Source: an uncultured Acidimicrobiia bacterium
Lineage (GTDB): Bacteria > Actinomycetota > Acidimicrobiia > Spongiisociales > UBA5794
Assembly (NCBI GenBank): GCA_963759175.1
Contig: CAVWXP010000008.1
Coordinates: 179,041 to 243,040, forward strand
Reading direction: 5' to 3'
DNA length: 64,000 nucleotides
Shown here: piece by piece, positions 1 to 64,000 of the stretch
Layout: each line of letters opens with the position of its first letter
Numbering within the stretch: position 1 is the stretch's first letter
Made by a program: the position numbers and the translations under genes
The notes under the pieces: model-generated
The model's input: the letters and a program-made list of their open reading frames with translations, nothing else
What the model was told of the DNA's origin: nothing
The model's database searches: none

Positions 1-150
1 GGCTTCCGGGTGTGCACGAGCGACAGCGAGGAGGTCGAGGGATGCCCGCCGAGCTGCGATCGAGTGGACCGGAATGCCCACCCGCTCTGCCACATCCATC
101 GTCTGTCGACCGATCGAGCCGGTCGCTCCGAGGACGACGAGAGGGTTCAG
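1..150 (-). CDS. dxr: 1-deoxy-D-xylulose-5-phosphate reductoisomerase, 5' end only (runs off window)
   Basis: Manual minus-strand translation gives LVVLGATGSIGRQTMDV, the Dxr NADPH-binding N-terminus; directly follows cdsA; exact start uncertain (150-165). Confidence 0.85.
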   Translation of the reverse strand, partial: MNPLVVLGATGSIGRQTMDVAERVGIPVHSIAARRASLDLLAVARAHPEA

Positions 151-1970
151 AGCAGACCAGCCCACACGAAGATCACCCATGCAGCGGGGATGACGAACAG
201 CAGACCGTCGATCCGGTCCAGGAAGCCCCCGTGGCCGGGCAGGATCGATCCCATGTCCTTCAAGCCGAGGATGCGCTTGGCCGCGGACATCGCCAGGTCA
301 CCGAGGGGCGAGAGCACGGCGACCGCTGCTCCTATCGCGAGACCTGAGGTCAGCTCGAAGGGGGGGAAGAAGTGGAGGAGCGCCCCGATCGCGAGTGCAA
401 CGATCACACCGGCGACGAGGCCCTCGATGGTCTTCTTCGGCGAGACCCACGGGGACAGTTTGTGCCGTCCGATGGCCCTACCGATGAAGTACTGGGCGAT
501 GTCCATGGCGGCGACGGTCACGACGACGCCAACGACGAGGGTCTGGTAGTCCTCAGACACGGCGATCAGCATCGCGTAGGTGCCGAGGCCGGCCCACGCC
601 ATGACGGTGATGGTCAGCGCGAGGTTCCCCATCGGGTCGGATCTTCCGGGGACGACGGCGTAGAACAGCAGGAGCATCGTTGTCACGATGAGGAACGCCG
701 TGGGAATCGCAACGGCTCCCCAGACATATCCGCCGAGGCTCGCCGCGATGATGCCGATGAAGCCGAACAGCGAGATCGGGTGCCGACCCGAACGGGTCAG
801 GGCCGTGTAGAACTCGCCCGCCCCGATGACGAACACCACCGTGGCGAGAGCGACCAATGCGGGTCGCCACAGCAAGGACGCCGCAAGGGCAGCGATCAAC
901 ACGATGGCCGTGATGACCCTGGCGATCAGATCACCGCTGGCCCGTGCGCGCACCTTGGTGAGTCCTTCGGCCTCGACGACGTCGTCGAAACCCACGACGG
1001 TCGCTTCGAGCCCCGGGATCGCTGCAGCGAGGGCCACCTGCTGCGTGTCCTCGTTGTCGGCTTCGGCGATCGCCGCTGCCAGACCAGCGTGTTCACGGGT
1101 CGCCGTCTGGACGTAATGCTCCTGGGAGAGGTCGAACACGCCGTCGGGGCTGTCGTCGTCCTGCCCTTCGAACGCATCGTCGAGATCCTCTCCGACACCC
1201 TCGATGGCGCTCTCCCCCGCGTCATCGGCGAGCGCCTCGGGATCGGGGAACGGTATGACGTCCATCTCCCCCGTGTCGTCGACGATCGGCGCAGGACCGA
1301 CGGCGCCAGGGCCGTCGTCGACGTCAGGTTGGTCAGCCGCGACGTCGATGCCCGCGATGATCGGAACTTCCTCGGTGTCGGGACGACCACCGCCATCGAA
1401 CTCGTCGAGGTCGACCGACGTCGCAGGGACCATTTCGCGAACATCACCGACGGGACCGTCGGGATCGTCTGTGGATTCTGCGATCGGGATCTCCTGCGTC
1501 TCGTCCTCCGAGTCCCACGATCCGTAGAGCGCATCGTCGCCTGACACCGGTTCATCCACATCCCCATCGGCGACGACCTCGGCACTGGGCGAAGCAGTGG
1601 CGGTGGCATCGACCCGGATCACCGGGATGGCAGCAACGGCATCGGGATCGAACGGCTCGGCGTCGGCGGTGTCGATAGCGGCTGCGGGATCACCACCGAC
1701 GTCGGATCCGCGATCATCGTTGCCGCCCTTGTCGTCGGACGCCTCCGACGCAGCTGAGTCATCGGCCTCGGCGACCACGTCGTCGGACGCCGTCACCTCC
1801 TCGGCATCGCCTGCGGTGAAGGCCATCCAATCGGCGATCTCTGCCTCGGCATCATCAGCGTCCTCGTCGTCGGCCAATGCGGCATAGGGGTCCGTCGCAG
1901 GTCCCGGCTCCTCATCGAGCCAGTCGTCGAATCCGCCGGATCCGTCCTCTGTGCGTTCGTCGTCAGCCAT
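147..1970 (-). CDS. cdsA: Phosphatidate cytidylyltransferase with ~340 aa acidic N-terminal extension
   Basis: C-terminal SPKKTIEG and KDMGSILPGHGGFLDRIDG motifs, multiple TM helices; frr-cdsA-dxr synteny; start may be 1970 or 1979. Confidence 0.93.
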   Translation of the reverse strand: MADDERTEDGSGGFDDWLDEEPGPATDPYAALADDEDADDAEAEIADWMAFTAGDAEEVTASDDVVAEADDSAASEASDDKGGNDDRGSDVGGDPAAAIDTADAEPFDPDAVAAIPVIRVDATATASPSAEVVADGDVDEPVSGDDALYGSWDSEDETQEIPIAESTDDPDGPVGDVREMVPATSVDLDEFDGGGRPDTEEVPIIAGIDVAADQPDVDDGPGAVGPAPIVDDTGEMDVIPFPDPEALADDAGESAIEGVGEDLDDAFEGQDDDSPDGVFDLSQEHYVQTATREHAGLAAAIAEADNEDTQQVALAAAIPGLEATVVGFDDVVEAEGLTKVRARASGDLIARVITAIVLIAALAASLLWRPALVALATVVFVIGAGEFYTALTRSGRHPISLFGFIGIIAASLGGYVWGAVAIPTAFLIVTTMLLLFYAVVPGRSDPMGNLALTITVMAWAGLGTYAMLIAVSEDYQTLVVGVVVTVAAMDIAQYFIGRAIGRHKLSPWVSPKKTIEGLVAGVIVALAIGALLHFFPPFELTSGLAIGAAVAVLSPLGDLAMSAAKRILGLKDMGSILPGHGGFLDRIDGLLFVIPAAWVIFVWAGLL

Positions 1971-2069
1971 GTTCACCACACGCTACCTGCGTGCTTCGTC
2001 CCTCACACGAATCCCCGGATCCGAACTCCCCCACCGCGGCCTCCGTCGAGGGGATCCGCCGGAGCGCGC

Positions 2070-2615
2070 TCACACCTCGAGGAGTTCGTCTTCCTTGCGT
2101 TGGAGCGCCTCGTCGATCGCCGCGATGTGCCGATCGGTCAGTTCCTGGAGTTCCTTCTCCGCACGATGGACGTCGTCCTCGGAGACGTCCTCTGCTTCGA
2201 TGGCGTCCTTGGCATGCCTCCGGACGTTTCGGACCGCGACCCTGCCATCTTCTGCAAGACGGTGGACCACCTTGATGAGGTCGCGGCGGCGGTCCTCCGT
2301 CAGGGCGGGAAACGCAAGGCGCATGACGTTGCCGTCGTTGGACGGGTTGAGCCCGAGATCCGATTCCTGGATGGCTCGTTCGATCGCAACCATCGCGGAC
2401 TTGTCGTAGGGCTGGATCACCAGCAGGCGCGCCTCGGGGACCGAAAAGTTGGCGAGCTGCTGGAGCGGAGTCATCGTTCCGTAGTAGTCCACCTGGACGC
2501 GGTTGAGCAATGCGGGGTTGGCGCGGCCGGTCCGCACGGTGGAGAACTCCTGGATGGCGTGGGTCACCGCCTGGTCCATCTTGGCGTTGGCTTCATCCAG
2601 CTGCTCGTTGATCAC
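2070..2615 (-). CDS. frr: Ribosome recycling factor
   Basis: [25 protein letters not shown] motifs; GTG start overlaps pyrH stop. Confidence 0.97.
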
Positions 2616-3334
2616 AGGTTCCTCCCGGCATCCACGACCGTGCCGACGGCTTCGCCACGAACGGCCCGGACGATGTTGCCCGGAACGGTCATGTTGAACA
2701 CCCTGATCGGCAGATCGTTCTCCATGCACATCGTAATCGCCGTGGTGTCCATGACACCGAGCTGCTCGGCAATGGCATGCATGTAGTCGAGCTCGGCGAG
2801 GAGTTCGGCGTCGGGATCCGTGGCAGGGTCGGCGGTGTAGATCCCCTCGACCTTCGTGGCCTTGAGGACGGCACCGGCACCGATCTCGGCTGCTCGGAGG
2901 GCGGCCGTGGTGTCCGTGGTGAAGAAGGGATTCCCCGTACCGGCGGCGAAGATGACCACTCGGCCCTTCTCGAGGTGCCGGATCGCCCGCAACCGGATGT
3001 AGGGCTCGGCGACCTCCTGGATGGTCAGGGCTGTCTGGACCCGACATTCGGCCCCAGCTCGTTCGAGGCTGTCGCGCAGCGCCAGGGCGTTGATCACCGT
3101 GGCGAGCATGCCCATGTAATCGGCGTTGGCGCGGTCCATGCCCGACGCGGCTTCGCTGAGCCCGCGGAAGATGTTCCCACCACCGACGACGACGGCCACC
3201 TCATAGCCCTCGTTCGAGACCTCGGCGATCTCCCGAGCAGTGTTGTCAACCGTCTCGGGATCGATGCCATAGCCCAGATCGGCTCTGGCGAACGCCTCGC
3301 CGGAGAGCTTGAGGACGACTCGCCGTGGTGCCAT
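2612..3334 (-). CDS. pyrH: UMP kinase
   Basis: [28 protein letters not shown] motifs. Confidence 0.98.
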
Positions 3335-3339
3335 CGTTG

Positions 3340-3954
3340 TCAGTTCTCCCCGATTTCGACTCTGGCCATCGACGCGACCGAGATGTTCTCGCCCATCCTG
3401 ACCGCCAGTTGCTGGACCAACTCACCGACCGTTCCCTCGAATCGGTCTGAGCGAACGAAGACCTGATCCACCAGCACGTGCTCCTTGTAGAACGAGCCGA
3501 TCCTACCTTCGACGATCTTGTCGACGATCTCGTCCGGCTTGCCCTCGTTGCGTGCCTGTGCTGCGATCAGGGTCTTCTCCTTCTCGAGCACCTCTGCCGG
3601 CACGTCGTCCCTGGTGATCCACGAGGGGCGAGCTGCCGCCGCATGCATCGCGATGTCGTTGGCCGCAGCGATGAAATCCTCGCTCTTGGCGACGAAGTCC
3701 GTCTCGGAGGCGAGCCCGACGAGGACCCCGATCACCGGTCGCCCAGCCTGATTGTGCATGTAGACGCCCACGACGCCTTCAGCCTGGGTGCGGTCGGCTC
3801 GCTTCGCCACCGCGGCCAGGCCCTGCTCGCGCAGGTAGTCCTTGGCCTTGTCCATGTCGCCACCGGTCTCGGTGAGCGCCTTCTTGGCATCCATCATGCC
3901 GGCGCCGGTCGCCTGGCGCAGGGCCTGTACGTCTTGTGCCGTGAACTCAGCCAC
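3340..3954 (-). CDS. tsf: Elongation factor Ts (short form)
   Basis: [29 protein letters not shown] motifs; between rpsB and pyrH. Confidence 0.97.
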
Positions 3955-3959
3955 CTTCG

Positions 3960-4700
3960 TCACTCCTTGGCCTGTGCATCGGAATCTGCGGACTTCTTGT
4001 CCTTGCGCGCCGCCTCGGCGATCTCCTTGCCCGCGAGGCAACCGTCGGCCACGACACCGGCGATCAGCTGGGCGGCGCGGATGGCATCGTCGTTACCGGG
4101 GATCACCAAATCGACGGTATCGGGATCGCAGTTGGTGTCCACGAGGGCAATCACCGGGATGCCGAGCCGGTTGGCCTCGGCAACGGCGATGTGCTCGGCG
4201 TTGATGTCCACGACGAACACTGCATCGGGCTGGCGACGGAGGTCACGAACACCACCGAGGACCGCCTGGAGCTTCTCGAGCTCGCGCCTCAGACGGAGGC
4301 GCTCCTTCTTCGGAAGCGAGTTCATCTCGCCGCTGGTCTCCATCTGCTCGAGCTCGAGCATGTAGAGGATCCGCTTGTGGATCGTCTGGAAGTTGGTGAG
4401 CATCCCGCCGAGCCAGCGATGGTTCACATACGGCATGCCGGCACGCAGCGCCGCATCCTGGATCGCGGCCTGGGCCTGCTTCTTGGTTCCGACGAACAGG
4501 ACCGACCCGCCGCCAGCGACGATGTCCCGTGCCATGGCATAGGACTGTTCGGACGCCTCGAGGGTCTGGCGCAGGTCGAGGATGTGGATCCCATTGCGCT
4601 CCGAGAAAATGAACGGACGCATCTTGGGATTCCACCGGGAGGTCTGATGACCAAAGTGGACGCCAGCTTCGAGCAGCTCGCGCATGGCGACAACGGCCAT
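3960..4700 (-). CDS. rpsB: 30S ribosomal protein S2
   Basis: [37 protein letters not shown]. Confidence 0.99.
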
Positions 4701-4815
4701 GGTGTTTCTCCTTGTTCGGGTTGGTGCTTCCGATCATCCTTCGAGCCCCCGAACGTCCAGGAGGACGCACCACGCGGGGATTGCGATGACCGTGTGTGAT
4801 TGCGTGGCAGTGTAG
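4701..4815 (-). promoter_or_regulatory. rpsB promoter (-10 TACACT at 4809-4814) and probable S2-autoregulatory 5' leader
   Basis: Leader begins with an ACACACG stretch resembling the known rpsB (t44-type) leader; AAGGAG RBS before ATG. Confidence 0.5.
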
Positions 4816-4847
4816 GGCGAAGCGGGGAGTTCTGAGCTGTCGAACTG

Positions 4848-4946
4848 TGAGCTATGAGCTATGAGCTATGAGCTCTGGTTCACGGTTGACGGTTGACGGT
4901 AAGAAGCATTGCTAACCGCGAACCGTGAACCGTTGACCGTGAACCG
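4848..4946. repeat. Composite heptamer tandem repeats: (TGAGCTA)x4 followed by inverted (CGGTTGA)n / (TGAACCG)n arrays
   Basis: Directly visible tandem 7-mers; second part forms a long imperfect hairpin just after the whiG stop. Confidence 0.85.
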
Positions 4947-4952
4947 AACTCG

Positions 4953-5726
4953 CTAGCGGTAGGCCGGTTCGATGAAACGATTGCGGAGGCTGAGAACGGC
5001 CTTCGTGTGGATCTGACAGATGCGCGATTCGGTCACGTTCAGGACCCCGCCGATCTCGGCGAGCGTGAGACCCTCGTAGTAGTAGAGCGTCAGGACCAGC
5101 CGTTCGCGGTCCGGGAGTCGGTTGATGGAGTCGGCGAGGAGGTAGCGGGTCTCCTCCTTCTCGAAGCTGCCCGACGGGTCGATCGCCTTGGGATCGGCGA
5201 TCATCTCGTTCATGGCTCCCGACTCGCGTTCGGAGGGATTGAGGAGTTCGTCGAGGGCCACGAATCCCAGATTCGCGATCTCGCCGAGGTGATCCCGCAG
5301 CGTATCGAGGGGAACCTCCATGGCCTCGGCGACCTCCTCCTCGGTGGGAGTGCGCTGGAGGCGATGCTCCAACTCGGCGAGCGTCCGCTGGATCTCGCGT
5401 GCGCGGGACCGCACCGATCGTGGAACCCAGTCGAGCGCGCGGAGTTCGTCGAGGATCGCTCCCTTGATGCGATTCACCGCATAGGTCTCGAACTTGAAGC
5501 CGCGCTCGGGTTCGAACTTGTCGACGGCATCGATGAGGCCGAACGTGCCGAAGGAGATGAGATCTGAGTGATCGACGTTCTTGGGGAGGCCCGAACCGAC
5601 GCGACCGGCGACGAACTTGACGAGCGGCGAGTAGTGGAGGATCAGTCCTTCCCTCGCGCGTTCGTCACCGGTCGCCTTGTACGACTCCCACAGGGTGTCG
5701 AGTTCATGCTGGCCCAATTCATGCAC
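4953..5726 (-). CDS. whiG: FliA/WhiG-family RNA polymerase sigma factor
   Basis: [45 protein letters not shown], region 4 ESRICQIH; next to xerC/dprA. Confidence 0.9.
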
Positions 5727-6594
5727 GGGGATGACTTCTTTCGTACGTCTCGTTGAGATGCGTCCGGGTTACGGCAGTGTATAGCTGCGTCGTGGCCAGC
5801 TCGGAGTGTCCGAGCAGATCCTGCACGGATCGCAGATCCGCCCCGTTCTCGAGGAGATGTGTCGCGAACGAATGCCGCAGGGCGTGGGGGAACGATCCTA
5901 TCCGCCGGTAGACCACCCGCCGGATCCCTCGTTGCCCCAGTGGGCCCCCTCGGGCGCCGACCCAGAGCGCATCGCCGGCTTCGGACCCGGCGAGTTCGAC
6001 GCGTCCTGAGGTGAGGTATCGGTCGAGGGCACGTGCAGCCTCCCCCGAGAGCGGGATGTCGCGGTCCTTGGCTCCTTTGCCTCGCACCCGCACGAACGAC
6101 CTGCCAGCCACGTCGTCCACGGTGAGCCCCGAGACCTCGGACACGCGGAACCCGCCCCCATAGAGGGTCTCGAGCAGGGCGCGGTCCCTGAGGTCTACCG
6201 GGTCGGAACCGTCGATGGCCTCGAGGAGTTGGGCGAGGGCGAGGGCGGGCACCGCCTTTGGCAATTCGTGTGGCCGCTTCGGCAGCGGCACGCCGGTTGC
6301 GGGGTTCGTTGCTGTGACGCCGTGACGGGCGCAGTCGTCCAAGAAGGCCCGCACCGAGGATGTGCGCCTGACCACGGTACGGGGGGCATACCCGCGGGTC
6401 GTGAGGTTCGCTATGAACTTGCGGACGAGCCGACGATCGATCGCGCCGACGTCCTCGACACCCCACCGACGGGCGAACTCCGTGAATCCCCCGAGGTCGC
6501 GCTCGTAGGCATCGAGGGTGTGGACGGACAGGCCACGCTCGATGCGGCAACGATGGAGGTAGTCCGCAACGGCGGCGTCGATCGGGGTGGCCAT
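5719..6594 (-). CDS. xerC: Tyrosine recombinase XerC
   Basis: Catalytic R (GGFRVSE), K (GKGAKDR), [13 protein letters not shown], and Y (TQLYT) residues. Confidence 0.9.
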
Positions 6595-6714
6595 GGTGGC
6601 ATGGTGGCCGCAGAAACGGCCAGCGTCAACGATGCGTGCGACCCATGCAAGCATCGAAGTGCGAATGGTGCGGTCCACGGCGGCCGTCGATCTCGCGGCA
6701 TCAGCCGCGTCAGA

Positions 6715-7580
6715 TCAGCCGCTCGGCACGCTGGGCACGATCAGGCCCAGTACCTCCGCGAGGTCGTCGCCACCGAAGACGGGAAAAGCTCCGTCTCGGA
6801 TGAGGAGGTTCGTGCCGATGGACGCCGGCCGGTCGATGTCGCCGGGTGTTGCGAACACGGGCACTCCCATGTCGAGGGCGAGGCCCGCCGTGATGAGCGC
6901 TCCGCCGGATGCGTTCGCCTCGACGACGAGCACCACATCGGCCATGCCGGCGATGATGCGGTTGCGTGTCGGGAACCTCCAGGCATGCGGTGGCGTCGTC
7001 GGTGGGAACTCGGACACGACGGCGCCGCCACGTTCCGTGATCGCGTCGTAGAGGCCCTGGTGCCGCCGGGGATATACGACGTCGACACCGCAGCCGAGGA
7101 CTGCCACACATCGACCATCGCGGAAAGGGCTCCCTCGTGGGCAGCGCCGTCGATGCCCTTGGCGAGTCCACTCACCACACACCACCCCATCGACGCTGCG
7201 ACAGCGCCATAGGCAAATGCGAGATCCCGCCCGTAGGTCGTGCAGGTCCTCGTCCCGACGATCGCCAATGTCGGTGCCCTTGCGATCGAGAGATCGCCGA
7301 TCGCAAACATCCATCGAGGTGCGAAGCGCGGAATCGGCGAGGCGCCGGGGATACGCCGGTCTCCTCGCGTGTCAGGAAGTCGATGCCCGCTGCGCCGAGT
7401 TGACGACGGCGTGTCGTCGCGGACGCGGCGACCTCGTCGACGACCAGTACGGTCGAGGCTGGTGCGGCCGGACACGATCGCCGAGACCGCAGCCTCGACC
7501 GTGCCGAACCGGGCGACGAGGGCGTCCACCCTGCGTGGGGCCAACCCGGCGAATGCCAGACGCAGGAGCGCATCGTCCAT
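6715..7580 (-). pseudogene. dprA: DNA-processing protein DprA, broken by several frameshifts (pseudogene or sequence error)
   Basis: AIVGTR and VVSGLAKGIDGAAH in one frame; VLGCGVD..YP, FPTRNRIIAG, SGALITA in another; follows comM with a TGATG overlap. Confidence 0.8.
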
Positions 7581-9040
7581 CACCATGCACCCCGGAAGGA
7601 CAGCGCTTCGTCGACGTGGTCCGCGTCGACGACCGTCGAACCGGCGAGATCGGCGATCGTCCGGGCGACACGCCGGATTCGGTCCCACCCACGGGCGGTG
7701 ATGTCGTCGTTCGCGAGCACGGCCAGACGCTCATCAGCACTCCGACTCGTCGGCAATGACGCGAGATCGGTACCCGAGAGGTCCCGGTTGAGGGTGCCGC
7801 GATCGCGTTGGGCACGCCGGGCCGCCGATACCCGGTCGCGCACGGTCGCCGATGGCTCCCCTGCCGGACCGGTGATCTCGGATCCCGAGAGCCTCGGCAC
7901 ATCGACGCGGAGGTCGAACCGATCGAGCAGCGGTCCCGACAACCGCCTCACGTACCGGCCGAGCGCGGCGTCGCTGCACACACACGGCCGACGATGGTCA
8001 CCTGCGTATCCACACGGACACGGATTCGTGGCCCCGATGAGCTGGATCCTCGCCGGGAACGTGGTGGTCTCAGCGGATCGGGCGACGGTGACCACCCCCG
8101 CTTCGACCGGCTGGCGCAACGCGTCGAGGACCGCAGGGGCGAACTCGCCCATCTCGTCGAGGAACAGGACTCCTCGGTGGGCACGAGAGACCTCGCCCGG
8201 ACGTGGCACGCCCACGCCTCCTCCGACGAGCGCTGCGAGCGACGAGGAGTGATGGGGTGCCCGGAAGGGCGGGACGCCGGGTTGGGGCCGGTCGAGGCCG
8301 ATCGTTGACCATACGAGGGCGACCTCGCGCTCCTCGGATTCGGTGAGGTCCGGCAGGATGCCTGCCAGGCAACGTGCGAGCAACGTCTTGCCCGCGCCCG
8401 GCGACCCACGCATGACCATGTGGTGGCCCCCGGCGGCAGCGACCTCGAGCGCCCGACGCGCCGCCCCTTGACCCCGCACGATGGAGAGGTCGGTACTGCT
8501 CACGGGCCTCGTCGACGGCTCCTCGACGGCACGACCCTCGGTCCTCCCCCGCGCTATGGCGACCGCTTCCGAGAGCGTTGCGATCCCCGCCACCTGCCGG
8601 GGATCCGCGATGCGTAGACGGGTCTGATCCGACAGCAGGCAGCGTTTTCCCTCCCGCGCTGCGACATCGAGCGCCCCAAGAGCTGCTCGCACCGGCCGAA
8701 CGGTTCCATCGAGTGTGAGCTCGCCGACCGCAACGAAAGGGTCGAACAGGTCGGAACGGTCCATCGACGCCGCGACGATCGACATGGCGATGGGGAGGTC
8801 GTAGGTGACTCCCAGTTTCGGGATGTCGGCGGGCGAGAGATTGACCGTGACCCGGCCCGTCGGGAAGTGGAAGCCCTGATGGTGGATCGCCGCTCGCACA
8901 CGTTCTCGCGATTCACGGACGGCGGTATCGGGTAGGCCGACGATGTGGAAGCTGTGGCGGCCACCGGTGGTCGTGGTTTCGATGCGGACGGGACGGGGGT
9001 CGGTTCCGACCATGGCGCAGGAGGTGACGGAGGAGTACAT
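7580..9040 (-). CDS. comM: YifB/ComM Mg-chelatase-like AAA+ ATPase
   Basis: IVGLPDTAVRESRERV, GSPGAGKT, HRGVLFLDE, LSGPLLDRFD. Confidence 0.93.
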   Translation of the reverse strand: MYSSVTSCAMVGTDPRPVRIETTTTGGRHSFHIVGLPDTAVRESRERVRAAIHHQGFHFPTGRVTVNLSPADIPKLGVTYDLPIAMSIVAASMDRSDLFDPFVAVGELTLDGTVRPVRAALGALDVAAREGKRCLLSDQTRLRIADPRQVAGIATLSEAVAIARGRTEGRAVEEPSTRPVSSTDLSIVRGQGAARRALEVAAAGGHHMVMRGSPGAGKTLLARCLAGILPDLTESEEREVALVWSTIGLDRPQPGVPPFRAPHHSSSLAALVGGGVGVPRPGEVSRAHRGVLFLDEMGEFAPAVLDALRQPVEAGVVTVARSAETTTFPARIQLIGATNPCPCGYAGDHRRPCVCSDAALGRYVRRLSGPLLDRFDLRVDVPRLSGSEITGPAGEPSATVRDRVSAARRAQRDRGTLNRDLSGTDLASLPTSRSADERLAVLANDDITARGWDRIRRVARTIADLAGSTVVDADHVDEALSFRGAW

Positions 9041-9106
9041 GGATCGAACGTACGACGCCGGTGTGACACTTCTCCGTCGGTGACGGGTCACTGATACCTT
9101 CCGTGG

Positions 9107-9372
9107 ATGCATTGGATCGTGGTAGCCATCGGAGTGGTCGTCGCTCTGGTCCTCGCCGCGGGTAGCGTCCACCTCCTGTTGACGTGGGCGAACCGACGGG
9201 GTTTGGTGTGGTATCGCGACGATGACGCCCTCCTTCGCAGAGCCTCGGGCTGATCGAGGAGATCTACCACCCCTCGGTGGAGCACGTCGTGGAGTACGAG
9301 GCGGGTGAAGCGGCGCGAGCCGACCACGCCGATACGACGGGACCCGAGAACGGTTCGGATACCGACCGCTGA
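9107..9372 (+). pseudogene. Small single-TM protein (~88 aa) with one frameshift near 9231
   Basis: Hydrophobic N-terminus MHWIVVAIGVVVALVLAAG; adding one C to the CCC run gives a continuous ORF ...WYRDDDAPPSQSLGLIEEIYHPSVEH...TDR*. Confidence 0.55.
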
Positions 9373-9468
9373 CGCGGTTCGGCTCAGCAACCCTCGAACC
9401 TCGGCGGCCGCTTCTCCATGAAGGCGGCGGCACCCTCTGCGAGACCATCCGAGGCCAGCAGGAGCGCG
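9297..9468. repeat. Left copy of imperfect ~170 bp direct repeat (3' ends of two convergent genes)
   Basis: Aligns by eye with 12230-12403; the first 77 bp have ~9 mismatches. Confidence 0.85.
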
Positions 9469-9560
9469 AGACCCTCTCCCTCTACGCCTTCGCAAACTTC
9501 ACATACAGCGAGATTGCCCCAACGTGCGATATTCCCGTGGGATCCGCTCACCGCACTTGA
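9459..9560 (+). pseudogene. Remnant resembling ECF sigma factor region 4
   Basis: Translates QERETLSLYAFANFTYSEIAPTCDIPVGSAHRT*, matching the region-4 HTH pattern; no start or region 2. Confidence 0.5.
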
Positions 9561-9743
9561 AGGACCCCTCGGCGAAGAAGTAGGAATCGTCGTATCGACA
9601 GCCATGGGTGGCTCATCACAGTGAAAGTGGCGTTCGCTGACGGCGTGCTGCCGGGCCACGTCCAACACTGCGGGAACAAGATCATGGGCAACGCGAATCC
9701 TCGCTGAGAGACCACTCGGGTCCATTTGAGGGAGGGAATTGCC

Positions 9744-11636
9744 ATGGGCAGGGTCTTGTTGGTGTTGGCATTGGTCTTGGCCATGTGGCTCGTGGCCGCC
9801 CCGGCGGGTGGACGAGAGCCAGGTTTGACCGAAACGGTGGATTCTGGCGAGGCGGGCTTTGATCCTGATCCTGGTCGACAGCCGGATGAAGCTGCGCCCC
9901 CGCCCGCAGACAATGAAGCCAGAGCTTCGTGGTACGAGTCGCTGGCGCGCTCAGGGTCATCGACGGTCGAACAAGCACGCAACCGAACGCAGATTCAATC
10001 CCAGGCGAAGGAGTTGTCGCAGCTGCTCGCAGAGGGTCATCCCACTACATACGCGGGTCTGTGGATCGACATCGAGGCGCCATTCCTGGTTCATGTCGGG
10101 TTCGTGGGAGACGGTGGAGCCAAAGCAGTCAAGGATGCGGCGGCGACATCAGGCTTCTCGTTTCTCAGTCGGCTGAACGTGCACGAGGCGGACTTCTCGC
10201 TGGCTCGATTGCTCGCAACGTACGACTCTCTCGCCGAGCATGTACCCGCAACCCATGCCGATACCAAGGACGACCTCGTCGCTTGGGTCGACGTCATCGC
10301 GAACGTGGTCCAGGCCCGTCATCGCGACGCTGCAATCCAGCCCGCTCTCGAGCAAGCCGGGCCCCCTGGCGCAGTCAGTTTCGAGGTGGGAACCAGCGTC
10401 GCAGAGAACCACCTCGGCATTCGCGGAGGACAGCCGACCAACAACTCTTGTACGACCGGATTCGTCGTGAAGAAGAACTCATCGATAGAGGCGGGGATAA
10501 CCACGGCAGCGCACTGTTCGGTCCCAACTGGGCTGCACGGAGTATCAAGCCCTGTGTTCGGCCCGCAGCTGTCGACGTGGTCCGGAGGCTCGGATCCTGA
10601 CATCGACGCCCAATGGCTTGGCCTGGCAGATCGCGATTGGTGGCCAGCCAACCAGATCGTGTGGAACCAAGCAGGGAACACCCTCACTATCCGGGGGCGT
10701 ACGCCCTACAGCTCGATCAACGTTGGCGACTACCTCTGCAAGTACGGAATCAGCACCCACGACAGCTGCGGCTACGTGCAGTCGGTCGCCTGCTGCTATT
10801 CCGGACACCGATTCGTGGAGGTCGGCCCACCTATGGAGACAATGGGGGGCGACAGCGGAGGACCCGTCTACGAACTCAACGAACCCTACTTCTACGCCGT
10901 GGGAGCACACAAGGGCGGCTCGTTCGACGGTGACCCTCTCATCGGTGCCGTCAGCTTCTTCGAGACAGACTTCGGCGTTTCGGTAGCCACGAGCTCCATG
11001 ACAACGCCGGCGTACGACTGGTTCCTTCGGAACTCCAACAGCCAAGGAAACGCGACGGCCGTCTGGGAGTGGGCAGAGTCAGGCTCAACGCCCGTCGCGG
11101 GGCGGTGGATGAGCAACCAGGGCAAGGACCAACCCGGCTTCTACAAGAACGGAACTTGGGACCTGGAGGGGCAGGCCCGATTCACCTATGGCACGAGCAG
11201 CGATGTGCCAATCGTCGGCGATTGGGATAGCGATGACCTCGACGAGGTCGGCTACTTCAGGCCAACAACCGCTGGCTTCTATCGCCGCGGGACCTCGTCG
11301 ATAGCGTTCGGGAATCCGGGCGACATACCACTCGTTGGAGACTGGGACGGTGACGGGGATGACGAGATTGGCGTCTTCAGGCCGAGCCAGGTCAAGTTCT
11401 ATCTCCGTTCCAGCTCAGGGTCGGTCACGAGCATCTACTACGGGACGTGGAACGACCTCCCTGTAGTCGGGGATTGGGATGACGATGGTGTCGACGAAGT
11501 TGGAGTATTCCGGCCCTCCACCGGCCAGTGGTTTCTCCAGGGTCTGTCTGGCTTCTACTACGGAAGCCCAAACGACACGCCCCTACCGGGCGACTGGGAT
11601 GGTGACGGTAGGGACACTGTCGGCGTGACTCGATAG
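9744..11636 (+). CDS. Secreted S1 (streptogrisin/alpha-lytic-like) serine protease with C-terminal FG-GAP-like repeats
   Basis: Signal peptide, prodomain, TTAAHC and GDSGGP catalytic motifs, four GDWD(G/D/S)D(G/D) repeats. Confidence 0.85.
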   Translation: MGRVLLVLALVLAMWLVAAPAGGREPGLTETVDSGEAGFDPDPGRQPDEAAPPPADNEARASWYESLARSGSSTVEQARNRTQIQSQAKELSQLLAEGHPTTYAGLWIDIEAPFLVHVGFVGDGGAKAVKDAAATSGFSFLSRLNVHEADFSLARLLATYDSLAEHVPATHADTKDDLVAWVDVIANVVQARHRDAAIQPALEQAGPPGAVSFEVGTSVAENHLGIRGGQPTNNSCTTGFVVKKNSSIEAGITTAAHCSVPTGLHGVSSPVFGPQLSTWSGGSDPDIDAQWLGLADRDWWPANQIVWNQAGNTLTIRGRTPYSSINVGDYLCKYGISTHDSCGYVQSVACCYSGHRFVEVGPPMETMGGDSGGPVYELNEPYFYAVGAHKGGSFDGDPLIGAVSFFETDFGVSVATSSMTTPAYDWFLRNSNSQGNATAVWEWAESGSTPVAGRWMSNQGKDQPGFYKNGTWDLEGQARFTYGTSSDVPIVGDWDSDDLDEVGYFRPTTAGFYRRGTSSIAFGNPGDIPLVGDWDGDGDDEIGVFRPSQVKFYLRSSSGSVTSIYYGTWNDLPVVGDWDDDGVDEVGVFRPSTGQWFLQGLSGFYYGSPNDTPLPGDWDGDGRDTVGVTR

Positions 11637-11646
11637 CCTCCATTCC

Positions 11647-12210
11647 GTGGCAGCGATGAACCCCCACACAGGCACGCAGCGCATGATGGCGCACCCAGCT
11701 GTGGTCATGGCCACACTCTTTGTGGCCATGACCCTGGCCTCTTGCACATCAGAGCAGTCCTCGACATCGCCGACGCCAGACCAAGCGCCGACCTCCATCG
11801 AGACCGAGAGGACAACGCCGGCGTCGCCCTCGTGGTTCCTCGTGGGCTCTCGACCCGCACGAACATCAATGGCTGCCCTGACTAGTGGAATACTCGAGAT
11901 CGACGAGGCCGCCCTCTGCGTTCGTCTGATCCAGGACATCGGTTCGCCCATACCTCTGCTTTTCCCCTATGGCTCATACATGGCAGAAGACTCAAGCGGC
12001 GCTCTCATCATCTACCCCGTGAATGGTCCAGCTCTCAGAGACGGGACGCGCATTGAAGAGCTGGGAGGGGGCCAATACGGTGTGGAGGATCTTCACGCCT
12101 TCGACTACCGGAGTCACCTCGACCCGCCAGACAGCTGCTGGCCTTCAATGAACGAGCCGCGCATGATCTGGGAGATCAGTCGCCTCGACGGAATAGCGAT
12201 TTCCGAGTAG
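11647..12210 (+). CDS. Hypothetical lipoprotein
   Basis: Lipobox LASC followed by S/T/P linker; true start may be 11683-11707. Confidence 0.65.
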   Translation: MAAMNPHTGTQRMMAHPAVVMATLFVAMTLASCTSEQSSTSPTPDQAPTSIETERTTPASPSWFLVGSRPARTSMAALTSGILEIDEAALCVRLIQDIGSPIPLLFPYGSYMAEDSSGALIIYPVNGPALRDGTRIEELGGGQYGVEDLHAFDYRSHLDPPDSCWPSMNEPRMIWEISRLDGIAISE

Positions 12211-12229
12211 GCAGAGACAAGCCGCCGGA

Positions 12230-12403
12230 CGAGGTGGGTGAAGCGGCGCGGGCCGACCATGCCGAGACGACAGGGCCCGAGGACGGTTCCGACACCGACC
12301 GCTGACACGAACCGGGGGTCAACGGCCCTCGAAACGCGGCGGGCGCTTCTCCAGGAACGCTGCCGCTCCCTCGATGAGATCCTCGGACGCGAGCAGGAGC
12401 GCC
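12230..12403. repeat. Right copy of imperfect direct repeat
   Basis: Matches 9297-9468; encodes EVGEAARADHAETTGPEDGSDTDR* on + and the enoyl-CoA hydratase C-terminus on -. Confidence 0.85.
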
Positions 12404-13101
12404 TGGGCATGCTCCTCGAACGCAAGCGCCTGTTCGAAGGTCATCGTCGACGACCGGTCCATCGCACGCTTGATGAACGATTGCGCGAGCGGAGCGCCCT
12501 CGGCGAGGGCGGACGCGAGTTCGGCGGTCGTCGACTCCAGCTCGGACACGGGAACGACCCTCGCTACCAGTCCGATCGCCAGCGCCTCGGCGGCGTCCAC
12601 GATGCGACCGGTGAGCGCCAACTCCCTGGCCCGAGTGAGGCCAACGAGCCGGGGAAGCAGCCAGGTACCGCCGAAGTCGAGGGTGAGACCTCGTTTGACG
12701 AAGATCTCGGCGAACCGTGCTCGTTCCGTGGCGATCACGATGTCGCACCCGATGGCGAGGTTCATCCCCGCGCCGACGGCGACGCCGTCGACCGCTGCGA
12801 TGGTGGGTTTCGAACACCGGTGGAGGGCGAGGGCGGCACGGTTGACTCCCGACCGCATGCGCTCGGCGTTGTCGGCAGCCGATGGCACGGGATTCCTCGC
12901 ACGCGCCATGTCGGCACCTGCGCAGAACTCGCCACCGGCACCGGTGATGACTGCGACCCGCAGGTCGGACGCGTCGAAGGCTTCGAAGGCCTCGGCCAGC
13001 TCGATCCAACCGTCGGGCGGAACCGCGTTCATGCGGCCGGGGTTCGCCATCGTCAGCGTACGGATCGATCCGACATCCTCGACGGCGACAAAGCTGCTCA
13101 C
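12319..13101 (-). CDS. Enoyl-CoA hydratase/isomerase family protein
   Basis: FCAGADM, IAAVDGVAVGAG, GLTLDFGGTWLLPRLVG, FLEKRPPRFEG. Confidence 0.92.
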   Translation of the reverse strand: MSSFVAVEDVGSIRTLTMANPGRMNAVPPDGWIELAEAFEAFDASDLRVAVITGAGGEFCAGADMARARNPVPSAADNAERMRSGVNRAALALHRCSKPTIAAVDGVAVGAGMNLAIGCDIVIATERARFAEIFVKRGLTLDFGGTWLLPRLVGLTRARELALTGRIVDAAEALAIGLVARVVPVSELESTTAELASALAEGAPLAQSFIKRAMDRSSTMTFEQALAFEEHAQALLLASEDLIEGAAAFLEKRPPRFEGR

Positions 13102-13216
13102 GGGAATGCAGCGTACCCTCCCTGCCGCCGTCCGGTGGGCCGCCCCGCCCGACCACGGGTCGTCGCACCTACGACGTTCCCTCACATGTCGGCGACGGGT
13201 CGGTACCCTCGACGGC

Positions 13217-13492
13217 ATGCCGGGACACTCGTCGGAAACACACGCGCACGACACCCACACCGACGACGCCGCCTTCGCTGCCCGCGATGACGAGATCGTC
13301 AAGCCGATCCAGCCCTACCAGGCGCGCAAGGCCTACACCTGTCCGGGGTGCACGACCGAGATCGCCGTCGGAGAGGGACACCTCGTGGTCGTTCCCACAC
13401 CCTCCCCCGATCTCCGCCGCCACTGGCATCGCGGGTGCTGGCACAAGGAACAGCGACGCCGCGGCGATCATCGGTCAGTGGACGCCTCGTAG
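13217..13492 (+). CDS. Small conserved actinobacterial Cys/His protein
   Basis: KAYTCPGC...GEGHLVVVP...RRHWHRGCW pattern; start uncertain. Confidence 0.65.
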   Translation: MPGHSSETHAHDTHTDDAAFAARDDEIVKPIQPYQARKAYTCPGCTTEIAVGEGHLVVVPTPSPDLRRHWHRGCWHKEQRRRGDHRSVDAS

Positions 13493-13807
13493 CCAGGTGA
13501 TCGACACGCCGTTCGGGCCCTCACGTACCCCCACGAGGTCGATGCGTGTGATAGCGCCCGGATACGCCGACACGGCCCGCTCGACGCGCGACCACTTGTG
13601 GTCGTCGACCGCCTCGAGCGGATCTCCGATGCCGGTCGTCGACTTCACCTCGACGGCCACACGATCCCGGCCGTCCATCACGACGAGATCGATCTCGTCA
13701 CCGTCGACCGTGGTATTGGACTCGAGGACCCGGCATCCCCGCGAGGCGAGGAACCATGCGGCGATCTGCTCGCCCCGACGGCCTGTCGAGAGGTGCTGAG
13801 TAGCCAT
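13475..13807 (-). CDS. yraN: YraN (UPF0102) family predicted nuclease
   Basis: GRRGEQIAAWFL, EIDLV, VEVK, RIDLVGV. Confidence 0.85.
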   Translation of the reverse strand: MATQHLSTGRRGEQIAAWFLASRGCRVLESNTTVDGDEIDLVVMDGRDRVAVEVKSTTGIGDPLEAVDDHKWSRVERAVSAYPGAITRIDLVGVREGPNGVSITWLRGVH

Positions 13808-13845
13808 GGGACGACCATACGCAAGGAGGGTGACAAGGGGAGCTG

Positions 13846-13911
13846 TGAGCCTTGAGCTTTGAGCCTTGAGCTCACGACTCAGAGCTCAAAGCTCAGAGCT
13901 CAACTCACAGC
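13846..13911. repeat. Inverted pair of TGAGCYT heptamer arrays (hairpin)
   Basis: tgagcct tgagctt tgagcct tgagctc ... gagctca aagctca gagctca; overlaps the lepB stop. Confidence 0.85.
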
Positions 13912-14573
13912 CCTCCCCATCGGCCGGGGGGCCAGATGATCACGAAGGCCTTGCCAACGACATCGTCGGTCGGGATCGGACCGAAGAACCGTGAGTCCTG
14001 GCTTGCGGCACGGTTGTCACCCATGACGAAGAGGTGATCGGCGGGTACGTTCACCGGGCCGAACGGAGCGATCGCGAACCCCGGGTCCTTGAGGTACGGC
14101 TCCTCGAGCGGGATGCCGTTCACCCACACGCCGCCCTCCCTGCCCTCGACGACGTCGCCCGGCAGGCCGATCACCCGCTTGATGAACTCCGACCGCGGGG
14201 TCGCGAGGCCAACGGACTCGAGGACATTGCGCACCGCGGAGTCGATCACGGACTCACCGTCCCCCTCGAATCCGCCTCGCGGATCGTCGAAGACGATCAC
14301 GTCGCCCTGGGAGATGTCACCGAATCGATACGTCAGCTTGTTGACGAGGACCCGGTCATTGACGAGCAGGGTGTCCTCCATCGACGACGACGGGATGTAG
14401 AACGCCTGGAACAGGAAGGTCTTGATGAGGATCGCCACGGCGAGAGCGACGAGGATGAGCAGCGGGAACTCCACCCAGAAGGGGATGCGCTTCTTGCCGT
14501 CCTCGTCCGCGACCTCCTCACCGGCGGTCACTGGCGCGGGATCGCCGGTTATATCGAAGTCGGGGGATGTCAC
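13905..14573 (-). CDS. lepB: Signal peptidase I
   Basis: FYIPSSSMEDTL (Ser), FIKRVIGLPGD (Lys), MGDNRAASQDSR. Confidence 0.96.
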   Translation of the reverse strand: MTSPDFDITGDPAPVTAGEEVADEDGKKRIPFWVEFPLLILVALAVAILIKTFLFQAFYIPSSSMEDTLLVNDRVLVNKLTYRFGDISQGDVIVFDDPRGGFEGDGESVIDSAVRNVLESVGLATPRSEFIKRVIGLPGDVVEGREGGVWVNGIPLEEPYLKDPGFAIAPFGPVNVPADHLFVMGDNRAASQDSRFFGPIPTDDVVGKAFVIIWPPGRWGGL

Positions 14574-14594
14574 GAGCGAAACCCTACCGGCCGC

Positions 14595-15257
14595 TCAGAG
14601 GAATCCTGCGTCGTCAGGCACGGCGTAGGTCGCCCCGCCCAGGTAGTCGTGCCACAACATGCGCGCCGCCGCCGAACGATACGGACTCCACACCCGGGCC
14701 ATCGCCTCCGCTTCGTCCGTCGTAGGGACGCGGGCGAGCTCGAAGACGCGGCCCACCGCGACGTGGAGCGCGCGATCCCCGGTCGGCCACACATCCGGTT
14801 CGCCGATCACGAACAGCGCGTAGCACGACGCCGTCCACGGGCCGACACCCCTCAGCGCCAGCAGGGCCGACATCGCGCCGACGCGATCGCCTGCGATGGC
14901 TGCTGGATCGAACGAGCCATCGACCACAGCGGTCGCGATGTCTCGGACGTAGCCGGCCTTCTGGCGCGAGAACCCGTCCGCACGCAGTTCGGCATCCGTC
15001 GACGAGAGGATCGCCTCCGGTGTCACATCACCGACGCGCCGGGCGAGCCTGGCGTATGCGGCCGTGGCCGAAGCGAGGGAGACCTGCTGCTCGAGGATCA
15101 GCCTGACGACGGTGGCGTATGATGCTTCGCGCCGCCACAGCGGTGGCACACCGTTGCGATCCATGAGGCGTGCGAACACCGGCTCCGTAGCGCCCAGGGC
15201 ACGGCACGCCGACGAGAGCGCCTCGGCGTCGGGGTGGTGGGGTTCGGAACCGCTCAT
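14595..15257 (-). CDS. DNA-3-methyladenine glycosylase II (AlkA/HhH-GPD)
   Basis: ILEQQVS, LLALRGVGPWTA HhH motif, PTGD, WSPYRS. Confidence 0.88.
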   Translation of the reverse strand: MSGSEPHHPDAEALSSACRALGATEPVFARLMDRNGVPPLWRREASYATVVRLILEQQVSLASATAAYARLARRVGDVTPEAILSSTDAELRADGFSRQKAGYVRDIATAVVDGSFDPAAIAGDRVGAMSALLALRGVGPWTASCYALFVIGEPDVWPTGDRALHVAVGRVFELARVPTTDEAEAMARVWSPYRSAAARMLWHDYLGGATYAVPDDAGFL

Positions 15258-15302
15258 CGAGACGAGCGGGAGATCACGACGAAGGGGCCGATGGGCCGCC
15301 TC

Positions 15303-15650
15303 CTAGTCGCGCTTCTCCTTGATGCGAGTGGCCTTACCGACCCGATCACGCAGGTAGTAGAGCTTCGCACGGCGGACATCGCCGCGACGCACGACCTCGA
15401 TCTCCTGGATGATGGGCGAATGCACGGGGAAGATGCGCTCGACGCCCACGCCGAAGCTCATCTTGCGCACGGTGAAGGTGGCTCGGGCGCCGTGTCCACC
15501 GTTGCGGGCGATGACCACGCCTTCGAACACCTGGACGCGTTCGCGGCCACCCTCGCTGACGCGTACATGGACACGCACGGCGTCACCGGAGGAGAACTCC
15601 GGGATGTCGTCGCGCATCTGGGCAGCTTCGATCTGCTCGATGGTGTTCAC
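15303..15650 (-). CDS. rplS: 50S ribosomal protein L19
   Basis: [38 protein letters not shown]. Confidence 0.98.
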
Positions 15651-15723
15651 GAGATCCTCCGGTACGGGGGTGAGGTTTGAACCGGGCGGGAGTGTAGAGG
15701 CCCATGCCTCGTAAGCGCAGCGG

Positions 15724-16389
15724 TCACGGCTGATCCAGATCCGGTCGTCGTTGCCGTGTCCGGGCCGCACGTTGGTCGGCTCGCCAGGCAGCGATGCGTG
15801 CGTGGTCACCCGAGAGCAGCACCTCGGGCACGGTCCAGCCGCGGAAGTCCGAGGGCCTCGTGTACTGGGGTTCCTCGATGAGGCCATCACGGAAGCTCTC
15901 CGTCTCCGTGGAAACAGGGTTCCCGACGACTCCGGGCAGCAGCCGGGCCACACCCTCGATGATGGCGAGCGCCGCTGCCTCTCCGCCGAGGAGGACGAAG
16001 TCCCCCAACGACACCTCCTCGTCGATGAAGTGCTCGACGACGCGCTCGTCGACACCCTCGTATCGGCCACACACGAGGGTCAACGCATCCAGCCCGGCGA
16101 AACGGTCGAGTGTCGCCTGGGTGAGAGGTGCACCTGCGGGCGTCAGGTACACCCGGTGGGTGTCCTCCAGCGGTTCGAGCGTCGCCGCGAGAGGCTCGAT
16201 CATCATCACCATGCCCGCTCCTCCGCCATAGGGGGCATCGTCGACCTTGCGATGGACACCGATCCCGTGGTCGCGCGGATCGTGGAACGCGATGTCGAGC
16301 GCACCATCGTCGATGGCCCTGCCCACGAGCGAGACCGCCAGGGGCGAGGTGAAGAACTCGGGGAACAGCGTGACCAGATCGATCTTCAT
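15724..16389 (-). CDS. trmD: tRNA (guanine-N1)-methyltransferase
   Basis: [40 protein letters not shown]. Confidence 0.97.
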
Positions 16390-16399
16390 GGGGAAGGCG

Positions 16400-16993
16400 T
16401 CAGGGTCGGATGCACAGGGCCGACACCAGGGTCTCGGCGGTGCTGGCGGCGATCTCGTCCACCGAACCCTTGGGATCGTCGGCACCCATGACCACCTTGC
16501 CACCCGTCATGATGATGCCCTCCATCATCCGACCGACCAGCATCGGGGGCATGGGACGGAAGCATCCCGTCTCCACACCATCGCGGTAGATGGATGCGAA
16601 CTCGTCGGCGATCCCCCCGTGGGCGTCGGCGATGTTGCGCTGGGCCTCAGGCGACAAGCGGGGTACCTCGGTGTGAAGGATCAGGCCGATGTGGTCGGTT
16701 CCCACGAACTGGACCATCCTCCTGCCGAGCTCGTACAGCCGTTCATCCGGCGGCAGGGCAGAATCGACGGAGGTGAGGATGTCGATCGTCAGCGGCGGGA
16801 GGTCCCTGCGCACCAGTTCGACGAGGAGGTCCTCCTTCGACGAGAAGTGCTCGTAGAACGTCGTGCGTCCCATACCCACCGCAGCAGTGATGTCACTGTG
16901 GGACATGGTCTCGTATCCCCGCTCGGCGATGAGGACCCGTGCCGCATCGAGCATCGCGTCGTGGGTCGAGGTGGATGCGGTTCGAGAAGCCAT
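16400..16993 (-). CDS. TetR/AcrR-family transcriptional regulator
   Basis: N-terminal HTH ITAAVGMGRTTFYEHFSSKEDL; divergent from ABC operon. Confidence 0.9.
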   Translation of the reverse strand: MASRTASTSTHDAMLDAARVLIAERGYETMSHSDITAAVGMGRTTFYEHFSSKEDLLVELVRRDLPPLTIDILTSVDSALPPDERLYELGRRMVQFVGTDHIGLILHTEVPRLSPEAQRNIADAHGGIADEFASIYRDGVETGCFRPMPPMLVGRMMEGIIMTGGKVVMGADDPKGSVDEIAASTAETLVSALCIRP

Positions 16994-17018
16994 CGACGAC
17001 AGGGTAACGACGTCGACG

Positions 17019-17033
17019 CCGACTTCGTGTCGG
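17019..17033. promoter_or_regulatory. Candidate TetR operator CCGAC-N5-GTCGG
   Basis: Inverted repeat in the 100 bp divergent intergenic region, upstream of a TAGCGT -10-like hexamer (17047-17052). Confidence 0.4.
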
Positions 17034-17094
17034 AACGGTACGTCCCTAGCGTCGTTTTCATTCCGCCCGACCGGTCCTGCACGGAGGAACGACC

Positions 17095-18051
17095 ATGCCA
17101 AGAACAGCGATCGCGCTCGTGCTCGTCGCTGCCGTCGGTGTCGGAGCGTGTAGCGCCAGCGAATCGGGGTCGCAGGGCTCGACGACAACCGCTGGAGCCG
17201 CCCCGGAAGCCCAGACCGGCACCTATGAGGGTGCCGACGGCGTCGTCTCGTCGATCGAGGACACCTCGCGCATCGTTTCGCTCAACGGCGACCTCACCGA
17301 GACCATCTTCGCACTCGGCGCCGGTGATCGTGTGGTGGGGATCGACCTCACCACGACGTACCCCGCCGAAGCAGCGGCGCTCCCCGACGTCGGGCTCGGG
17401 CGCAACCTCAATGCCGAGGCCGTCATCGGCCTCTCGCCGACGCTCGTCATCGGCGACACCCAGGTGGAGCCGATCGCGGCCATCGACCAGATCCGCGCTG
17501 CCGGGATCCCGGTCGTGATCCTCCGGGCAGAGGTGACCCTCCAGGGGGTGATCCGCAAGATCGGCAACGTCGGAGAGATCCTCGACCTGCCGGCCGAGGC
17601 CTCTGCGCTCGCAGAGAGGGTCCAGGGCGAGATCGATGACGCCGTCGCCCTCGCCGCGACGGCGACGTCGGAACCGCGCGCCGCCTACCTGTACGTGCGC
17701 GGCCCCGAGACCCTCCTGCTGTTCGGCAACGGCATGCCGACGCACTTCCTCATCGAAGCGGCCTCCGCCGTCGACGCGGCTGGAGACATCGGCGTGGTGT
17801 TCGCCGAGAACCTGTCCGCTGAGCGTCTCGTCACCGCCGCACCCGAGATCCTCATCACACCCGAGGAGGGCTTCGAGATCATCGGCGGCATCGACGCCTT
17901 CCTCGCCCTCCCCGGCGTTTCCGACACGCCAGCCGGCCGCGACGGCGCAGTGCTGACCTACGACGAGGCGCTGCTGCTCGGCATGGGCCCGCGCGTCGGT
18001 GAGGCGCTTCGCCAGCTGGTCATCGATCTACACCCCGAGATCGACGGCTGA
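17095..18051 (+). CDS. ABC transporter substrate-binding lipoprotein (HmuT/BtuF-like)
   Basis: Lipobox VGAC; RIVSLNGDLTETIFALG, GMGPR. Confidence 0.88.
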   Translation: MPRTAIALVLVAAVGVGACSASESGSQGSTTTAGAAPEAQTGTYEGADGVVSSIEDTSRIVSLNGDLTETIFALGAGDRVVGIDLTTTYPAEAAALPDVGLGRNLNAEAVIGLSPTLVIGDTQVEPIAAIDQIRAAGIPVVILRAEVTLQGVIRKIGNVGEILDLPAEASALAERVQGEIDDAVALAATATSEPRAAYLYVRGPETLLLFGNGMPTHFLIEAASAVDAAGDIGVVFAENLSAERLVTAAPEILITPEEGFEIIGGIDAFLALPGVSDTPAGRDGAVLTYDEALLLGMGPRVGEALRQLVIDLHPEIDG

Positions 18052-19067
18052 TGGGGCCCTCCCGATCGACATCGTCGGTGATCGCGATCGGCGTCGTCGG
18101 CACCGTCATCGTCGTGGCGATCGCGCTCGCCGTGGGTGCGACGAACATCTCACCGCTCGACACCGCCAGGGTGATCGCCGACCGGTTGCTCCCCATCGAT
18201 CTGGCCACGCCGGACGTGGCGGACGCGATCATCTGGAACATCCGATTGCCCAGGGTGCTTGCGGCGCTCGGTGCGGGAGCGGCCCTCGGCATCGGAGGAG
18301 TCGTCCTCCAGGGGCTGTTCCGCAACCCGGTGGCCGATCCCCAACTCGTCGGTCTGTCCGCGGTCGCATCGATCGGGGTGCTCCTCGGTGCGTGGATCGG
18401 ATGGAACGCGCTCGGTCCGATCGCCGCCGTCGTCGGCGGCGCCGTCGCCGGCGCCACTGGTGCGGGGGTCGTCCGCATCCTCGCCCGCAACAGTGAAGGG
18501 GACGGCTCGCGGTTCATCCTCGCCGGCATCGGATTCGGCGTTGCGATCGCCGGCGTGGTCGCGGCGGGTGCGGTCGCCCTCAACGATCCTCGCATTCCCG
18601 ATGTCCCGTTCTGGTTCGTCGGCGGCCTCGGCGGCTCCACCTGGGGGACGGCGGGTTGGGTTCTCGGCGTCGCCTTCGTGGCGACGGCCATCGTTCTGCC
18701 CTTCGGTGACCGCATCGACATCATGAGCCTCGGAACCGCATCGGCATCCCACCTCGGAGTCGATGTCGCACGGGTGAGCGCCGTGAGCCTGGCGGCGATC
18801 GGTCTGGGTGTCGGTGCAGCCGTGGGGGCGGCCGGAGTGGTCGCTTTCGTGGGGCTCCTTGCCGGGTCACGGGCCCGTGCGATCGTCGGCGCCCACCACC
18901 GGGTGGCGATCGTCGCGGCGTTCTTCCTCGGCGCATGGTTCCTCATCGGCGCCGATGCGCTCGGACGGCTCGTCGGTGGACGATTCGAGATCCCGGTGGG
19001 TCTCGTCACGGCGGCACTCGGTGGTCCCTACCTGGTGTGGATGATCGCCACGCGGAGGTCGACGTGA
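18051..19067 (+). CDS. FecCD/BtuC-family ABC permease
   Basis: IRLPRVLA, QGLFRNPVADP, EIPVGLVTAALGGPY. Confidence 0.92.
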   Translation: MGPSRSTSSVIAIGVVGTVIVVAIALAVGATNISPLDTARVIADRLLPIDLATPDVADAIIWNIRLPRVLAALGAGAALGIGGVVLQGLFRNPVADPQLVGLSAVASIGVLLGAWIGWNALGPIAAVVGGAVAGATGAGVVRILARNSEGDGSRFILAGIGFGVAIAGVVAAGAVALNDPRIPDVPFWFVGGLGGSTWGTAGWVLGVAFVATAIVLPFGDRIDIMSLGTASASHLGVDVARVSAVSLAAIGLGVGAAVGAAGVVAFVGLLAGSRARAIVGAHHRVAIVAAFFLGAWFLIGADALGRLVGGRFEIPVGLVTAALGGPYLVWMIATRRST

Positions 19068-19819
19068 CCGACATCGTCGTCAGCGGCCTCTCCGTCGACC
19101 TCGGGCGAGGAACGGTGCTGCGCGGCATCGACCTCACCATCGCCGCCGGCGAACTGACCTGCATCGTGGGCCCCAACGGTGCAGGGAAGACGACCCTGAT
19201 GCGATCCATCGCCGGTGAGATCCCCGACCACGGAGGGTCGATCCTGGTGGACGGTCGCCCGATCGACCGCATCTCCGTCGCCGATCGCGCCCGCCTGAGG
19301 GCATTCCTCGCCCAGACGGATCGCACCGACATCCCCTACACGGCAGCCGTCGTCGTCGCGTTCGGAACCCATCTCTCCGCCCTCGATGCCGAGGGCCAAC
19401 GCACGGTCGTCGAAGCGAACCTCGAGGCCCTCGAGATCGCCGGCCTTGCACACCAGGTGGTCTCGACCCTTTCTGGCGGAGAGCAGCGCAGGGTGGCGAT
19501 TGCACGCACATTGGCCCAGGACGCATCCGTGATCCTGCTCGACGAGCCAACCGACAGCCTCGACCTCGCCCATGCCGACCTCGTGATGCGCCTCGCTGTC
19601 GATCGGGCACGAGCAGGCCGAACGATCGCGGTGACGAGCCATGATCTCAACCTCGCGGCACGCCACGGGGACCGCATCGTCATGATCGACGAGGGCTCGA
19701 TCGTCGCCGACGGCGATGCCAACGAGGTCCTGACGGAGCCACTCCTGTCGTCCGTGTACCGATGCAGGGTGCAGATCGCGACCCATCCCGACGATGGCGG
19801 TCCGGTGGTGTTCCTTTGA
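19064..19819 (+). CDS. ABC transporter ATP-binding protein (HmuV/FecE-like)
   Basis: GPNGAGKT, LSGGEQRR, LLDEPT, SHDLNLA. Confidence 0.92.
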   Translation: MTDIVVSGLSVDLGRGTVLRGIDLTIAAGELTCIVGPNGAGKTTLMRSIAGEIPDHGGSILVDGRPIDRISVADRARLRAFLAQTDRTDIPYTAAVVVAFGTHLSALDAEGQRTVVEANLEALEIAGLAHQVVSTLSGGEQRRVAIARTLAQDASVILLDEPTDSLDLAHADLVMRLAVDRARAGRTIAVTSHDLNLAARHGDRIVMIDEGSIVADGDANEVLTEPLLSSVYRCRVQIATHPDDGGPVVFL

Positions 19820-19861
19820 GGCGACGACGGGGAAACACCGACCGTATCCGGCGACTCCGCG

Positions 19862-21730
19862 TCAGATGATGCGGATACCCGACTCGATCGGCTCATAGAC
19901 CGTATTGCGACGAACCGGGTGCCGGTCGAGGTCGAGGATCAGGTCCATGAAGTCACGCTGATCGACCTCCGTTCCGTGGCTGGCTCCGGCCGCCCGCGAT
20001 ATCGACTCGTCCATCAGGGTGCCGCCGACGTCGTTGCACCCGGATCGCAGGAGCGCTTCGGCCCCGTCGAGGCCGAGCTTCACCCATGAGGCCTGGATGT
20101 TGTCGATCAAGCCGATGAACGCCAACCTCGCCACAGCGTGCACCAGGATCACCTCGTCCCATGTGGGGCCGGGGCGCGACGCACCGCGAAGCCAGATCGG
20201 CGCCCCCATGTGCACGAACGGCAGGGGCACGAACTCGGTGAACCCGCCGGTACGGCGCTGGATGGATCGCAGCACCTCGATGTGGTTCGCCCAGGACCGG
20301 GGCCCGTCGACGTGTCCGAACATCATGGTCGAGGTCGTCCGGAGTCCGATGTCGTGGGCTGTGAGCATCACCTCGGCCCACTGGCTGGTACGGAGTTTGT
20401 CCGGGCACAGGGTCCGCCGCACGTCATCGTCGAGGATCTCGGCGGCCGTGCCCGGGAGCGTGCCGAGACCGACGTCGGCGAGCTCGACGAGCAGCTCGCG
20501 GATGGTCCGGCCGGACGTCTCAGCCCCCTGCCAGATCTCGAGCGGTGTGAAGCCGTGGATGTGCATGTCCGGCACGGCTGCCTTCACGGCACGGACGACC
20601 TCGAGGTAGAAGTCCCCCGTGAACCCCGGATGGATCCCACCCTGCAGGCAGACCTCGGTGGCACCTCGGGCCCACGCCTCGGCGGACCGTTCGGCGACCT
20701 CGTCCACGGTCATCAGGTAGGGCGTGCCACGCAGGTCGAGCGACCGTGGCCCCTTTGAGAACGCACAGAAGCCGCACTTGAAGTAGCACTGGTTCGTGTA
20801 GTTGATGTTGCGATTGACGACGAAGGTGACATCGTCGCCGACGACGGCACGTCGAACGATATCGGCGGCGTCGGCGATGGCCTCGACATCCCTCCCGTGC
20901 GCACCGAACAGGATCTCGACCTCGTCACGGGTCGGGGCCACGCCGGACAGGGCAGCTTCGAGAATGGGGAGGACCCGAGGGGAGGCGTCCTCGACAAGCG
21001 CCCGATCACCGGTGATCCAGCCCTCATCGGCCCATGCGGTCGAGATCCTCGCCTCGCGAGTCGGCACGTCCATGTCGCGACCGGGAGCCCAGGCCTCACG
21101 CGGTCGCGCCCGACCGAGGCCATCGACCTGGTTCAGCCACGTTGCGAAGGCACCATCGTCCAGCTCGTCGGCGACGGTGTCGTAGTCGAGGCCTACTGGC
21201 AGGGCCGTCCGTTCCACCAGCGTGTGGTGCGGTGCGAGAGCGGTTCGGAGCTCTCCGATACGTTCCGTGTCCCAGTCGCGCAGGACGAGATCCGTCGCAC
21301 CTTTCTCGACAGCAGCGACTGCGTCCCCCACCGAATCGACGAAGGTGGATACGGCGACATCGAGTCCGGGGAGATCGACGAGGGACGCCATCGGCTCGAC
21401 GGCGCTTCGGCGGCACCTGACGAACGCGGCTCCGGTGACCGCGAGGGCGTCGAGGACGGCCATCTCCGATCCGTCAGCGTCGATGGTGATCCGCCACGGG
21501 GCGACGCCAGCCCTTTCGAGCGCCCGGGCCTGCGAAGGGTCCACGGCGTACGCAGGTGCTGACACGGCGGCCGTGCCGGACACCGTCAGGAGTCCGCCAC
21601 GCTGGGCCTCCTCGATATCACCGGGCGTCGGTTCCACCACGCCGACCGCGAGGGTCCCTTCTTTGCGTCGCGTCGATGCCCACACCTCATGGACGGCGTC
21701 GCTCGGGCGAAGGCGAAGGAAGGTGATCAT
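19862..21730 (-). CDS. cofH: 5-amino-6-(D-ribitylamino)uracil-L-tyrosine 4-hydroxyphenyl transferase CofH with long N-terminal extension
   Basis: VNRNINYTNQCYFKCGFCAF radical-SAM motif, PGTAAEIL, NIQASWVKLG, NDVGGTLMDESISRAAG. Confidence 0.92.
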   Translation of the reverse strand: MITFLRLRPSDAVHEVWASTRRKEGTLAVGVVEPTPGDIEEAQRGGLLTVSGTAAVSAPAYAVDPSQARALERAGVAPWRITIDADGSEMAVLDALAVTGAAFVRCRRSAVEPMASLVDLPGLDVAVSTFVDSVGDAVAAVEKGATDLVLRDWDTERIGELRTALAPHHTLVERTALPVGLDYDTVADELDDGAFATWLNQVDGLGRARPREAWAPGRDMDVPTREARISTAWADEGWITGDRALVEDASPRVLPILEAALSGVAPTRDEVEILFGAHGRDVEAIADAADIVRRAVVGDDVTFVVNRNINYTNQCYFKCGFCAFSKGPRSLDLRGTPYLMTVDEVAERSAEAWARGATEVCLQGGIHPGFTGDFYLEVVRAVKAAVPDMHIHGFTPLEIWQGAETSGRTIRELLVELADVGLGTLPGTAAEILDDDVRRTLCPDKLRTSQWAEVMLTAHDIGLRTTSTMMFGHVDGPRSWANHIEVLRSIQRRTGGFTEFVPLPFVHMGAPIWLRGASRPGPTWDEVILVHAVARLAFIGLIDNIQASWVKLGLDGAEALLRSGCNDVGGTLMDESISRAAGASHGTEVDQRDFMDLILDLDRHPVRRNTVYEPIESGIRII

Positions 21731-22872
21731 GGTTGGCTCGCGATCGGGACGGGTGACAGCGCCGCATATCCGTCGGCATCCGTGCGCCCGCGGGCTGCGG
21801 CGAGGAGGTCGGCGTCGACCCAGTGCGACGTCATGTACTCCGGATAGATCGGTAGGCGAGCGGTGAGCGTGAACCCCGCCCGCTCGGTGGTCGATCGCAG
21901 GGTCTCGAGGTGGGGCCACGGAGCCTCCGGGTTGACCCAGTCGATCGTGACCGGGCTGACCCCACCCCAGTCGTTGATGCCGGCGTCGAGGTACACGCCG
22001 TAGTCCTCGGTGAGGTTCGGCGGCACCTGGATGTTCGCCTCAGCGCCGAGTATCCATCGCGCCAGCGCCACGACCCGCACGAAGTAGGGGATGTCCGGCT
22101 CGGGAGCGAAGCGCATCCGCGTGTTGGCCTTCGCCCGAAAGTTCTGGATGATGAACTCCTGGAGGTGCCCGTGGCAGTCCTGGATGGCTCGGAGGGCGAT
22201 GAGGCTGTCGACGATCTCATCGGGGCGTTCCCCTATCCCGACGAGGATGCCCGTCGTGAAGGGCACCCGCTGGCGAGCCGCGGCCTCGATCGTCTCCACT
22301 CGCCGTGCTGGGACCTTGTCCGGGCAGTCGTGGTGAGGCATGCCGGGTTCCGTGAGGCGATCGGAGATGTTCTCGAGCATCAGTCCCATCGACAGGTTGG
22401 TGGGCCGCAGCGCAGCGATGTCGGCCTCGGACATGACCCCGGGGTTGGCGTGCGGGAACAGACGGGTCTCGGATCGGATGAGTGACGACATGGCAGCGAC
22501 ATACTCGAGCGTGGTCACACATCCGTGGCTCTCGAGGAAGGCACGGGCCTGCGGCCACTTGTCCTCGGGGGCATCACCCAACGTGAGGAGCGCCTCGGTG
22601 CAATCGAGGTCGTCACCTGCCCGTGCGATGGCGAGTACGTCGTCGGGGGTCAGGTACTCACCGCCACCGCCGGGAGGCTTCACGAACGTGCAGTAGGTGC
22701 ACGTGTCACGACACATCGTGGTGATCGGGATGAACACCTTTCGCGAGTACGTGATCGTCCGCCCGTGGCCTTCGTCGCGAAGGCGCGCCGCCTCCGCGAG
22801 CAGAGCCGCAGCGTCGACGTCACCGGCGAGCAACCCGATGGCGAGGGACCGATCCGGTTCGGGGAATGGCAT
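21727..22872 (-). CDS. cofG: FO synthase subunit CofG
   Basis: TYSRKVFIPITTMCRDTCTYC, PFTTGILVGIGE, NIQVPPNL, GINDWGGVSP. Confidence 0.93.
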   Translation of the reverse strand: MPFPEPDRSLAIGLLAGDVDAAALLAEAARLRDEGHGRTITYSRKVFIPITTMCRDTCTYCTFVKPPGGGGEYLTPDDVLAIARAGDDLDCTEALLTLGDAPEDKWPQARAFLESHGCVTTLEYVAAMSSLIRSETRLFPHANPGVMSEADIAALRPTNLSMGLMLENISDRLTEPGMPHHDCPDKVPARRVETIEAAARQRVPFTTGILVGIGERPDEIVDSLIALRAIQDCHGHLQEFIIQNFRAKANTRMRFAPEPDIPYFVRVVALARWILGAEANIQVPPNLTEDYGVYLDAGINDWGGVSPVTIDWVNPEAPWPHLETLRSTTERAGFTLTARLPIYPEYMTSHWVDADLLAAARGRTDADGYAALSPVPIASQP

Positions 22873-22956
22873 CGGGAGAAGCTATCACGTTCACGCCGGG
22901 CCGGGGACGGCACGGCGTCGATCCGGCTCGGGGCCCTCGCCGGGTACCCTGCCGCC

Positions 22957-23829
22957 ATGGGACGGTGGCTGTGGTGCGGAGCGATTCTGTCGGTGGCTCT
23001 GGCTGCCTGCTCCCCCGACGCGCAGGTCACGACCACCACGTCACCTGCACCGCCGGATGCCACCACCACGACCGCTCCCCCGGGGAGCGACCCGTGCACG
23101 TCGGGCGGCCTCCCGTTCTCGTCGGAGGGCCTCATCGCTGCACTGGGCGAAGCCACCTCCGATGCAACGCGCATTGCGGAGATCCGATGGGATCCCGCTG
23201 CGACGTGTGAACGCATCACCATGGCCTTCACCACCGAGTCCGGTGCCCCGGCGACGACGTTGGGCCTCACCGGCGTCACGGCGTTCACGTTCACGGGGTC
23301 GCTGCGCGTGACGCTTCCACCGGACATCACCGCGACCGCCGTCGCCGACTCCCTCCTCGACGGCGACCTGATCCAGCAGCTCTACGTCGTCCGGGGACCC
23401 GCAAGGGACCTCTTCGTCGACATCATCGGCGTGCCCGGCGAACCCATCGCGGCCCGGGCGTTTCTCACGACGTCACCTGCGACCCTCGTCATCGACGTGG
23501 CCCCGGCCCCTGATGCGCCGGCTCCCGGCCCGGTGGCACGCTCTGATGTGGCGGTGATCGTGTCACCGCCACAGGGTCCGGCGCTGTACCCGGTAACCGT
23601 GGAGGCCTACGCCGCACCGTCCCTCCGGACGGTGCGGATCCAGGTGACCAACGACGAATCGGTGGCCATCGATCGAGCACTCGCCCTTGCCGGCGACTCG
23701 GATGCATGGCAGGCGATCTCCACACGGATCGAGGATGGCCCTGCTGGCCGTTCGACGCTATTCGTCGGGATCGTCGATCCGAACGCACGACAGCTCGACG
23801 GAGCAACGGTCGTCCTCGACCTGCCGTGA
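22957..23829 (+). CDS. Hypothetical lipoprotein (possibly AMIN-like domain)
   Basis: Lipobox LAAC, T/P-rich linker, beta-rich domain ending PATLVIDV. Confidence 0.65.
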   Translation: MGRWLWCGAILSVALAACSPDAQVTTTTSPAPPDATTTTAPPGSDPCTSGGLPFSSEGLIAALGEATSDATRIAEIRWDPAATCERITMAFTTESGAPATTLGLTGVTAFTFTGSLRVTLPPDITATAVADSLLDGDLIQQLYVVRGPARDLFVDIIGVPGEPIAARAFLTTSPATLVIDVAPAPDAPAPGPVARSDVAVIVSPPQGPALYPVTVEAYAAPSLRTVRIQVTNDESVAIDRALALAGDSDAWQAISTRIEDGPAGRSTLFVGIVDPNARQLDGATVVLDLP

Positions 23830-23931
23830 GGTCGACCGTCACGGCGTCGATCATGCGCCCATGCATCGAGCGGACGGACTCGCTGGCACGCGATGATGCC
23901 CGATCGGTAGGGTTGCGCCAGGAGGCATGGC

Positions 23932-24972
23932 ATGAATCGCTCGATCGGTTCGGGGATCCTCGCGCTCATACTCATCGTCGGAGGCTGCTCGCCCGACGGA
24001 AGCGTCGACGAGGCATCGACGACCACTGCTGAGCCCGCGTCGACGACGATCGCCGAGAGCACCACCACGGAGGCGTCGACGACCACAGTCGTCGCGGACA
24101 CGACGACGACGGTCCCCCGGACTCGGCTCGAGGAATGGGGTTTCCCCGTCTCGGACGAATACGTCGTCGAGACCGTCGTCACCGACCTCGACGCTGGCAC
24201 CGGTGGTCTCGCCGTCGCGGAGGACGGGACGATGTACATGGGGGATTTCGGCTACTCGGGGCACCCGGGCAACACCGTATTGCGCATCAGCGCCGACGGG
24301 ATGGTCGAACCGTTCTCCACCCACGAGGACATGGACAGCCTGACGATGACGACGTTTGCCTCGGACGGTTCGATCCACCAATCGAGCTACGGCTCCGACC
24401 GGGTGTTCAGGATCGACGTCGACGGCAGCACCGAGCTCATCGTCGAGGGTATCCGCGGCCCAACCGGGATCGTCGAGCTCGACGACGGGACCCTCGTCGT
24501 CGAGGGATACGACAGCCGGGCGCTCTACAAGGTCTCGACCGACGGCACGACCGAGGAATGGGTCGTCGACACTCGCATGAACGGCCCCAACGGCCTCACG
24601 GTGGGACCCGACGGCACCCTCTACGTGATCTGCCATCGCAACGGTGATCTCTGGTCCGTGGATCCCGATGGATCACTCGAGAAGCTGTTCGCCTTCCCTG
24701 CTCCGACGGCACACGGCGTCTACCACGACGGTGGCGTGTTCATCACGAGTCGTACCGGCTTCGTGGTGTTCCGGTACGACGTGGCAAGCGGTGACGTGGT
24801 GATCATCGCAGGCAGCGGCGAGGCGGGAACGGCCGACGGGCGAGGAGCGGAGGCGTCGTTCGGACGACTCAACGCGATCACGCTCGGGCCCGACGGTGCC
24901 TTCTACGTCAACCACGGGGACGCCGCCGGGGTAGCGCCCGTGAGTATCCGCAGGATCGTCCACAACCCCTGA
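23932..24972 (+). CDS. Lipoprotein with NHL/SMP-30-like beta-propeller
   Basis: Lipobox VGGC, Thr-rich linker, repeated GPxG(L/I)..DG.LY blades. Confidence 0.75.
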   Translation: MNRSIGSGILALILIVGGCSPDGSVDEASTTTAEPASTTIAESTTTEASTTTVVADTTTTVPRTRLEEWGFPVSDEYVVETVVTDLDAGTGGLAVAEDGTMYMGDFGYSGHPGNTVLRISADGMVEPFSTHEDMDSLTMTTFASDGSIHQSSYGSDRVFRIDVDGSTELIVEGIRGPTGIVELDDGTLVVEGYDSRALYKVSTDGTTEEWVVDTRMNGPNGLTVGPDGTLYVICHRNGDLWSVDPDGSLEKLFAFPAPTAHGVYHDGGVFITSRTGFVVFRYDVASGDVVIIAGSGEAGTADGRGAEASFGRLNAITLGPDGAFYVNHGDAAGVAPVSIRRIVHNP

Positions 24973-24976
24973 ACCC

Positions 24977-25005
24977 GAGGCTCAAAGCTCAAAGCTCAAA
25001 GCTCT
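24977..25005. repeat. AAGCTCA heptamer tandem array
   Basis: gaggctca aagctca aagctca aagctct between convergent stops. Confidence 0.8.
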
Positions 25006-25010
25006 GCCGC

Positions 25011-28000
25011 TCACATGTTCCTGCGATAGCGCCCACCTACGGCGAACAGGGCCTCGCTGAGCTGGCCGAGCGAGCAGTACCGGACGGCATCCATCAGGCT
25101 CGCGAACACGTTGTCTCCGGCAAGCACGGCGCCCTGGAGTGCTTCGATGGCCGCGTCCGCTTCCTTGGCGAGCCTGCGGTGCTGCGCAACGAGATCGTCG
25201 ATCAGCTGGTTCTTGTCGTCGTCGGTCGATCGGATCACCTGGGCCGGCGTCACGAACGGCGAGCCGTCGTCGGACAGGAAGGTGTTGACCCCCACGATCG
25301 GGATCTCGCCGGAATCCTTCGCCATCTCGTACCGCATCGACTCCTCCTGGATCCTCGATCGCTGGTACATCGTCTCCATCGCCCCCAGGACTCCCCCACG
25401 CTCGGTGAGCCGATCGAACTCGGCGAGGACCGCTTCCTCGACGAGGTCCGTCAGTTCCTCGATGATGAACGAACCCTGGAGGGTGTTCTCGTTGCGGTTC
25501 AACCCCAATTCCCGGTTGATGATGAGCTGGATGGCGAGCGCCCGGCGAACGGACGCCTCGGTGGGGGTCGTGATCGCCTCGTCGAACGCATTGGTGTGCA
25601 GGCTGTTGGCGTTGTCGTAGATGGCGTACAGCGCCTGGAGCGTGGTGCGGATGTCGTTGAACTCGATGTCCTGGGCATGGAGGGATCGGCCGGACGTCTG
25701 GATGTGGTATTTGAGCTTCTGGGACCGCTCCCCTGCCCCGTACCGATCCCGCATCGCCTTGGCCCAGATGCGACGCGCCACACGACCGATCACGGCGTAC
25801 TCGGGATCGAGACCGTTGGAGAAGAAGAACGAGAGGTTCGGAGCGAAGTCGTCGACCGCCATGCCCCTGGCGGCGAAGTACTCGACGAAGGTGAACCCGT
25901 TGGCCAGGGTGAAGGCGAGCTGGGTGATGGGGTTGGCGCCGGCTTCGGCCATGTGATAGCCCGAGATCGACACCGAGTAGAAGTTCGTCACGTCGTGGTC
26001 GACGAAGTACTGCTGGATGTCGCCCTGCATCGTCAAGGCGAATTCCGTCGAGAAGATGCACGTGTTCTGGGCCTGATCCTCCTTGAGGATGTCGGCCTGG
26101 ATGGTGCCGCGCACCGTGGCGAGGGTCTCGGTCCTGATGCGTCCGTAGACATCGGGTGGCAGGACATCGGCCCCCGAGAGTCCCAGCAGGAGGAGGCCGG
26201 TGCCGTCGTGACCGTCCGGGAGATCGCCGTGATAGCGGGGGCGTTCCTCGCTGGCCCTGGCGAAGCGTTCGTCGATGCGTCGGTCGATCTCCTCGAAACG
26301 ACCCTCGGCACGGATATGGCGTTCACATGCCTGATCGATGGCCGCGTTGAGGAAGAAGGCGAGCATCATCGGTGCCGGACCGTTGATGGTCATCGACACG
26401 GATGTCGTCGGATCGAGCAGGTCGAAGCCCGAGTAGAGCTTCTTCGCGTCGTCGAGCGTCGCCACCGACACCCCGGAGTTGCCGACCTTTCCGTAGATGT
26501 CAGGCCGCGTTGCCGGATCGTTGCCGTACAACGTGACCGAGTCGAAGGCCGTGGACAACCGAACCGCAGGCATACCCCGGGCGAGGAAGTGGAATCGGCG
26601 ATTGGTCTGTTCCGGTCCGCCCTCTCCGGCGAACATGCGGGTCGGATCCTCGAGCTGCCGTTTGAAGGGGAACACGCCGGCGGTGAACGGGAACCGCCCG
26701 GGGAGGTTCTCCTGCCGAAGCCACCGCACGCGGTCACCCCACCCATCGAAGCGTGGGTGGATGACCTTGGGGAACTCCGTACCCGACAGGCTGATAGCAG
26801 CGTTGTCGACCTCGATCGTCCGACCGCGGACGTCGTACGCAACGGTTCCCGATGCGTACCTGGCGCGCTCGGCGTCCCATCCATCGAGCCCGGAGGCGAT
26901 GTCGTCGGGGAGAAGCTCCGCCAGTTCCGAGATCATCGGTCCGGTTCCCCCGACGCCGAGTTCCGCACTGCGGGTCAGGGCTTGGACGTCCGTGGCGATG
27001 CGCGACGCTTCGTCGGTGGCGGCGTTGTACGACCGAACGACATCCGCGATCTCCGACAGGTACCTCGTGCGATCCCGCGGCACCAGGGGCCCGGTGAGTG
27101 CCCGCCCGTCCCGACGCTCCACGTCGGAGAACCGGGCCGGGGCGCGTTCAACGACGGCGGCCATGATCCGTTCGTAGAGCTGGTGGGTACCGCTGTCGTT
27201 GAACTGCGAAGCGATCGTCGCAACGATGGGCAACTCGTCATCGGACGCCTCGAACAGCTCGCGATTGCGTTTGTACTGCTTGCGGACATCGCGGAGGGCA
27301 TCCTCGGCCCCACGACGATCGGATTTGTTGATCGCAATCACATCTGCGAAGTCGAGCATGTCGATCTTCTCGAGCTGCGTTGCGGCTCCGTAGTCGGGCG
27401 TCATGACATAGACCGAGATGTCCGATGCGTCGACGATCTCGGTGTCCGACTGCCCGATGCCAGACGTCTCGAGGAAGATCAGGTCGAATCCGGCCGCCTT
27501 GGCCACGGTGACCGCATCGGCCACGTGCGGCGACATCGCCAGGTTGGCCTGCCGTGTCGCTAGGGACCGCATGTAGGTCTGGTCTCCGGACACGGCGTTC
27601 ATCCGGATGCGATCACCGAGGAGTGCGCCACCCGTCCGCCTGCGCGAAGGATCCACCGAGAGCACGGCGATCCTGCGGTTGGGGTGGTCCCTGCGGAAAC
27701 GCAGGACCAACTCGTCGAGGATCGACGACTTCCCTGCCCCGCCGGTGCCGGTGAACCCCACGACCGGTGCATCGGTGGCGCCGGCGAGCTCACGGAGCCG
27801 CGCACGGACCTCGCCGTGGGCGTCGGGTTCGTTCTCGAACGCAGTGATGGCCCTGGCGATCATCGCACGGTTGCGATCCACAACCGCCTCGACGACACCC
27901 GTCTCGGGGAGTACCTGGGGATGCACAGCGTGTTCGAGGAGGTCGTCGATCATTCCGGTGAGTCCGAGATGCCGGCCGTCGTCGGGTGAGTAGATGCGTG

Positions 28001-28337
28001 CGATACCTGCCGTGGCGAGGGCATCACCCTCCTCGGGGAGGATCGTGCCGCCGCCACCACCGAACACCCGGATCGTCGAGCCCCCCATGTCGTCGAGCAG
28101 CGAACGCAAATAGCCGAAGAACTCCATGTGCCCGCCCTGGTACGAGGTCACAGCCACAGCGTGGGCATCCTCCTCGACGGCGGCCTCGGCGATCTCGAAG
28201 GCCGACCGGTCGTGTCCGAGGTGGATCACCTCCGCACCCCGCGACTGGAGGATCCGCCGCATGATGTTGATCGACGCGTCGTGCCCGTCGAAGAGCGAAG
28301 TGGCGGTGACGATGCGGACCCGTGGCGATGCAGGCAT
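25011..28337 (-). CDS. icmF: Fused isobutyryl-CoA mutase / MeaB-like GTPase
   Basis: B12-binding [15 protein letters not shown] GTPase, mutase [26 protein letters not shown]. Confidence 0.95.
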
Positions 28338-28390
28338 GGGAGCAGGATAGGGGGCGGCCACTCAGCCGTCCCGTCCGCGGATCTGCCGCG

Positions 28391-28906
28391 TCACGAGAAG
28401 AGGCCGTCTGGGATGTCCACGACCACACGCCGCGCATCGGTGTCGACGAGCGGTACGAGGGCATCGACGAACGGAATCTCGCCCGTCGTGCCGTCCTCAG
28501 CGGTGACGACGATCCGATCCTGGGCGGCTCCGGTGATGACGTCGGCAACCACGCCGACCCGCTTGCCGCTCGCGGATTCGACCGCGCACCCGACGAGATC
28601 ATCGGCCCACCACTCGTCCGGCTCGAGGTCACGTCGCAGCGATGCCGGCATGACGAACTGGGTTCCGATGAGACGCTCGGCGGCGTTGCGATCCTCGACG
28701 CCCTCGAGGTGCACCACGGCATCTCCACGGTGATGGCGGTGGGAGGTCACGAGGTACGCCGTCTCGGGATCCTGGTCTCCCCCGATGAGCGTGGCGCCGG
28801 TGACCAGCCGATCGAGGGCGTCGCTGATGAGGCCCCTGACGACGACATCCCCGCGGATGCCGTGCGCCCTGCGCACGTATCCCACGGGGATGGTTGGTTC
28901 GTCCAT
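28391..28906 (-). CDS. rimM: Ribosome maturation factor RimM
   Basis: VGYVRRAHGIRG, WWADDLVGC, EIPFV. Confidence 0.93.
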   Translation of the reverse strand: MDEPTIPVGYVRRAHGIRGDVVVRGLISDALDRLVTGATLIGGDQDPETAYLVTSHRHHRGDAVVHLEGVEDRNAAERLIGTQFVMPASLRRDLEPDEWWADDLVGCAVESASGKRVGVVADVITGAAQDRIVVTAEDGTTGEIPFVDALVPLVDTDARRVVVDIPDGLFS

Positions 28907-28940
28907 GATGCTCGGTTTCGGCAGTCCGGACAATGACGTG

Positions 28941-29192
28941 TCAGTCGAGGAAATCGACGTCGACCGACAAGCCTTCCTCTTCAGCTGCTGCCCCGGCGAC
29001 GTTGCGGATGGCCCTCGCCACCCGTCCACGTTTGCCGATGACCCGTCCCATGTCGCTCTTGGCTGCTCGCACCTCGGCGACGACGGCGTCGTCCCCGTCG
29101 GACACGATGTTCACCTCGACGGCGTCCCGATCATCGACGATCTCCGAGACGACGTACGTGACGACCTTGTCGACGATCTCTCCCTGGCTCAT
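28941..29192 (-). CDS. khpA: KH-domain RNA-binding protein KhpA
   Basis: DMGRVIGKRGRVARAIR GxxG motif; between rpsP and rimM. Confidence 0.9.
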   Translation of the reverse strand: MSQGEIVDKVVTYVVSEIVDDRDAVEVNIVSDGDDAVVAEVRAAKSDMGRVIGKRGRVARAIRNVAGAAAEEEGLSVDVDFLD

Positions 29193-29644
29193 GCATCATC
29201 CTGACTGTCTTCGGGTGCGGCCTCGGTGGCGGCGGTGTCCTCTTCGGTGACGGCTTCGACGACAGCCTCGGTTCCGGACTCCTCAGCAACGTCCTCGGTC
29301 ACCGCAGCGACGGCCTCGACGGCCTTGGCTGCCTTCTTCGGCTTCGGTGCGGGCTCGTCGCCACCGACGGTGTGGATGTCGCCCCTGGCGATCTTGAACT
29401 GGGTCCAGGCACCGGAGATCTCAAGGAGCTTCTGCGCTCGCTCGGTCGGTTGCGCACCGGTCTTGAGCCAGTGGAGGGCACGTTCGTTGTCGATCGTGAT
29501 CAGCGAGGGGTCCTGGCGCGGATCGTAGATGCCGAGCTGTTCGATGTACTCACCATCTCGTGGCTTGCGCGAGTCCATCACCACCACGCGGTAGGTCGGC
29601 TGCTTCTTCTTGCCAAGCCGCGTCAGGCGGATCTTGACTGCCAT
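29189..29644 (-). CDS. rpsP: 30S ribosomal protein S16
   Basis: MAVKIRLTRLGKKKQPTYRVVV; acidic tail. Confidence 0.98.
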   Translation of the reverse strand: MAVKIRLTRLGKKKQPTYRVVVMDSRKPRDGEYIEQLGIYDPRQDPSLITIDNERALHWLKTGAQPTERAQKLLEISGAWTQFKIARGDIHTVGGDEPAPKPKKAAKAVEAVAAVTEDVAEESGTEAVVEAVTEEDTAATEAAPEDSQDDA

Positions 29645-29647
29645 CGG

Positions 29648-30991
29648 TCACCTCTTCTTGCCTTGGCGGGGCATGCCAGGCATGGACAGCCCGGGAATGG
29701 GGCTCTTGCCACCTGCCATCGCCTTCATCATCTTCTGTGCCTGTGAGAACTGCTTGAGGACGCCATTGACGTCCTGCGGCCTCGTTCCCGACCCTGCGGC
29801 GATGCGGCGACGTCTGCTGCCGTTGATCGACTTGGGGTTCCTGCGCTCATCGGGTGTCATCGACCTGATGATCGCTTCCACGCGGGCGAGTTGCTTCTCA
29901 TCCACCTGGACGTTCTGCAGGGCGGAGCCTGCGCCGGGGAGCATACCAACGAGCTGCTGCAAAGGCCCCATCTTCTTCAGCTGCTGGAACTGCTCGAGGA
30001 AGTCCTCGAGGTCGAACGTGTTGTCGAGCATCTTGCGCGCCGCCCGCTCGGCCTCGTCCTGGTCGTAGGCCTCCTCGGCCTTCTCGATCAGGGACATCAC
30101 GTCTCCCATGCCGAGGATGCGATCCGCCATGCGCTCCGGATGGAACGTGTCGAGGGAGTCGATGGACTCGCCGGTTCCGACGAACTTGATCGGGACGCCT
30201 GTGACCTCACGGGCAGAGATGGCGGCGCCGCCACGGGCATCGCCGTCGATCTTGGTCATGACGAGACCCGTGAGCTCGGTGTACTCGGAGAACCCGATCG
30301 CGACGTTGACGGCCTCCTGACCCGTCATCGCATCGACGACGAGCAGGGTCTCGTCGGGCTCGGCGACCTTGCGAACCGCTGCGAGCTCCTTCATCAGGTC
30401 GGTGTCGACCTGGAGCCGGCCGGCGGTGTCGATGATCACCACGTTCGCCGAGTCGGCGCGAGCCTGTTTGAGGGCCGCCTTCACGAGCCGCTGCGGCTTG
30501 CTCTTGCGCTCGACGTAGACAGGCACGCCGATCGACGCGCCCAGCGTCTCGAGCTGGTCGATCGCGGCCGGTCGCTGGAGGTCGGCGGCCACGAGCAGCG
30601 GCCTTCGTCCCTTGGCCTTGAGATGGCGGGCGAGCTTGGCTGCCGTGGTCGTCTTCCCCGATCCCTGGAGTCCGACCATCATGATGACGAGCGGAGGAGC
30701 GGCTGGCCGAACGAGGGGCGCCGCCTCCTGCCCGAGGGTGACGATGAGCTCGTCGTGGACGATCCTGATGACCTGCTGGCCGGGCGTGAGGCTCTTGGTG
30801 ACCTCGGACCCCACGGCCCGATCCCTCACGCGCCCGAGCAGCGACTTGACCACCGACACGTTGACGTCGGCCTCGAGGAGCGCAAGACGGACCTCACGCA
30901 AGGCCTCGTTGACGTCGTCCTCGGACAGACGTCCCTTGCTGCGGAGCTTGTCGAAGACGCCGCCGAGGCGGCCCGAGAGGGTGTCGAACAT
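29648..30991 (-). CDS. ffh: Signal recognition particle protein
   Basis: GLQGSGKTT, DTAGRLQ, TKIDGDARGG, RRRRIAAGSG. Confidence 0.98.
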   Translation of the reverse strand: MFDTLSGRLGGVFDKLRSKGRLSEDDVNEALREVRLALLEADVNVSVVKSLLGRVRDRAVGSEVTKSLTPGQQVIRIVHDELIVTLGQEAAPLVRPAAPPLVIMMVGLQGSGKTTTAAKLARHLKAKGRRPLLVAADLQRPAAIDQLETLGASIGVPVYVERKSKPQRLVKAALKQARADSANVVIIDTAGRLQVDTDLMKELAAVRKVAEPDETLLVVDAMTGQEAVNVAIGFSEYTELTGLVMTKIDGDARGGAAISAREVTGVPIKFVGTGESIDSLDTFHPERMADRILGMGDVMSLIEKAEEAYDQDEAERAARKMLDNTFDLEDFLEQFQQLKKMGPLQQLVGMLPGAGSALQNVQVDEKQLARVEAIIRSMTPDERRNPKSINGSRRRRIAAGSGTRPQDVNGVLKQFSQAQKMMKAMAGGKSPIPGLSMPGMPRQGKKR

Positions 30992-31021
30992 CGGCACCAG
31001 TCTACGGACGCACGCCCGCCA

Positions 31022-32737
31022 TCACTCGTCGGATCGTTCGATCACGAAGTAGGGGTATCGCTCCGACTCGGCGGCCGCGAGGTCGTGGCGTTCGAGGGCA
31101 GCGAGACGGTCCTCGACCGCTCCGAAGTAGCCGAACGGGGGGTCTGCTGCTTCGGCATGGCGATCGAAGTATCGGTCGAAGTACTCATCGGGAATCAGCA
31201 GGAAGCGAACCTCGTCGAGGTACCGCCAGGCGTGGCGGCCGATCTGGGTGTGTGTCGACATGACCGTGCCCTCGTCCGCGTCGTCATGTGCCACTTCGGC
31301 GCCGAGCATCGAGAGTCGACTCGCCATCACGGCCGAGTTCTGCCTTCCCGAATGCAGGACCCAGACCGCGTCGACTGCGAGCACGCTCGAGCCGATCGCA
31401 AGAGCCACCACGAGTGGCACGGCGACCGTCCGGGAACGACGAACCACTCCGGCGAGGGCGACGAGGGCGATCGGTAGCAACGCTGGGACCATCACCAGGA
31501 AGTAGCGTCCCCCCCACTGGGTACCTCCACCTCCTCGCTCCTGGGTCAGCAGTACGACCACAGCGAACACGCTCGACGCCAGAAGTACCACCTTCGTCCC
31601 GGGATCCTCGCGCAGCGTCCGTGGCGCCACCAGCAACCCGCACACCAGGATCGGCATGGCGCTGAGTAGGCCTCCGACCTGGGCTGGCCCGATGACGAGG
31701 AGGAACACCGAGCCCGCAATGGACACCCCGGCGAAGAGCCAATGCGCCATCGCGTTGTCGGGCTCGCGAACGATGGCGACGGTGAGCAGCCCGGCGCCAC
31801 CGGTGATCGCCAAGACGGCGATCAGGATCGCAGGGGTTCCGAAGTCAACGAGGATCAGACTCGAGAAGGCTCCACTCAGGAACCTGAATGCATCGAGAAC
31901 GGCCTCTCCCTCCTCAGGGGTAGGACCGCCGAGCGAGGCATCCCACGCCGCCGTTGCCGCGGCTGCCCCGACGCTCGCAACGATCAGGGCCGCCGCCAAT
32001 GACACGGACGCCCGGCGCGACGTCCGGAGTCCGACGACCATGACAGCGACTGCCACGGCCGCGGAATAGATGACAGCCTCTGCCCTCAGGGCCGAAGCGA
32101 AAGCGGCGCAACCCATAGCGACCAGCCACCACGCGGTGGCACGCGTTCCGTACGTGATCGCTATCAACGCCATGGCACCGCACGCAGCTGCGGCCATCGT
32201 GTGCCCCAGCACCGTGAAGCCATAGAAAAAGGCGGGCGTGAACAGCGCTGCGATCCACATCGCCAGGTTCATCAGGCGCTCGTCGAAGCGACGGACCGAC
32301 ATCCCGACGACCACGGCGAACCCCATGGTGCCCACGAGGGACCACACGATGATCGGCGCTCCGTCTCCCAGCAACCTGAGGGGCGTGAGGAGAGCCGGCA
32401 GGAGTGGCTGTTTGGTGTACGGGTAGTAGCGATCACCCTCGATCGATGCACCGTGGATGGGTGCGAGCAACTCCTCGGGATCGATGGATGCGAAGGGCCG
32501 CACCGCGGACCACGTTCCATCGGTGTGTAGCAACTCCACCTGCGCACGGACGGCACCCTCATCGGCCGTCCATACATCGGAAGGTCTCGTGGCGAACGAG
32601 ATCGCGACCAGAACCAAGGCGATCGCGACGACGTGCGACACATGGCTTCCCGACCAGAGCCAGCGCCCAATCGCTTGTCGGCGGGAGCGCGCTACTGCGT
32701 CCACCGGTGATGTGGTGTCGAGATCGCCACTCATCAT
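31022..32737 (-). CDS. Polytopic membrane protein, possible GT-C glycosyltransferase
   Basis: More than 10 TM segments; acidic DE after the first TM (WTADEG); WGGRYFL motif; start uncertain. Confidence 0.55.
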   Translation of the reverse strand: MMSGDLDTTSPVDAVARSRRQAIGRWLWSGSHVSHVVAIALVLVAISFATRPSDVWTADEGAVRAQVELLHTDGTWSAVRPFASIDPEELLAPIHGASIEGDRYYPYTKQPLLPALLTPLRLLGDGAPIIVWSLVGTMGFAVVVGMSVRRFDERLMNLAMWIAALFTPAFFYGFTVLGHTMAAAACGAMALIAITYGTRATAWWLVAMGCAAFASALRAEAVIYSAAVAVAVMVVGLRTSRRASVSLAAALIVASVGAAAATAAWDASLGGPTPEEGEAVLDAFRFLSGAFSSLILVDFGTPAILIAVLAITGGAGLLTVAIVREPDNAMAHWLFAGVSIAGSVFLLVIGPAQVGGLLSAMPILVCGLLVAPRTLREDPGTKVVLLASSVFAVVVLLTQERGGGGTQWGGRYFLVMVPALLPIALVALAGVVRRSRTVAVPLVVALAIGSSVLAVDAVWVLHSGRQNSAVMASRLSMLGAEVAHDDADEGTVMSTHTQIGRHAWRYLDEVRFLLIPDEYFDRYFDRHAEAADPPFGYFGAVEDRLAALERHDLAAAESERYPYFVIERSDE

Positions 32738-32850
32738 GTACCCACTATCGGCTCGAATGCCAATCCCTGTACCGCCAACCGTACCGCGTGACCATGACTC
32801 GGATGTGGCGATCCCACTTGGTAGCGTGGGGGCGAGCAACGGGAGCATGC

Positions 32851-33468
32851 ATGAACCTCACTGTCATCGACCATCCGCTCACGCGCCACTACCTCACGGT
32901 CCTGCGCGACTCCGCAACGGCGCCTCAGGAGTTCCGCGCCGCAGCTCGGGGCCTCACCTACACGCTCGTGTACGAGGCGACACGCCGCCTGCCGATCAAC
33001 GAGGTCACGATATCGACACCGATGGAGGAGACCCAGGGATCCACCGTGGGTACGGTGGTTGCGGTCCCGGTCCTGCGCGCTGGCCTCGGGATGCTCGATG
33101 CCGTGCTCGACATGATCCCCGACGTGAAGGTGGGATTCGCCGGTGTTGCCAGGGACGAGGAGACGGCGCTCCCCCAGGAGTACTACTTCAAGCTGCCTGA
33201 TCTCTCCGACGCATCGGTGCTCATCTGTGAGCCGATGCTGGCAACCGGTGGATCACTCTCGTGGGCCATCGACAAGGTGAAGTCGTCCGGCGCCAAGGAG
33301 ATCACGGCGTTGTGCGTGGTAACGGCACCCGAAGGCGTCCGGCGCATGTACGAGGACCACCCCGACGTCCGGATCGTGGCCGCGGCTTTCGATCGGGAGC
33401 TCAACGACGACTACTACATCGTCCCCGGCCTCGGTGACATGGGCGACCGGCTCTTCGGCACGCTGTGA
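32851..33468 (+). CDS. upp: Uracil phosphoribosyltransferase
   Basis: VPVLRAGLGM, EPMLATGGS, YIVPGLGDMGDRLFG. Confidence 0.97.
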   Translation: MNLTVIDHPLTRHYLTVLRDSATAPQEFRAAARGLTYTLVYEATRRLPINEVTISTPMEETQGSTVGTVVAVPVLRAGLGMLDAVLDMIPDVKVGFAGVARDEETALPQEYYFKLPDLSDASVLICEPMLATGGSLSWAIDKVKSSGAKEITALCVVTAPEGVRRMYEDHPDVRIVAAAFDRELNDDYYIVPGLGDMGDRLFGTL

Positions 33469-33749
33469 CGAGCGACCCCGCCTTCGAGGACGCTGTCGTG
33501 GAAACGGTCGTCGCCATCCCGCACGGCACGGTGAGCACCTACGGCGAGGTCGCCGCCGAGTCGGGATACCCCGGAGCGGCCAGGGCGGTCGGCAATCTGC
33601 TGCGAGCAACGCCCGGATTGCCGTGGTGGCGCGTGATCGCCGCGAGCGGGCGGTTGGTACCGGGCAATGAGTCCGAACACGCCCAACGACTGCGGGCCGA
33701 GGGCGTGCCGGTGGTCGATGGACGCGTACCGATGAGGTCACGGCGATGA
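33465..33749 (+). CDS. Alkyltransferase-like (ATL/MGMT-family) protein
   Basis: IPHGTVSTYGEVA, ARAVG, PWWRV (Trp in place of the acceptor Cys). Confidence 0.85.
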   Translation: MTSDPAFEDAVVETVVAIPHGTVSTYGEVAAESGYPGAARAVGNLLRATPGLPWWRVIAASGRLVPGNESEHAQRLRAEGVPVVDGRVPMRSRR

Positions 33750-35056
33750 CCACGCGTTCGATGGTCGAGCTGATCGGCGCCAAGCGTGACGGTCAGGAGC
33801 TCGACAGCGATCAGATCGCGTGGATCATCGATCGATACACGGCTGATGCGATCCCCGACTATCAGATGTCGGCACTGCTCATGGCCATCGTGCTCAAGGG
33901 CATGTCGGCATCCGAACTCGGTCCCTGGACCGAGGCGATGCTCCACTCGGGCGAGACCCTCGACCTGGCATCCGTGGACAAGCCGAAGGTCGACAAGCAC
34001 TCGACCGGCGGAGTGGGCGACAAGATCTCGATCCCGCTCGCTCCGATCGTCGCCGCGTGCGGCGTGGCCGTCCCCATGATGTCGGGTCGGGGCCTCGGTC
34101 ACACAGGCGGTACGCTGGACAAGCTCGAGTCGATCCCGGGGTTCAGCACCCAGATCGCATCCGACCGATTCCCGGCCCAGCTGGACGAGGTCGGAGTGGT
34201 CATGGTCGGGCAAACCGAGGAGCTGGTACCCGCCGACCGACGCATCTACGCACTGCGGGACGCCTCGGGCACGGTGCCGTCGATCCCGCTCATCTCCTCG
34301 TCCATCATGTCCAAGAAGCTGGCGGAGGACCTCGACGGCCTCCTCCTCGACGTCAAGGTCGGGAGCGGGGCCTTCATGAAGACGCGGGAGGACGCTGCAA
34401 TCCTGGCCCGGACGATGGTGGGCATCGGTCGCAGCCACGGCACTCCGGTGACGGCGATGCTCACCGACATGTCCCAGCCCCTCGGGCGAACGGTCGGGAA
34501 TGCGCTCGAGATCCGCGAATCCATCGACGTCCTGACGGGACAGGGGCCCCCCGATGTCACGGAACTGACCCTGCGATTCGCTGCGGAGATGCTGGTCCTC
34601 GCGCGCGGGGACGATCCGGGCACGGCGCGTGCCGCCGCCGAGGAGGCCGTGAGGACCGGTGACGCCCTCGACGTGATGGCGCGCCTCATCGTCGCCCAGG
34701 GGGGCGATCCCTCGTGTCTCGAGGATCCCACGGTTCTCCCCCACGTCTCGACGCACCACGTCGTCGAGGCGGACCGCGACGGATTCGTCACGACCTGCGA
34801 TGCCCTCGCCATCGGCCAGGCTTCGGTGCGGCTGGGTGCGGGACGCTCGCACAAGGCCGACGTCGTCGATCCGGCGGTCGGATTCGTCGTCGAGGCGCGG
34901 GTCGGGGACCGTGTCGAACAGGGCCAGCCCCTCGTCCGCATCGCTTATCGGGACGAGAACCGGCTCGATGCGGCCATGGGACTGCTACAGAGTGCTTGGG
35001 TGATCTCCGATGAACCGGGGAAGGAAACGGAGTTGATCATGGACGTCGTCACGTGA
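33746..35056 (+). CDS. deoA: Thymidine/pyrimidine-nucleoside phosphorylase
   Basis: DKHSTGGVGDK, SGRGLGHTGGTLDKLESIPG, SIMSKKLA. Confidence 0.95.
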   Translation: MTTRSMVELIGAKRDGQELDSDQIAWIIDRYTADAIPDYQMSALLMAIVLKGMSASELGPWTEAMLHSGETLDLASVDKPKVDKHSTGGVGDKISIPLAPIVAACGVAVPMMSGRGLGHTGGTLDKLESIPGFSTQIASDRFPAQLDEVGVVMVGQTEELVPADRRIYALRDASGTVPSIPLISSSIMSKKLAEDLDGLLLDVKVGSGAFMKTREDAAILARTMVGIGRSHGTPVTAMLTDMSQPLGRTVGNALEIRESIDVLTGQGPPDVTELTLRFAAEMLVLARGDDPGTARAAAEEAVRTGDALDVMARLIVAQGGDPSCLEDPTVLPHVSTHHVVEADRDGFVTTCDALAIGQASVRLGAGRSHKADVVDPAVGFVVEARVGDRVEQGQPLVRIAYRDENRLDAAMGLLQSAWVISDEPGKETELIMDVVT

Positions 35057-35886
35057 GTTACCACACGATCATGGCCGCCGCGGCTGTCATCGCCGCGCGC
35101 TCGGAGCGGGATCGCCACGATGCAGCCGTCGTCCTGGGGTCGGGCCTCAGTTCGTACGCCGCGTCGTTGCGCGGTGCCGTCGAGCTGCCCTATGAGACCA
35201 TCCCGGGCTTCCCGAAACCTCGGGTCGCAGGCCATGGTGGATCGCTGTACTCGGTGGGTTTCGGCGATCGCGCCGTCCTCCTCTTCGCAGGGCGGGTGCA
35301 TGCCTACGAGGGTTGGGAGATGGACGACGTGGTGTTCGGCGTTCGCACCGCTGTAGCGACCGGTGCGCGCTCGGTCCTGCTGACGAACGCCGCTGGAGGC
35401 GTGAACGACGACTTCGCGCCGGGAGACCTCGTCATGATCTCCGATCACCTCAACCTCGCCGGGCGCAATCCCCTCATCGGTGCCAACGACGATCGTCTTG
35501 GCCCTCGTTTCCCCGACATGAGCGCGGTGTATTCGCCACGGCTCCGCATCGAGCTCGGTGACGTCCTCATCGCCAACTCCATGGCTCCCAAGGAAGGCAT
35601 CTATGCGTGGTTCTCGGGACCGACGTACGAGACGCCAGCCGAGGTGCGCATGGCGCAACGGCTCGGCGCCGACCTCGTCGGTATGTCGACCGTGCCCGAG
35701 GCGATCGCGGCCCGCCACATGGGCGCCGAGGTCGCAGGCATCTCGCTGGTCACGAACCTCGCGGCGGGGATCAGCTCCACGCCCTTGTCCCATGCCGAGG
35801 TGACCGAGACGGCGGCCATGGCGCGCACCAGGATCTCGAAGGTCCTCGACGACTTCATCCCGATCCTGGCAGCCGAGACCGACTGA
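35053..35886 (+). CDS. punA: Purine-nucleoside phosphorylase (trimeric type)
   Basis: VVLGSGL, GRVHAYEG, GPTYETPAE, VGMSTVPE. Confidence 0.94.
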   Translation: MSYHTIMAAAAVIAARSERDRHDAAVVLGSGLSSYAASLRGAVELPYETIPGFPKPRVAGHGGSLYSVGFGDRAVLLFAGRVHAYEGWEMDDVVFGVRTAVATGARSVLLTNAAGGVNDDFAPGDLVMISDHLNLAGRNPLIGANDDRLGPRFPDMSAVYSPRLRIELGDVLIANSMAPKEGIYAWFSGPTYETPAEVRMAQRLGADLVGMSTVPEAIAARHMGAEVAGISLVTNLAAGISSTPLSHAEVTETAAMARTRISKVLDDFIPILAAETD

Positions 35887-35985
35887 CACCGCACCCACGC
35901 TGGACGGTCGTGGGCGGCTTCCGCATTTGAGCAGCGACGTCCAGCACGTACACTGGCCGCACCCATCACAAGGAGCGGCATCGCC

Positions 35986-36744
35986 ATGAACATCGCGGTC
36001 TGTGTCAAGCAGATTCCCGACCCGGCGACCCCGTACGAACTCGACGCCGAGAACCACTGGGTCGTTCGCCCGAACGATCAGGTCCTCGACGACACGGATC
36101 GCTACGGAGTCGAAATGGCCCTTCAGCTGGCCGAAGCGACGGAAGGGACGGTCACCCTCGTCTCCATGTCGCCGTCCGGATCACTCCAGGGCATCCGGCA
36201 GGCCCTCGCGATGGGCGCCGACAAGGCGATCATCGTCGACGATCCGACCCTGAAGGGTTCCGACGCACTGACCACCGCCAAGGTGCTCAGCGCCGCCATC
36301 GCCCGTGAAGGCGCTGACCTGGTCCTCGCAGGCGGCGAGTCGACCGATGGGTACACGGGCGTCGTCCCCCAGATGATGTCCGAGCTCCTCGACATGCCGT
36401 GCCTGAGCTTCGCCCGCAAGGTCGACATCGCTGACGGCACCGTGACCATCGAGCGGCAGACCGCGACCGGGTACGACGTCGTCAGCTCGCCCCTCCCGGC
36501 GGTCCTCGCCGTGACCGCAGGCGTCGTCGAACCCCGGTACCCGACGTTCAAGGGGATCATGCAGGCCAAGTCGAAGCCGATCGACACCACCACGGCAGCC
36601 GATCTCGGGATCGATGTCGCATCCGGTCAGACGATCGCCAGCGTCGATCCCGTTGCTGCCCGCGACGCCGGGGAGATGGTCGAGGACGACGGGGAAGCAT
36701 TCAGCCGCATCATCGCGATGCTCGAAGACAAGAAGGTGATCTGA
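35986..36744 (+). CDS. etfB: Electron transfer flavoprotein beta subunit
   Basis: VCVKQIPD, ALAMGADKA, PRYPTFKGIMQAK. Confidence 0.94.
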   Translation: MNIAVCVKQIPDPATPYELDAENHWVVRPNDQVLDDTDRYGVEMALQLAEATEGTVTLVSMSPSGSLQGIRQALAMGADKAIIVDDPTLKGSDALTTAKVLSAAIAREGADLVLAGGESTDGYTGVVPQMMSELLDMPCLSFARKVDIADGTVTIERQTATGYDVVSSPLPAVLAVTAGVVEPRYPTFKGIMQAKSKPIDTTTAADLGIDVASGQTIASVDPVAARDAGEMVEDDGEAFSRIIAMLEDKKVI

Positions 36745-37697
36745 TGCTGATCTGGGTCTTCTCGACGGACGTCGACGGTGCCCTCGCACCGGGAGCGCTC
36801 GACCTCGTCACCAAGGGACGCAGTCTCGGCGAGGTCAGCGTGTTCCATGTCGGAACCGGATCTGACGACGCCCTGGCTGCGCTCGGCGACCATGGCGCAA
36901 CGGCCGTCCACCACCTCGACCCCGGCGACGCCCTGCCATCGGCCGCCGCCGCCGCCGCCCTCGCACAGCTCATCGATGCCGAAGGCGGCGAGGTCGTGCT
37001 CTTCGGCATGGGGAGCACGGATCGCGACGTTGCGGGCCGGCTCGCGGCGCGACTGGACCGACCGGTCCTTGCGAATGCCCTCGACGTGACGGTCGATGGC
37101 GGCGTGACCGCGGTCTCGGAGATCCTCGGAGGGACGCTCAGCGTTTCGACGACGGCGACGGCAGCCTCACCCGCGATCGTCGTCACGAGGCCCAAGGCGT
37201 TCGTCGCCGAGTCGATCGGTGGCCCCGCTCCGAGCGTCCACGTCGTGTCACTGCCCGATGTCGGGCGGTCGGGATCAGCCACCATCACCGAACGTCACGT
37301 CGAAGCCTCGGAGGGGCCGGACCTCGAAGCCGCCGCCGTCGTCGTCACGGGCGGACGGGGCCTCGGCGGGCCGGAGAAGTTCGCCATGATGGACGAGTTG
37401 GCGGATCTCCTCGGAGGCGCCGTCGGTGGCACCCGTGCCGTCGTCGATGCGGGGTGGGTGCCGTACTCGTATCAGATCGGCCAGACGGGCAAGACCGTGA
37501 AGCCGAGCGTGTACATCGCATGCGGCGTATCGGGCGCGATGCAGCACGTGGTGGGCATGAAGGGCGCATCGACGATCATCGCCATCAACAAGGATCCGGA
37601 GGCGCCGATCTTCGCCCTTGCCGACCTCGGCATCATCGGTGATGTGCACGCCGTCGTGCCACAAGTCATCGAAGCCCTCAGGGCCCGCTCCGCCTGA
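36744..37697 (+). CDS. etfA: Electron transfer flavoprotein alpha subunit
   Basis: [33 protein letters not shown]. Confidence 0.95.
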
Positions 37698-37724
37698 CGC
37701 CGAGCGAGGGAGACCGCCGGTACG

Positions 37725-37757
37725 ACGATGGGGAGCGCACGAGGCGCTCCCCATCGT
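37725..37757. terminator. Bidirectional terminator-like hairpin
   Basis: Perfect 14 bp stem ACGATGGGGAGCGC/GCGCTCCCCATCGT between convergent etfA and cdd. Confidence 0.7.
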
Positions 37758-37784
37758 GGCGTCGGATGCGGGGTCCCGCTGCGA

Positions 37785-38183
37785 TCAGTCGTCGAGTGCC
37801 TCGGGACCGAACGATGCCGGCAGGAGTTCGTCGAGTGTCATGACGCGGACCGTCCCGTCTGAGGACCGCATGACGACACGTTCGACGCCGAACTCACGCA
37901 TCACCTGGCGGCAGTTGCCGCACGGCGTGCACAGAGTTCCATCCAGGCACACCACGCCCACCGTCGTGACACGCCGTACGCCCGTTGCAGCAGCGGTCGT
38001 GATGGCGTTGGTCTCGGCGCACACGGTGGCCCCATAGGCGGCATTCTCGATGTTCGCACCCGTGACGATCTGACCGTCCACCGTGAGGATGGCCGCACCG
38101 ACGCGGAAATGCGAGTACGGGGAATAGGACCGAGCGGCGACTTCAGCTGCTGCATCGAGCAACTCGGCGTCGGTCGGGTTCAT
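37785..38183 (-). CDS. cdd: Cytidine deaminase
   Basis: [22 protein letters not shown]. Confidence 0.95.
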
Positions 38184-39223
38184 TCGGCCACCAGGGCTTC
38201 CACGAAGGCCACGGGATCGAAGGCTATCAGGTCATCCATGGCCTCTCCCACCCCTATCAGCTTGACCGGGATGTCGAGATCCTGCTCGACCGCCACGGCC
38301 ACACCGCCTCGGGCCGTTCCGTCGAGCTTCGTGAGGACGAGGCCGGTCACGCCGACGGCGCTCGTGAAGGCGTGAGCCTGGGCGAGGCCGTTCTGTCCGA
38401 CAGTGCCGTCGAGCACCAGGAGGACCTCGTCGACCGATCCCGCCTCGCGTTCGAGGACACGAACGATCTTGGTCAGCTCGTCCATCAGGTTCGCCTGTGA
38501 GTGCAAACGACCCGCCGTGTCGACGATCACGACGTCCGCACCGTCACGCACCGCCTCCCGATACGCCTCGAAGGCGACCGACGCAGGGTCTGCTCCGGGG
38601 TCGCCGGTGACGACGGGCACACCTACTCGCTCTCCCCATGTCCGCAGCTGGGTGTCGGCAGCCGCACGGAAGGTGTCGGCGGCTCCGAGGACCACGCTGC
38701 GCCCGTCACTGACGGATCGGTGGGCGATCTTGGCGATGCTCGTGGTCTTGCCCGTCCCGTTGACACCCACCACCACGAAGACGGCGGGTGAACCATCCAT
38801 GCGCAGCTCCCGGTCCGATCGCTCCATGATCCGCTCGAGCTCCTCGGTGAGCGCAACCCGGGCCTCGGCGCCGGTTGCCGGTCCGCTGCGGCGCACCCTC
38901 GCGACGATGTCGGTCGCCGTGCCCGGACCCACGTCAGCAGCGATCAGGGCTTCCTCCATCTCGTCCCAGACCGTGTCATCGAGGCTGTCGCGACCGAACA
39001 CGCCTGCGAGCGATCCGGCGAGCGTCGAGCGCGACCGAGCCAGGCGATCACGGAGCGTTCGCGTGGGACTCGGCGTCGGAGCAGCCCTCGTGGCCGATGG
39101 CGACGTGGCACCACCCGATGGGCGGGTCCGATCCGACCGCTGTCGGATCCATGCGAAGATCACGACGGCGATGACAGCGACAGCCGCCACGGCGACGATG
39201 AGCAGGATCAGGTTCGTGTCCAC
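38180..39223 (-). CDS. ftsY: SRP receptor FtsY
   Basis: GVNGTGKTT, DTFRAAA, DTAGRLH, TKLDGTARGG; N-terminal TM. Confidence 0.96.
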   Translation of the reverse strand: MDTNLILLIVAVAAVAVIAVVIFAWIRQRSDRTRPSGGATSPSATRAAPTPSPTRTLRDRLARSRSTLAGSLAGVFGRDSLDDTVWDEMEEALIAADVGPGTATDIVARVRRSGPATGAEARVALTEELERIMERSDRELRMDGSPAVFVVVGVNGTGKTTSIAKIAHRSVSDGRSVVLGAADTFRAAADTQLRTWGERVGVPVVTGDPGADPASVAFEAYREAVRDGADVVIVDTAGRLHSQANLMDELTKIVRVLEREAGSVDEVLLVLDGTVGQNGLAQAHAFTSAVGVTGLVLTKLDGTARGGVAVAVEQDLDIPVKLIGVGEAMDDLIAFDPVAFVEALVAE

Positions 39224-39296
39224 GGGCGGACCTCACGGCGTCGGCGATGCAGGTTCGAGGCGTGACGCTAACGCCTCTCGCGCCCTTCGGCTCGGA

Positions 39297-42200
39297 TCAG
39301 GCCGTCACCCGGACGGGCGTCATGCGCTTCGACAGGACCTTCGACGACTCACCGGGTTCCATCGTGACCCCGTACAACACGTCGGCTGCCTCCATCGTCT
39401 GCTGCTGATGGGTGATGATCACGAGCTGGGTGTTGTTTCGCAGCGTGTCGACCAGACGCAGGAACCGGTGGAGGTTCGCATCGTCGAGGGCAGCTTCCAC
39501 CTCATCGAGGACGTAGAACGGACTCGGCCTCGAACGGAACACGGCGAAGAGGAACGCGAGCGCTGCCAACGAACGCTCACCGCCCGACAACAGGGACAGC
39601 TTGCCGACCTTCTTCCCCGCCGGCTGGGCACGTACCTCGACGCCGGTCGTCATCGGGTCGGATGGATCCGTGAGCATGAGGCTCCCGGTGCCCCCCGGGA
39701 ACACGAGGGAGAAGTTCTCGTGATAGAAGGCCGCTATCTCGGTGAAGGCCTCCTCGAAAAGGGTCGCCATCTTGTCGTCGAGTGCCGAGATGACCTTTCG
39801 CAGCTCGGAGCGCGAGGCAGCGAGATCGCCGAGTTGCGCTTCGAGCTCCTCCACTTCGGCTGCCAACTCCGCATGCTCTGCCGCTGCCAGCGGATTGATG
39901 GGACCCATGCGTCGCAGATCGGCCTCGAGTGCCTCGAGCATCGAGGAGAGATCGGCGTCCTCCTCCGCCTCGGGACGTGGCGCTGCGAGCGCCTCGGCTT
40001 CACCGACATCAGCGTCGCGTCGAAGGGCCTCGGCGGCCGACTCCAGCCGAACGCGCAACTCGGCGAGTTCGACCTCGAGCGTCCCGAGACGCTCGGACGC
40101 TCCACGGTGCGAGGTCTCGAGCTCCTCCCTGAGCGCCTCTGCTGCGGCGAGATCGGTGTTGGCGGATCCCGCTCGGAGGCGCAGGTCCCGTTGCCGTGCC
40201 CTGAGTTCCTCGATGCGCGTCGTGACGGTTGCGATCGCGCGCTCTGCCGACGCCTCGATCGCGCCGAGACTGGCGACGACGGTCTCGCTGTGGGGAATCA
40301 GCACCAGCTGTGCCAGGTCGGCGTCGACGGCGGCGAGCCGTTGTTCGCTCAGTCGGCGACGCTCGGCAACGGACGCACGGCGCGCTGCCGCTTCCTCGAG
40401 GAGGCGCCTGGCATCGTCCCGCCGGGTGGCGATCTCGTCGCGTCGTGCATTGAGCGCATCCCAGGCAGCTTGTCGTGCGGCTTCCTCGCCCTCGAACTCC
40501 GCGACCCGCTCCCGCAGCGACGTGATCCGATTCGTTCGGTCCTCCATTGCTTCGTCGAGCGCGGCCATCCGGGCGTCGAGGCGCTCACGTTCGTCGTGCG
40601 ATGCTGCGCTCGACCGTTGGGTCAGTGACATCGCCTCGGTGAACCCGGCGAGTTCCGCTTCGGCAGCTTCGAGGGCCTCGAGGGCCGACCGCTCCGCGGT
40701 TCGTAGCTCCTCGAACGTCCGATGGGATGCCACCACATGACTCGACGTACGTTGCCGATCCCTGAGCGCGACCTCGACGGCCACCCGTGCCGCCTCCAGG
40801 GCGGCAGGTCCGACACCGTCGGGATGTGCGATGACCATCCCGTGGGCCGCCACGACATCACCCTCGGGGGTGACGGCCATGACACGGGGGAATCGTTCCA
40901 CGATGCGCTGGGCCATCGACCACCCCTCGACGACGACGCACCGCCCGAGGTAGGTGGTCGCGAGGTCGAGGTCGGCAGAAGGCCCGAGGCGATCCACCAA
41001 CGTCGCTATGCCGAAGGCCGCAGCTGCCTCCACTGCATCGGACCCCACACCGCCCTTGGTGACGATCGTGATGCCGCCGCTTCCGCCTCCTTTGACGGCG
41101 GCGGCGACGTCCGCGATCGCATGCACGTCACCGGCCACCAGGGCGTCACGCCATCGACCGAGGGCAGCGTCGACGGCCTTGGCGAGATCCGAGGGCACAT
41201 CCAGCGCCTCGACCAGTGTCGTCATGTCCCCGATCACTCCCAACGCCGCGGCTGCCGCATCGGCATCGACGGCTCCGTCGAGTGCGGCCTCGAGGGCCTC
41301 GACGCGCGCCTCTCCCCTCGCGAGGTCGAGTCGGGCCCGTTCATCGGCCGCGACGTGGGCCTCCCATGCCGTCTGGGCCGCCGCCCGTTCGTCCCGGGCT
41401 CGCTCGTAGCGCGCCTGGAGGTCCGACGTGGCTCCGTCGACACGCTGGATCTCGGTGTTGAGGCGCTCCAGCTCCGCGAGTTCGTCGTCGATGCGTGCCG
41501 TGACGACTGCGATCCGGCTCTCGACCCGTTCGCGTTCGTGGCGATCCCGGTCGTGGCCGGTCTCGAGCGATCGGAGGTCGCCGCGCAGGTTTGCGACGAT
41601 CCCTTCGGTCGGGAGTTGGACCTGTTCGGCGATCGATCGCTCCTCGTCCTCGAGGGCACGCAATGCCGTCTCACGGCGCCCGGCATCCTCATCGGATTCC
41701 ACGAAGAGGGCGGTGGTGGCCGCGATGGCCTCCACCAGCTCGTCGCGCTCGAGCTCCAGATCGGCCTTGCGTTCGTCAGCGCCTTCCGATCGTGCCTCGT
41801 AGGCCCGGCGACGTTCCCGTGCGACGGTGGCGATACGGGTCAGGCGCTCACGCACGGTCTCGAGACGAGCAGCAGCGGCGGTATCGCGGGTCAGATCGGC
41901 GCCGACGTCCCCGGCCTGTGCACGGAGGGCTTCCAGCTCGGCCTTGAGATCCGTGAGACGCGCATCGGCCTCGTTGCGGCCCTCGAGGGCGGCTTCGCGT
42001 TCGGTCGCCGCGCTCGCGAGCCTCGACCGGATCGAACGGATCTCCTCGCCGCCGAGGTACAAACGCAAGGCCCGGGCCCGATCGCGCACCGAGTCGTGGC
42101 GCTCAGCCGCCTTCGCCTGGCGCCGAAGGGGTCGCAGCGCACGACGCTTCTCCGAGAGGATGTCGTCGAGGCGCTCCATGTCGTGATCGGTTCGCTCGAG

Positions 42201-42740
42201 GCGGCGAACTGCTCGGTCCCTGCGGCTCCGGTGCTTGGTGACCCCCGCTGCCTCCTCGATGACGCTGCGGTGATCCTCGGGCCGGGCGTTGAGCACGTCC
42301 CCGACCTGGCCCTGACCGACGAGGACGTGCTGATGGCGCCCGATGCCGCCATCGGACAGCAACTCCTGGATGTCGAGCAGCCGACATGGGACACCATTGA
42401 GTTCGTACTCACTCGTTCCGTCCCTGAACAGGCGGCGAGTGATCGTGATCTCGGCCAGGTCGAGCGGGCTCGCCTGGTCCTCGTTGTCGAACGTGAGCTG
42501 GACCTCGGCCCGCGAGAGCGCCGGCCGCGTGGCGGTGCCAGCGAAGACGACGTCCTCCATCTTCTCGGTGCGCAGCGACCGCGTCGCCTGGGTACCCATG
42601 ACCCATGCAATCGCATCGAGGATGTTGGACTTGCCGGATCCGTTCGGCCCCACGACGACGTTCACGCCGGACGCGAAGTCGAGGCGCGTTCGATCTGCGA
42701 ACGACTTGAAGCCCCGGAGGGTCAGATGCTTGAGTCTCAC
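39297..42740 (-). CDS. smc: Chromosome segregation protein SMC
   Basis: GPNGSGKSN, coiled coils, hinge, LSGGERSL, LDEVEAALD. Confidence 0.97.
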   Translation of the reverse strand: MRLKHLTLRGFKSFADRTRLDFASGVNVVVGPNGSGKSNILDAIAWVMGTQATRSLRTEKMEDVVFAGTATRPALSRAEVQLTFDNEDQASPLDLAEITITRRLFRDGTSEYELNGVPCRLLDIQELLSDGGIGRHQHVLVGQGQVGDVLNARPEDHRSVIEEAAGVTKHRSRRDRAVRRLERTDHDMERLDDILSEKRRALRPLRRQAKAAERHDSVRDRARALRLYLGGEEIRSIRSRLASAATEREAALEGRNEADARLTDLKAELEALRAQAGDVGADLTRDTAAAARLETVRERLTRIATVARERRRAYEARSEGADERKADLELERDELVEAIAATTALFVESDEDAGRRETALRALEDEERSIAEQVQLPTEGIVANLRGDLRSLETGHDRDRHERERVESRIAVVTARIDDELAELERLNTEIQRVDGATSDLQARYERARDERAAAQTAWEAHVAADERARLDLARGEARVEALEAALDGAVDADAAAAALGVIGDMTTLVEALDVPSDLAKAVDAALGRWRDALVAGDVHAIADVAAAVKGGGSGGITIVTKGGVGSDAVEAAAAFGIATLVDRLGPSADLDLATTYLGRCVVVEGWSMAQRIVERFPRVMAVTPEGDVVAAHGMVIAHPDGVGPAALEAARVAVEVALRDRQRTSSHVVASHRTFEELRTAERSALEALEAAEAELAGFTEAMSLTQRSSAASHDERERLDARMAALDEAMEDRTNRITSLRERVAEFEGEEAARQAAWDALNARRDEIATRRDDARRLLEEAAARRASVAERRRLSEQRLAAVDADLAQLVLIPHSETVVASLGAIEASAERAIATVTTRIEELRARQRDLRLRAGSANTDLAAAEALREELETSHRGASERLGTLEVELAELRVRLESAAEALRRDADVGEAEALAAPRPEAEEDADLSSMLEALEADLRRMGPINPLAAAEHAELAAEVEELEAQLGDLAASRSELRKVISALDDKMATLFEEAFTEIAAFYHENFSLVFPGGTGSLMLTDPSDPMTTGVEVRAQPAGKKVGKLSLLSGGERSLAALAFLFAVFRSRPSPFYVLDEVEAALDDANLHRFLRLVDTLRNNTQLVIITHQQQTMEAADVLYGVTMEPGESSKVLSKRMTPVRVTA

Positions 42741-42796
42741 GGTCGATGAGGTTACCAGAGCGAATTACAAGCGTGTAAGCCATTCCGGACCCAGCG

Positions 42797-43474
42797 TCAG
42801 TGACGCTCCAATGCGTCGCTCGCGGCAGCGATGGCTGCAGCCTTCTTGGACCCACCGGTCCCCGACCCGACGACCGTGTCGGTGACGATGGCGCGAGCCG
42901 TGTACACCGCCGCATGATCGGGACCGGAGCGTTCATACGTGAACGACACGGTCTGCCCGTGGGCTGCGAGCTGCTCCTGGAGTCGGGAGCGGGCATCAGC
43001 GACGTCGGTACGTGCGATGCGCTCGTCGATGATGGGACCCCACACGGCGCGAATCAGCCGGTCGGCGACCGGAAACCCGGCGTCGAGGTACACCGCAGCG
43101 ATCACGGACTCGACGACGTCCGACAGGATCGAGTCGCGATTCCGTCCACCCGATCGTTCCTCGCCTACGCCCATGCGCATGGCGATGTCGAGCCCCCATG
43201 TTCGTCCGACAGCGGCGAGCGTCGGTTCATCGACGACCGCTGCGCGCACCTTGGTCATCTGTCCCTCGGGTTCATCGACCATCGCCACGAAGATCATGTC
43301 CGTCGTCACCAACTCGACGATCGCGTCGCCGAGGAACTCGAGTCGCTGGTAGTGGTCGACGCCATCGTGCTCTGCGGCGTACGAGGCGTGGGTCAGGGCC
43401 TCGACGAGGAGGCGCTTGTCGGCAAAGGGATGTCCGAGGGCCCCCTCGACCGCCGCGAGATCATCCCCCGCCAC
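42797..43474 (-). CDS. rnc: Ribonuclease III
   Basis: QRLEFLGDA signature; C-terminal dsRBD. Confidence 0.95.
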   Translation of the reverse strand: MAGDDLAAVEGALGHPFADKRLLVEALTHASYAAEHDGVDHYQRLEFLGDAIVELVTTDMIFVAMVDEPEGQMTKVRAAVVDEPTLAAVGRTWGLDIAMRMGVGEERSGGRNRDSILSDVVESVIAAVYLDAGFPVADRLIRAVWGPIIDERIARTDVADARSRLQEQLAAHGQTVSFTYERSGPDHAAVYTARAIVTDTVVGSGTGGSKKAAAIAAASDALERH

Positions 43475-43475
43475 G

Positions 43476-44450
43476 TCAACCCGCTGCGGCGATGCCGGCG
43501 CCGATGGTGGCCACGAGTTGGTGCTCGACGCCCTCGGCGGCGATGGCAATTGCGTTGCGGATGGCGATCCTCGACGACGAACCATGGGCGATGACCACGA
43601 CGCCCCGGGTGCCTACGAGATGGGCACCGCCAACCGATTCCGAGCTGAGACGTTCCCTCAGCTCCGCGAAGGCAGGCAGGAGGCCAGTCACGAGATCCTG
43701 GTATTCGGGCCTCGCAAGGGTCTCGAGGATCATCTGTTGGATGGCCTTGCCCGAACCCTCGCTGGTCTTGAGGAAGACGTTGCCGGTGAACCCGTCGGTC
43801 ACGATCACGTCTGCCGTGTGAGCGGCGAGATCGCGTCCCTCGACGTTGCCGATGAAATGGAGACTCTCGGTGCGTTCGAGCAATGCATGGGCCGCCCGCT
43901 CGACGGCTCGCCCCTTGGATGCCTCCTCGCCGATGTTCAACAACCCGACCGTCGGGTCCTCTATGTGGCGGTACACACTGGCGAGGGCACGACCCATCAC
44001 GGCGAACTGCACGAGGTGCTCGGGTCGACACTCGAGATTGGCACCGACGTCGAGCACGACCTGGCCGGTTGGGAAGATCGAAGCGATGCCAGGCCGATCG
44101 ACGCCGGGGAGCCTGCCGATGAGGAACGTGGCCGCTGCCATCGCAGCGCCCGTAGCCCCTGCGGAGACGAAGGCATCGGCCTCGCCCGACCTGACGAGCT
44201 TCGCCGCGACCACGATGGACGAATCCCGCTTCTCCCTGATGGCGTGCGCCGGATCGTCGTGGAAGTCGATGACCTCGGACGCATGGTGGATGCGCAGGTC
44301 CGATCCCCGTTCGGAGAGGATGGCCGTGATCTGGGGTTCGTCGCCGACGAGGACGACCTCGATGCCGTCGTTGGCGGCGAGGACGGCACCCTCGATGACC
44401 TCACCGGGAGCGCTGTCGCCCCCCATGGCATCGACGGCGATGACGCTCAT
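43476..44450 (-). CDS. plsX: Phosphate acyltransferase PlsX
   Basis: IAVDAMGGD, LLNIGEE, GNVEG, VTDGFTGNV. Confidence 0.95.
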   Translation of the reverse strand: MSVIAVDAMGGDSAPGEVIEGAVLAANDGIEVVLVGDEPQITAILSERGSDLRIHHASEVIDFHDDPAHAIREKRDSSIVVAAKLVRSGEADAFVSAGATGAAMAAATFLIGRLPGVDRPGIASIFPTGQVVLDVGANLECRPEHLVQFAVMGRALASVYRHIEDPTVGLLNIGEEASKGRAVERAAHALLERTESLHFIGNVEGRDLAAHTADVIVTDGFTGNVFLKTSEGSGKAIQQMILETLARPEYQDLVTGLLPAFAELRERLSSESVGGAHLVGTRGVVVIAHGSSSRIAIRNAIAIAAEGVEHQLVATIGAGIAAAG

Positions 44451-44457
44451 CGGATCG

Positions 44458-44634
44458 CTACGACGCGTCGATGACTTCGCGACCGTTGTACGTGCCGCAA
44501 GTGGTGCAGGCGCGATGCGGCACGTGGGGGGCGTTGCACTGTGAGCAACGGGCGATGGTCGGTCGTGCGACCTTCCACTGGGCCTTGCGTCGCCGGGTTC
44601 GGGACCGCGACATCTTCTTCTTGGGAACAGCCAT
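44458..44634 (-). CDS. rpmF: 50S ribosomal protein L32 (Zn-ribbon type)
   Basis: MAVPKKKMSRSRTRRR, CxxC...PH..CxxCG.Y. Confidence 0.96.
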   Translation of the reverse strand: MAVPKKKMSRSRTRRRKAQWKVARPTIARCSQCNAPHVPHRACTTCGTYNGREVIDAS

Positions 44635-44654
44635 GATGGGGAAACCTCTTCCGT

Positions 44655-45158
44655 TCAATCCTCGGGTTCGAGCAGGTCCTTGAGGACGGCGAAGGGCGAA
44701 CGCGAATCGCCCTCGTCCACCGAGGAGTCCGTATTCAAGTCCGATTGTGTCGTATCCACAACTCCCGGGCAGTCGTCGCGGCACACGTGCGAGATCGGCA
44801 GTGAAAGCAGCACCTCATCGCGGATGAGTTGTTCGACATCGATCTCGTGTCCGACCAAGGGATAGCTCTCATCGTCGTCCGAACGATCGAAGAGGGCACC
44901 GAGGGTCACACGGCGGTCCGTCGTGGTCACCGCGAGGCAGCGCATGCATGTGTCCTCCGTCGTGAACGAAGCCGATCCCGTCAGTGCGATCCCGTTCGAC
45001 ACCGGATGCAGGACGAGGTCAGCGCGAAGCGGAGGCTCGGGAACCAGGCGGATGAGGTCGACTCGCCAGTCGACCGTGGTCTCGATCGCCTCGGAGCGCG
45101 ACGACGTGTCCCTGCCGAGGAGGTCGGACACATTGAGGACGAAAGGACTCGTGGCCAT
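44655..45158 (-). CDS. DUF177/YceD family protein
   Basis: CxRC and CRDDCPG motifs; upstream of rpmF. Confidence 0.88.
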   Translation of the reverse strand: MATSPFVLNVSDLLGRDTSSRSEAIETTVDWRVDLIRLVPEPPLRADLVLHPVSNGIALTGSASFTTEDTCMRCLAVTTTDRRVTLGALFDRSDDDESYPLVGHEIDVEQLIRDEVLLSLPISHVCRDDCPGVVDTTQSDLNTDSSVDEGDSRSPFAVLKDLLEPED

Positions 45159-45196
45159 GGTGGGAAGGTACCTGCCGATCCGTGCCAGCGACCGAT

Positions 45197-45715
45197 TCAG
45201 GTCCCTGGCACCTCGGGAGCGGGCGGCAGTGAGCGGTGCAACTCGGCACGGGCCTCCGTGACGTAGCGGTACAGCTCACCCAGGATGGTCTCGGCCTCCG
45301 AGAGATGGCGCTCCGCGTAGTCCTCGGCCTCGAGCCTGATCCGACGTGCCTCGTTCTCGGCATTGCGCACGAGGCTGTTCGCCTCTTCGACCGCTTCCTG
45401 GACGATGTAGTTCTCCGAGACCAGTCGCTCGGATTCGGTCTTCGCCTTGCCGAGGACCTCGCGTGCCTTCTCATTCGTCTTGGCGATGTAGGTCTCTCGT
45501 TCCCGAACCATCCACCGGGCGGCACGCAACTCCTCGGGGAGCTGCTCGGCGGCGTAATGCAACCGATCGAGGATGTCCTCCTGGTTGATCATGACGTTGC
45601 TCGAGAGCGGAACGGCACGCGCCGCCTCGATCTCCGTGATCAGTTCCTCGATGAGCTCGGCGAGCGCACCGGGGACGGGGGGCGAGGCCCGAACGGCTTC
45701 TGGTTGATCGGTCAT
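45197..45715 (-). CDS. SepIVA/DivIVA-like coiled-coil protein
   Basis: ARAVPLSSNVMIN, coiled coil; conserved coaD-X-DUF177 position in actinobacteria. Confidence 0.7.
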   Translation of the reverse strand: MTDQPEAVRASPPVPGALAELIEELITEIEAARAVPLSSNVMINQEDILDRLHYAAEQLPEELRAARWMVRERETYIAKTNEKAREVLGKAKTESERLVSENYIVQEAVEEANSLVRNAENEARRIRLEAEDYAERHLSEAETILGELYRYVTEARAELHRSLPPAPEVPGT

Positions 45716-46188
45716 CCGAGACGCTCCTTGAGTGCATCAGCCACGATCGGCGGGACGAGGGCATCGACGGATCCGCCGAGCCTGGCCACTTCCTTCACGA
45801 GGGAGGAGGACAGGTAACCGTACTCCGGCTTGGTGGCAACGAAGAGCGACACGACGTCGCCCGAGAGGTGTCGGTTCATCTGCGACATCTGGATCTCGTA
45901 GTCGAAGTCCGTGACGGCCCTGAGTCCCTTGACGACGGTCTTGGCGCCGACACGCCTCGCAAAGTCGACCAGGAGGCCCTCGAAGGACTCGACCCGCACA
46001 TTGCTCCACGGAGCACAGCATCGTGTGAGGAGGTCGACGCGTTCGGCAGCGGTGAACAACGGTGACTTGGAGGGGTTGTGCACGACGGAGACGACCACCT
46101 CGTCGAATATCCCGGTGCAGCGCTCGACCACGTCGAGATGCCCCTTGGTCGGCGGGTCGAAACTTCCCGGTACCAGGGCGATGATCAC
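45712..46188 (-). CDS. coaD: Phosphopantetheine adenylyltransferase
   Basis: PGSFDPPTKGHLD, KGLRAVTDFDYE, SSSLVKE. Confidence 0.97.
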   Translation of the reverse strand: MIIALVPGSFDPPTKGHLDVVERCTGIFDEVVVSVVHNPSKSPLFTAAERVDLLTRCCAPWSNVRVESFEGLLVDFARRVGAKTVVKGLRAVTDFDYEIQMSQMNRHLSGDVVSLFVATKPEYGYLSSSLVKEVARLGGSVDALVPPIVADALKERLG

Positions 46189-46721
46189 GTCGTAGGCCTC
46201 TCCATCATGGTCACCACGGCATCACCGTACCGCCGCTCGTCGGTACAAGTGAGGAATTCGGGAACTCCGATCGTGCTCGAGGATTGACGATGGACGACCA
46301 CGACCCCGCGTTCTGCCAGCACCCGCTCCAACGCTCCCACGAGCGCCGCGACCTCGTCGTCGGCGTCGCGATAGGGAGGATCGATGAAGATGAGGTCGAA
46401 GCGGGCGCTCGTGCGTTCGATGGCGGCCGAGGCTGGTGCGGTGACCACGGTTCCCCCGAGCCCCACCGCCTCGATGTTCTCCGCGATGATGCGGCTCGCC
46501 TTGCGGGATCGTTCGACGAACACCACCGATGCCGCACCGCGACTCAGGGCCTCGAGACCGAGGGACCCCGACCCTGCGTAGAGGTCCAGTACGTCGGCTC
46601 CCTCGATGCGTTCACCGAGGATTGCGAACAGGGATTCCCGCGCCCGTCCGGTCATCGGTCGCGTGCCGGACGGCGGCGCGGCGATCTTGCGGCCCTTGGC
46701 CAGGCCGGCGATGATCCTCAC
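46185..46721 (-). CDS. rsmD: 16S rRNA m2G966 methyltransferase
   Basis: RIIAG, TRPMT, LDLYAGSGSLGLEALSRG, DPPY. Confidence 0.93.
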   Translation of the reverse strand: MRIIAGLAKGRKIAAPPSGTRPMTGRARESLFAILGERIEGADVLDLYAGSGSLGLEALSRGAASVVFVERSRKASRIIAENIEAVGLGGTVVTAPASAAIERTSARFDLIFIDPPYRDADDEVAALVGALERVLAERGVVVVHRQSSSTIGVPEFLTCTDERRYGDAVVTMMERPTT

Positions 46722-48925
46722 GACTTGTCCAGCCACTCTCGGGAGTCGCCGACGAACAAGGTGAACTCCTCCATGATCTCGGTGACGAACGCACCGTACC
46801 GGTCATCGGCGACGGCGTCGACAGCGCACCGTGACGCTGCCTCGATCAGGTCGACGTCGCGCAGCAGATCCCCGAACCGCAGGTCGCCCGCCCCCGACTG
46901 GGACGCGCCGAACAAGGTGCCGTGGCCACGGATCTCCAGATCGACGTTCGCCAGTGCGAAGCCGTCGTTGGTGGCGACCATGGCCGCCATCCGTCGCTCG
47001 GCGTCGTCGCTCGCTTCGCCGACGACGAGGAGACACGCCCCTGGGTGCTCGCCGCGCCCGACCCGACCACGGAGCTGGTGGAGCTGGCTCAGCCCGAAAC
47101 GCTCGGCGTTCCACACGACGATGAGCGTCGCGTTGGGTACATCGATGCCGACCTCGATCACGGTGGTCGCCACGAGCACCCGGATGGAACCGGAGCGGAA
47201 CGATTCCATCACTGTTGCCTTGTCGGCCGACGGCATCTGGCCGTGGAGGAGACCCACGGCGCCATCGGGCAGTGCAGCGGACAAGCGCCGGTGCTCGGCG
47301 ATCGCCGAGCGTGCCTCGATCTTGTCCGATTCATCGACGAGGGGGCACACCACGAACGCCTGTCTCCCATCCTCGACGACGGAGCGCACCGCCGCATCGA
47401 CGGCGTCCTCACCGGAAGGCTCTGCGTCGATCGTGTCGGTCGCTATGGCGCTGCGACCGGGCGGAAGGGTGGTGATGGTCGATACGTCGAGGTCCCCATA
47501 GAGGGCCATCACGAAGGTCCGCGGAATCGGCGTGGCCGTCATGAGGAGGAGGTCGGGCACCCCCGCCGTCGTATCGCGATCGCGCAGCGAGACCCGTTGC
47601 TCGACGCCGAATCGATGCTGTTCGTCGACGACCGTGATGCCAAGGGAGGCGAAGGCCACATCGGGCTGGATGAGGGCGTGCGTACCGAACGCCATGTCGA
47701 TGGTTCCATCCGCGAGCCACGCGAGCCCCTCGTCCCGCGACACGTCACCGTGTCGGAAGTTCACCGAGACCCGCTGTGATGTGAACAGCCCGATCCGCAC
47801 CGGACGCGTGGCCAGCGGTGCCTCCTCGAAGAGCGACTCGGTGCCTGCGCCATCGTCATGGAACGAGGTCGGGGCCATCGCTGCGTCCTCGAGGGCACGA
47901 AGGGTCCCGAGGTAGTGCTGTGCCGCAAGCACCTCGGTCGGCGCCATCACGGCGGCCTGGTGGCCGCTCTCGACGGATGTGAGCATCGCGGCGACGACCA
48001 CGACCGTCTTCCCCGAACCGACCTCGCCCTGCAGGAGGCGGTGGAGCGGCGTCGGGTTCGCCATGTCGTCGAGGATCTCGTCGAGTGCGCTGCGCTGGTC
48101 GTCGGTCAGCTCGAACGGCAACGACTCGAGGTATCGCTCGAGGAGCGGCCCCCTGATCGCATTCGCGACGCCGCGTTGGGACTCGTAGTCGTCGTGGGCG
48201 CGGACACGCAGCGCCATCTGGATCCACAGGAACTCATCGAAGGTGAGACGCCGCCTGGCCGCGCCGATGTCAGCCATCGTGTCAGGGAAGTGGATCCGGG
48301 CGATCGCCTCTTCACGATGGATGAGACCGTAGGTGGACCGCACGGTGTCGGGAAGCACGTCCCGCAGCGGTCGGCTCCTCGGTATCGCATTCGCGATCCA
48401 TCGGCGGACATCAGCCGGCTTCGCCCCTGCGAGTTTGCCGTACACCGGAACGACCCGTCCGGTCGTGAGCGCATCGCTTCCCGAGAGTCGGTCGAGGGCG
48501 GGGCCCTTCATCTGGAGGCGTCCCCTGAAGACCTCCACCTTGCCGGACAGGGCGACCTCATCGCCCTCCGCGACCCGGATCCACGGGTTGAACCACACGG
48601 CCTGGACCGTGCTCGTTCCGTCGGTGACGTCGGCACGGACCATCGATCGTCCCCTCGAGATGCGCTGTGTCGACGACCGGATCACCGTGCCCCCGACGGT
48701 GACGTCCTCACCGATCGGCGCCGATGCGATGTCGAAGATCTGGCTGCGGTCGAGATATCGCCGCGGGGGCACCAGGAGGAGGTCCGCAACCGAACGGATA
48801 CCGTCGGCCTCGAGCTTGCTGGCGTACTTGGGCCCGATGCCCTTGACGCGATCGACCGGCACCGTGGCGAGGTACGCCAGGTTCCGTCGCTCGATGTCGA
48901 TGGGCGGAGGGTCGATGCCGGTCAC
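46718..48925 (-). CDS. recG: ATP-dependent DNA helicase RecG
   Basis: LQGEVGSGKT, DEQHRFGV, ATPIPRT, LHQLRGRVGRG; start may extend to 48955. Confidence 0.96.
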   Translation of the reverse strand: MTGIDPPPIDIERRNLAYLATVPVDRVKGIGPKYASKLEADGIRSVADLLLVPPRRYLDRSQIFDIASAPIGEDVTVGGTVIRSSTQRISRGRSMVRADVTDGTSTVQAVWFNPWIRVAEGDEVALSGKVEVFRGRLQMKGPALDRLSGSDALTTGRVVPVYGKLAGAKPADVRRWIANAIPRSRPLRDVLPDTVRSTYGLIHREEAIARIHFPDTMADIGAARRRLTFDEFLWIQMALRVRAHDDYESQRGVANAIRGPLLERYLESLPFELTDDQRSALDEILDDMANPTPLHRLLQGEVGSGKTVVVVAAMLTSVESGHQAAVMAPTEVLAAQHYLGTLRALEDAAMAPTSFHDDGAGTESLFEEAPLATRPVRIGLFTSQRVSVNFRHGDVSRDEGLAWLADGTIDMAFGTHALIQPDVAFASLGITVVDEQHRFGVEQRVSLRDRDTTAGVPDLLLMTATPIPRTFVMALYGDLDVSTITTLPPGRSAIATDTIDAEPSGEDAVDAAVRSVVEDGRQAFVVCPLVDESDKIEARSAIAEHRRLSAALPDGAVGLLHGQMPSADKATVMESFRSGSIRVLVATTVIEVGIDVPNATLIVVWNAERFGLSQLHQLRGRVGRGEHPGACLLVVGEASDDAERRMAAMVATNDGFALANVDLEIRGHGTLFGASQSGAGDLRFGDLLRDVDLIEAASRCAVDAVADDRYGAFVTEIMEEFTLFVGDSREWLDKS

Positions 48926-49034
48926 GGCACCGATCTTGGTCGACGCGTGCGCCAATCGCGCCCACCTCGACCATCCTGCCGGTTACCCGACGTCCACTGG
49001 TACCATCGCTCACGCCTCAGGAGGTCTCCCGCAC

Positions 49035-49223
49035 ATGGCATACAGATGTGAGATCTGCGGCAAAGAGCCGTGGACGGGCAAGCAGGTCAGCTTCTCGCAC
49101 AAGCGATCGTCGAAGACCTGGAAGCCCAATATCCAGAAGATCCGTGTCAAGCACGGAAGCAACTCCCGCCGCGCCCGGGTGTGCACGTCGTGCATCAAGG
49201 CGGGCAAGGTCGAAAAGGTCTGA
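49035..49223 (+). CDS. rpmB: 50S ribosomal protein L28 (Zn type)
   Basis: CEICGK...VSFSH..WKPNIQ..VCTSCIKAGKV. Confidence 0.96.
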   Translation: MAYRCEICGKEPWTGKQVSFSHKRSSKTWKPNIQKIRVKHGSNSRRARVCTSCIKAGKVEKV

Positions 49224-49435
49224 TGCAAGGCTTTGTCAAGGCCTACGACGATGTGACCGGTGTCGGCGTCATCGTACGCGATGATGACCGCTCCGAGGTC
49301 GTCCTGCGCCCCGGAAGCCTCGACGGCTCCATGTTCCGTTTCCTCCGTCAGGGTCAGCGTGTGCGCTTCGACCTCGTCGGCGATGGCGACGATGCCCATG
49401 CCGTGAACCTGCGATTCGGCAGCGACGGCTACTGA
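49223..49435 (+). CDS. Small cold-shock-like OB-fold protein
   Basis: MQGFVKAYD..G.G.I...LRQGQRVRF; TGATG overlap with rpmB. Confidence 0.7.
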   Translation: MQGFVKAYDDVTGVGVIVRDDDRSEVVLRPGSLDGSMFRFLRQGQRVRFDLVGDGDDAHAVNLRFGSDGY

Positions 49436-49509
49436 ACCCACCTTCGTGTCGGCGATCTTCTTCGCCAATGTCAGGGTCCGCACCAACCACGGGGTGGTAG
49501 CGTTGGGTC

Positions 49510-49743
49510 ATGGTGCAAGCATTCGTACTCATCCAGACCGATAGCGGCAAGGCGTCCGAGGTCGCACGAGCCATCGGAGCCATCGAGGGTGTCCAATCGT
49601 CCGAGGCCGTGACCGGTCCCTACGACGTGATCGTGGCAGCCGAGGCTGCTGACGTCGATGCCCTCGGGCACCTCGTCGTGACGCGGATCCAGCCCGTCGT
49701 CGGCATCGTGAGGACCCTCACCTGTCCCGTCGTGCGGCTCTGA
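49510..49743 (+). CDS. Stand-alone Lrp/AsnC ligand-binding (RAM) domain protein
   Basis: MVQAFVLI, VTGPYDVI, RTLTCPV. Confidence 0.85.
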   Translation: MVQAFVLIQTDSGKASEVARAIGAIEGVQSSEAVTGPYDVIVAAEAADVDALGHLVVTRIQPVVGIVRTLTCPVVRL

Positions 49744-49747
49744 GGCT

Positions 49748-50791
49748 TCAGCGCACCGACAGGCCGGAAGCGATCTCGCGGCGCTCGAACGCGGCGCCGA
49801 CGAGATGGTCGCACAACACCGGGTAGCTCATACCTGAGGCAATCCACATCTTGGGGAAGCCGCTGATGGGTGTGAAGCCCGGCATGGTGTTGGCCTCGTT
49901 GAACACGAACCGGCCGGTTCCCGTCTCGTAGAAGAAGTCGATCCTCGCGAGTCCGTTGAGTCCGAGGAGTTGGAACACCCGCTCGGCGAGCATGCGCACG
50001 AGGTGGGCATCATCGCCATCGAGGTCCGCCGGCGCATCGAACCGACTCGTGTCATCGGCGTACTTCGCATCGTAGGTGTACCAACCATCGGCCACCACGA
50101 CCTCGCCGGGAACCGATGCCTGCGGTCCATCGAGTACGGCGACCTCGATCTCGCGCCCGTCGATCTGCTGTTCGATGATGACCTTCGTGTCGTACCGCAT
50201 GGCATGTGCGACGGCGTCCTTCATGGCGTTCTCATGCTCGACCCTGGTGATGCCGACCGACGATCCCTGGGCGGCAGGCTTCACGAACACGGGGAGGCGC
50301 AGGGAGCGGATGGGATCGGCGAGGGCTTGGGCCGGATCATCGTCCCACGCCGGACGTTCCACGGTTCGCCAGCGCGCCGTCGGGATCCCAGCGGCGGACA
50401 CGACCTGCTTGGTCAGGTCCTTGTCCATGGCCAAGGCACTGGCCAGGACGCCGCATCCGACATACGGCACGCCGCACGTCTCGAACACGCCCTGGACGGT
50501 GCCATCCTCACCCTGGGGTCCGTGCAGAACCGGGAAGGCGACATCGAAGCCGATGTCGTCGGTTCCGACGCGAAGGCGCCCTTCGGGCACGCTGAGGGCC
50601 ACGGGCCTGCCAGCGGCACGGAAGGGTCGATTCGAGGCGTCGGCGAGGTACCACTCCCCCGACCGATCGATACCGACGGGGATCACACGATGCCCGGATT
50701 CGACGAGGGCATCGTGCACGGCAACAGCCGAAGCACACGAAACCTCATGCTCGGCGGACCTGCCGCCGAAGAGAAGAAGCACCCGGGACAT
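49748..50791 (-). CDS. ddl: D-alanine--D-alanine ligase
   Basis: GGRSAEHEVS, PVLHGPQGEDG, GSSVG, NEANTMPGFT. Confidence 0.96.
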   Translation of the reverse strand: MSRVLLLFGGRSAEHEVSCASAVAVHDALVESGHRVIPVGIDRSGEWYLADASNRPFRAAGRPVALSVPEGRLRVGTDDIGFDVAFPVLHGPQGEDGTVQGVFETCGVPYVGCGVLASALAMDKDLTKQVVSAAGIPTARWRTVERPAWDDDPAQALADPIRSLRLPVFVKPAAQGSSVGITRVEHENAMKDAVAHAMRYDTKVIIEQQIDGREIEVAVLDGPQASVPGEVVVADGWYTYDAKYADDTSRFDAPADLDGDDAHLVRMLAERVFQLLGLNGLARIDFFYETGTGRFVFNEANTMPGFTPISGFPKMWIASGMSYPVLCDHLVGAAFERREIASGLSVR

Positions 50792-50839
50792 GGCGGCAGG
50801 TTACCGTGTGCCCCACCATGCACGGAGGTATTCGCACGC

Positions 50840-52615
50840 GTGGCGCAAGCTGATCCGATCCTCGAGTACCGCATCCGGGTCATCGCGACCGGCTTGATCG
50901 TGTCGTGGTTCGGCTTGATCGCGATCGCGATATGGAGCATCACCACGACCAACCTCCCGGTGGCGACCCAGGCGGTCGTCCTCGGCGGTTTCCTGGTGGG
51001 CCTCGTGATCCTGTCGGTGGCACCGTGGCGAACGATGCTCCAATCCGCGATCGGCGACTGGGTGCTCCTGGCGTGGAGCATCATCACGCTCCTCGCGGTG
51101 TTGACCTTCGAGATCACCCGCGAAGGTGCCCCCGCCGGTGTCAGTTTCCTCCTCGTCACGCTCTTCGCCGCGGCCACGCTCATGCCGAACGCCGCGCTGC
51201 TGGTCGTCGGGATCGCCTCGACCCTGCTCTATGCGATCGCACTCGTCGACGACGCTGGACCCGACGGCCTCGACGGCCTCACGCTCGCAGCCAACCTCAT
51301 GGCCTTCACCGGAGCCGTGGTGTTCGTGCTCCTGGTGTCCGTGGGCATCCGTACCCAGCTCGAGCAGACCGCCGATGCGTACAGCACCCTCGTCGAACGC
51401 GAGGCCGTCCTCACGCGCCGTGAACGTGAGATGAGCCAGCTGTACGACGTCTCGCGAACGATCGGTGCCGGATCCAAACTCGACGAGGTGCTCCCGGAGC
51501 TCGTCGGACGCGTCGCCCAGTCGGTGAGCGCCCGCGTGGGCCTGGTGCTGCTGTACGACCCCGAGACGGAGCACCTCAACCTCATGTCGCCCATCTGGGC
51601 CGCCGGTCACACCGTCCCGGCCGATCCCTTCACGCTCGCCCTCGACGACCCGGGTATCGGCCCGCGCGTGTTCATGAGCGGTGATCCGGTCGTCATGAAT
51701 GACACCTCCGAGGCTTCTGCCGATGATCGCCTCATCGGTGAATTGGCGGCCGACCGGATCGCCGCCGTGGCCATGAGGATCGAGAACCGGACCATCGGCG
51801 TCCTCCTCGTCGCCGACAAGCAATCGGCATTCACCGACCTCGACGTCGAGACGCTCGAATCGGTTGCTGCCCCCGCTGCGCTCGTCCTCAATCAGATGGC
51901 CCGCTACGAACAGGCGCGCACGACCGGCGAACGCATGGCCGAACTCGCCGAGCTCAAGACGGACTTCGTCTCGGTGGTCTCCCACGAGCTGCGCACGCCG
52001 CTGACGAGCATCATCGGTGCACTGACGACGCTGAGGCGTCCGGAACTGATGCCGGAGGACCCTCGGGCCCAGCAACTCGTGGACATGGCCACCAAGCAGT
52101 CGAACCGCCTGCGGACACTGATCGAGGACCTTCTCGTGATGTCGCGGATCGAGGCGGATTCCCTCCCGGTACGACCCGAGACGATCGACCTCGAGCCGTT
52201 CATCTCAGACCTGCTCGACACGCTCCCCGGCGGTGATGCGATCACCCATGAACCAACACCCGGTATCGGGTCGGTCGTAGCGGATCCCGACCACCTCACC
52301 AGGGTGATCTCGAACCTGGTCGACAATGCCATCAAGTACGGCGGCGACACCGAGATCTCCCTCGTGACGGCGGTGGCCAAGGGCGAGGTGCAGATCTCGG
52401 TCATCGATCACGGTCCGGGGATCCCCTACGAACAGCACGACCGCATGTTCGACCGGTTCACCCAGCTCCAACCGCACGCGACGCGCTCGAAGGGAGGCGC
52501 CGGGTTGGGCCTGTCGATCGTGCGAGGTCTCGTCGAGGCGATGGACGGACGGGTGTGGTTCGAACCCACCGTCGGTGGCGGCGCCACGTTCACCGTCGCG
52601 ATCCCCTCGGCGTGA
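50840..52615 (+). CDS. Membrane GAF-domain sensor histidine kinase
   Basis: TM N-terminus, GAF, SHELRTPL, NLVDNAIKY, DHGPGI, GLGLSIV. Confidence 0.9.
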   Translation: MAQADPILEYRIRVIATGLIVSWFGLIAIAIWSITTTNLPVATQAVVLGGFLVGLVILSVAPWRTMLQSAIGDWVLLAWSIITLLAVLTFEITREGAPAGVSFLLVTLFAAATLMPNAALLVVGIASTLLYAIALVDDAGPDGLDGLTLAANLMAFTGAVVFVLLVSVGIRTQLEQTADAYSTLVEREAVLTRREREMSQLYDVSRTIGAGSKLDEVLPELVGRVAQSVSARVGLVLLYDPETEHLNLMSPIWAAGHTVPADPFTLALDDPGIGPRVFMSGDPVVMNDTSEASADDRLIGELAADRIAAVAMRIENRTIGVLLVADKQSAFTDLDVETLESVAAPAALVLNQMARYEQARTTGERMAELAELKTDFVSVVSHELRTPLTSIIGALTTLRRPELMPEDPRAQQLVDMATKQSNRLRTLIEDLLVMSRIEADSLPVRPETIDLEPFISDLLDTLPGGDAITHEPTPGIGSVVADPDHLTRVISNLVDNAIKYGGDTEISLVTAVAKGEVQISVIDHGPGIPYEQHDRMFDRFTQLQPHATRSKGGAGLGLSIVRGLVEAMDGRVWFEPTVGGGATFTVAIPSA

Positions 52616-52646
52616 GCATCGTCACCGACGACCCACGATCGGGACT

Positions 52647-53453
52647 TCAGGGAGCTCCGATGTCCGGATCGAGTCCCTCCCCCGCACCCGCCGCAACGGC
52701 GTGGAATCCCCCGTCGACATGCACGATCTCACCCGTCGTGGCCCGTGCATAATCGGACAACAACACACAGGCCATCTGGGCGACGGGTTCCGGATTGCGG
52801 GGCTCCCACCCGAGAGGCGCTCGCACCTGCCAGAGGTGCTCGAACTGGGTGAACCCGGGGATCGACTTGGCCGCAACGGTACCGAGGGGTCCGGCAGCCA
52901 CGAGGTTCACGCGGATCCCGTCACCACCGAGGTAGCGGGCGAGATACCGGCTGACCGACCCGAGGGCAGACTTCGATACCCCCATCCAGTCGTACGCGGG
53001 CCATGCATGGGTGTTGTCGAAGTCGAGGCCGACCAGGGCGCCACCGCCGGCCTTGACCATGAGCGGACGCAACCCGACGGCGAGCGTCTTGTACGAGAAC
53101 GCCGAGGTCAGGAACGCGGTACTCGCGGAGTCGGCGGGTGTATCGAGGAATGAGCCGCCCAGGGCGTCGGTGGGAGCGAAGGCGATCGCATGGAGGGCCC
53201 CGTCGACGCCTCCCCACCGCTCGTCGAGGTCGGCGACGAGTGCCTCCATGTGCCCTGGATCGTTGATGTCGAGCTCGACGACGTCGGCGGGTCTGGGCAG
53301 GCGCTTGGCGGACCGGCGGGTCAGCGACAAGCCACGACCGAAACCGGTGAGCACCACTTCGGCGCCGAGGTCCTGGGCGACGCGGGCCGTGTGGAATGCG
53401 ATCGAATCGTCCGTGAGGACGCCCGTGATCACGAGTCGTTTGCCATCGAGCAT
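52647..53453 (-). CDS. fabI: Enoyl-ACP reductase (FabI/InhA)
   Basis: ITGVLTDDSIA, YDWMGVSK, NLVAAGP, GEIVHVDGG. Confidence 0.93.
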   Translation of the reverse strand: MLDGKRLVITGVLTDDSIAFHTARVAQDLGAEVVLTGFGRGLSLTRRSAKRLPRPADVVELDINDPGHMEALVADLDERWGGVDGALHAIAFAPTDALGGSFLDTPADSASTAFLTSAFSYKTLAVGLRPLMVKAGGGALVGLDFDNTHAWPAYDWMGVSKSALGSVSRYLARYLGGDGIRVNLVAAGPLGTVAAKSIPGFTQFEHLWQVRAPLGWEPRNPEPVAQMACVLLSDYARATTGEIVHVDGGFHAVAAGAGEGLDPDIGAP

Positions 53454-53497
53454 GCGTGTCCCTTCCCGGAGAACGTCGTGCAGACTAGACCAGGTGC

Positions 53498-53869
53498 CTA
53501 CCCGACGTTCGCCCACGCCCGCAGACCGAGTCCCATGACGAACAACAGCAGGATGCCGTAGGTGAGGGCGGGTCGCCTGGCCATCGTCGACCGGTAGAGG
53601 TAGGCGAGGGTGAACGTGATCACGATGACCACGCCGTAGAACACATGGAACGAGTTCCCCGGGCGGACGTTGTTCGAGTACAGATAGACGCCTGCACCGA
53701 CCTGGATGAGCATCACGGCGATGGCGATCGCTCGTGCCCATCCGAACGCCCGTGGCGGATCACGCTTGATGATGGCCGTGACGAGGCCCCAGGCACCGAC
53801 GATGCCACAGGTCACGACGGCGACCCAGAACCAATTCTGGTGGAAGGTCAGGACGGAGTCGAGTGGCAC
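53498..53869 (-). CDS. Small membrane protein (4 TM)
   Basis: Hydrophobic ORF with FHVFYG motif. Confidence 0.7.
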   Translation of the reverse strand: MPLDSVLTFHQNWFWVAVVTCGIVGAWGLVTAIIKRDPPRAFGWARAIAIAVMLIQVGAGVYLYSNNVRPGNSFHVFYGVVIVITFTLAYLYRSTMARRPALTYGILLLFVMGLGLRAWANVG

Positions 53870-53959
53870 GTCACCGCCTCCCGGATCGCCGGACACGGAT
53901 GCGTGGGGGTTTCGAGGGAAGGCTCCATGTGATCATCACGAGGACGGTAGGTTATCGGC

Positions 53960-55183
53960 ATGGTCGAACTCCACCCCCACGGCATGGCCCACGGAGGCGA
54001 AGCCGTCGCACGCCGCGATGGCAAGGCACACTTCATCGCCGGCGTGATGCCCGATGAGGTCGTCGAGGCCTCGATCGTCGAGGACCGTGGCTCATGGGCC
54101 CGCGCCGAGCTCGTCGAGATCGTCGAGGCATCGCCGGGACGTCGCTCCGCCCCGTGCCCGCATGCAGCCGCATGCGGCGGATGTCAGTGGCAGTTCGCCG
54201 ACGAGTCCCATCAGCGGGACTGGAAACGCGAGACGGTGACTTCGCAGCTCGAGCACCTCGGCCGGATCGCATCACCGACCGTCCATCCCACGGCGACGAC
54301 CGGATCCGTCCTCGGCTACCGGAATCGCATGGACTTCCACGTCGTCGACGGCAAACCGGGGCTGATGCGGGCGCGTTCGAACGATGCTGTTCCGCTCGAT
54401 GTCTGCCTCCTCCTGCACCCCACGCTCCAGCCTGTGTTCGACGGGCTCGGCGATCTCACCGGCGTGGAGCGAATCACCCTGCGCTCGGGAACCCGGACGG
54501 GAGATCGGTTGGTGGTCATCGAAGGCGATGTCCCCACGCACGCAGCGCAATGGGGTGTCCCGGTGGTCCACCGGACGAACGGGAAGACCACCACCGTGTT
54601 CGGCGAGGCGATCCTGCGCGAGGTGGTGGACGGCGTGACCTTCTCCATCCCTGTCGACGGCTTCTTCCAGAACAACACCGAGGGTGCCGACGTCCTCGTG
54701 GAACTCGTCCGCAACGCCGCGCAACTCGAGGGCCACGAGACCATGCTCGACGCCTACTCGGGGGTGGGGCTGTTCGGCGCCACCGTGGGCGCGGACGCCG
54801 ACCTCGTACTCGGTATCGACTCGTTGCCGAACGCCGTCGAGTTCGCACGGCGCAACGTGGCAGCCCGCGGGATCGACCATCGCTACATCGCAGGATCCGT
54901 CACGAGGGACATCGAGGCACTGGAGGCCTATTGGGACGTCGCCGTCCTCGACCCACCGCGCAAGGGCATCGGCGTCACGGGCGTCGACGCCGTCACCTCG
55001 GCCATGCCGCGCAGGATCGTCTACGTCTCATGTGATCCCGCTTCCCTGGCACGTGACGCCAAACTGCTGAGCGACGTCGGATACGGATTCGTCGATGCGA
55101 CGCCGGTCGACATGTTCCCCCAGACCTACCACGTCGAGATCGTGGCGACGTTCGATCGCCTGGCCGACGACCCCGAGGAGTGA
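53960..55183 (+). CDS. rlmD: TRAM-domain RNA m5U methyltransferase (RlmD-like)
   Basis: CPH..ACGGC, YRNR, LDAYSGVGLF, DPPRKG, YVSCDP, DMFPQTYHVE. Confidence 0.88.
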   Translation: MVELHPHGMAHGGEAVARRDGKAHFIAGVMPDEVVEASIVEDRGSWARAELVEIVEASPGRRSAPCPHAAACGGCQWQFADESHQRDWKRETVTSQLEHLGRIASPTVHPTATTGSVLGYRNRMDFHVVDGKPGLMRARSNDAVPLDVCLLLHPTLQPVFDGLGDLTGVERITLRSGTRTGDRLVVIEGDVPTHAAQWGVPVVHRTNGKTTTVFGEAILREVVDGVTFSIPVDGFFQNNTEGADVLVELVRNAAQLEGHETMLDAYSGVGLFGATVGADADLVLGIDSLPNAVEFARRNVAARGIDHRYIAGSVTRDIEALEAYWDVAVLDPPRKGIGVTGVDAVTSAMPRRIVYVSCDPASLARDAKLLSDVGYGFVDATPVDMFPQTYHVEIVATFDRLADDPEE

Positions 55184-55224
55184 ACCGAGGAGCGATGGAC
55201 GATGTGCAGCGGTGAACCCGGCGC

Positions 55225-55842
55225 CTACATGGCGTCGAGGATCTCCTGCCGCTTGCGCTCGTACTCCTCATCGGAGATGAGGCCCTCGTCACGCAACGCA
55301 GCCAGCTTGCGGATCGACTCTGCCTGATCCGGAGCGGGAGCCTGCACGACGGTCTTCGTGCCGGACAACTCCATCGAACGATGCTCACGCGTCTTGTACA
55401 ACAGCGTCTGGAAGGCGTCGGGATGCGGGATGTTGGAGAACTTGCTCTGACCTGTCGACCCTGCCGATTCGATGAGCAGGTCACCGGCGCCGAGCATGCG
55501 CTCGAACACGGATTGCGAGAAGTTGACGTTGGTGATCCGCTCGAGGGGGATGTCGACGCCGCTCTTGGCGATCAGGCCGGTTCGCGTGATCAACCGCTCT
55601 GACGTGAGTACATAGCGGGTCGTCCACCAGTTGACGACGGGCCTCACGACGAAGAAGACGCCGAAGCCGACCAGGACGGCAACGACCACCCACACGAGGA
55701 CATCGAGATTCACAGCGACGAGGATCATCGCCACGGAGAGGCCGACGAACCACAGGAACGGGATGAACAACAGTTTCCAGTGGGGGCGGAACGATGTGAC
55801 GATCGTTTCGCCGTCCGAGAGTGCATCTTCTGGCCAAGGCAT
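55225..55842 (-). CDS. Bacterial PH-domain membrane protein with SHOCT tail
   Basis: Two TMs, YVLTSERLI..G, LRDEGLISDEEYERKRQEIL. Confidence 0.85.
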   Translation of the reverse strand: MPWPEDALSDGETIVTSFRPHWKLLFIPFLWFVGLSVAMILVAVNLDVLVWVVVAVLVGFGVFFVVRPVVNWWTTRYVLTSERLITRTGLIAKSGVDIPLERITNVNFSQSVFERMLGAGDLLIESAGSTGQSKFSNIPHPDAFQTLLYKTREHRSMELSGTKTVVQAPAPDQAESIRKLAALRDEGLISDEEYERKRQEILDAM

Positions 55843-55935
55843 GGCGCCAGACTAGCTCCCGGCAGCACCAGCGACGCCGTATACGGGGGAATTCTTCGCG
55901 GCGGCCGATCACCGCCACGCATCGCCCGGAGACGC

Positions 55936-56213
55936 GAGAAACCCCAAGGAAGCCGAAGCCCCCTTGGGGTTCCCGTTGGACCGACCGACCTTTCGGCCAG
56001 CCGCTCCCCGCTCCGCAAGCGGAGCGGCAGTCGTGGGCCGAAGCCCCCGACCCTCCGAAGCGAACCGTGTGACCGGAGTCACCCGGAGGGCTTGCGCCCG
56101 TCCACCCGAAGGTGTCCACGTCCGGAGCGGCCCGTTTCCGGGCCCGTCGGCTTGCGCCGACCCGCTTCGGGTTTCCCCTCTGCGGACCGCCTCGGGGTTT
56201 CCCCCTTGGCGAT
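55936..56213 (-). ncRNA. Putative structured ncRNA A (~280 nt), family unknown
   Basis: About 10 hairpins capped by GAAA/GCAA/UUCG on the minus strand; upstream promoter-like elements; terminal terminator hairpin; no credible ORF. Confidence 0.7.
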
Positions 56214-56219
56214 GAACGC

Positions 56220-56294
56220 ATCATGGTGCCGCCCCTGCACCAAACGCAAGCCCGATCGCTGGTTCGTTTTCGCGTCCTTCGTGGAGTTTTCGCG
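56220..56294 (-). promoter_or_regulatory. Promoter of RNA A: -10 CATGAT (56220-25), -35 TTGCGT (56244-49), CGCGAAAAC direct repeats (56266-74, 56286-94)
   Basis: Same geometry as the promoter of RNA B. Confidence 0.65.
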
Positions 56295-56311
56295 CGGCCC
56301 GGTACCCTCTG

Positions 56312-56935
56312 GTGATGCGAGCCAGCCGTGCTGCCCTGATCGTCGCGATCTCCGCTCTCGTCGCCACTGGCTGCGGGACGAGCGAACCGACCCAGACCAC
56401 GCCGGGTGTGGTCGGCGGTAGCGGATTGGTGCTCTCTGCTGACGGCATAGGAACCTACGCGATCGGCGACGATGCCGACGTGGTCATCGACGGCGTGTCC
56501 GCCCAGATCGGCGGATGGGACTCGGATTCCCTCGAGCCGGGAACAGCCATCGAGGTGCCAGAGTGCGGCGGCGGGGAGGTACGGCAGATGTCGTGGGGCA
56601 ACCTGGTGCTCGTCTTCGTCGACACGGGAGCGGGCTCGCGATTGTTCACATGGGCCTATGGCTACGACCCCGTGACCGGCAACGCCGAGGACCGACGCGG
56701 ACTCGACCTGAGGACGGACTCGGGTGTCCGGTTGGGAACGCCGCGATCGGAGCTCGAACGAATCCATCGCGGCGAGGTCTCGATCACCGACGACACGTCC
56801 GTCGACATCGCTCGTTTCACCGTCGACGGCGACGAGGAGGAGCACCTCGGTGGTCGGTTCGGTTCGACGGCTCCCGACGCCGTGGTGCAGTTCCTCGAAC
56901 GGATCCCGGGGTGCGCCGGAGCCGCATCGGGATGA
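56312..56935 (+). CDS. Hypothetical lipoprotein
   Basis: Lipobox ATGC; GLVLSADGIG, TDSGVRLGT. Confidence 0.7.
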   Translation: MMRASRAALIVAISALVATGCGTSEPTQTTPGVVGGSGLVLSADGIGTYAIGDDADVVIDGVSAQIGGWDSDSLEPGTAIEVPECGGGEVRQMSWGNLVLVFVDTGAGSRLFTWAYGYDPVTGNAEDRRGLDLRTDSGVRLGTPRSELERIHRGEVSITDDTSVDIARFTVDGDEEEHLGGRFGSTAPDAVVQFLERIPGCAGAASG

Positions 56936-56962
56936 CCGGCCACCGGCATCGGTCGTCGACGC

Positions 56963-57360
56963 AGAAAACCCCGAGGAAGCTCGGCCGAAGCCTTGCCCTC
57001 TCGGGGTTCTGCCGAAGTGGATCGCTCCACTCCAATCCGGACCTCACCGGTTTCCCGGCTCCTTCCGGTCGTCCGTCCGTCTCCTCGCAGCGGTGAGGCT
57101 GCCAAGACCGGTCCCGGACCGCCATCCCGCCGAAGCCGGACGACGTCGCCGTCCCGAACCGAGGTCCGGTGCGGCTGGCAACCGCCTTGCGGCGGTCAGC
57201 CGGTGCCCTTCGGAGGCTGGGCTCCCCCTCGAGGCGAACCATCGGACGCCGAAGCGCTCGATGGGGTCGATGCAGGTCTCCCTGCACCGTCGGCCCGGTT
57301 TCCCGGGTGCTGGTCCCGAGGGATCAGCTGCCGAGCTCTCGGGGCTTTCACCCCTCGAGC
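56963..57360 (-). ncRNA. Putative structured ncRNA B (~400 nt), related to RNA A
   Basis: GNRA/UUCG-capped hairpins on the minus strand; 5' hairpin and terminator homologous to RNA A. Confidence 0.7.
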
Positions 57361-57367
57361 GAGCGGA

Positions 57368-57441
57368 AAGGTAGGGCACCCACCAGCGTGTCGCAACCCT
57401 GGGGACTCATTCGTTTTCGCGTCCTGCGATGGGTTTTCGCG
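57368..57441 (-). promoter_or_regulatory. Promoter of RNA B: -10 TACCTT (57368-73), -35 TTGCGA (57391-96), CGCGAAAAC direct repeats (57413-21, 57433-41)
   Basis: 17 bp spacer; repeats at the same offset from -35 as in RNA A. Confidence 0.7.
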
Positions 57442-57506
57442 AAGGTGCGTCACATGGATCGCCCGGGGGCTCGGGATGTGTCACAGCGCTCCGGTACAGT
57501 CGCCCC

Positions 57507-58367
57507 ATGGACATCGAAGCGGACTCGCCCACCCTCGCTGGTCACGTGCCGACCCCCGCGCTCACGACGCTGTCGCCGAGTCGCGCCAGCGACTTCAAGA
57601 CCTGTCCCCAGCTGTACAAGTTCAAGTCGATCGACAAGATCCCCACCGAGCCGACCATCCACCAGGCGCGTGGAACCACCGCCCATCTCGCCCTCGAGCG
57701 TCTCTTCGCCCTCCCGGCACCCGAACGCACACCCGAGCGCCTGTACGACCTGTTCCGCGACTCCTGGGCCGAGCTGAAGGTCGACGAGTACCCCGATCTG
57801 TTCGCATCGGTCGACGAGGAACGCGACTGGGGCATCGAGAGCCTCCACCTGTTGGCCGCGTACTTCGGCATGGAGGATCCGTCCTCGTTCGAGCCCGAGG
57901 AACTCGAGATGGACCTCACAGTCGACATCGACCACATGACCATCAGGGGCATCCTCGACCGTATGGAGCGCATCGTCGAGGTCGACGACGCTGGAACACC
58001 GCGTGAGCTGCTCGTCATCACCGACTACAAGACGGGACGCGCCCCACCACCCCAGTACGCGAACAAGGCCTTCTTCGCGTTGAAGATCTATGCCCTGTTG
58101 ATCCGGGTCACGCGAGGCATCACCCCTGACCGTGTCCGGCTGTTGTACCTCAACGGACCCACCGAGTACACCCTCGACATCACCGATGCCCAGCTCGATG
58201 CCATGGATCGCCAACTGGCCGCCCTGTGGAAGGCCATCGAACAGGCCATCACCACCGACACGTGGCCCGCACGTACGTCACCGCTGTGCGACTGGTGCGA
58301 CTACAAGGAGGGTCTGTGCCCAGCGTGGAACGACCCGCCGGTCGCGGCCCCCGGTGACGATGGCTGA
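57507..58367 (+). CDS. Stand-alone RecB-family PD-(D/E)XK nuclease with four Cys (probable Fe-S)
   Basis: LSPSRASDFKTCP, GILDR, ITDYKTG, LCDWC..C; TACAGT 6 nt before ATG suggests a leaderless mRNA. Confidence 0.88.
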   Translation: MDIEADSPTLAGHVPTPALTTLSPSRASDFKTCPQLYKFKSIDKIPTEPTIHQARGTTAHLALERLFALPAPERTPERLYDLFRDSWAELKVDEYPDLFASVDEERDWGIESLHLLAAYFGMEDPSSFEPEELEMDLTVDIDHMTIRGILDRMERIVEVDDAGTPRELLVITDYKTGRAPPPQYANKAFFALKIYALLIRVTRGITPDRVRLLYLNGPTEYTLDITDAQLDAMDRQLAALWKAIEQAITTDTWPARTSPLCDWCDYKEGLCPAWNDPPVAAPGDDG

Positions 58368-61323
58368 CGCCCCGAGCCACCACCGCCAACTCAGCCTCGC
58401 GAGCATCGCCGAGACCCGCATCGATGGGGGCCGGTGGGACGCCCATGTCGGACTCTCCGGTCGACCCCGCCTGGTCGTCGGCGGCCCGGGCACGGGGAAG
58501 ACCGCGTTCCTGTGTGACACGATCGTGGCCGCCGTCGATGGCGGCTTCGGACCCGAGGAGATCCTCGCCCTGTGCTTCTCGCGCCGCGGCGTCGACGACG
58601 TCAGGACCCGCCTCGGGGCGTCGTTGGGATCCCGCGCCCAGCGCATCACCATCGCCACCTACCACTCGCTCGCGATGCGACTGGTCGAGGCGCACGCCGA
58701 GGATCTCGGATGGTCGGGACCCCCGATGATCCTCGCGGGCGCCGAGCAGGAACACCTCGTCGCCGAGCTGCTCGCCGAGGAGGATCCGACGCACTGGTCA
58801 CCGGCGTTCCGGTCGGTCCTCGCCTCCGACGTCATGGCCCACGAGGTCACCGATTTCGTGCTGCGGGCCTCGGAGCAACGGTTCAGCGCAGCCGACGTGG
58901 CCTCGCGGCGCCGAGCCGACTGGACCGGACTCGCCGCTTTCATCGATCGCTACCACGCGACGCTGCGCCAACGTCGCCAGGTCGACTACGGACTCCTCCT
59001 GACCGAGGCACTGCGAGTGCCATCCATCGTGCCCGAGGCGACCGGTGGATTCGAGCTCGTCGTCGCCGACGAGTACCAGGACACCTCTCCCGTCCAGGCA
59101 GACCTGCTGATGGCGTGTGCCCGCGAGGCGAGCGACCTCGTCGTGGCCGCCGATCCCTACCAATCGATCTATTCGTTCCGAGGAGCCGATGTCACCAATG
59201 TGTTCCGGTTCCCCGACGACGTCGCTGCGGCCCTCGACCGACCCGTCGAACGCGTGATCCTCACGACATCGTTCCGGGTTCCCACCGAGATCCTCGACGC
59301 CGCTGTCTCGTTGACGGCACGCGAGCTACCGGGTGGCGCGGGGAAGGTCCTCAGCACCCGCACCGGTGGCTCAGTGCGGTGCCACGAGTTCGCCACCATC
59401 GGCGAGGAGGCGGAGTGGATCGCAGGCGACATCGAGCGGATCCACCTCCTCGACGGCGTCGCACTGCCGCGCATCGCCGTGTTCATGCGATCCCAGGGAC
59501 CGTTCCTCGACGATCTCAGCCGTGCGTTCGACCGGCGCGGTGTCGCACACACACACGTCGACGATCGCCTCGTCGACGAGCCGATCGTCCGGTGCCTCCA
59601 CGACCTCGTCCGGGCGTGCGTCGACGATGACCCGACCCCCGCCCTTCGTCGGGTGCTGTCCGGACCGTTCTTCGCACTCCCCCACGGCCTCGTCGCGACC
59701 CTCCCCGAGGATCGGGCCGGATGGCAGGCATGGCTCGACGAGCGGGGGGAAGACCTCGCTCCTCTGGCCGGGATGCTCACCGACGCCACATGGTGCGCCA
59801 CCATGGCAGCGGACCGGGGCCTGTGGGAGGTGTGGACACGGCTCCCGCAGATGCAGAGGGTTGCACTCGACGAAGCCATGGCGCGGCACCGTCGCGCATG
59901 GAGCGAGTACACACGCGTGATCGGTCGAGCCGTCGAGCGTTCAGCCGCCACCACCCTCGAGGACCAGACCGAACTGGCATCCCACGTCGATTTCGAGGCC
60001 GATACTCCGGGGAACCACCGCTCCGGCGGTGTCGTCGTGGCGACACTGCATCGCGCCAAGGGAACGTCGTTCGATGCGGTCTACATCGCCCATGCCGTGG
60101 AGGGGGAACTCCCCGATCTGCGCACGCGCGACTCGCTGCTCGGCGTCCGTCACGTCAGCGGACACCTCCCCACCGCGACCTCCGACTACCTGGCGTTCCG
60201 GCTCGACGAGGAGCGGCGCCTCGCCTACACGGCCATGACCCGATCGACATCGCAGGTGACCTGGACGGCCACCGTCGCGAACGAACGTGGTTCGGGATCC
60301 GTACCGAGCAGGTTCATGCGTCTCGTCGGCCCGACGACGCCGCCGACCCACAACCATCGACCGTTGACCCCGAGGACCATGATCGCCCAGCTGCGCCGCA
60401 CGGCAGCCGACCCGACGGCGAGTCCCGTGGAGCGATTGGCGTCGCTCTCGATCATCGGACGCCACCTGCCGAACGGTGATCCGGCCTCCACGGGCGACGC
60501 CCTGGATCGCTACGGTGTGCGGGCGCCCGGGGACGATGCAGGGGCGATCCCCTCGTCGCTGCGCCTGTCCCCCAGCCAGGCGCAGTCCTATGACACGTGC
60601 CCGCGCCGCTATGTCGTCGAACGCCATGTCCTTCGCGGGGACGACGACTCCCCCTACCTCAAACTCGGCAACGTGGTGCACCACACCCTCGAACTCGCCG
60701 AACGTGAGGCCCGTGACGATGGCCGGGAACGCAGTCGGATCGTCGACGCACGACGCCACCTCGACGGCCTCTGGCCCGCCGCCGGCTTCCCCGATGACAA
60801 CGTGGGTTCAGCATGGCGACAGCGTGCCGAACGCATCCTCGACGCCCTCTACGCCGATTGGCCGACGAGCGGAGTGGTCGTCGATCTCGAACGACCCCTC
60901 ACGTCGACCATCGGCGGCATCCCGTGGACGGGCCGGGCCGACCGCATCGAGCGGCGGGGTGATTCACTCCACATCGTCGACTACAAGACGTCCGCCACCG
61001 CCGCCACGCACGATGACGCGGGACGCTCGCTCCAGCTCGGGTACTACGTGTGGGCGGCGATGCACGACGAGGATCTGACGAACGTGGGGTCCATCGAAGG
61101 CGCATCGTTCTGGTATCCCGCGGCGCCGCCCCGCAGGGATGGCATCGCCACGCGTTCGTTCGACATGGCGCAACTCCCCGACGTGGAGGAGCGCCTCGCA
61201 GTCATCGCCGCGTCGATCGGGGCCGAGGAGTTCCACGCAACGCCGAACAAGGACTGTGGCCGTTGCCCCGTCGCCTCGACCTGTCCCGCGTTCCCCGTCG
61301 GGTCGGAGGCGTTCGCCCCATGA
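58360..61323 (+). CDS. adnA: UvrD-like helicase-RecB nuclease, AdnA-like
   Basis: GGPGTGKT, DEYQD, DPYQSIYSFRGA, LHRAKG, YTAMTR; C-terminal DRI..IVDYKT and CxxC..C. Confidence 0.82.
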   Translation: MADAPSHHRQLSLASIAETRIDGGRWDAHVGLSGRPRLVVGGPGTGKTAFLCDTIVAAVDGGFGPEEILALCFSRRGVDDVRTRLGASLGSRAQRITIATYHSLAMRLVEAHAEDLGWSGPPMILAGAEQEHLVAELLAEEDPTHWSPAFRSVLASDVMAHEVTDFVLRASEQRFSAADVASRRRADWTGLAAFIDRYHATLRQRRQVDYGLLLTEALRVPSIVPEATGGFELVVADEYQDTSPVQADLLMACAREASDLVVAADPYQSIYSFRGADVTNVFRFPDDVAAALDRPVERVILTTSFRVPTEILDAAVSLTARELPGGAGKVLSTRTGGSVRCHEFATIGEEAEWIAGDIERIHLLDGVALPRIAVFMRSQGPFLDDLSRAFDRRGVAHTHVDDRLVDEPIVRCLHDLVRACVDDDPTPALRRVLSGPFFALPHGLVATLPEDRAGWQAWLDERGEDLAPLAGMLTDATWCATMAADRGLWEVWTRLPQMQRVALDEAMARHRRAWSEYTRVIGRAVERSAATTLEDQTELASHVDFEADTPGNHRSGGVVVATLHRAKGTSFDAVYIAHAVEGELPDLRTRDSLLGVRHVSGHLPTATSDYLAFRLDEERRLAYTAMTRSTSQVTWTATVANERGSGSVPSRFMRLVGPTTPPTHNHRPLTPRTMIAQLRRTAADPTASPVERLASLSIIGRHLPNGDPASTGDALDRYGVRAPGDDAGAIPSSLRLSPSQAQSYDTCPRRYVVERHVLRGDDDSPYLKLGNVVHHTLELAEREARDDGRERSRIVDARRHLDGLWPAAGFPDDNVGSAWRQRAERILDALYADWPTSGVVVDLERPLTSTIGGIPWTGRADRIERRGDSLHIVDYKTSATAATHDDAGRSLQLGYYVWAAMHDEDLTNVGSIEGASFWYPAAPPRRDGIATRSFDMAQLPDVEERLAVIAASIGAEEFHATPNKDCGRCPVASTCPAFPVGSEAFAP

Positions 61324-64000
61324 CGTGGTTCATCCCCACACCCGAGCAAGCGGCGGTCATCGACCATCCCCGAACCCCGCTGCGCATATCGGCCGGTGCC
61401 GGCACCGGCAAGACGACGACGATCGTCCAGCGCCTCGCACGCGTGGTCTCCGCCGGCGGCGACCCGTCGCGCGCCCTTGGCATCACCTTCACCAACAAGG
61501 CGGCCGACGAGCTGCGCGAGCGACTCCACGAGGCGGTCCCACCGGACCCCGGGGGTCGGGAGATCGAGGTGGCGACCTACCACTCGTTCGCAGCCGGCAT
61601 CCTCGATGAGTTCGGCGCACGGGACGGCTATCGCGGCGGCGCCGGACTCATGGATGAGGGTCACCGGTTCGAGCTCGCCGGGAGGGTGCTGCGAAACCTC
61701 GACACCGATGCCCTGGACCTCACGAAGATCCCCAGCCTCCGCAAGGATGTCCTCGCCCTCGCCGATGCGCTCAATGACAACCTCCTCGACGCCGCCGACG
61801 TCCGCCGTCTGGCGCCTGTGGATCCCGATGAGACGTGGACGCGACGCCTCGCCCTGCTGGAGGCTGCCGAGCGCTTCCATGAAGCCAAGGACCACCTCCA
61901 GATGGTGGAGTACAGCGACCTCATCCGTCGAGCCGTGGAACTCGTCGAACGCCACACCGTGGTGGCCGACGAGATCACGGCCCGCTACGACACGGTCCTC
62001 CTCGACGAGTACCAGGACACCGACCGTGCGCAACGGCGCCTCCTCTCCCGCCTCTTCGCCGGGGGGACGGCCGTCACCGCCGTCGGCGATGCCGATCAGA
62101 CGATCTACGAGTGGCGCGGGGCATCGCTCCAGAACTTCGAGGGATTCCCCCTCGATTTCCCGCTCGACGACGGTCGGCCGGCTCCCACCTTGCCGCTTTC
62201 GGTCAACCGCCGATCGGACCGCGCCATCATCGACCTCGCCAACGTCGTACGGAAGCAGCTGCCAACGATCGACGGAGCCTCCGATCTGGTCCCACGTGCG
62301 GGGGCTGCGAAGGGTTCCGTCGTCACGGCGTGGTTCTCCACGGAGCAGGACGAAGCCATCTGGATCGCGGAGCAGGCCATCGACAGGCACGAGGAGGGGG
62401 TTCCGTTCGCGGAGATGGCAGTGTTGTGCCGACGCCGGGACAGCCTGCGGGTCGTCGCCGATGCCTTCCGGTCCACGGGCGTGCCCTTCTCGATCGCGTC
62501 GATGAGCGACCTGCTCGAGATCCCCGAGGTCGCGGACCTCGTGGCGTGGCTGCGCGTCCTCGCCGATCCGGGCAACGACCCCGCAGCGATGCGCATCCTG
62601 GTTGGGGGTCGCTACCGCCTCGGTCTCGGCGACCTCGCCCGGATGCGACGTGACACCGGAGCGGATCGCACGACGGGCCTGGTCGACGTCGTGTACCGGG
62701 CGACACAGGACGCGGATGCCGACGTGGCAGGGTCTCCCCCGGACGCGACACGGGCATTCGTCGCCCTCCACCGGGACCTGTACGCATATGCCCAGGCTGC
62801 CTCCGTGGCTGCGATCATCGACACCGTCATCGATCGACTCGACTACTGGTCAGAGGTGGCAGCCCTTCCCCGCCATCGAGCCGTGACCGCACGGCTCAAC
62901 ATCACCCGGTTCGTGGATCTGGCCCACCGGTGGCGGCCCCTCGACGGCGGTGGATCGCTCGCCGGCTTCCTTCGCTACCTCGACGCCCTGGCCGAACCCG
63001 GGCGGGCGGAGGAACTCGATGCAGCCGAGCCACCGAGCGACGATGCCGTCATGCTGCTCACGGCACACGGGGCCAAGGGGCTCGAATGGTCCGACGTGTA
63101 CCTCCCCGACCTTGCCCGCAACGTGTTCCCGTCACGCGTCCACAGCTACTTCGAGCCGCTGACGTCGGCCGTGGCGCTTCCCTATGACCTCAGGCTCGAC
63201 GCCGAGTCGATGAACGACGTCGCCGCGCTCGATGACACCGATGCGCGCAAGGCGCTGTTGAAGGTGCGTCACGACCACCAGGAGTGGAGGTTGGCGTATG
63301 TCGCCGTCACCAGGGCGAAGCATCGGTTGTGCCTCACGGGACACGCATGGCACGGCGACAACAAACGACCCCGCGAACCCAGTCCATTCCTCGAGATGGC
63401 CCGACAGCTTCCCGGCAGTGAGGCAGGCCCCACGATCGACGATCCTCGAACGCGTCCCGAACCACGTCCATTCACCCCTCCACCGGAACCGCCGGATCCG
63501 CTCTTCCCCGATGGTTGGGCGGATGCGTTCCGACGCACGGTGCGCGATCCTGCGTGGATGGAACGCGATCACGAAGACCTCAACGACGCCGTCCGTCGTC
63601 GCTCGTCCCAACTCGCATTGGAGCTCGCAGACCTGGCCGTACCCGTGCCGGGCGACATCGACGAGCCCTTCGCGACCTCCGTCACGAGCCTCGTCGCCCT
63701 CGCTGAATGCCCCTTGAAGTTCCGATGGATCCATCACGATCGTATGCCACGCCGACCCCGCTCATCGGCGAGGCGGGGTACCGAGTTCCACCGCAGGGTC
63801 GAGTTGCACAACGTCGGTGTCGTGACCCTCCACGATGCGACCGACGTCACCTACGACACCGCCGGCGATGACAGCGACGATGCCGCCGGGGATCGGGGCC
63901 CGATGCATGACCCGTGGGACGCCTTCGCTGCGTCACGTTTCCACGACCTGCGGCCAGACCTCGTGGAGACGCCGTTCGAGATCGTCTTCGAGGGTCGCAC
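61320..64000 (+). CDS. adnB: UvrD-like helicase-nuclease, AdnB-like (3' truncated by window)
   Basis: Manual translation: AGAGTGKT, ITFTNKAA, LLDEYQDT, VGDADQTIYEWRGA, TAHGAKGLEW, AYVAVTRAK, ECPLKF. Confidence 0.85.
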   Translation, partial: MTWFIPTPEQAAVIDHPRTPLRISAGAGTGKTTTIVQRLARVVSAGGDPSRALGITFTNKAADELRERLHEAVPPDPGGREIEVATYHSFAAGILDEFGARDGYRGGAGLMDEGHRFELAGRVLRNLDTDALDLTKIPSLRKDVLALADALNDNLLDAADVRRLAPVDPDETWTRRLALLEAAERFHEAKDHLQMVEYSDLIRRAVELVERHTVVADEITARYDTVLLDEYQDTDRAQRRLLSRLFAGGTAVTAVGDADQTIYEWRGASLQNFEGFPLDFPLDDGRPAPTLPLSVNRRSDRAIIDLANVVRKQLPTIDGASDLVPRAGAAKGSVVTAWFSTEQDEAIWIAEQAIDRHEEGVPFAEMAVLCRRRDSLRVVADAFRSTGVPFSIASMSDLLEIPEVADLVAWLRVLADPGNDPAAMRILVGGRYRLGLGDLARMRRDTGADRTTGLVDVVYRATQDADADVAGSPPDATRAFVALHRDLYAYAQAASVAAIIDTVIDRLDYWSEVAALPRHRAVTARLNITRFVDLAHRWRPLDGGGSLAGFLRYLDALAEPGRAEELDAAEPPSDDAVMLLTAHGAKGLEWSDVYLPDLARNVFPSRVHSYFEPLTSAVALPYDLRLDAESMNDVAALDDTDARKALLKVRHDHQEWRLAYVAVTRAKHRLCLTGHAWHGDNKRPREPSPFLEMARQLPGSEAGPTIDDPRTRPEPRPFTPPPEPPDPLFPDGWADAFRRTVRDPAWMERDHEDLNDAVRRRSSQLALELADLAVPVPGDIDEPFATSVTSLVALAECPLKFRWIHHDRMPRRPRSSARRGTEFHRRVELHNVGVVTLHDATDVTYDTAGDDSDDAAGDRGPMHDPWDAFAASRFHDLRPDLVETPFEIVFEGR

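What the first reader, a model, noticed from the sequence alone, without database searches (positions are those of the whole stretch)
55936..56213. Candidate novel structured ncRNA A (~280 nt, minus strand)
Read on the minus strand, this ORF-free gap is a chain of hairpins: CGCC-AA-GGGG[GAAA]CCCC-GA-GGCG, GGG[GAAA]CCC, GUCGGC[GCAA]GCCGAC, GGCCCG[GAAA]CGGGCC, CACC[UUCG]GGUG, GGGC[GCAA]GCCC, GUGAC[UCCG]GUCAC, GGGC[UUCG]GCCC and GGCC[GAAA]GGUC. It ends in a UUCG-capped terminator followed by UUUCUC. GNRA/UUCG loops occur overwhelmingly on one strand, a hallmark of selected RNA structure. A -35/-10 pair predicts +1 at ~56213. I see no RNase P, tmRNA or SRP signature; an Ms1/6S-like RNA-polymerase-binding RNA cannot be excluded.
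Basis: partly seen in the sequence, partly recalled or inferred. Interest (0 to 1): 0.85.

Follow-up and report, generated by a model that had tools for sequence, protein, structure and literature searches.

The report
Replication-linked hairpin-array RNA gene
This stretch is a real, separately transcribed gene for a roughly 278-base non-coding RNA folded as a chain of very stable hairpins; it belongs to an uncatalogued family in one order of Acidimicrobiia, shares its promoter control element with the DNA-replication genes dnaA, dnaB and nrdJ, and has no known function.

Summary
Window 55936-56213 (minus strand) folds into 10-12 abutting hairpins capped by GNRA or UNCG tetraloops. Its fold energy is -189 kcal/mol (z -7.4), against -147 for the plus strand. 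It is the most tetraloop-hairpin-dense 300-nt window of the 2.9-Mb genome.

Orthologues occur in about 50 uncultured Acidimicrobiia genomes, always at the same locus. Covariation supports the fold: 44 of 101 pairs change on both sides, and 0 of 500 shuffles reach this.

The gene has a conserved promoter: two CGCGAAAAC boxes, -35 TTGCGT, -10 CATGAT and +1 near 56213. Its terminator hairpin is nearly invariant across the order. A longer paralogue, RNA B, lies 0.75 kb upstream.

- It matches no Rfam family.
- It is not 6S, Ms1 or a Csr/Rsm RNA.
- It is not a leader of the downstream PH-domain gene, which is leaderless with its own promoter.

In this genome the double box occurs only before RNA A, RNA B, nrdJ, dnaA and dnaB. 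The RNA therefore belongs to a small replication-linked regulon.

The mechanism is inferred only: most likely a trans-acting protein-binding decoy or scaffold.

The parts
56286..56294 (-). Distal upstream box CGCGAAAAC
   Evidence: Read from the sequence. Conserved with a 20-21-nt period across family-level orthologues. In the genome the double box occurs only before RNA A, RNA B, nrdJ, dnaA and dnaB.
56266..56274 (-). Proximal upstream box CGCGAAAAC, 16 nt upstream of the -35
   Evidence: The spacing to the -35 is conserved across orthologues.
56244..56249 (-). -35 element TTGCGT
   Evidence: CTTGCR is conserved in position in alignments A1 and the upstream comparison. It matches the TTGACA consensus weakly and was not called by the generic scan.
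56220..56225 (-). -10 element CATGAT (cAnnaT in relatives), 18-nt spacer from the -35
   Evidence: Conserved A at position 2 and T at position 6 across the genus.
55936..56213 (-). RNA A transcript (about 278 nt; +1 inferred at A 56213, 3' end inferred in the UUUCUC tract 55936-55941)
   Evidence: Fold statistics. Covariance model R1 gives a full-length hit of 258 bits. Covariation.
56162..56211 (-). P1 and P2, the 5' hairpin modules. Each has an outer stem, a purine-rich internal loop (AA/GA, AGA/GAA), a G3-4/C3-4 inner stem and a GAAA loop.
   Evidence: Helices 1-3 carry compensatory changes. This module is repeated 2 to 4 times in different species.
56129..56161 (-). P3 (GUCGGC-GCAA-GCCGAC) and P4 (GGCCCG-GAAA-CGGGCC)
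   Evidence: Helices 4 and 5 are 94-99% paired, with 5 and 3 pairs changed on both sides. P3 is missing in one species, and another clade has an extra hairpin here.
56053..56127 (-). Central domain: conserved hairpin ACACC-UUCG-GGUG, then GGGC-GCAA-GCCC, then CCG/GUGAC-UCCG-GUCAC/CGG. It is either closed by a long-range helix or preceded by a small local hairpin.
   Evidence: The three inner hairpins are supported (helices 7-9). The closing helix is paired in only 43-59% of cells, and the local CUCC/GGAG alternative in 78%, without significant covariation. This point is unresolved.
55978..56052 (-). P6 (UUCG loop), P7 (GCUCCGC-UUGC-GGAGC) and P8 (GAAA loop)
   Evidence: Helices 10, 11 and 13 have 6, 4 and 3 pairs changed on both sides.
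55937..55974 (-). 3' module: terminator hairpin GGAACCCCAAGGGGGC-UUCG-GCUUCCUUGGGGUUUCUC with two tandem G-U pairs
   Evidence: Invariant in 17 family-level sequences. In more distant families A-U changes to G-C and the loop changes, while the G-U pairs stay. In this genome the motif occurs only at RNA A and RNA B.
56958..57361 (-). RNA B, the longer paralogue, with the same promoter layout (boxes 57433-57441 and 57413-57421, -35 TTGCGA 57391-57396, -10 TACCTT 57368-57373) and a related terminator
   Evidence: Sequence. R1 hit of 24.4 bits, E 8e-6. Terminator and double-box motif hits. Second copies are present upstream of RNA A in most related loci.
55225..55842 (-). Downstream neighbour: membrane protein with bPH_2 and SHOCT domains. 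It is leaderless with its own -10 (TAGTCT, 55849-55854) and is not part of the RNA.
   Evidence: Pfam. A TANNNT hexamer ends 6-7 nt before the ATG in 49 of 51 loci, and only 4 have a Shine-Dalgarno-like motif.

Best explanation
Window 55936-56213 (minus strand) is the gene of a stand-alone, trans-acting non-coding RNA of about 278 nt. It is one of a conserved pair, with RNA B 0.75 kb upstream, of 'hairpin-array' RNAs found in one order of Acidimicrobiia.

**Shown**
- It has a conserved activator-type promoter: two CGCGAAAAC boxes about 20 nt apart, 16 nt, -35 TTGCGT, 18 nt, -10 CATGAT.
- It has a terminator hairpin that is nearly invariant across the order.
- Its body is made of 10-12 directly abutting short hairpins closed by hyperstable cUUCGg or cGNRAg loops. 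The stems covary, and the number of hairpins changes between species by gain, loss and duplication of modules.
- The same double box stands in front of dnaA, dnaB and nrdJ, and nowhere else in this genome.

**Inferred**
- An unidentified transcription factor bound to the boxes switches on RNA A and RNA B together with the replication initiator, the replicative helicase and the ribonucleotide reductase.
- The RNA has almost no single-stranded sequence, so it probably does not act by base-pairing. It more likely acts as a stable multivalent platform that binds, and so titrates or scaffolds, a protein.
- The likely contact points are its repeated 5' hairpin modules (purine-rich internal loop plus G/C inner stem) and its conserved 3' hairpin.

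I put about 0.9 on 'real, independent structured ncRNA gene of a new family' and about 0.35 on the protein-decoy/scaffold mechanism.
For: **Structure**
- Minus-strand fold z = -7.4, against -4.0 for the plus strand.
- Highest density of GNRA/UNCG hairpins in the genome.
- On the 17-sequence alignment, 44 of 101 pairs change on both sides, 81.7% of cells are paired against 34-49% when the partners are slid, and 0 of 500 shuffles reach this.
- The result holds on 103 distinct sequences: 86% paired, 95 of 98 pairs with double changes.
- Invariant G-U pairs fix the strand.

**Independent gene**
- Single copy in the genome.
- Conserved -35/-10 and boxes.
- The terminator motif is unique to RNA A and RNA B.
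- The downstream PH gene is leaderless with its own -10 in 49 of 51 loci.
- RNA B is followed by a convergent gene, so it cannot be a leader.

**Distribution**
- Found in 9 of 9 genomes of the same genus, about 50 of 51 PH-gene loci and 57 of 401 genomes of the class, nearly all in one order. Among 401 genomes of the phylum, only this order had hits.

**Regulon**
- Five double-box sites in the genome against 0 in the control: RNA A, RNA B, nrdJ, dnaA and dnaB (NrdJ confirmed).
- The box-nrdJ link is kept in 5 relatives. The box-dnaA link is kept in 19 relatives of the same family.

**Decoy/scaffold reading**
- Modular, variable hairpin number and a 5' module repeated 2-4 times.
- No unpaired run longer than 4 nt and no conserved single-stranded segment.
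Against:
- No binding protein is identified.
- The repeated short motifs are only generic stable tetraloops (CUUCGG, CGCAAG, GGAAAC). That speaks for selection on stability rather than for one repeated protein-recognition motif.
- The near-invariance of the terminator hairpin has no explanation. It could reflect a function unrelated to sequestration.
- The factor that binds the boxes is unknown. The boxes could also be repressor sites or an intrinsic DNA-bending element.
- The box-dnaA link was seen only within the family.
Confidence: 0.4

Rival explanations
1. A functional analogue of 6S or Ms1 RNA. It would bind RNA polymerase (holoenzyme or core) and store or inhibit it, filling the gap left by the missing canonical 6S RNA.
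For: - The Rfam 6S model finds nothing in this genome.
- The length (~280 nt) is close to that of Ms1 (~300 nt; PMC9130861).
- It has its own strong-looking regulated promoter, and a paralogue pair recalls 6S-1/6S-2.
Against: - Covariation supports only short local hairpins, not a long closing stem with a central bubble.
- There is no visible likeness, by eye, to the S. coelicolor Ms1 sequence and no Rfam hit.
- The HAD-IB hydrolase genes that mark Ms1 loci lie on other contigs.
- The hairpin number is evolutionarily plastic, which does not fit a promoter-mimic shape.
Confidence: 0.08
2. A base-pairing regulatory sRNA that targets mRNAs, for example of replication or repair genes, through loop or linker sequences.
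For: - It is a stand-alone sRNA gene with promoter and terminator.
- It is co-regulated with dnaA, dnaB and nrdJ.
- The actinobacterial 6C RNA acts through hairpin loops (own knowledge).
Against: - 73% of bases are paired and the longest unpaired run is 4 nt.
- No single-stranded segment is conserved.
- The conserved unpaired bases are generic GNRA/UUCG tetraloops, which are structured and poor seeds.
Confidence: 0.1
3. The RNA component of a ribonucleoprotein with a neighbouring gene product, as OLE RNA is with OapA. The partner would be the bPH_2/SHOCT membrane protein encoded immediately downstream.
For: RNA A lies directly upstream of the PH-domain gene, on the same strand, in about 50 of 51 loci across several families.
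Against: - The whole neighbourhood is syntenic in these loci: adnA, recB-like nuclease, the RNAs, PH gene, trmA-like gene, fabI. The adjacency alone therefore says little.
- The PH gene has its own leaderless promoter.
- No RNA-binding domain was detected in the PH protein.
Confidence: 0.1
4. A nucleoid-associated RNA. The hairpin array would work with HU-like DNA-binding proteins on chromosome organisation or replication, as proposed for E. coli naRNA4 from REP325.
For: - It is an array of hairpins made together with replication genes.
- naRNA4 is a transcribed cluster of palindromic units reported to act with HU (PMC4550694).
Against: - This is analogy only, and nothing was tested here.
- The role of naRNA4 is itself disputed (bioRxiv 10.64898/2026.03.23.713779, abstract seen).
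- This RNA comes from a dedicated single-copy gene, not from a dispersed repeat.
Confidence: 0.1
5. A cis-acting 5' leader (riboswitch or attenuator) of the downstream PH-domain gene, with the conserved hairpin as a conditional terminator.
For: - It is on the same strand as the PH gene and always immediately upstream.
- In many genomes the terminator ends only 35-46 nt before the ATG.
Against: - A TANNNT -10 hexamer ends 6-7 nt before the ATG in 49 of 51 loci, and only 4 have a Shine-Dalgarno-like motif. The gene is therefore leaderless, and a read-through transcript would translate poorly.
- The paralogue RNA B has the same architecture but is followed by a convergent gene.
- The variable hairpin number does not fit an aptamer.
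- No conserved antiterminator was seen.
Confidence: 0.03

Closest known systems
CsrB/CsrC and RsmX/Y/Z protein-sponge sRNAs (Gammaproteobacteria)
   Same: - Stand-alone sRNAs built as strings of hairpins whose number varies between species.
- They occur as paralogue sets.
- They are driven by a dedicated upstream activating sequence and end in a strong terminator.
- They act, in the known cases, by multivalent protein binding rather than base-pairing.
   Different: - No GGA motif in any hairpin loop.
- No CsrA/RsmA gene in the genome.
- The loops are generic GNRA/UUCG tetraloops.
- There is no sequence or Rfam relationship.
- The regulon partners are replication genes, not a Gac-type system.
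Ms1 RNA (Actinobacteria) and 6S RNA
   Same: - Similar size to Ms1 (~300 nt).
- Found in an actinobacterial lineage that lacks a recognisable 6S RNA.
- Has its own regulated promoter.
   Different: - No Rfam hit and no visible likeness to S. coelicolor Ms1.
- No HAD-IB hydrolase synteny.
- The structure supported by covariation is a hairpin chain, not a rod with a central bubble.
E. coli naRNA4 (REP325 transcript; PMC4550694)
   Same: An RNA made of tandem palindromic hairpin units with a proposed link to chromosome biology.
   Different: - naRNA4 derives from a dispersed repeat family and lies in a 3' UTR context. RNA A is a single-copy gene with its own promoter and terminator and covarying, non-identical hairpins.
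- The naRNA4 function is disputed.
OLE RNA with OapA
   Same: A large structured ncRNA of unknown biochemical function, confined to one bacterial lineage and encoded next to a membrane-protein gene.
   Different: - OLE has a complex, highly conserved multi-junction fold and conserved sequence blocks. RNA A is a plastic chain of simple hairpins.
- The adjacency to the PH-domain gene is part of a wider syntenic block.

Membership tests
6S RNA (RF00013) | Match to the Rfam covariance model | tested here: not met
   No hit in the window at gathering score, none in the region at E <= 10 and none in the whole genome at E <= 1.
6S RNA (RF00013) | Long irregular rod: closing stem, central bubble, terminal stem | tested here: not met
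   Covariation supports 10-12 local hairpins. The only long-range helix proposed is paired in 43-59% of cells.
6S RNA (RF00013) | Binds the sigma-70-type holoenzyme and templates pRNA | not testable with these tools
   Needs biochemistry or RIP-seq.
Ms1 RNA | Sequence or covariance-model similarity to known Ms1 RNAs | tested here: not met
   PMC9130861 states that Rfam holds Ms1 candidates. No Rfam family matched. By eye there is no likeness to the S. coelicolor Ms1 sequence read.
Ms1 RNA | Synteny with the HAD-IB hydrolase gene (PMC9130861) | tested here: not met
   The two HAD-IB (TIGR01490) genes of the genome are at C10:351168 and C7:223276. RNA A is on C8.
Ms1 RNA | Binds the RNA polymerase core | not testable with these tools
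   Needs immunoprecipitation.
Csr/Rsm sponge RNAs | Many GGA motifs exposed in hairpin loops | tested here: not met
   0 of 11 loops contain GGA.
Csr/Rsm sponge RNAs | Cognate CsrA/RsmA protein encoded in the genome | tested here: not met
   PF02599 finds nothing in the genome, which is 95% complete; the controls were positive.
Csr/Rsm sponge RNAs | Array of hairpins with species-variable number, paralogue copies, dedicated upstream activating sequence | tested here: met
   This is a likeness in design, not homology.
Riboswitch or attenuator leader | The downstream gene is expressed from the element's promoter by terminator read-through | tested here: not met
   The PH gene has a -10 hexamer 6-7 nt before its ATG in 49 of 51 loci and lacks a Shine-Dalgarno motif in 47 of 51.
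Dispersed repeat (REP/MITE-like) element | Multiple copies in the genome | tested here: not met
   Only one full-length match in the genome; the other matches are <= 30 nt with E > 0.03.
New hairpin-array RNA family of Acidimicrobiia (this scan) | Double CGCGAAAAC box promoter, chain of tetraloop hairpins, and 3' module GAAC(AC)CCCCRAGRGGGC...GCUYYCUYGGGGUUUCU, located between the recB-like nuclease gene and the PH-domain gene | tested here: met
   Covariance model R1 gives a full-length hit of 258 bits.

The most novel reading that the evidence does not exclude
RNA A and RNA B are the RNA arm of a dedicated replication or cell-cycle regulon. An unknown factor bound to the CGCGAAAAC boxes would switch them on together with dnaA, dnaB and nrdJ. 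The RNAs would then act directly on chromosome replication or nucleoid organisation, for example by titrating or scaffolding a replication, repair or nucleoid protein. That would be a bacterial counterpart, in logic, to structured RNAs needed for replication in eukaryotes.
Probability: 0.15. Interest if true: 0.85.

Novelty: new variant of a known kind. Interest (0 to 1): 0.62.

Why it matters
Acidimicrobiia are abundant in soils, waters and activated sludge, but their regulation is almost unknown.

- This is an order-wide, covariation-supported pair of sizeable ncRNAs with no catalogued relatives, so it is a clean new RNA family.
- Its promoters share a rare, phased double box with dnaA, dnaB and nrdJ. 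That defines a very small regulon tying a structured RNA to DNA replication.
- It gives concrete handles for experiments: a DNA site for fishing out the regulator and an RNA for fishing out the partner.
- If the RNA acts on replication or nucleoid proteins, that would be a new kind of link between ncRNA and the bacterial cell cycle.
- If it is a generic stable decoy, it is still a new example of the hairpin-array design outside Proteobacteria, in a lineage without CsrA or 6S RNA.

Tried and rejected
- **Rfam.** The whole window at gathering score and the region at E <= 10 gave only noise: PyrR205 at 17 bits and Twister-sister at 14 bits, both far below threshold.
- **6S RNA.** The Rfam model found nothing genome-wide.
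- **Ms1.** I read the defining papers and the S. coelicolor sequence and saw no likeness by eye. The synteny is absent, and Acidimicrobiia are not mentioned in that study.
- **CsrA.** No gene in the genome.
- **Repeat element.** The RNA is single copy.
- **Protein-coding reading.** The 454-aa frame across the region has no Pfam hit.
- **Leader of the PH gene.** Rejected, because that gene is leaderless.
- **Functional coupling from synteny.** The RNA-PH adjacency is weak evidence because the whole block is syntenic.
- **Repeated recognition motif.** A search for a repeated protein-binding motif found only generic tetraloops.
- **Central-domain helix.** Neither the long-range closing helix nor a local alternative hairpin could be established.
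- **Generic scans.** The promoter/terminator scan found nothing, because the -35 and the U-tract are weak. Conservation is the evidence for them instead.
- **Literature.** Searches for Acidimicrobiia ncRNAs and for a regulator with this box found nothing relevant.

Full report

The minus strand folds to -189.2 kcal/mol (z = -7.39; none of 200 dinucleotide shuffles folds as well). The plus strand reaches only -147.0 (z = -3.99).

The 11 loops of the MFE fold are GAAA, GAAA, GCAA, GAAA, UUCG, GCAA, UCCG, UUCG, CUUG, GAAA and UUCG. 73% of the bases are paired, and the longest unpaired run is 4 nt.

I also scanned the whole 2.9-Mb genome for hairpins of at least 4 bp capped by GNRA or UNCG. This window ranks first with 10 per 300 nt. 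RNA B is second with 7, 16S rRNA has 5, and the genome mean is 0.35.

One correction: the gap is not literally ORF-free. A 454-aa frame (55481-56845, minus strand) crosses it. That frame has no Pfam match, and the orthologue alignment shows indels that are not multiples of three.

**2. What organism, and how widespread?**

Record titles of related loci name uncultured Acidimicrobiia MAGs. The RNA is single copy in its own genome.

| Search | Result |
|---|---|
| BLAST, genomes of the same genus | 9 of 9, about 73% identity |
| Loci fetched through the downstream PH-domain protein (profile, then covariance model R1) | about 50 of 51 loci, always same strand, directly upstream of that gene |
| R1, genomes of the class (strict filters) | 57 of 401; 56 in one order, in families f1, f3, f5, f9, f10 and f12 |
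| R1, genomes of the phylum | only members of that order |

**3. Covariation**

I used a 17-sequence MAFFT alignment (A2) and projected the MFE structure of this genome's RNA onto it.

- 81.7% of cells are standard pairs, against 34-49% when the partners are slid by 1-3 columns.
- 44 of 101 pairs change on both sides, and 0 of 500 shuffles reach any of the five measures.
- RNAalifold independently gave 29 of 71 pairs with compensatory changes.
- On the model-fitted alignment of 103 distinct sequences, 86% of cells pair and 95 of 98 pairs show double changes. That alignment leans towards the structure, as the tool warns.

Every local hairpin is supported. The terminator stem is invariant within the family. 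In distant families it covaries (A-U to G-C, loop UUCG to GCAA) while keeping two tandem G-U pairs. Those G-U pairs would be A-C mismatches on the other strand, which fixes the functional strand.

One point is unresolved. RNA nucleotides 87-100 may close a three-hairpin domain through a long-range helix (43-59% paired). Alternatively they may form a small local CUCC/GGAG hairpin (78% paired, no significant covariation).

**4. Anatomy of the gene**

Upstream, the layout is conserved across the family:

- two CGCGAAAAC boxes at 56286-56294 and 56266-56274, about 20 nt apart;
- 16 nt;
- -35 TTGCGT (56244-56249);
- 18 nt;
- -10 CATGAT (56220-56225);
- 6 nt, then A at 56213.

The hexamers are weak matches to the consensus and the generic scan missed them. 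This fits an activator-dependent promoter.

The RNA body starts with two modules of one type: an outer stem, a purine-rich internal loop, a G3-4/C3-4 inner stem and a GNRA-like loop. Other species carry two to four of these modules. Elsewhere hairpins are gained, lost or duplicated. The most conserved internal hairpin is ACACC-UUCG-GGUG.

The 3' module GAAC(AC)CCCCRAGRGGGC...GCUYYCUYGGGGUUUCU is shared by RNA A and RNA B across the order. In this genome it occurs only at those two places.

RNA B (about 56958-57361, minus strand) has the same promoter layout and is a weak but significant R1 hit (24.4 bits, E 8e-6). Most related loci also carry a second copy upstream of RNA A.

**5. Is it a leader of the downstream gene?**

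No. The bPH_2/SHOCT membrane-protein gene (55225-55842) has a TANNNT hexamer ending exactly 6-7 nt before its ATG in 49 of 51 loci. Only 4 loci have a Shine-Dalgarno-like motif. This is the signature of a leaderless mRNA with its own promoter.

In many genomes the terminator ends only 35-46 nt before that ATG, so the hairpin insulates one unit from the other. RNA B is followed by a convergent lipoprotein gene and can be nobody's leader.

The adjacency to the PH gene is part of a larger block: adnA, recB-like nuclease, RNA B, sometimes a lipoprotein gene, RNA A, PH gene, trmA-like gene, fabI. This block is conserved across these loci, so the adjacency alone does not argue for a functional partnership.

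**6. A small regulon**

I searched the whole genome for two CGCGAAAA-type boxes 19-21 nt apart and found five sites. The reversed-sequence control gave none.

- The sites stand before RNA A, RNA B and nrdJ (C10:316377; vitamin-B12-dependent ribonucleotide reductase confirmed by NCBIfam), before dnaA (C5:187173, 341 nt before the ATG) and before dnaB (C5:247517).
- The 7-mer core occurs 119 times on both strands, so my rough estimate of the chance expectation for such pairs is about 0.01.
- In relatives the double box is equally rare, 0-3 per genome with 0 in controls.
- The box-nrdJ link is kept in five relatives. The box-dnaA link is kept in 19 genomes of the same family but was not seen in other families.
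- In other families of the order the box precedes similar hairpin-rich RNAs.
- At RNA A, RNA B, nrdJ and dnaB the proximal box lies 15-18 nt upstream of a TTGnnn -35, a position typical of class I activators (inference).

I found no described regulator with this site.

**7. Mechanism**

- *Shown:* a conserved, independently promoted and terminated gene; a covarying hairpin chain; modular plasticity; shared upstream boxes with replication genes.
- *Inferred:* the RNA has no conserved single-stranded segment and its hairpin number drifts. It therefore most likely acts in trans as a stable multivalent protein-binding decoy or scaffold, made together with the replication initiator, helicase and ribonucleotide reductase.
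- *Weakness:* the repeated short motifs are only generic hyperstable tetraloops, no partner is known, and the near-invariance of the 3' hairpin is unexplained.

I put about 0.9 on the gene-level claim and about 0.35 on this mechanism. The rivals are an RNA-polymerase-binding analogue, a base-pairing sRNA, an OLE-like RNP with the PH protein, a nucleoid-associated RNA and a cis-acting leader. They are scored separately.

**8. Comparison with known families**

- *6S RNA:* no model hit in the genome and the wrong architecture.
- *Ms1:* no model hit and no visible sequence likeness. The HAD-IB synteny that PMC9130861 uses to find Ms1 is absent, and that study does not cover Acidimicrobiia.
- *Csr/Rsm sponges:* the design is the same (hairpin array, paralogues, dedicated upstream site), but there are no GGA loops and no CsrA gene.
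- *naRNA4/REP325 (PMC4550694):* also a hairpin array linked to chromosome biology, but it derives from a dispersed repeat and its role is disputed.

It works most like a sponge or scaffold sRNA and is a member of none of these families.

**9. Earlier notes of this scan**

Notes on other genomes (e1-5101871, e1-4902032, e1-2785565) describe the same family as a tandem pair of hairpin-array RNAs. One reports a control element shared with dnaA, nrdJ and dnaB, and high abundance. I had found the dnaA and nrdJ sites before reading that note and looked for the dnaB site after it; all three are present in this genome. I could not test abundance. These are AI notes, not independent evidence.

**10. 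Limits**

All relatives are unnamed MAGs, so I could not say which cultured species carry the gene.

Noticed in passing
genome contigs C10:316377-316403 (+), C5:187145-187173 (-), C5:247517-247543 (+); window 56266-56294 and 57413-57441: The phased double box CGCGAAAA(C) occurs only five times in the genome: before RNA A, RNA B, nrdJ, dnaA and dnaB. This looks like a very small replication-linked regulon of an unidentified regulator. The link is conserved before nrdJ in 5 relatives and before dnaA in 19 genomes of the same family.
   Followed up: yes
window 55843-55854 and the equivalent position in loci L022-L072: The bPH_2/SHOCT membrane-protein gene is leaderless. A TANNNT -10 hexamer ends 6-7 nt before the ATG in 49 of 51 loci, and almost none has a Shine-Dalgarno motif.
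   Followed up: yes
window 57413-57441 versus ORF 57429-58367 (+): The boxes of RNA B overlap the annotated start of the divergent PD-(D/E)XK (RecB-family) nuclease gene, which precedes an AdnA/AdnB-like helicase-nuclease. The same site might therefore also control this double-strand-break repair operon, or the nuclease gene may start further downstream.
   Followed up: no
window 55936-55945 (terminator tail GGGGUUUCUCGCGU): As DNA, the invariant tail TTTCTCGCG resembles the reverse complement of the box (GTTTTCGCG) with one extra base. In genomes with a short gap it sits about 40 nt upstream of the leaderless PH gene start. This may be coincidence or a further binding site.
   Followed up: no
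genome contig C17:254430-254930 (locus L174): Tandem arrays with periods of 30 and 65 nt, each unit carrying a CCCCUUGAAAGGGG(G)-type hairpin. There is no Rfam match and there are no spacers as in CRISPR.
   Followed up: partly
genome contig C19:165520-166020 (-) (locus L172): A hairpin-dense stretch ending in a T-arm-like GGGGGUUCGAGUCCCUCCACCCGCAC. Neither ARAGORN nor Rfam at gathering score calls a tRNA or tmRNA here.
   Followed up: partly
genome contig C10:316420-316650: The nrdJ leader of about 200 nt contains NrdR-box-like palindromes (for example CCAATATGTTGTATGTG) between the double box and the start codon.
   Followed up: no
loci L029, L027, L028, L070, L071, L032, L041 (upstream of the R1 match): In several species the RNA starts about 25-75 nt further upstream than the covariance-model match. 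The extra sequence holds one to three more copies of the 5' hairpin module, so model R1 underestimates the 5' end there.
   Followed up: partly

Follow-up and report, generated by a model that had tools for sequence, protein, structure and literature searches.

Two hairpin-rich RNA genes in a 64-kb stretch of DNA from an uncultured Acidimicrobiia bacterium, which was analysed at its full length and is called the window here, each carry a pair of CGCGAAAAC boxes upstream of the predicted promoter, and in the same genome box pairs are also found upstream of nrdJ, dnaB, and dnaA. Since the same element precedes DNA-replication genes across a group of uncultured Acidimicrobiia, it is most likely that the box pair is the docking site of a regulator, as predicted from the sequences. 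More specifically, we regard it as likely, though far from certain, that the paired boxes represent a stereospecific upstream (class-I-like) activator site of a clade-restricted regulon linked to replication. A sequence-specific DNA-binding protein would thereby occupy the paired boxes and activate promoters of the housekeeping sigma factor from upstream. The putative regulon is small and would comprise the two RNA genes, nrdJ, dnaB, and the rpmH-dnaA spacer, as well as ftsK and a DUF2642-CpaB-like operon in some genomes, and it would be confined to one order of Acidimicrobiia and a family of relatives with genomes of ~1 Mb. As the members of the regulon are replication and cell-cycle genes, production of the two RNAs probably keeps pace with DNA replication and the cell cycle.

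Such Acidimicrobiia are abundant in water and soil and almost entirely uncultured, and to our knowledge nothing is known about their replication control. The box is a short, exact, and searchable word that links two uncatalogued structured RNAs with dnaA, dnaB, and ribonucleotide reductase in one predicted regulon, and the predicted co-expression with replication genes is a first clue to the function of these RNAs. Moreover, it offers an annotation rule, as a box pair followed after 16 nt by a -35 hexamer predicts promoters and RNA genes in metagenome-assembled genomes.

Box pairs and RNA units in the window

The first-pass annotation had described for both RNA units two boxes with a period of 20 bp, a proximal box in the context AGGA-CGCGAAAAC-GAA, and a distance of exactly 16 nt from this box to a TTGCG(T/A) -35 hexamer, and all of this was found again at the positions given in Table 1, with an 11-nt spacer common to both pairs. 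Also its statement that the DNA between box and -35 hexamer has diverged holds true, since the 16-nt stretches of units A and B have only the first GAA and scattered bases in common.

Table 1. Features of the two RNA loci in the window; boxes, promoters, and RNA units all lie on the minus strand, and RNA starts are predicted from hexamers only.
Feature	Position	Strand	Details
Distal CGCGAAAAC box, RNA unit A	56286-56294	-	Exact match; one 20-bp period upstream of the proximal box, at about -80 to -72 relative to the predicted start
Proximal CGCGAAAAC box, RNA unit A	56266-56274	-	Exact match; about -60 to -52; context AGGA-box-GAA; position kept in related genomes
Predicted core promoter, RNA unit A	56220-56249	-	-35 TTGCGT (56249-56244), 18-nt spacer, -10 candidate CATGAT (56225-56220); start predicted near 56213
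RNA unit A	55936-56213	-	Hairpin-rich non-coding RNA; ends with a stem, then TTTC; limits from promoter and terminator prediction
Divergent lipoprotein-like gene	56315-56935	+	Open reading frame; start codon 21 nt from the distal box of unit A
Distal CGCGAAAAC box, RNA unit B	57433-57441	-	Exact match
Proximal CGCGAAAAC box, RNA unit B	57413-57421	-	Exact match; context AGGA-box-GAA
Predicted core promoter, RNA unit B	57368-57396	-	-35 TTGCGA (57396-57391), 17-nt spacer, -10 candidate TACCTT (57373-57368); start predicted near 57360; geometry shared with related genomes
RNA unit B	56963-57360	-	Longer paralogue of unit A (alignment); intrinsic terminator 56984-56971, then GGTTTTCTG (terminator scan)
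Divergent PD-(D/E)XK nuclease gene	57507-58367	+	Pfam PDDEXK_1, E 2.6e-28; first gene of a nuclease-adnAB-like operon; start codon 66 nt from the distal box of unit B

The boxes are rare. The four exact copies in the window, against 0.46 expected and a number reached in none of 100 shuffles, all fall in the two RNA promoters and form two pairs there. The whole genome of 2.89 Mb has ten exact boxes, six of which form three exact pairs, whereas only ~1e-4 such pairs are expected by chance; when up to two mismatches are allowed, four pairs are seen against ~0.26 expected (both expectations being estimated from single-box counts).

Neither RNA unit belongs to a family in Rfam, at gathering thresholds or at permissive E-values. 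On its two sides unit A has a PD-(D/E)XK nuclease gene and a gene for a bPH_2 protein, both of which are conserved as neighbours. The lipoprotein-like gene has no Pfam match, and homologs of it sit between two RNA genes in the same genus (L037, L048). With a start codon so close to the distal box of unit A, this gene must have a promoter that overlaps with the region of the boxes, and occupancy of the boxes could affect the lipoprotein and the nuclease promoters as well, given the short distances to both start codons. Both RNA promoters already have good -35 hexamers, and an activator is therefore not obviously required there.

Since units A and B are paralogues, they shared their upstream sequence at the time of duplication, and the likeness of the two promoters might be nothing but a remnant of this event without a function of its own. 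We give this explanation hardly any credence. The duplication is old, as two tandem box-driven RNA genes recur in many genomes throughout the family, and the boxes are still exact whereas the sequence between box and -35 hexamer has diverged. The same boxes also stand at unrelated genes and in a second order-level lineage, so that a mere remnant would already be contradicted by the sites at nrdJ, dnaB, and dnaA.

Motif and geometry across genomes

In 54 RNA promoters mismatches to the box are confined to its positions 8 and 9, and the heptamer CGCGAAA is present in all 54 of them; the box thus consists of an invariant CGCGAAA core and two looser bases. The period of the boxes is 20 bp at 44 sites, 19 bp at four, and 21 bp at five sites, and the repeats, with centres near -76 and -56, would therefore lie roughly on one face of the helix. 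The distance between the proximal box and the -35 hexamer is 16 nt in all 29 promoters with clear TTG...TAnnnT hexamers, although the intervening bases vary, and in the genome of the window TTG follows CGCGAAANN after 16 nt seven times compared to zero to three times at other spacings. In the model, the proximal box would accordingly be locked 16 nt upstream of the -35 hexamer, which corresponds to 39-40 nt upstream of the -10 hexamer. The arrangement box-N11-box-N16-(-35) recurs in 12 families of the order while other bases vary, which bears out the earlier suggestion that boxes and spacing are selected and fits a protein site in a fixed register with RNA polymerase. The sequences themselves document the existence of the element, its conservation and geometry, its gene set, and its phyletic range; protein binding, activation, and the positions of the transcription starts are what we infer.

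The A-runs of the boxes could also act on their own, either as phased intrinsic bends or as UP-like contacts for the C-terminal domain of the RNA polymerase alpha subunit, without any dedicated factor. The proximal A-run (-56 to -53) indeed falls inside the stretch covered by the distal UP subsite, both A-runs come to lie on about the same face owing to the 20-bp phasing, and additional A-rich positions are conserved at -50, -49, and -46. However, UP elements are A/T-rich, lie at about -40 to -60, and depend on groove shape instead of G/C bases, whereas the CGCG half of the box is as invariant as its A-run (54 of 54) and is kept even in genomes of 34% G+C, where it is rare. The second box, centred at -76 and spanning -80 to -72, is beyond the usual UP range, and the element is restricted to a handful of promoters in each genome and to one clade; it is missing from the rest of the phylum, where the polymerase is the same. 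The A-tract or UP-like reading, which the first-pass annotation had offered as an alternative, is thus disfavoured by the invariance of CGCG and its persistence at low G+C, and we consider it improbable.

The element at replication and cell-cycle genes

The first-pass annotation had considered a dedicated activator site on one helical face as a possibility. The fixed-register architecture stands, as it is kept in 12 families, but the site is not dedicated to the two RNAs, since it also stands before nrdJ, dnaB, and dnaA and before a small number of further cell-cycle genes. In some genomes it is also found before ftsK and the DUF2642-CpaB-like operon. The number of boxes varies and can be one, two, or five per site: the DUF2642-CpaB-like operon in the genome of the window has a single box 16 nt before a -35 hexamer TTGCAT, and in one related locus an array of five boxes with a 20-bp period precedes such an operon. 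The boxes are always oriented toward the RNA, nrdJ, dnaB, or dnaA gene.

A good -10 hexamer (TAGAAC, TAGAAT, or TACAAT) is present 39-40 nt from the box at all nine nrdJ sites and at four of five dnaB sites, and the -35 hexamers at those sites are poor (TGGGAG, GAGCGA, TACGGA, and others). This combination of a poor -35 with a good -10 hexamer hints at activator-dependent promoters. At the dnaA sites no sigma-70-like hexamers were found at the usual distance after the proximal box; the dnaA promoter is likely located ~150 nt further downstream, and the mechanism at dnaA may differ, or rpmH may be the target there.

The missing promoter at the fixed distance before dnaA is one of the observations that would also fit boxes acting as repressor operators or mainly controlling the divergent genes (lipoprotein, nuclease-adnAB, rpmH) instead of activating the RNA, nrdJ, and dnaB promoters. 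The sites in the genome of the window are all in divergent intergenic regions, where the distal box is 21, 66, or ~70-150 nt away from the divergent start codons, and across the order the RNA gene usually has the nuclease gene divergently next to it. Against this, both the orientation and the 16-nt register go with the promoter that faces the RNA, nrdJ, or dnaB gene, the divergent neighbour of many RNA sites is a different gene (MFS transporter, MscS, HtpX) or is more than 1 kb away, and at dnaB, where the site comes after the rplI terminator, there is no divergent gene at all. Furthermore, repressor sites usually overlap the core promoter, whereas the boxes are located at -52 to -80. Taken together, control of the divergent genes or repression appears unlikely to us, but less so than the other alternatives to an upstream activator site that are weighed here.

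The gene set of dnaA, nrd, and dnaB resembles DnaA regulons elsewhere, and the boxes might therefore be low-affinity sites of a general replication or segregation protein, either DnaA with its 9-mer boxes or ParB with half parS sites; both proteins are encoded once per genome. GTTTTCGCG agrees with the DnaA box TTWTNCACA at five of the eight specified positions (2, 3, 4, 6, and 8, position 5 being N), and its mismatches at positions 7 and 9 are purine transitions; in our own comparison CGCGAAACA is one base off the parS half-site CGTGAAACA. However, canonical DnaA boxes are clustered in the dnaA upstream region, in the dnaA-dnaN spacer, and in the nrdJ leader (TGTGGATAA) of the same genome, and the origin-type cluster is devoid of CGCGAAA boxes. 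A canonical parS site is located 3 kb from dnaA in both lineages, and parS is by definition a 16-bp palindrome (TGTTTCACGTGAAACA), whereas the boxes are arranged as direct repeats. DnaA and ParB are the same in other Acidimicrobiia, which have no boxes, and a fixed register with the -35 hexamer is a property of neither protein. That DnaA or ParB accounts for the boxes is thus very improbable.

Phyletic range of the box pairs

Within the family of the bacterium, pairs with up to two mismatches were found in 40 of 41 genomes, with 107 sites compared to one for the reversed control. Exact pairs are present in 45 of 151 genomes of the order, where the reversed pattern gave none. Beyond the order, a single family with genomes of ~1 Mb (f16) has pairs, and no pairs were detected in ~277 sampled genomes from other classes of the phylum. 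Likewise, no variant box repeat is present upstream of dnaA in 20 genomes that belong to other families of the class, irrespective of whether a weak MerR homolog is present or not. The ~1-Mb f16 genome that was checked in full (1.02 Mb, 34% G+C) contains the heptamer CGCGAAA only 12 times and harbors a single pair, which lies in the rpmH-dnaA spacer. That the only pair of the ~1-Mb relatives is at dnaA points to the ancestral function of the element, and it narrows the search for the regulator to a very small repertoire.

The RNA promoters of different genomes are orthologous, and part of their similarity is therefore inherited. The independent sites at nrdJ, dnaB, and dnaA count against inheritance being the whole story.

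Candidate regulators

Of the ~1-Mb genome, the proteins of up to 190 residues were read by eye, and two candidate regulators were included in a phyletic comparison with the boxes. The leading one is a MerR-type protein of 164 amino acids (contig C15:205181-205672 of the genome of the window), a clade-specific ResR/McdR paralogue with 29-33% identity to the ResR-like protein (C15:358503-358907), which we put forward only tentatively as the factor. Strict orthologues (E < 1e-60) are present in 34 of 35 sampled genomes of the order and in all 13 f16 genomes; the rest of the class has none or only much weaker homologs. The strict orthologues have a recognition helix T-x-HQLRYWD and a wing GRPGxRR in common, which are missing in the weaker homologs. 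The MerR-type helix-turn-helix would read CGCG in the major groove, with the arginine-rich wing placed in the narrow groove of the A-tract. Genome G045 contains boxes, and the MerR-type gene is absent from it. The second protein is a small CCCH zinc-knuckle protein, a type encoded twice in the genome of the window (C17:203099-203284 and C7:180580-180777). It is found in 35 of 35 order genomes and 12 of 12 f16 genomes, with only three weak matches elsewhere, and it fits the phyletic pattern at least as well as the MerR-type protein. Its structure model, with a mean pLDDT of 67 and no fold match in the PDB, is uninformative. As a check for autoregulation, the regions upstream of the MerR-type gene and of the other candidate regulator genes were inspected, and no box was found there.

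Several other factors were rejected. For DnaA and DnaA paralogues, canonical boxes are present and each genome encodes a single protein with a DnaA C-terminal domain. ParB acting on half-parS sites or through a paralogue was dismissed, as there is one ParB per genome, no paralogue, and a separate canonical parS. An ArsR-type neighbour of the RNA gene in one genus is not conserved. MtrA or another OmpR-type factor was set aside, since the ~1-Mb genome has only the pst-linked PhoB type (the MtrA query served only to find family members). Orthologues of FtsR and ResR/McdR have published motifs that are palindromes unlike the box, and tblastn with a BldC query found no BldC homolog in either lineage. 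When the full text of the literature was searched, CGCGAAAAC and GTTTTCGCG turned up only in eukaryotic E2F-site oligonucleotides, in primers, and in DNAs for crystallography, and no bacterial regulator was among the matches.

It is conceivable, though on the whole rather doubtful, that the clade-specific MerR-like ResR/McdR paralogue or the CCCH zinc-knuckle protein is a master regulator that governs chromosome replication in bacteria of the Acidimicrobiales-like and Actinomarina-like types. Its sites would be the phased CGCGAAA direct repeats, with dnaA as the ancestral target and nrdJ, dnaB, ftsK, and the two abundant hairpin-array RNAs recruited later. The RNAs might then be no bystanders but act within the replication or cell-cycle circuit themselves, perhaps as a scaffold or a feedback sponge.

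Comparison with known regulatory systems

In E. coli, Fis acts at rrnB P1, and Fis, DnaA, and IciA/ArgP act at the dnaA and nrdAB promoters; such sites are found upstream of -40, keep helical phase with the promoter, and link RNA output and replication genes to the growth state. The likeness consists in one factor upstream of highly expressed RNA genes and of dnaA and ribonucleotide-reductase promoters. However, Fis recognizes degenerate 15-bp dyads, whereas the Acidimicrobiia have exact 9-bp direct repeats and RNAs that are neither rRNA nor tRNA, and there is no relationship of homology or motif between the two systems. The DnaA regulon similarly includes dnaA, ribonucleotide reductase, and the replication helicase, is based on an asymmetric 9-bp word, and at dnaA and nrdJ its canonical boxes are found together with the new ones. 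It differs in the word itself, and the new boxes are absent from origin-type clusters, have a fixed register with the -35 hexamer, and are not accompanied by a DnaA paralogue.

OmpR/PhoB-type arrays, which are composed of 20-bp modules at about -100 to -40, share with the box pairs the direct repeats, the 20-bp module, an extent from -80 to -41, directly next to the -35 hexamer, and the activator-dependent look where this hexamer is weak. Such sites consist of tandem half-sites of 10-11 bp and should have a cognate regulator in every genome that carries them, whereas no sub-repeat of 10-11 bp is visible in the boxes, and the single OmpR-type regulator of the ~1-Mb genome with a dnaA site is encoded in the pst-phoU cluster, with no boxes at pst.

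As to the actinobacterial MerR-type cell-cycle regulators ResR/McdR (Rv1830) and FtsR (Rv1828), the leading candidate is a paralogue of the ResR-like protein. ResR binds the regions upstream of nrdH and at parB in M. tuberculosis (bioRxiv 10.1101/2022.03.29.486233), and FtsR is an activator that binds at -61 to -85 of ftsZ. Their sites are palindromic, AATnACAnnnnTGTnATT for ResR/McdR and a 25-bp inverted repeat for FtsR (PMC9040748, PMC6683498), whereas the boxes show no dyad symmetry beyond the self-complementary CGCG, as an inverted repeat bound by a MerR dimer would, and differ from the known motifs. Moreover, both regulators occur throughout the phylum, but the boxes do not.

BldC of Streptomyces is a MerR-like protein that binds direct repeats head to tail, with contiguous units of 9-11 bp and the consensus AATTxxxx(C) (PMC5859096). 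Like the boxes, these sites have an asymmetric 9-bp unit, in which an A/T-rich narrow minor groove and G/C contacts are a few bases apart, and a variable number of repeats. The boxes differ from them in the word and in the period of 20 bp instead of contiguous repeats, and the BldC homolog expected with such sites is missing. Nevertheless, a MerR-like protein sitting on direct repeats in the way of BldC would be compatible with the boxes. With its position upstream of the -35 hexamer and its fixed helical register with the core promoter, the element has the placement of a class-I-type upstream activator site and would be, in kind, an ordinary transcription-factor site.

Boxes and promoters of the two RNA units

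Exactly four copies of the 9-base word CGCGAAAAC (the box) occur in the window, all on the minus strand (0.46 expected by chance; four were reached by no shuffle), and they form direct-repeat pairs ahead of units A and B, two paralogous non-coding RNA genes. In minus-strand order the promoter of unit A reads CGCGAAAAC-TCCACGA-AGGA-CGCGAAAAC-GAA-CCAGCGATCGGGC-TTGCGT and that of unit B CGCGAAAAC-CCATCGC-AGGA-CGCGAAAAC-GAA-TGAGTCCCCAGGG-TTGCGA, and the 20-bp period and the 16 nt from proximal box to -35 described in the first-pass annotation hold for both. Both RNAs are hairpin-rich, match no family in an Rfam search and are closed by terminator-like stems, of which that of unit B was picked up by a simple terminator scan.

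Positions of the features discussed (without prefix, window; C, contig; L, fetched locus around box sites; G, sampled genome)
Feature	Position	Strand	Remark
Unit A distal box	56286-56294	minus	exact match
Unit A proximal box	56266-56274	minus	exact match
Unit A -10 candidate	56225-56220	minus	CATGAT
Unit B distal box	57433-57441	minus	exact match
Unit B proximal box	57413-57421	minus	exact match
Unit B -10 candidate	57373-57368	minus	TACCTT
Lipoprotein-like gene, hexamer and start	56303-56317		TACCCT
nrdJ leader	C10:316377-316660		own genome, outside window; L003:1500-1790
Cluster of DnaA-box-like words	C10:301750-301960		own genome
Lone box, DUF2642-CpaB-like operon	C8:133553-133846		own genome
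Five-box array	L093:1548-1640		G075, contig C4
Pair with SOS-box promoter	L066:1537-1620, and L076		G323, G318
Duplicated module	L023:1440-1960		G080
dnaA-dnaN spacer	C1, about 999200-999320		G195, 1.02-Mb relative
Zinc-knuckle paralogues	C17:203099-203284 and C7:180580-180777		own genome

Of 53 distinct exact pairs, 44 have an 11-nt spacer, four a 10-nt and five a 12-nt spacer, and the proximal box lies exactly 16 nt from the -35 in 29/29 promoters with clear TTG...TAnnnT hexamers. CGCGAAA is invariant in 54 RNA-gene promoters with an 11-nt spacer (N11), though two mismatches were permitted; box positions 8-9, the inter-box bases and most bases preceding the -35 vary, and a weaker proximal-side pattern, AAnCAGCGnT, is conserved at -50 to -41. 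If transcription starts ~7 nt downstream of the -10, as predicted, the distal box covers about -80 to -72 and the proximal one about -60 to -52.

It is most likely that the boxes are the site of a sequence-specific protein that would touch RNA polymerase from upstream as an activator. Four features argue for such a site, namely an exact 7-mer, both G+C-rich and A-rich, kept in genomes of 34% to about 70% G+C, direct repeats on a single helical face, a constant register relative to the core promoter, and weak -35 hexamers in two gene classes. The first-pass annotation had offered either an activator site or A-tract UP-like elements, and the former is favoured here: phased bends or UP-like contacts would account for the A-runs, but leave the CGCG, the rarity of the element and its restriction to one clade unexplained, which makes them very improbable. 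A repressor operator, or a role toward the divergent genes, appears unlikely as well, even though the start codons of the lipoprotein and nuclease genes lie only 21 and 66 nt from the distal boxes of units A and B, respectively, so that box occupancy would overlap both promoters. The lipoprotein-like gene carries a TACCCT hexamer 3-6 nt ahead of its GTG/ATG start and may yield a leaderless mRNA, in which case the -35 of its promoter would overlap the distal box of unit A.

Further sites in the genome

The whole genome (2.89 Mb, 65.6% G+C), of which the window is C8:179041-243040, contains only 10 exact boxes, six of which make up three exact pairs, at both RNA promoters and ahead of nrdJ, which encodes a B12-dependent ribonucleotide reductase (spacer 10 nt). 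A relaxed scan added CGCGAAAAC-N11-CGCGAAACA in the rpmH-dnaA spacer and CGCGACAAA-N10-CGCGAAAAA upstream of dnaB, right after the rplI terminator. The genome-wide scan proposed earlier recovers the RNA promoters, but the pairs are not private to them. As estimated from single-box counts, chance would give ~1e-4 exact pairs (three observed) and ~0.26 pairs with up to two mismatches (four observed), and a TTG stands 16 nt after CGCGAAANN seven times, versus 0-3 times at all other distances between 8 and 29 nt. The element is genuine and far from random, and we interpret the boxes as a conserved cis-regulatory module belonging to a small replication-linked regulon confined to one clade, in kind a new, putative transcription-factor site. 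Its interest is moderate and lies chiefly in the connection that it draws, within an uncultured group, between replication genes and two uncatalogued structured RNAs.

Four kinds of site are stacked in the nrdJ leader: the CGCGAAAAC pair, the palindrome TGTGTCACAC, NrdR-box-like repeats and, immediately ahead of the start codon, a perfect DnaA box TGTGGATAA. The palindrome lies within the spacer of the putative box-dependent promoter and is conserved (also in loci L038 and L042), and a second promoter-like TTGACG-N17-TACACT lies between the stacked sites. Elsewhere, far from dnaA and ahead of what may be a leader and a glyoxalase-like ORF, the DnaA-box-like words TGTGCACAA, TGTGGATGG, GGTGGATAT and TGTGGAGAA cluster between CGCGAAAAA and CGCGAAAAG; 16 nt beyond the latter stands TTGTAA, with TAACTT after it.

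Target genes

Using tblastn with own-genome proteins and crude, GC3-based gene calls, 113 distinct sites were classed: 66 at RNA genes between the nuclease and bPH_2 genes, nine at nrdJ, seven at dnaA (plus three loci of f16, a family of ~1-Mb genomes outside the order), four at dnaB (plus that of the own genome) and 27 others, counts that are not unbiased frequencies, since loci were picked by motif. Throughout the family it is common to find two tandem RNA genes that each have a pair, so the A/B arrangement is old. The boxes invariably point toward the RNA, nrdJ, dnaB or dnaA gene. At nrdJ (9/9) and dnaB (4/5) a good -10 follows the proximal box after 39-40 nt and the -35 position holds poor hexamers; these sites have the look of activator-dependent promoters. 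At the dnaA sites no sigma-70-like hexamers were found at the usual distance after the proximal box. Further downstream come a plausible promoter of this gene and three canonical DnaA boxes, so the mechanism at dnaA may be a different one.

The other targets include ftsK, and some are probably chance matches within genes. Five boxes in a strict 20-bp period (CGCGAAAAC, CGCGAAGCC, CGCGAAAAA, CGCGAAGTT, CGCGAAAGA) precede two genes, one for a small DUF2642 protein and the other for a CpaB/RcpC-like protein, and the orthologous operon of the own genome has a lone box, CGCGAAATA, 16 nt ahead of TTGCAT. In two loci a pair is followed by a promoter with a LexA-type SOS box, CGAACATGTGTTCG, in its spacer and by a gene for a 267-aa protein with a conserved CGRLGCGVYAAK motif and no Pfam family, which neither the own genome nor the ~1-Mb relative encodes. 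One ~100-nt module, in which a conserved G-rich and A-rich segment accompanies the pair, stands in two tandem copies with a period of 378 bp. Short (~110-nt) terminator-ended transcripts with no sequence relationship to RNA A or B are predicted behind pairs in L017 (G081), L021 (G073) and L067 (G311), in the first two divergent from htpX.

Phyletic range and candidate binding proteins

Exact pairs occur in 45/151 genomes (27/69 genera) of the order, with none for the reversed control, and N11 pairs with up to two mismatches in 40/41 genomes of the family (107 sites versus one in the control). In the rest of the class exact pairs are confined to f16 (34% G+C), where the box word is nearly limited to a single pair per genome; in one f16 genome searched whole, the sole pair whose cores are exact or have one mismatch occupies the rpmH-dnaA spacer. 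About 277 genomes of other classes of the phylum gave no pair with up to one mismatch, and no paper in the open literature ties the box word to a bacterial regulator. The dnaA-dnaN spacer of the ~1-Mb relative measures only ~117 nt and has two TKTTCAACA words in place of canonical DnaA boxes, and nowhere in this genome is TTWTNCACA enriched (100 copies, at most three per 600 bp).

Several known regulators were rejected. DnaA recognises canonical boxes here (dnaA upstream region, dnaA-dnaN spacer, nrdJ leader) and has no paralogue; for ParB canonical parS is present, again without a paralogue. The single OmpR-type regulator of an f16 genome lies within a pst-phoU cluster, and no BldC homologue was found (the MtrA and BldC queries served homology detection only). 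The published sites of FtsR and ResR/McdR are palindromes (PMC9040748, PMC6683498).

Reading through the small proteins common to an f16 genome and the own genome left two uncharacterised candidates. The first, a MerR_1-type protein of 164 aa, has strict orthologues in 34/35 sampled genomes of the order and 13/13 of f16, which share the recognition helix and an arginine-rich wing; the remaining class has weaker homologues, lacking both, or none, and one genome (G045) has boxes and no MerR-type gene. The second is a basic CCCH zinc-knuckle protein of 62-67 aa that is encoded twice per genome as a pair of paralogues. Its C-x4-C-x12-C-x2-H knuckle is invariant and it carries a YPR(L/V)RG tail; neither Pfam nor NCBIfam has a family for it, and its structure model gave no fold match. 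Its phyletic profile is even cleaner (35/35 genomes of the order, 12/12 of f16, three weak matches elsewhere), evidence that genes confined to one clade are no rarity, and phyletic matching can therefore only suggest a candidate. One copy lies downstream of a gene pair for an ECF sigma factor and a zinc anti-sigma factor, and in the ~1-Mb relative one copy lies immediately upstream of dnaK. The box-binding factor is probably some other protein; that it is the zinc-knuckle protein seems improbable, and the MerR-type protein can be proposed tentatively. The latter is a paralogue of a ResR-like protein, and ResR of M. tuberculosis binds the nrdH and parB regions (bioRxiv 10.1101/2022.03.29.486233).

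Follow-up and report, generated by a model that had tools for sequence, protein, structure and literature searches.

What is encoded on the minus strand between a convergent lipoprotein gene (56312-56935, plus strand) and a divergent PD-(D/E)XK nuclease gene (57507-58367, plus strand), the latter followed by adnA- and adnB-like genes? We analysed this interval within a 64,000-nt stretch of DNA from an uncultured Acidimicrobiia bacterium (hereafter, the window; positions count from its first nucleotide). A preliminary description had proposed that it holds a novel structured non-coding RNA, an expanded paralogue of a neighbouring one (RNA A). We found that the minus strand from 57360 to about 56963 is a genuine gene for a non-coding, folded RNA of about 400 nt (hereafter, RNA B), whose transcription is inferred from sequence and whose function is open.

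Table 1 Features of the RNA B and RNA A loci in the window (genus, the genus of the window's genome).
Feature	Position	Strand	Evidence and remarks
RNA B	56963..57360	-	Predicted transcript of ~398 nt, both ends inferred; fold z, orthologues, compensatory pairs, no Rfam match, non-coding
5' hairpin H1, GCUC-GA-GGGG-U[GAAA]G-CCCC-GA-GAGC (GCUC / tandem G-A internal loop / GGGG)	57335..57360	-	Fold, conserved pairs, homologue in RNA A
Helix UCGGC/GCCGA around hairpins H2 and H3 (probable three-way junction)	57282..57332	-	82% paired in genus
Hairpin with the only conserved non-tetraloop loop, GGGAGCCCAGCC	57205..57235	-	GGGAGCCCAGCC invariant in genus; flanking helix covaries
Hairpin H11, CCGGA-AGGAG-CCGG[GAAA]CCGG-UGAGG-UCCGG, with purine-rich internal loop	57037..57068	-	Fold; 98% paired in genus
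Hairpin H12, GGAGUGGA[GCGA]UCCACUUC (GUGGA[GCGA]UCCAC)	57013..57034	-	Fold; 94% paired in genus
3' hairpin and U-tract, family-defining intrinsic terminator	56965..57008	-	CCCCGAG-A-GGGC-AA-GGC[UUCG]GCC-GA-GCUU-C-CUCGGGG-UUUU
Promoter box 1, CGCGAAAAC, about -81 to -73	57433..57441	-	CGCGAAA invariant in 10 genus genomes
Promoter box 2, CGCGAAAAC, about -61 to -53	57413..57421	-	20 nt after box 1, 16 nt before -35
-35 element TTGCGA	57391..57396	-	TTGC invariant in genus; family consensus cTTGAc, fixed distance from box 2
-10 element TACCTT	57368..57373	-	17-nt spacer; 7 nt before inferred +1; TA..TT conserved in genus; family consensus TAc.tT
RNA A, shorter paralogue, ~278 nt	55935..56212 (3' end ~55935)	-	Fold z -7.78; after RNA B in 10/10 genus genomes
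Double box of RNA A promoter, CGCGAAAAC-N11-CGCGAAAAC	56267..56294	-	Sequence; tandem comparison in genus

The minus strand of the RNA B region folds with a minimum free energy of -245.8 kcal/mol (z -8.06), which none of 100 dinucleotide shuffles equalled. The plus strand reaches -207.8 kcal/mol (z -3.50), a strand asymmetry of 38 kcal/mol in favour of the minus strand. The predicted fold has 13 mostly local hairpins, closed by six GNRA loops (GAAA three times, GAGA, GCAA and GCGA), three UUCG and two CUCG loops, together with the non-tetraloop loops AGCCCAG and CUCACC, and tandem G-A internal loops recur along the molecule. Every hairpin listed in the preliminary description was found in its place on the minus strand, among them CCCGG[GAAA]CCGGG, UGCAGG[GAGA]CCUGCA, GCGC[UUCG]GCGU and ACCGCC[GCAA]GGCGGU, as well as the terminal AACCCCGAG...[UUCG]...CUCGGGGUUUUCU (57008-56963). 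The two long-range pairings that it had added, UGCCA/UGGCA and CUCACCG/CGGUGAG, are complementary in the window, but their pairing across the genus is only 45% and 57%, no higher than in shuffles, and no pseudoknot or long-range helix was supported in the genus-level helix test.

A DNA search of 41 related genomes gave matches in 34, and a full-length RNA B orthologue (68-71% identity, 398-403 nt) is present in nine further genomes of the genus. RNAalifold placed compensatory changes at 39 of the 107 pairs that it predicted for the genus. One of its long-range helices (40-54/205-221) was judged an alignment artefact; in every individual sequence this region forms a local UUCG/CUCG hairpin. After the long-range pairs had been dropped, 92 local pairs remained to be counted over the 10 same-genus sequences; these were 94.3% paired, and in 34 of them both partners had changed. 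Not one of the five measures used for the local pairs was reached in 500 column shuffles, and sliding the 3' partners by 1-3 columns lowered pairing to 31-52%. The pairs of H1 are kept in the genus with G-C to A-U and U-A to C-G changes, and H11 shows G-C to A-U changes in 4 sequences. The alignment is imperfect in its central third, where some hairpins are less certain. The UCGGC/GCCGA helix, a possible three-way junction, has weaker support than the hairpins; by-eye inspection of homologue L009 showed ACGGC/GUCGU at this helix if shifted by one column. Several invariant G-U pairs in RNA B would be A-C mismatches if read on the other strand, and selection is therefore inferred to act on the minus-strand RNA.

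The RNA B region is non-coding. Variable columns of the alignment fall about equally on the three codon positions (66%, 66% and 72%), 120 of the 139 gap runs in the orthologue alignment are not a multiple of three, and the longest open frame switches strand and phase among orthologues. Searched over the entire window, Rfam 15 gave no matches at the gathering score, and a permissive Rfam 15 scan (E up to 10) of the RNA B region returned only chance-level ones (rpfG, E 4.1; SCARNA20, E 8.7). A tRNA/tmRNA scan called neither kind of gene at RNA B, and there are no tRNA genes in 50000-64000. With no Rfam 15 match, no tRNA or tmRNA, no codon periodicity, strong covariation and a steady orthologue length, the proposal of a novel structured non-coding RNA stands.

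The most conserved part of the molecule lies at its end. A terminator scan called the 3' hairpin with its UUUU, and RNA B here carries the conserved hairpin of a wider family (CCCCGAGAGGG...CUCGGGG and U-tract), which G-U pairs render strand-specific. A covariance model of this hairpin (R1) scored RNA B at 62.4 bits (E 7.5e-17; G000:C8:236004-236054, window 56964-57014). Across the families of the order, the last ~50 nt are alike at 82-93% identity and the rest of the RNA diverges outside the genus; the hairpin stays constant down to its A-C mismatch, its G-U pairs and its tandem G-A / purine-rich internal loop. Since an ordinary terminator would drift, a hairpin that keeps its sequence and not merely its shape points to specific recognition. 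An RNA-RNA contact or a processing signal are alternative explanations for this invariance.

An exact-pattern scan for the 3' hairpin, with one genome per prokaryotic species, found at least 120 loci. Among the matches listed, all but two chance ones belong to Acidimicrobiia, to unclassified Actinomycetota MAGs or to otherwise-labelled MAGs with the same locus. For the units among these matches, the box-to-hairpin distance implies RNAs of ~110 to over 600 nt, with size classes near 145-170, 210-290, 300-440 and 465-600 nt, and internal hairpins come and go even between close relatives. R1 was also applied to a sample of 201 genomes of the class: strong matches (E<1e-10) occurred in 48 of the 49 sampled genomes of the window's own order, and in other orders there were only weak ones (E 4.6e-7 or worse). 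Copy number is about 1-3, in tandem, and the palindromic hairpin adds a weaker reverse-strand echo to each R1 match. These distribution figures come from samples and are no census, and E-values of R1 and of the second model described below (R2) are rough owing to short calibration. Among the matches listed, the array usually lies between a gene for a bPH_2-SHOCT membrane protein (68/120) and a divergent nuclease gene (72/120); Pfam searches on the neighbours placed the tandem of RNA B likewise, between a bPH_2-SHOCT gene and the divergent PD-(D/E)XK nuclease-adnAB genes. In its own 2.9-Mb genome the family consists of RNA A and RNA B only, at a fixed locus without dispersal. Some lineages carry a short paralogue at a second locus, next to genes for a luciferase-like monooxygenase, a 96-aa protein, TetR and MMPL, which are uninformative.

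The promoter of RNA B is likewise a family feature. The box pair, -35 and -10 are kept in position in the ten genus genomes and upstream of the 3' hairpin in at least 113 family units (consensus aligned on box 2). The +1 at 57360 was inferred from the conserved -10, without measurement. A generic promoter scan made no call at the RNA B promoter, because TACCTT fits TATAAT at only 3/6 positions, and support for this promoter rests solely on conservation. A third, inverted box past box 2 is present in the genus and was set aside as not conserved family-wide. RNA B meets all three traits of this Acidimicrobiia hairpin-array RNA family, that is, the double-box promoter, the 3' hairpin and the location. 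Members of the family share a fixed promoter, 3' hairpin and form of 5' hairpin and differ in how many internal hairpins they carry. The family is absent from Rfam 15 and from the literature that could be searched.

Is RNA A a true relative of RNA B? In 10/10 genus genomes the two lie in tandem on the same strand, B then A, with a separate double box and 3' hairpin for each. The 3' hairpin of RNA A, CCCCAAGGGGGC[UUCG]GCUUCCUUGGGG, is a shortened form of that of RNA B with a compensated G-C to A-U change (CCCCAAG/CUUGGGG), and R1 scored it at 41.6 bits. R2, a covariance model built from the first ~95 nt of RNA B orthologues only, recovered all nine RNA B copies, and its next-best match was the RNA A 5' end in 8/9 genomes (in the window at 56162-56212, 22.3 bits, E 0.004; best in L010, E 4e-5; weakest E 0.16). 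With promoter, 5' domain and 3' hairpin in common, RNA A and RNA B are homologous, which bears out the earlier view of RNA B as an expanded paralogue of RNA A. That view was to be abandoned if the two could not be aligned beyond their terminators, and R2, in linking the 5' ends, removes this objection.

To place the promoter in its genomic context, we searched for exact copies of CGCGAAA-N12-15-CGCGAAA in the 2.9-Mb genome. There are four: one for each of RNA A and RNA B, one that precedes dnaA by ~355 nt and one that precedes nrdJ, which encodes the class II ribonucleotide reductase, by ~270 nt. The sole pair with one mismatch precedes dnaB, the gene for the replicative helicase, by ~160 nt; pairs with two mismatches fall inside coding DNA without a -35 and were taken as noise. 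In relatives, a same-strand box pair is found at the same position upstream of dnaA in 19/30 loci and of nrdJ in 20/30, and the one-mismatch pair upstream of dnaB recurs in 9/10 genus genomes and a few others. Six near-complete genomes have 2-4 exact pairs each, against 0 for a reversed-pattern control, and in the four genomes with those genes mapped the exact pairs correspond by position to dnaA, nrdJ and the RNA units. The CGCGAAA double box is thus not private to the RNAs; it is common to dnaA, nrdJ and, slightly degenerate, dnaB, a new observation. Since the box pair is otherwise found only at these genes, synthesis of the RNA probably coincides with that of the replication machinery.

We compared RNA B with known RNA systems. 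Ms1 (MTS2823 / scr3559, Actinomycetia) binds the RNA polymerase core without sigma-A. It is about 300 nt long, with a central bubble and short 5' and 3' hairpins, and is flanked by genes for a HAD-IB hydrolase (phosphoserine phosphatase-like) and an oxidoreductase (PMC9130861). CoRP, a 516-nt Corynebacterium RNA between tRNA genes, binds RNAP core and holoenzyme (PMC11077062), and both are abundant RNA polymerase-binding RNAs of 300-516 nt (PMC9130861, PMC11077062). RNA B resembles them as an actinobacterial, stand-alone, structured RNA of the 300-500 nt range with short 5' and 3' hairpins, a fixed genomic position and a lineage without detectable 6S. It differs in that its predicted fold shows neither an Ms1-like central bubble nor a long rod (which a prediction by itself does not rule out), and in that its family has 1-3 tandem paralogues of very unequal length and a promoter shared with replication genes. 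The flanks differ as well, bPH_2 and PD-(D/E)XK nuclease genes for the RNA A/B array against HAD-IB and oxidoreductase genes for Ms1 and tRNA genes for CoRP. Ms1 synteny is not met at RNA B, which has the lipoprotein and PD-(D/E)XK nuclease genes as its immediate neighbours, both HAD-IB genes being on other contigs; nor is that of CoRP, in the absence of tRNA genes nearby. The two HAD-IB loci were checked for a large gene-free gap, and stop-to-stop ORFs in the high-GC DNA cover everything, which left the check uninformative. The supplement of the Ms1 paper contains no sequence with the family motifs.

6S RNA (RF00013) is a possible functional analogue, as an abundant, global protein-binding RNA, for a lineage without a recognisable 6S. 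Its rod of ~180 nt imitates an open promoter through a large central bubble, unlike the 13 mostly local hairpins of the ~400-nt RNA B, and the RF00013 model gave no match at the gathering score, none in the region at E up to 10 and none genome-wide at E up to 1. CsrB/CsrC and RsmX/Y/Z of Gammaproteobacteria share with RNA B the variable-length, sometimes tandem sibling genes, repeated hairpins, strong terminators and an upstream activator-type site. In RNA B, however, the loops are GNRA or UUCG rather than GGA, and the upstream site also serves dnaA, nrdJ and dnaB. A Csr/Rsm-type sponge was rejected: only 2 of the 17 GGA triplets in RNA B are fully unpaired, and CsrA (PF02599) is absent from its own genome and from 20/21 genomes searched. 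A mimic of the 23S sarcin-ricin loop (CGAGAGG...GGAGUG) was discarded too, the organism's own loop being ACGAGAGGACCGGGAUGAAC, without GGAGUG. CcnA of Caulobacter, an alphaproteobacterium, is a short base-pairing sRNA with cell-cycle timing; the likeness lies in non-coding RNA transcription wired into the replication/cell-cycle programme, with no structural or sequence relation to RNA B. RNA B thus fails the tested traits of 6S, Ms1, CoRP and Csr/Rsm, and may still work like Ms1 or CoRP.

The reading that we prefer, with confidence evenly balanced between its being right and wrong, is that RNA B is a stand-alone, stable RNA that works by protein binding and is co-expressed with replication genes; function, expression and binding are all inferred. 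A sigma-A-type promoter (TTGCGA, 17 nt, TACCTT) would lie behind the two CGCGAAAAC boxes, centred near -57 and -77, to which an unidentified factor probably binds, most likely an activator. Activators that contact RNA polymerase commonly bind at such positions, at a set distance from the -35; the box factor could alternatively be a repressor. The transcript is predicted to start with a protective 5' hairpin, to fold into ~13 hairpins, most with a GNRA or UUCG loop, and to end in the sequence-invariant 3' hairpin, which doubles as the terminator. With its purine-rich internal loop this hairpin would be a specific protein recognition site, and the expandable hairpin array may serve as a scaffold or supply additional binding sites. 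We favour protein binding because the sequence of the 3' hairpin is constant, the body is an expandable array of tetraloop hairpins and no unpaired seed is shared.

Which protein would be bound is a guess. RNA polymerase is the leading candidate, as for the Ms1, CoRP and 6S RNAs, because 6S was not detected in 121 genomes of the class and Ms1 and CoRP fill this role in other Actinobacteria; the binding itself is inferred. 6S and Ms1 RNAs accumulate in stationary phase, and co-regulation with dnaA and nrdJ suggests expression in growth phase instead, which speaks against RNA polymerase. So does the predicted fold, a chain of hairpins without the rod and central bubble by which 6S mimics an open promoter. 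It has been proposed that each bacterium has one abundant RNAP-associated RNA, possibly other than 6S and Ms1 (PMC11077062).

Other readings have to be weighed against protein binding. That the region is no RNA gene at all, and either encodes a small protein or consists of clustered REP- or MITE-like DNA palindromes without RNA function, is scarcely credible and largely refuted: high-GC open frames of 111-216 aa do run across it, but the even codon positions, the gap lengths and the unstable longest frame contradict coding, and a palindrome cluster is countered by the fixed single locus with only two members in the genome and by the G-U pairs and strand asymmetry, which indicate selection on the minus-strand RNA. 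The arrays could also be attenuator-type 5' regions in which terminator read-through controls the downstream bPH_2-SHOCT gene. RNA A ends ~90 nt before that gene, which among the matches listed follows the last unit on the same strand in 68/120 loci, often within 80-350 nt. Such a role is impossible for RNA B, which is followed by the convergent lipoprotein gene and not by a same-strand gene, and for the family it is very improbable given that every unit is bounded by a promoter and a strong terminator of its own, that the second-locus paralogue has unrelated neighbours and that no conserved alternative antiterminator pairing exists.

If RNA B is an independent RNA, it might act through base pairing, with a conserved unpaired element, the invariant AGCCCAG loop being the candidate, that pairs with mRNAs and controls their translation or stability, the other hairpins merely stabilising the molecule. 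Sibling sRNA genes with a common promoter motif usually encode base-pairing sRNAs, and the genus-invariant GGGAGCCCAGCC is displayed in a hairpin loop, is C-rich like the loops of actinobacterial 6C RNA and has C-rich counterparts in similar hairpins of other size classes (for example GGCCCGCUUU and UCCCCGG). We nevertheless consider this unlikely, since no single-stranded seed common to the whole family was found: the C-rich loop is missing from RNA A and from short class II members, and the next candidate, GGAGU, though enriched, is confined to 37% of units. An RNA of 400 nt whose 13 hairpins are closed would be unusual among seed-type sRNAs, and complementarity to the nrdJ leader, inspected by eye, amounts to only 5 bp. 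Action through its own three-dimensional architecture, as a self-assembling or scaffold particle like the large orphan RNAs ROOL, GOLLD and OLE or as a catalytic or ligand-sensing RNA, with GNRA loops making tertiary contacts, would suit the six GNRA and three UUCG loops among 13 hairpins, the recurring tandem G-A, the probable three-way junction and the near-universal presence in the order. It is quite unlikely all the same, as members of ~110 to over 600 nt whose hairpins vary between close relatives fit poorly to one tertiary fold, by eye RNA B contains no canonical 11-nt tetraloop receptor (CCUAAG...UAUGG), and neither a pseudoknot nor a long-range helix is supported.

A wider version of the protein-binding reading is possible, though we hold it to be doubtful. 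The RNAs would be the non-coding arm of an unrecognised replication-coupled regulon, in which one factor reads the boxes at dnaA, dnaB, nrdJ and the RNA genes; they would then be global regulators tying another machine to the replication state, perhaps by sequestering RNA polymerase or a replication/repair protein through the 3' hairpin. If true, this would be a new class of bacterial riboregulator without homology to 6S, Ms1, CoRP or Csr RNAs. The family is near-universal in its order, a major one of mostly uncultured environmental actinobacteria. To our knowledge, large, widely conserved structured RNAs without known function are rare, and the earlier cases, 6S, OLE, raiA and ROOL/GOLLD, each started a new line of biology. 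Binding of the RNAs to RNA polymerase, if it occurs, would give this lineage its missing counterpart of 6S and Ms1 and back the proposal that every bacterium has such an RNA (PMC11077062). The shared boxes offer handles here, namely an unknown factor that defines a compact replication regulon and a predicted timing of RNA synthesis. A promoter of its own, TGTCACAG-N8-TACAGT, 6 nt before the ATG, apparently serves the adjoining nuclease-adnAB operon; we take this promoter to resemble the mycobacterial RecA-independent DNA-damage promoter. With this operon under an apparently separate promoter, the RNAs group with the replication genes and not with the adjacent repair operon.

Beyond the promoters of RNA B, the predicted ~398-nt structured RNA, and its shorter paralogue RNA A, the CGCGAAA double box was found in the same genome only 5' of the replication genes dnaA, nrdJ and dnaB (the dnaB copy with one mismatch), and these three box pairs are kept in relatives. 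This restricted and conserved distribution points to a putative compact replication regulon, the regulator of which was not identified. The nrdJ leader additionally carries a second promoter-like site 3' of the box-pair promoter, two NrdR-box-like repeats (ACAACATCTAGGGG and ATATGTTGTATGTG) and, on the opposite strand, a DnaA box (TTATCCACAA). From these motifs, at least three inputs seem to be integrated at nrdJ.

Features discussed, with their coordinates (own genome unless a locus is named)
Feature	Location	Strand	Details
CGCGAAA double box, RNA promoters	window 57413-57441; 56267-56294		RNA B; RNA A
Box pairs outside RNA genes (G000)	C5:187147; C10:316377; C5:247517	-; +; +	upstream of dnaA; nrdJ; dnaB
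nrdJ leader features (G000)	C10:316480-316650		downstream of box-pair promoter
Promoter-like site, divergent PD-(D/E)XK nuclease-adnAB operon	window 57479-57509		TGTCACAG-N8-TACAGT
Predicted lipoprotein gene	window 56312-56935	+	207 aa; signal ending LVATGC
Short (~150 nt) family member, second locus	L032:1728-2330		similar: L033, L038, L047, L053, L094, L104
Conserved YYCGCG directly after terminator U-tract	window 56963-56968; 55935-55941		family units in L021-L140

The promoter-like site of the nuclease-adnAB operon ends 6 nt 5' of the ATG (57507), which suggests, on sequence grounds alone, that the mRNA is leaderless. Mycobacterial RecA-independent (PafBC-type) DNA-damage promoters have the form tTGTCRgtg-N8-TAnnnT, which the suggested promoter resembles. 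GTGTCAC and GGTACAGTC are kept in most genomes of the genus.

The lipoprotein gene, the product of which had no match in Pfam, separates RNA B from RNA A and runs on the strand opposite to both. Its presence in just 9 of the 120 family loci (among the matches listed) indicates, by inference, that the gene entered the RNA array recently. The stop codon lies ~26 nt from the 3' hairpin of RNA B, and this hairpin may serve as the terminator for both the RNA B and the lipoprotein transcripts.

A single CsrA homologue (87.9 bits) was detected at G011:C7:854132-854287 in a family-level relative and was absent from the 20 other genomes searched; horizontal transfer and contamination of the bin are both possible sources.

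The YYCGCG bases following the U-tract (for example, TTTCTCGCG and TTTTTCGCG) are, when read on the opposite strand, like a CGCGAAAA-type box, and this likeness may be due to chance or may be a DNA-level signal. The short member at the second locus, present in some lineages, has degenerate boxes (TCGCGAAGAA, TCGCGAAATT), and a conserved gene for a 96-aa protein is divergent from the RNA, with TetR and MMPL genes adjoining.
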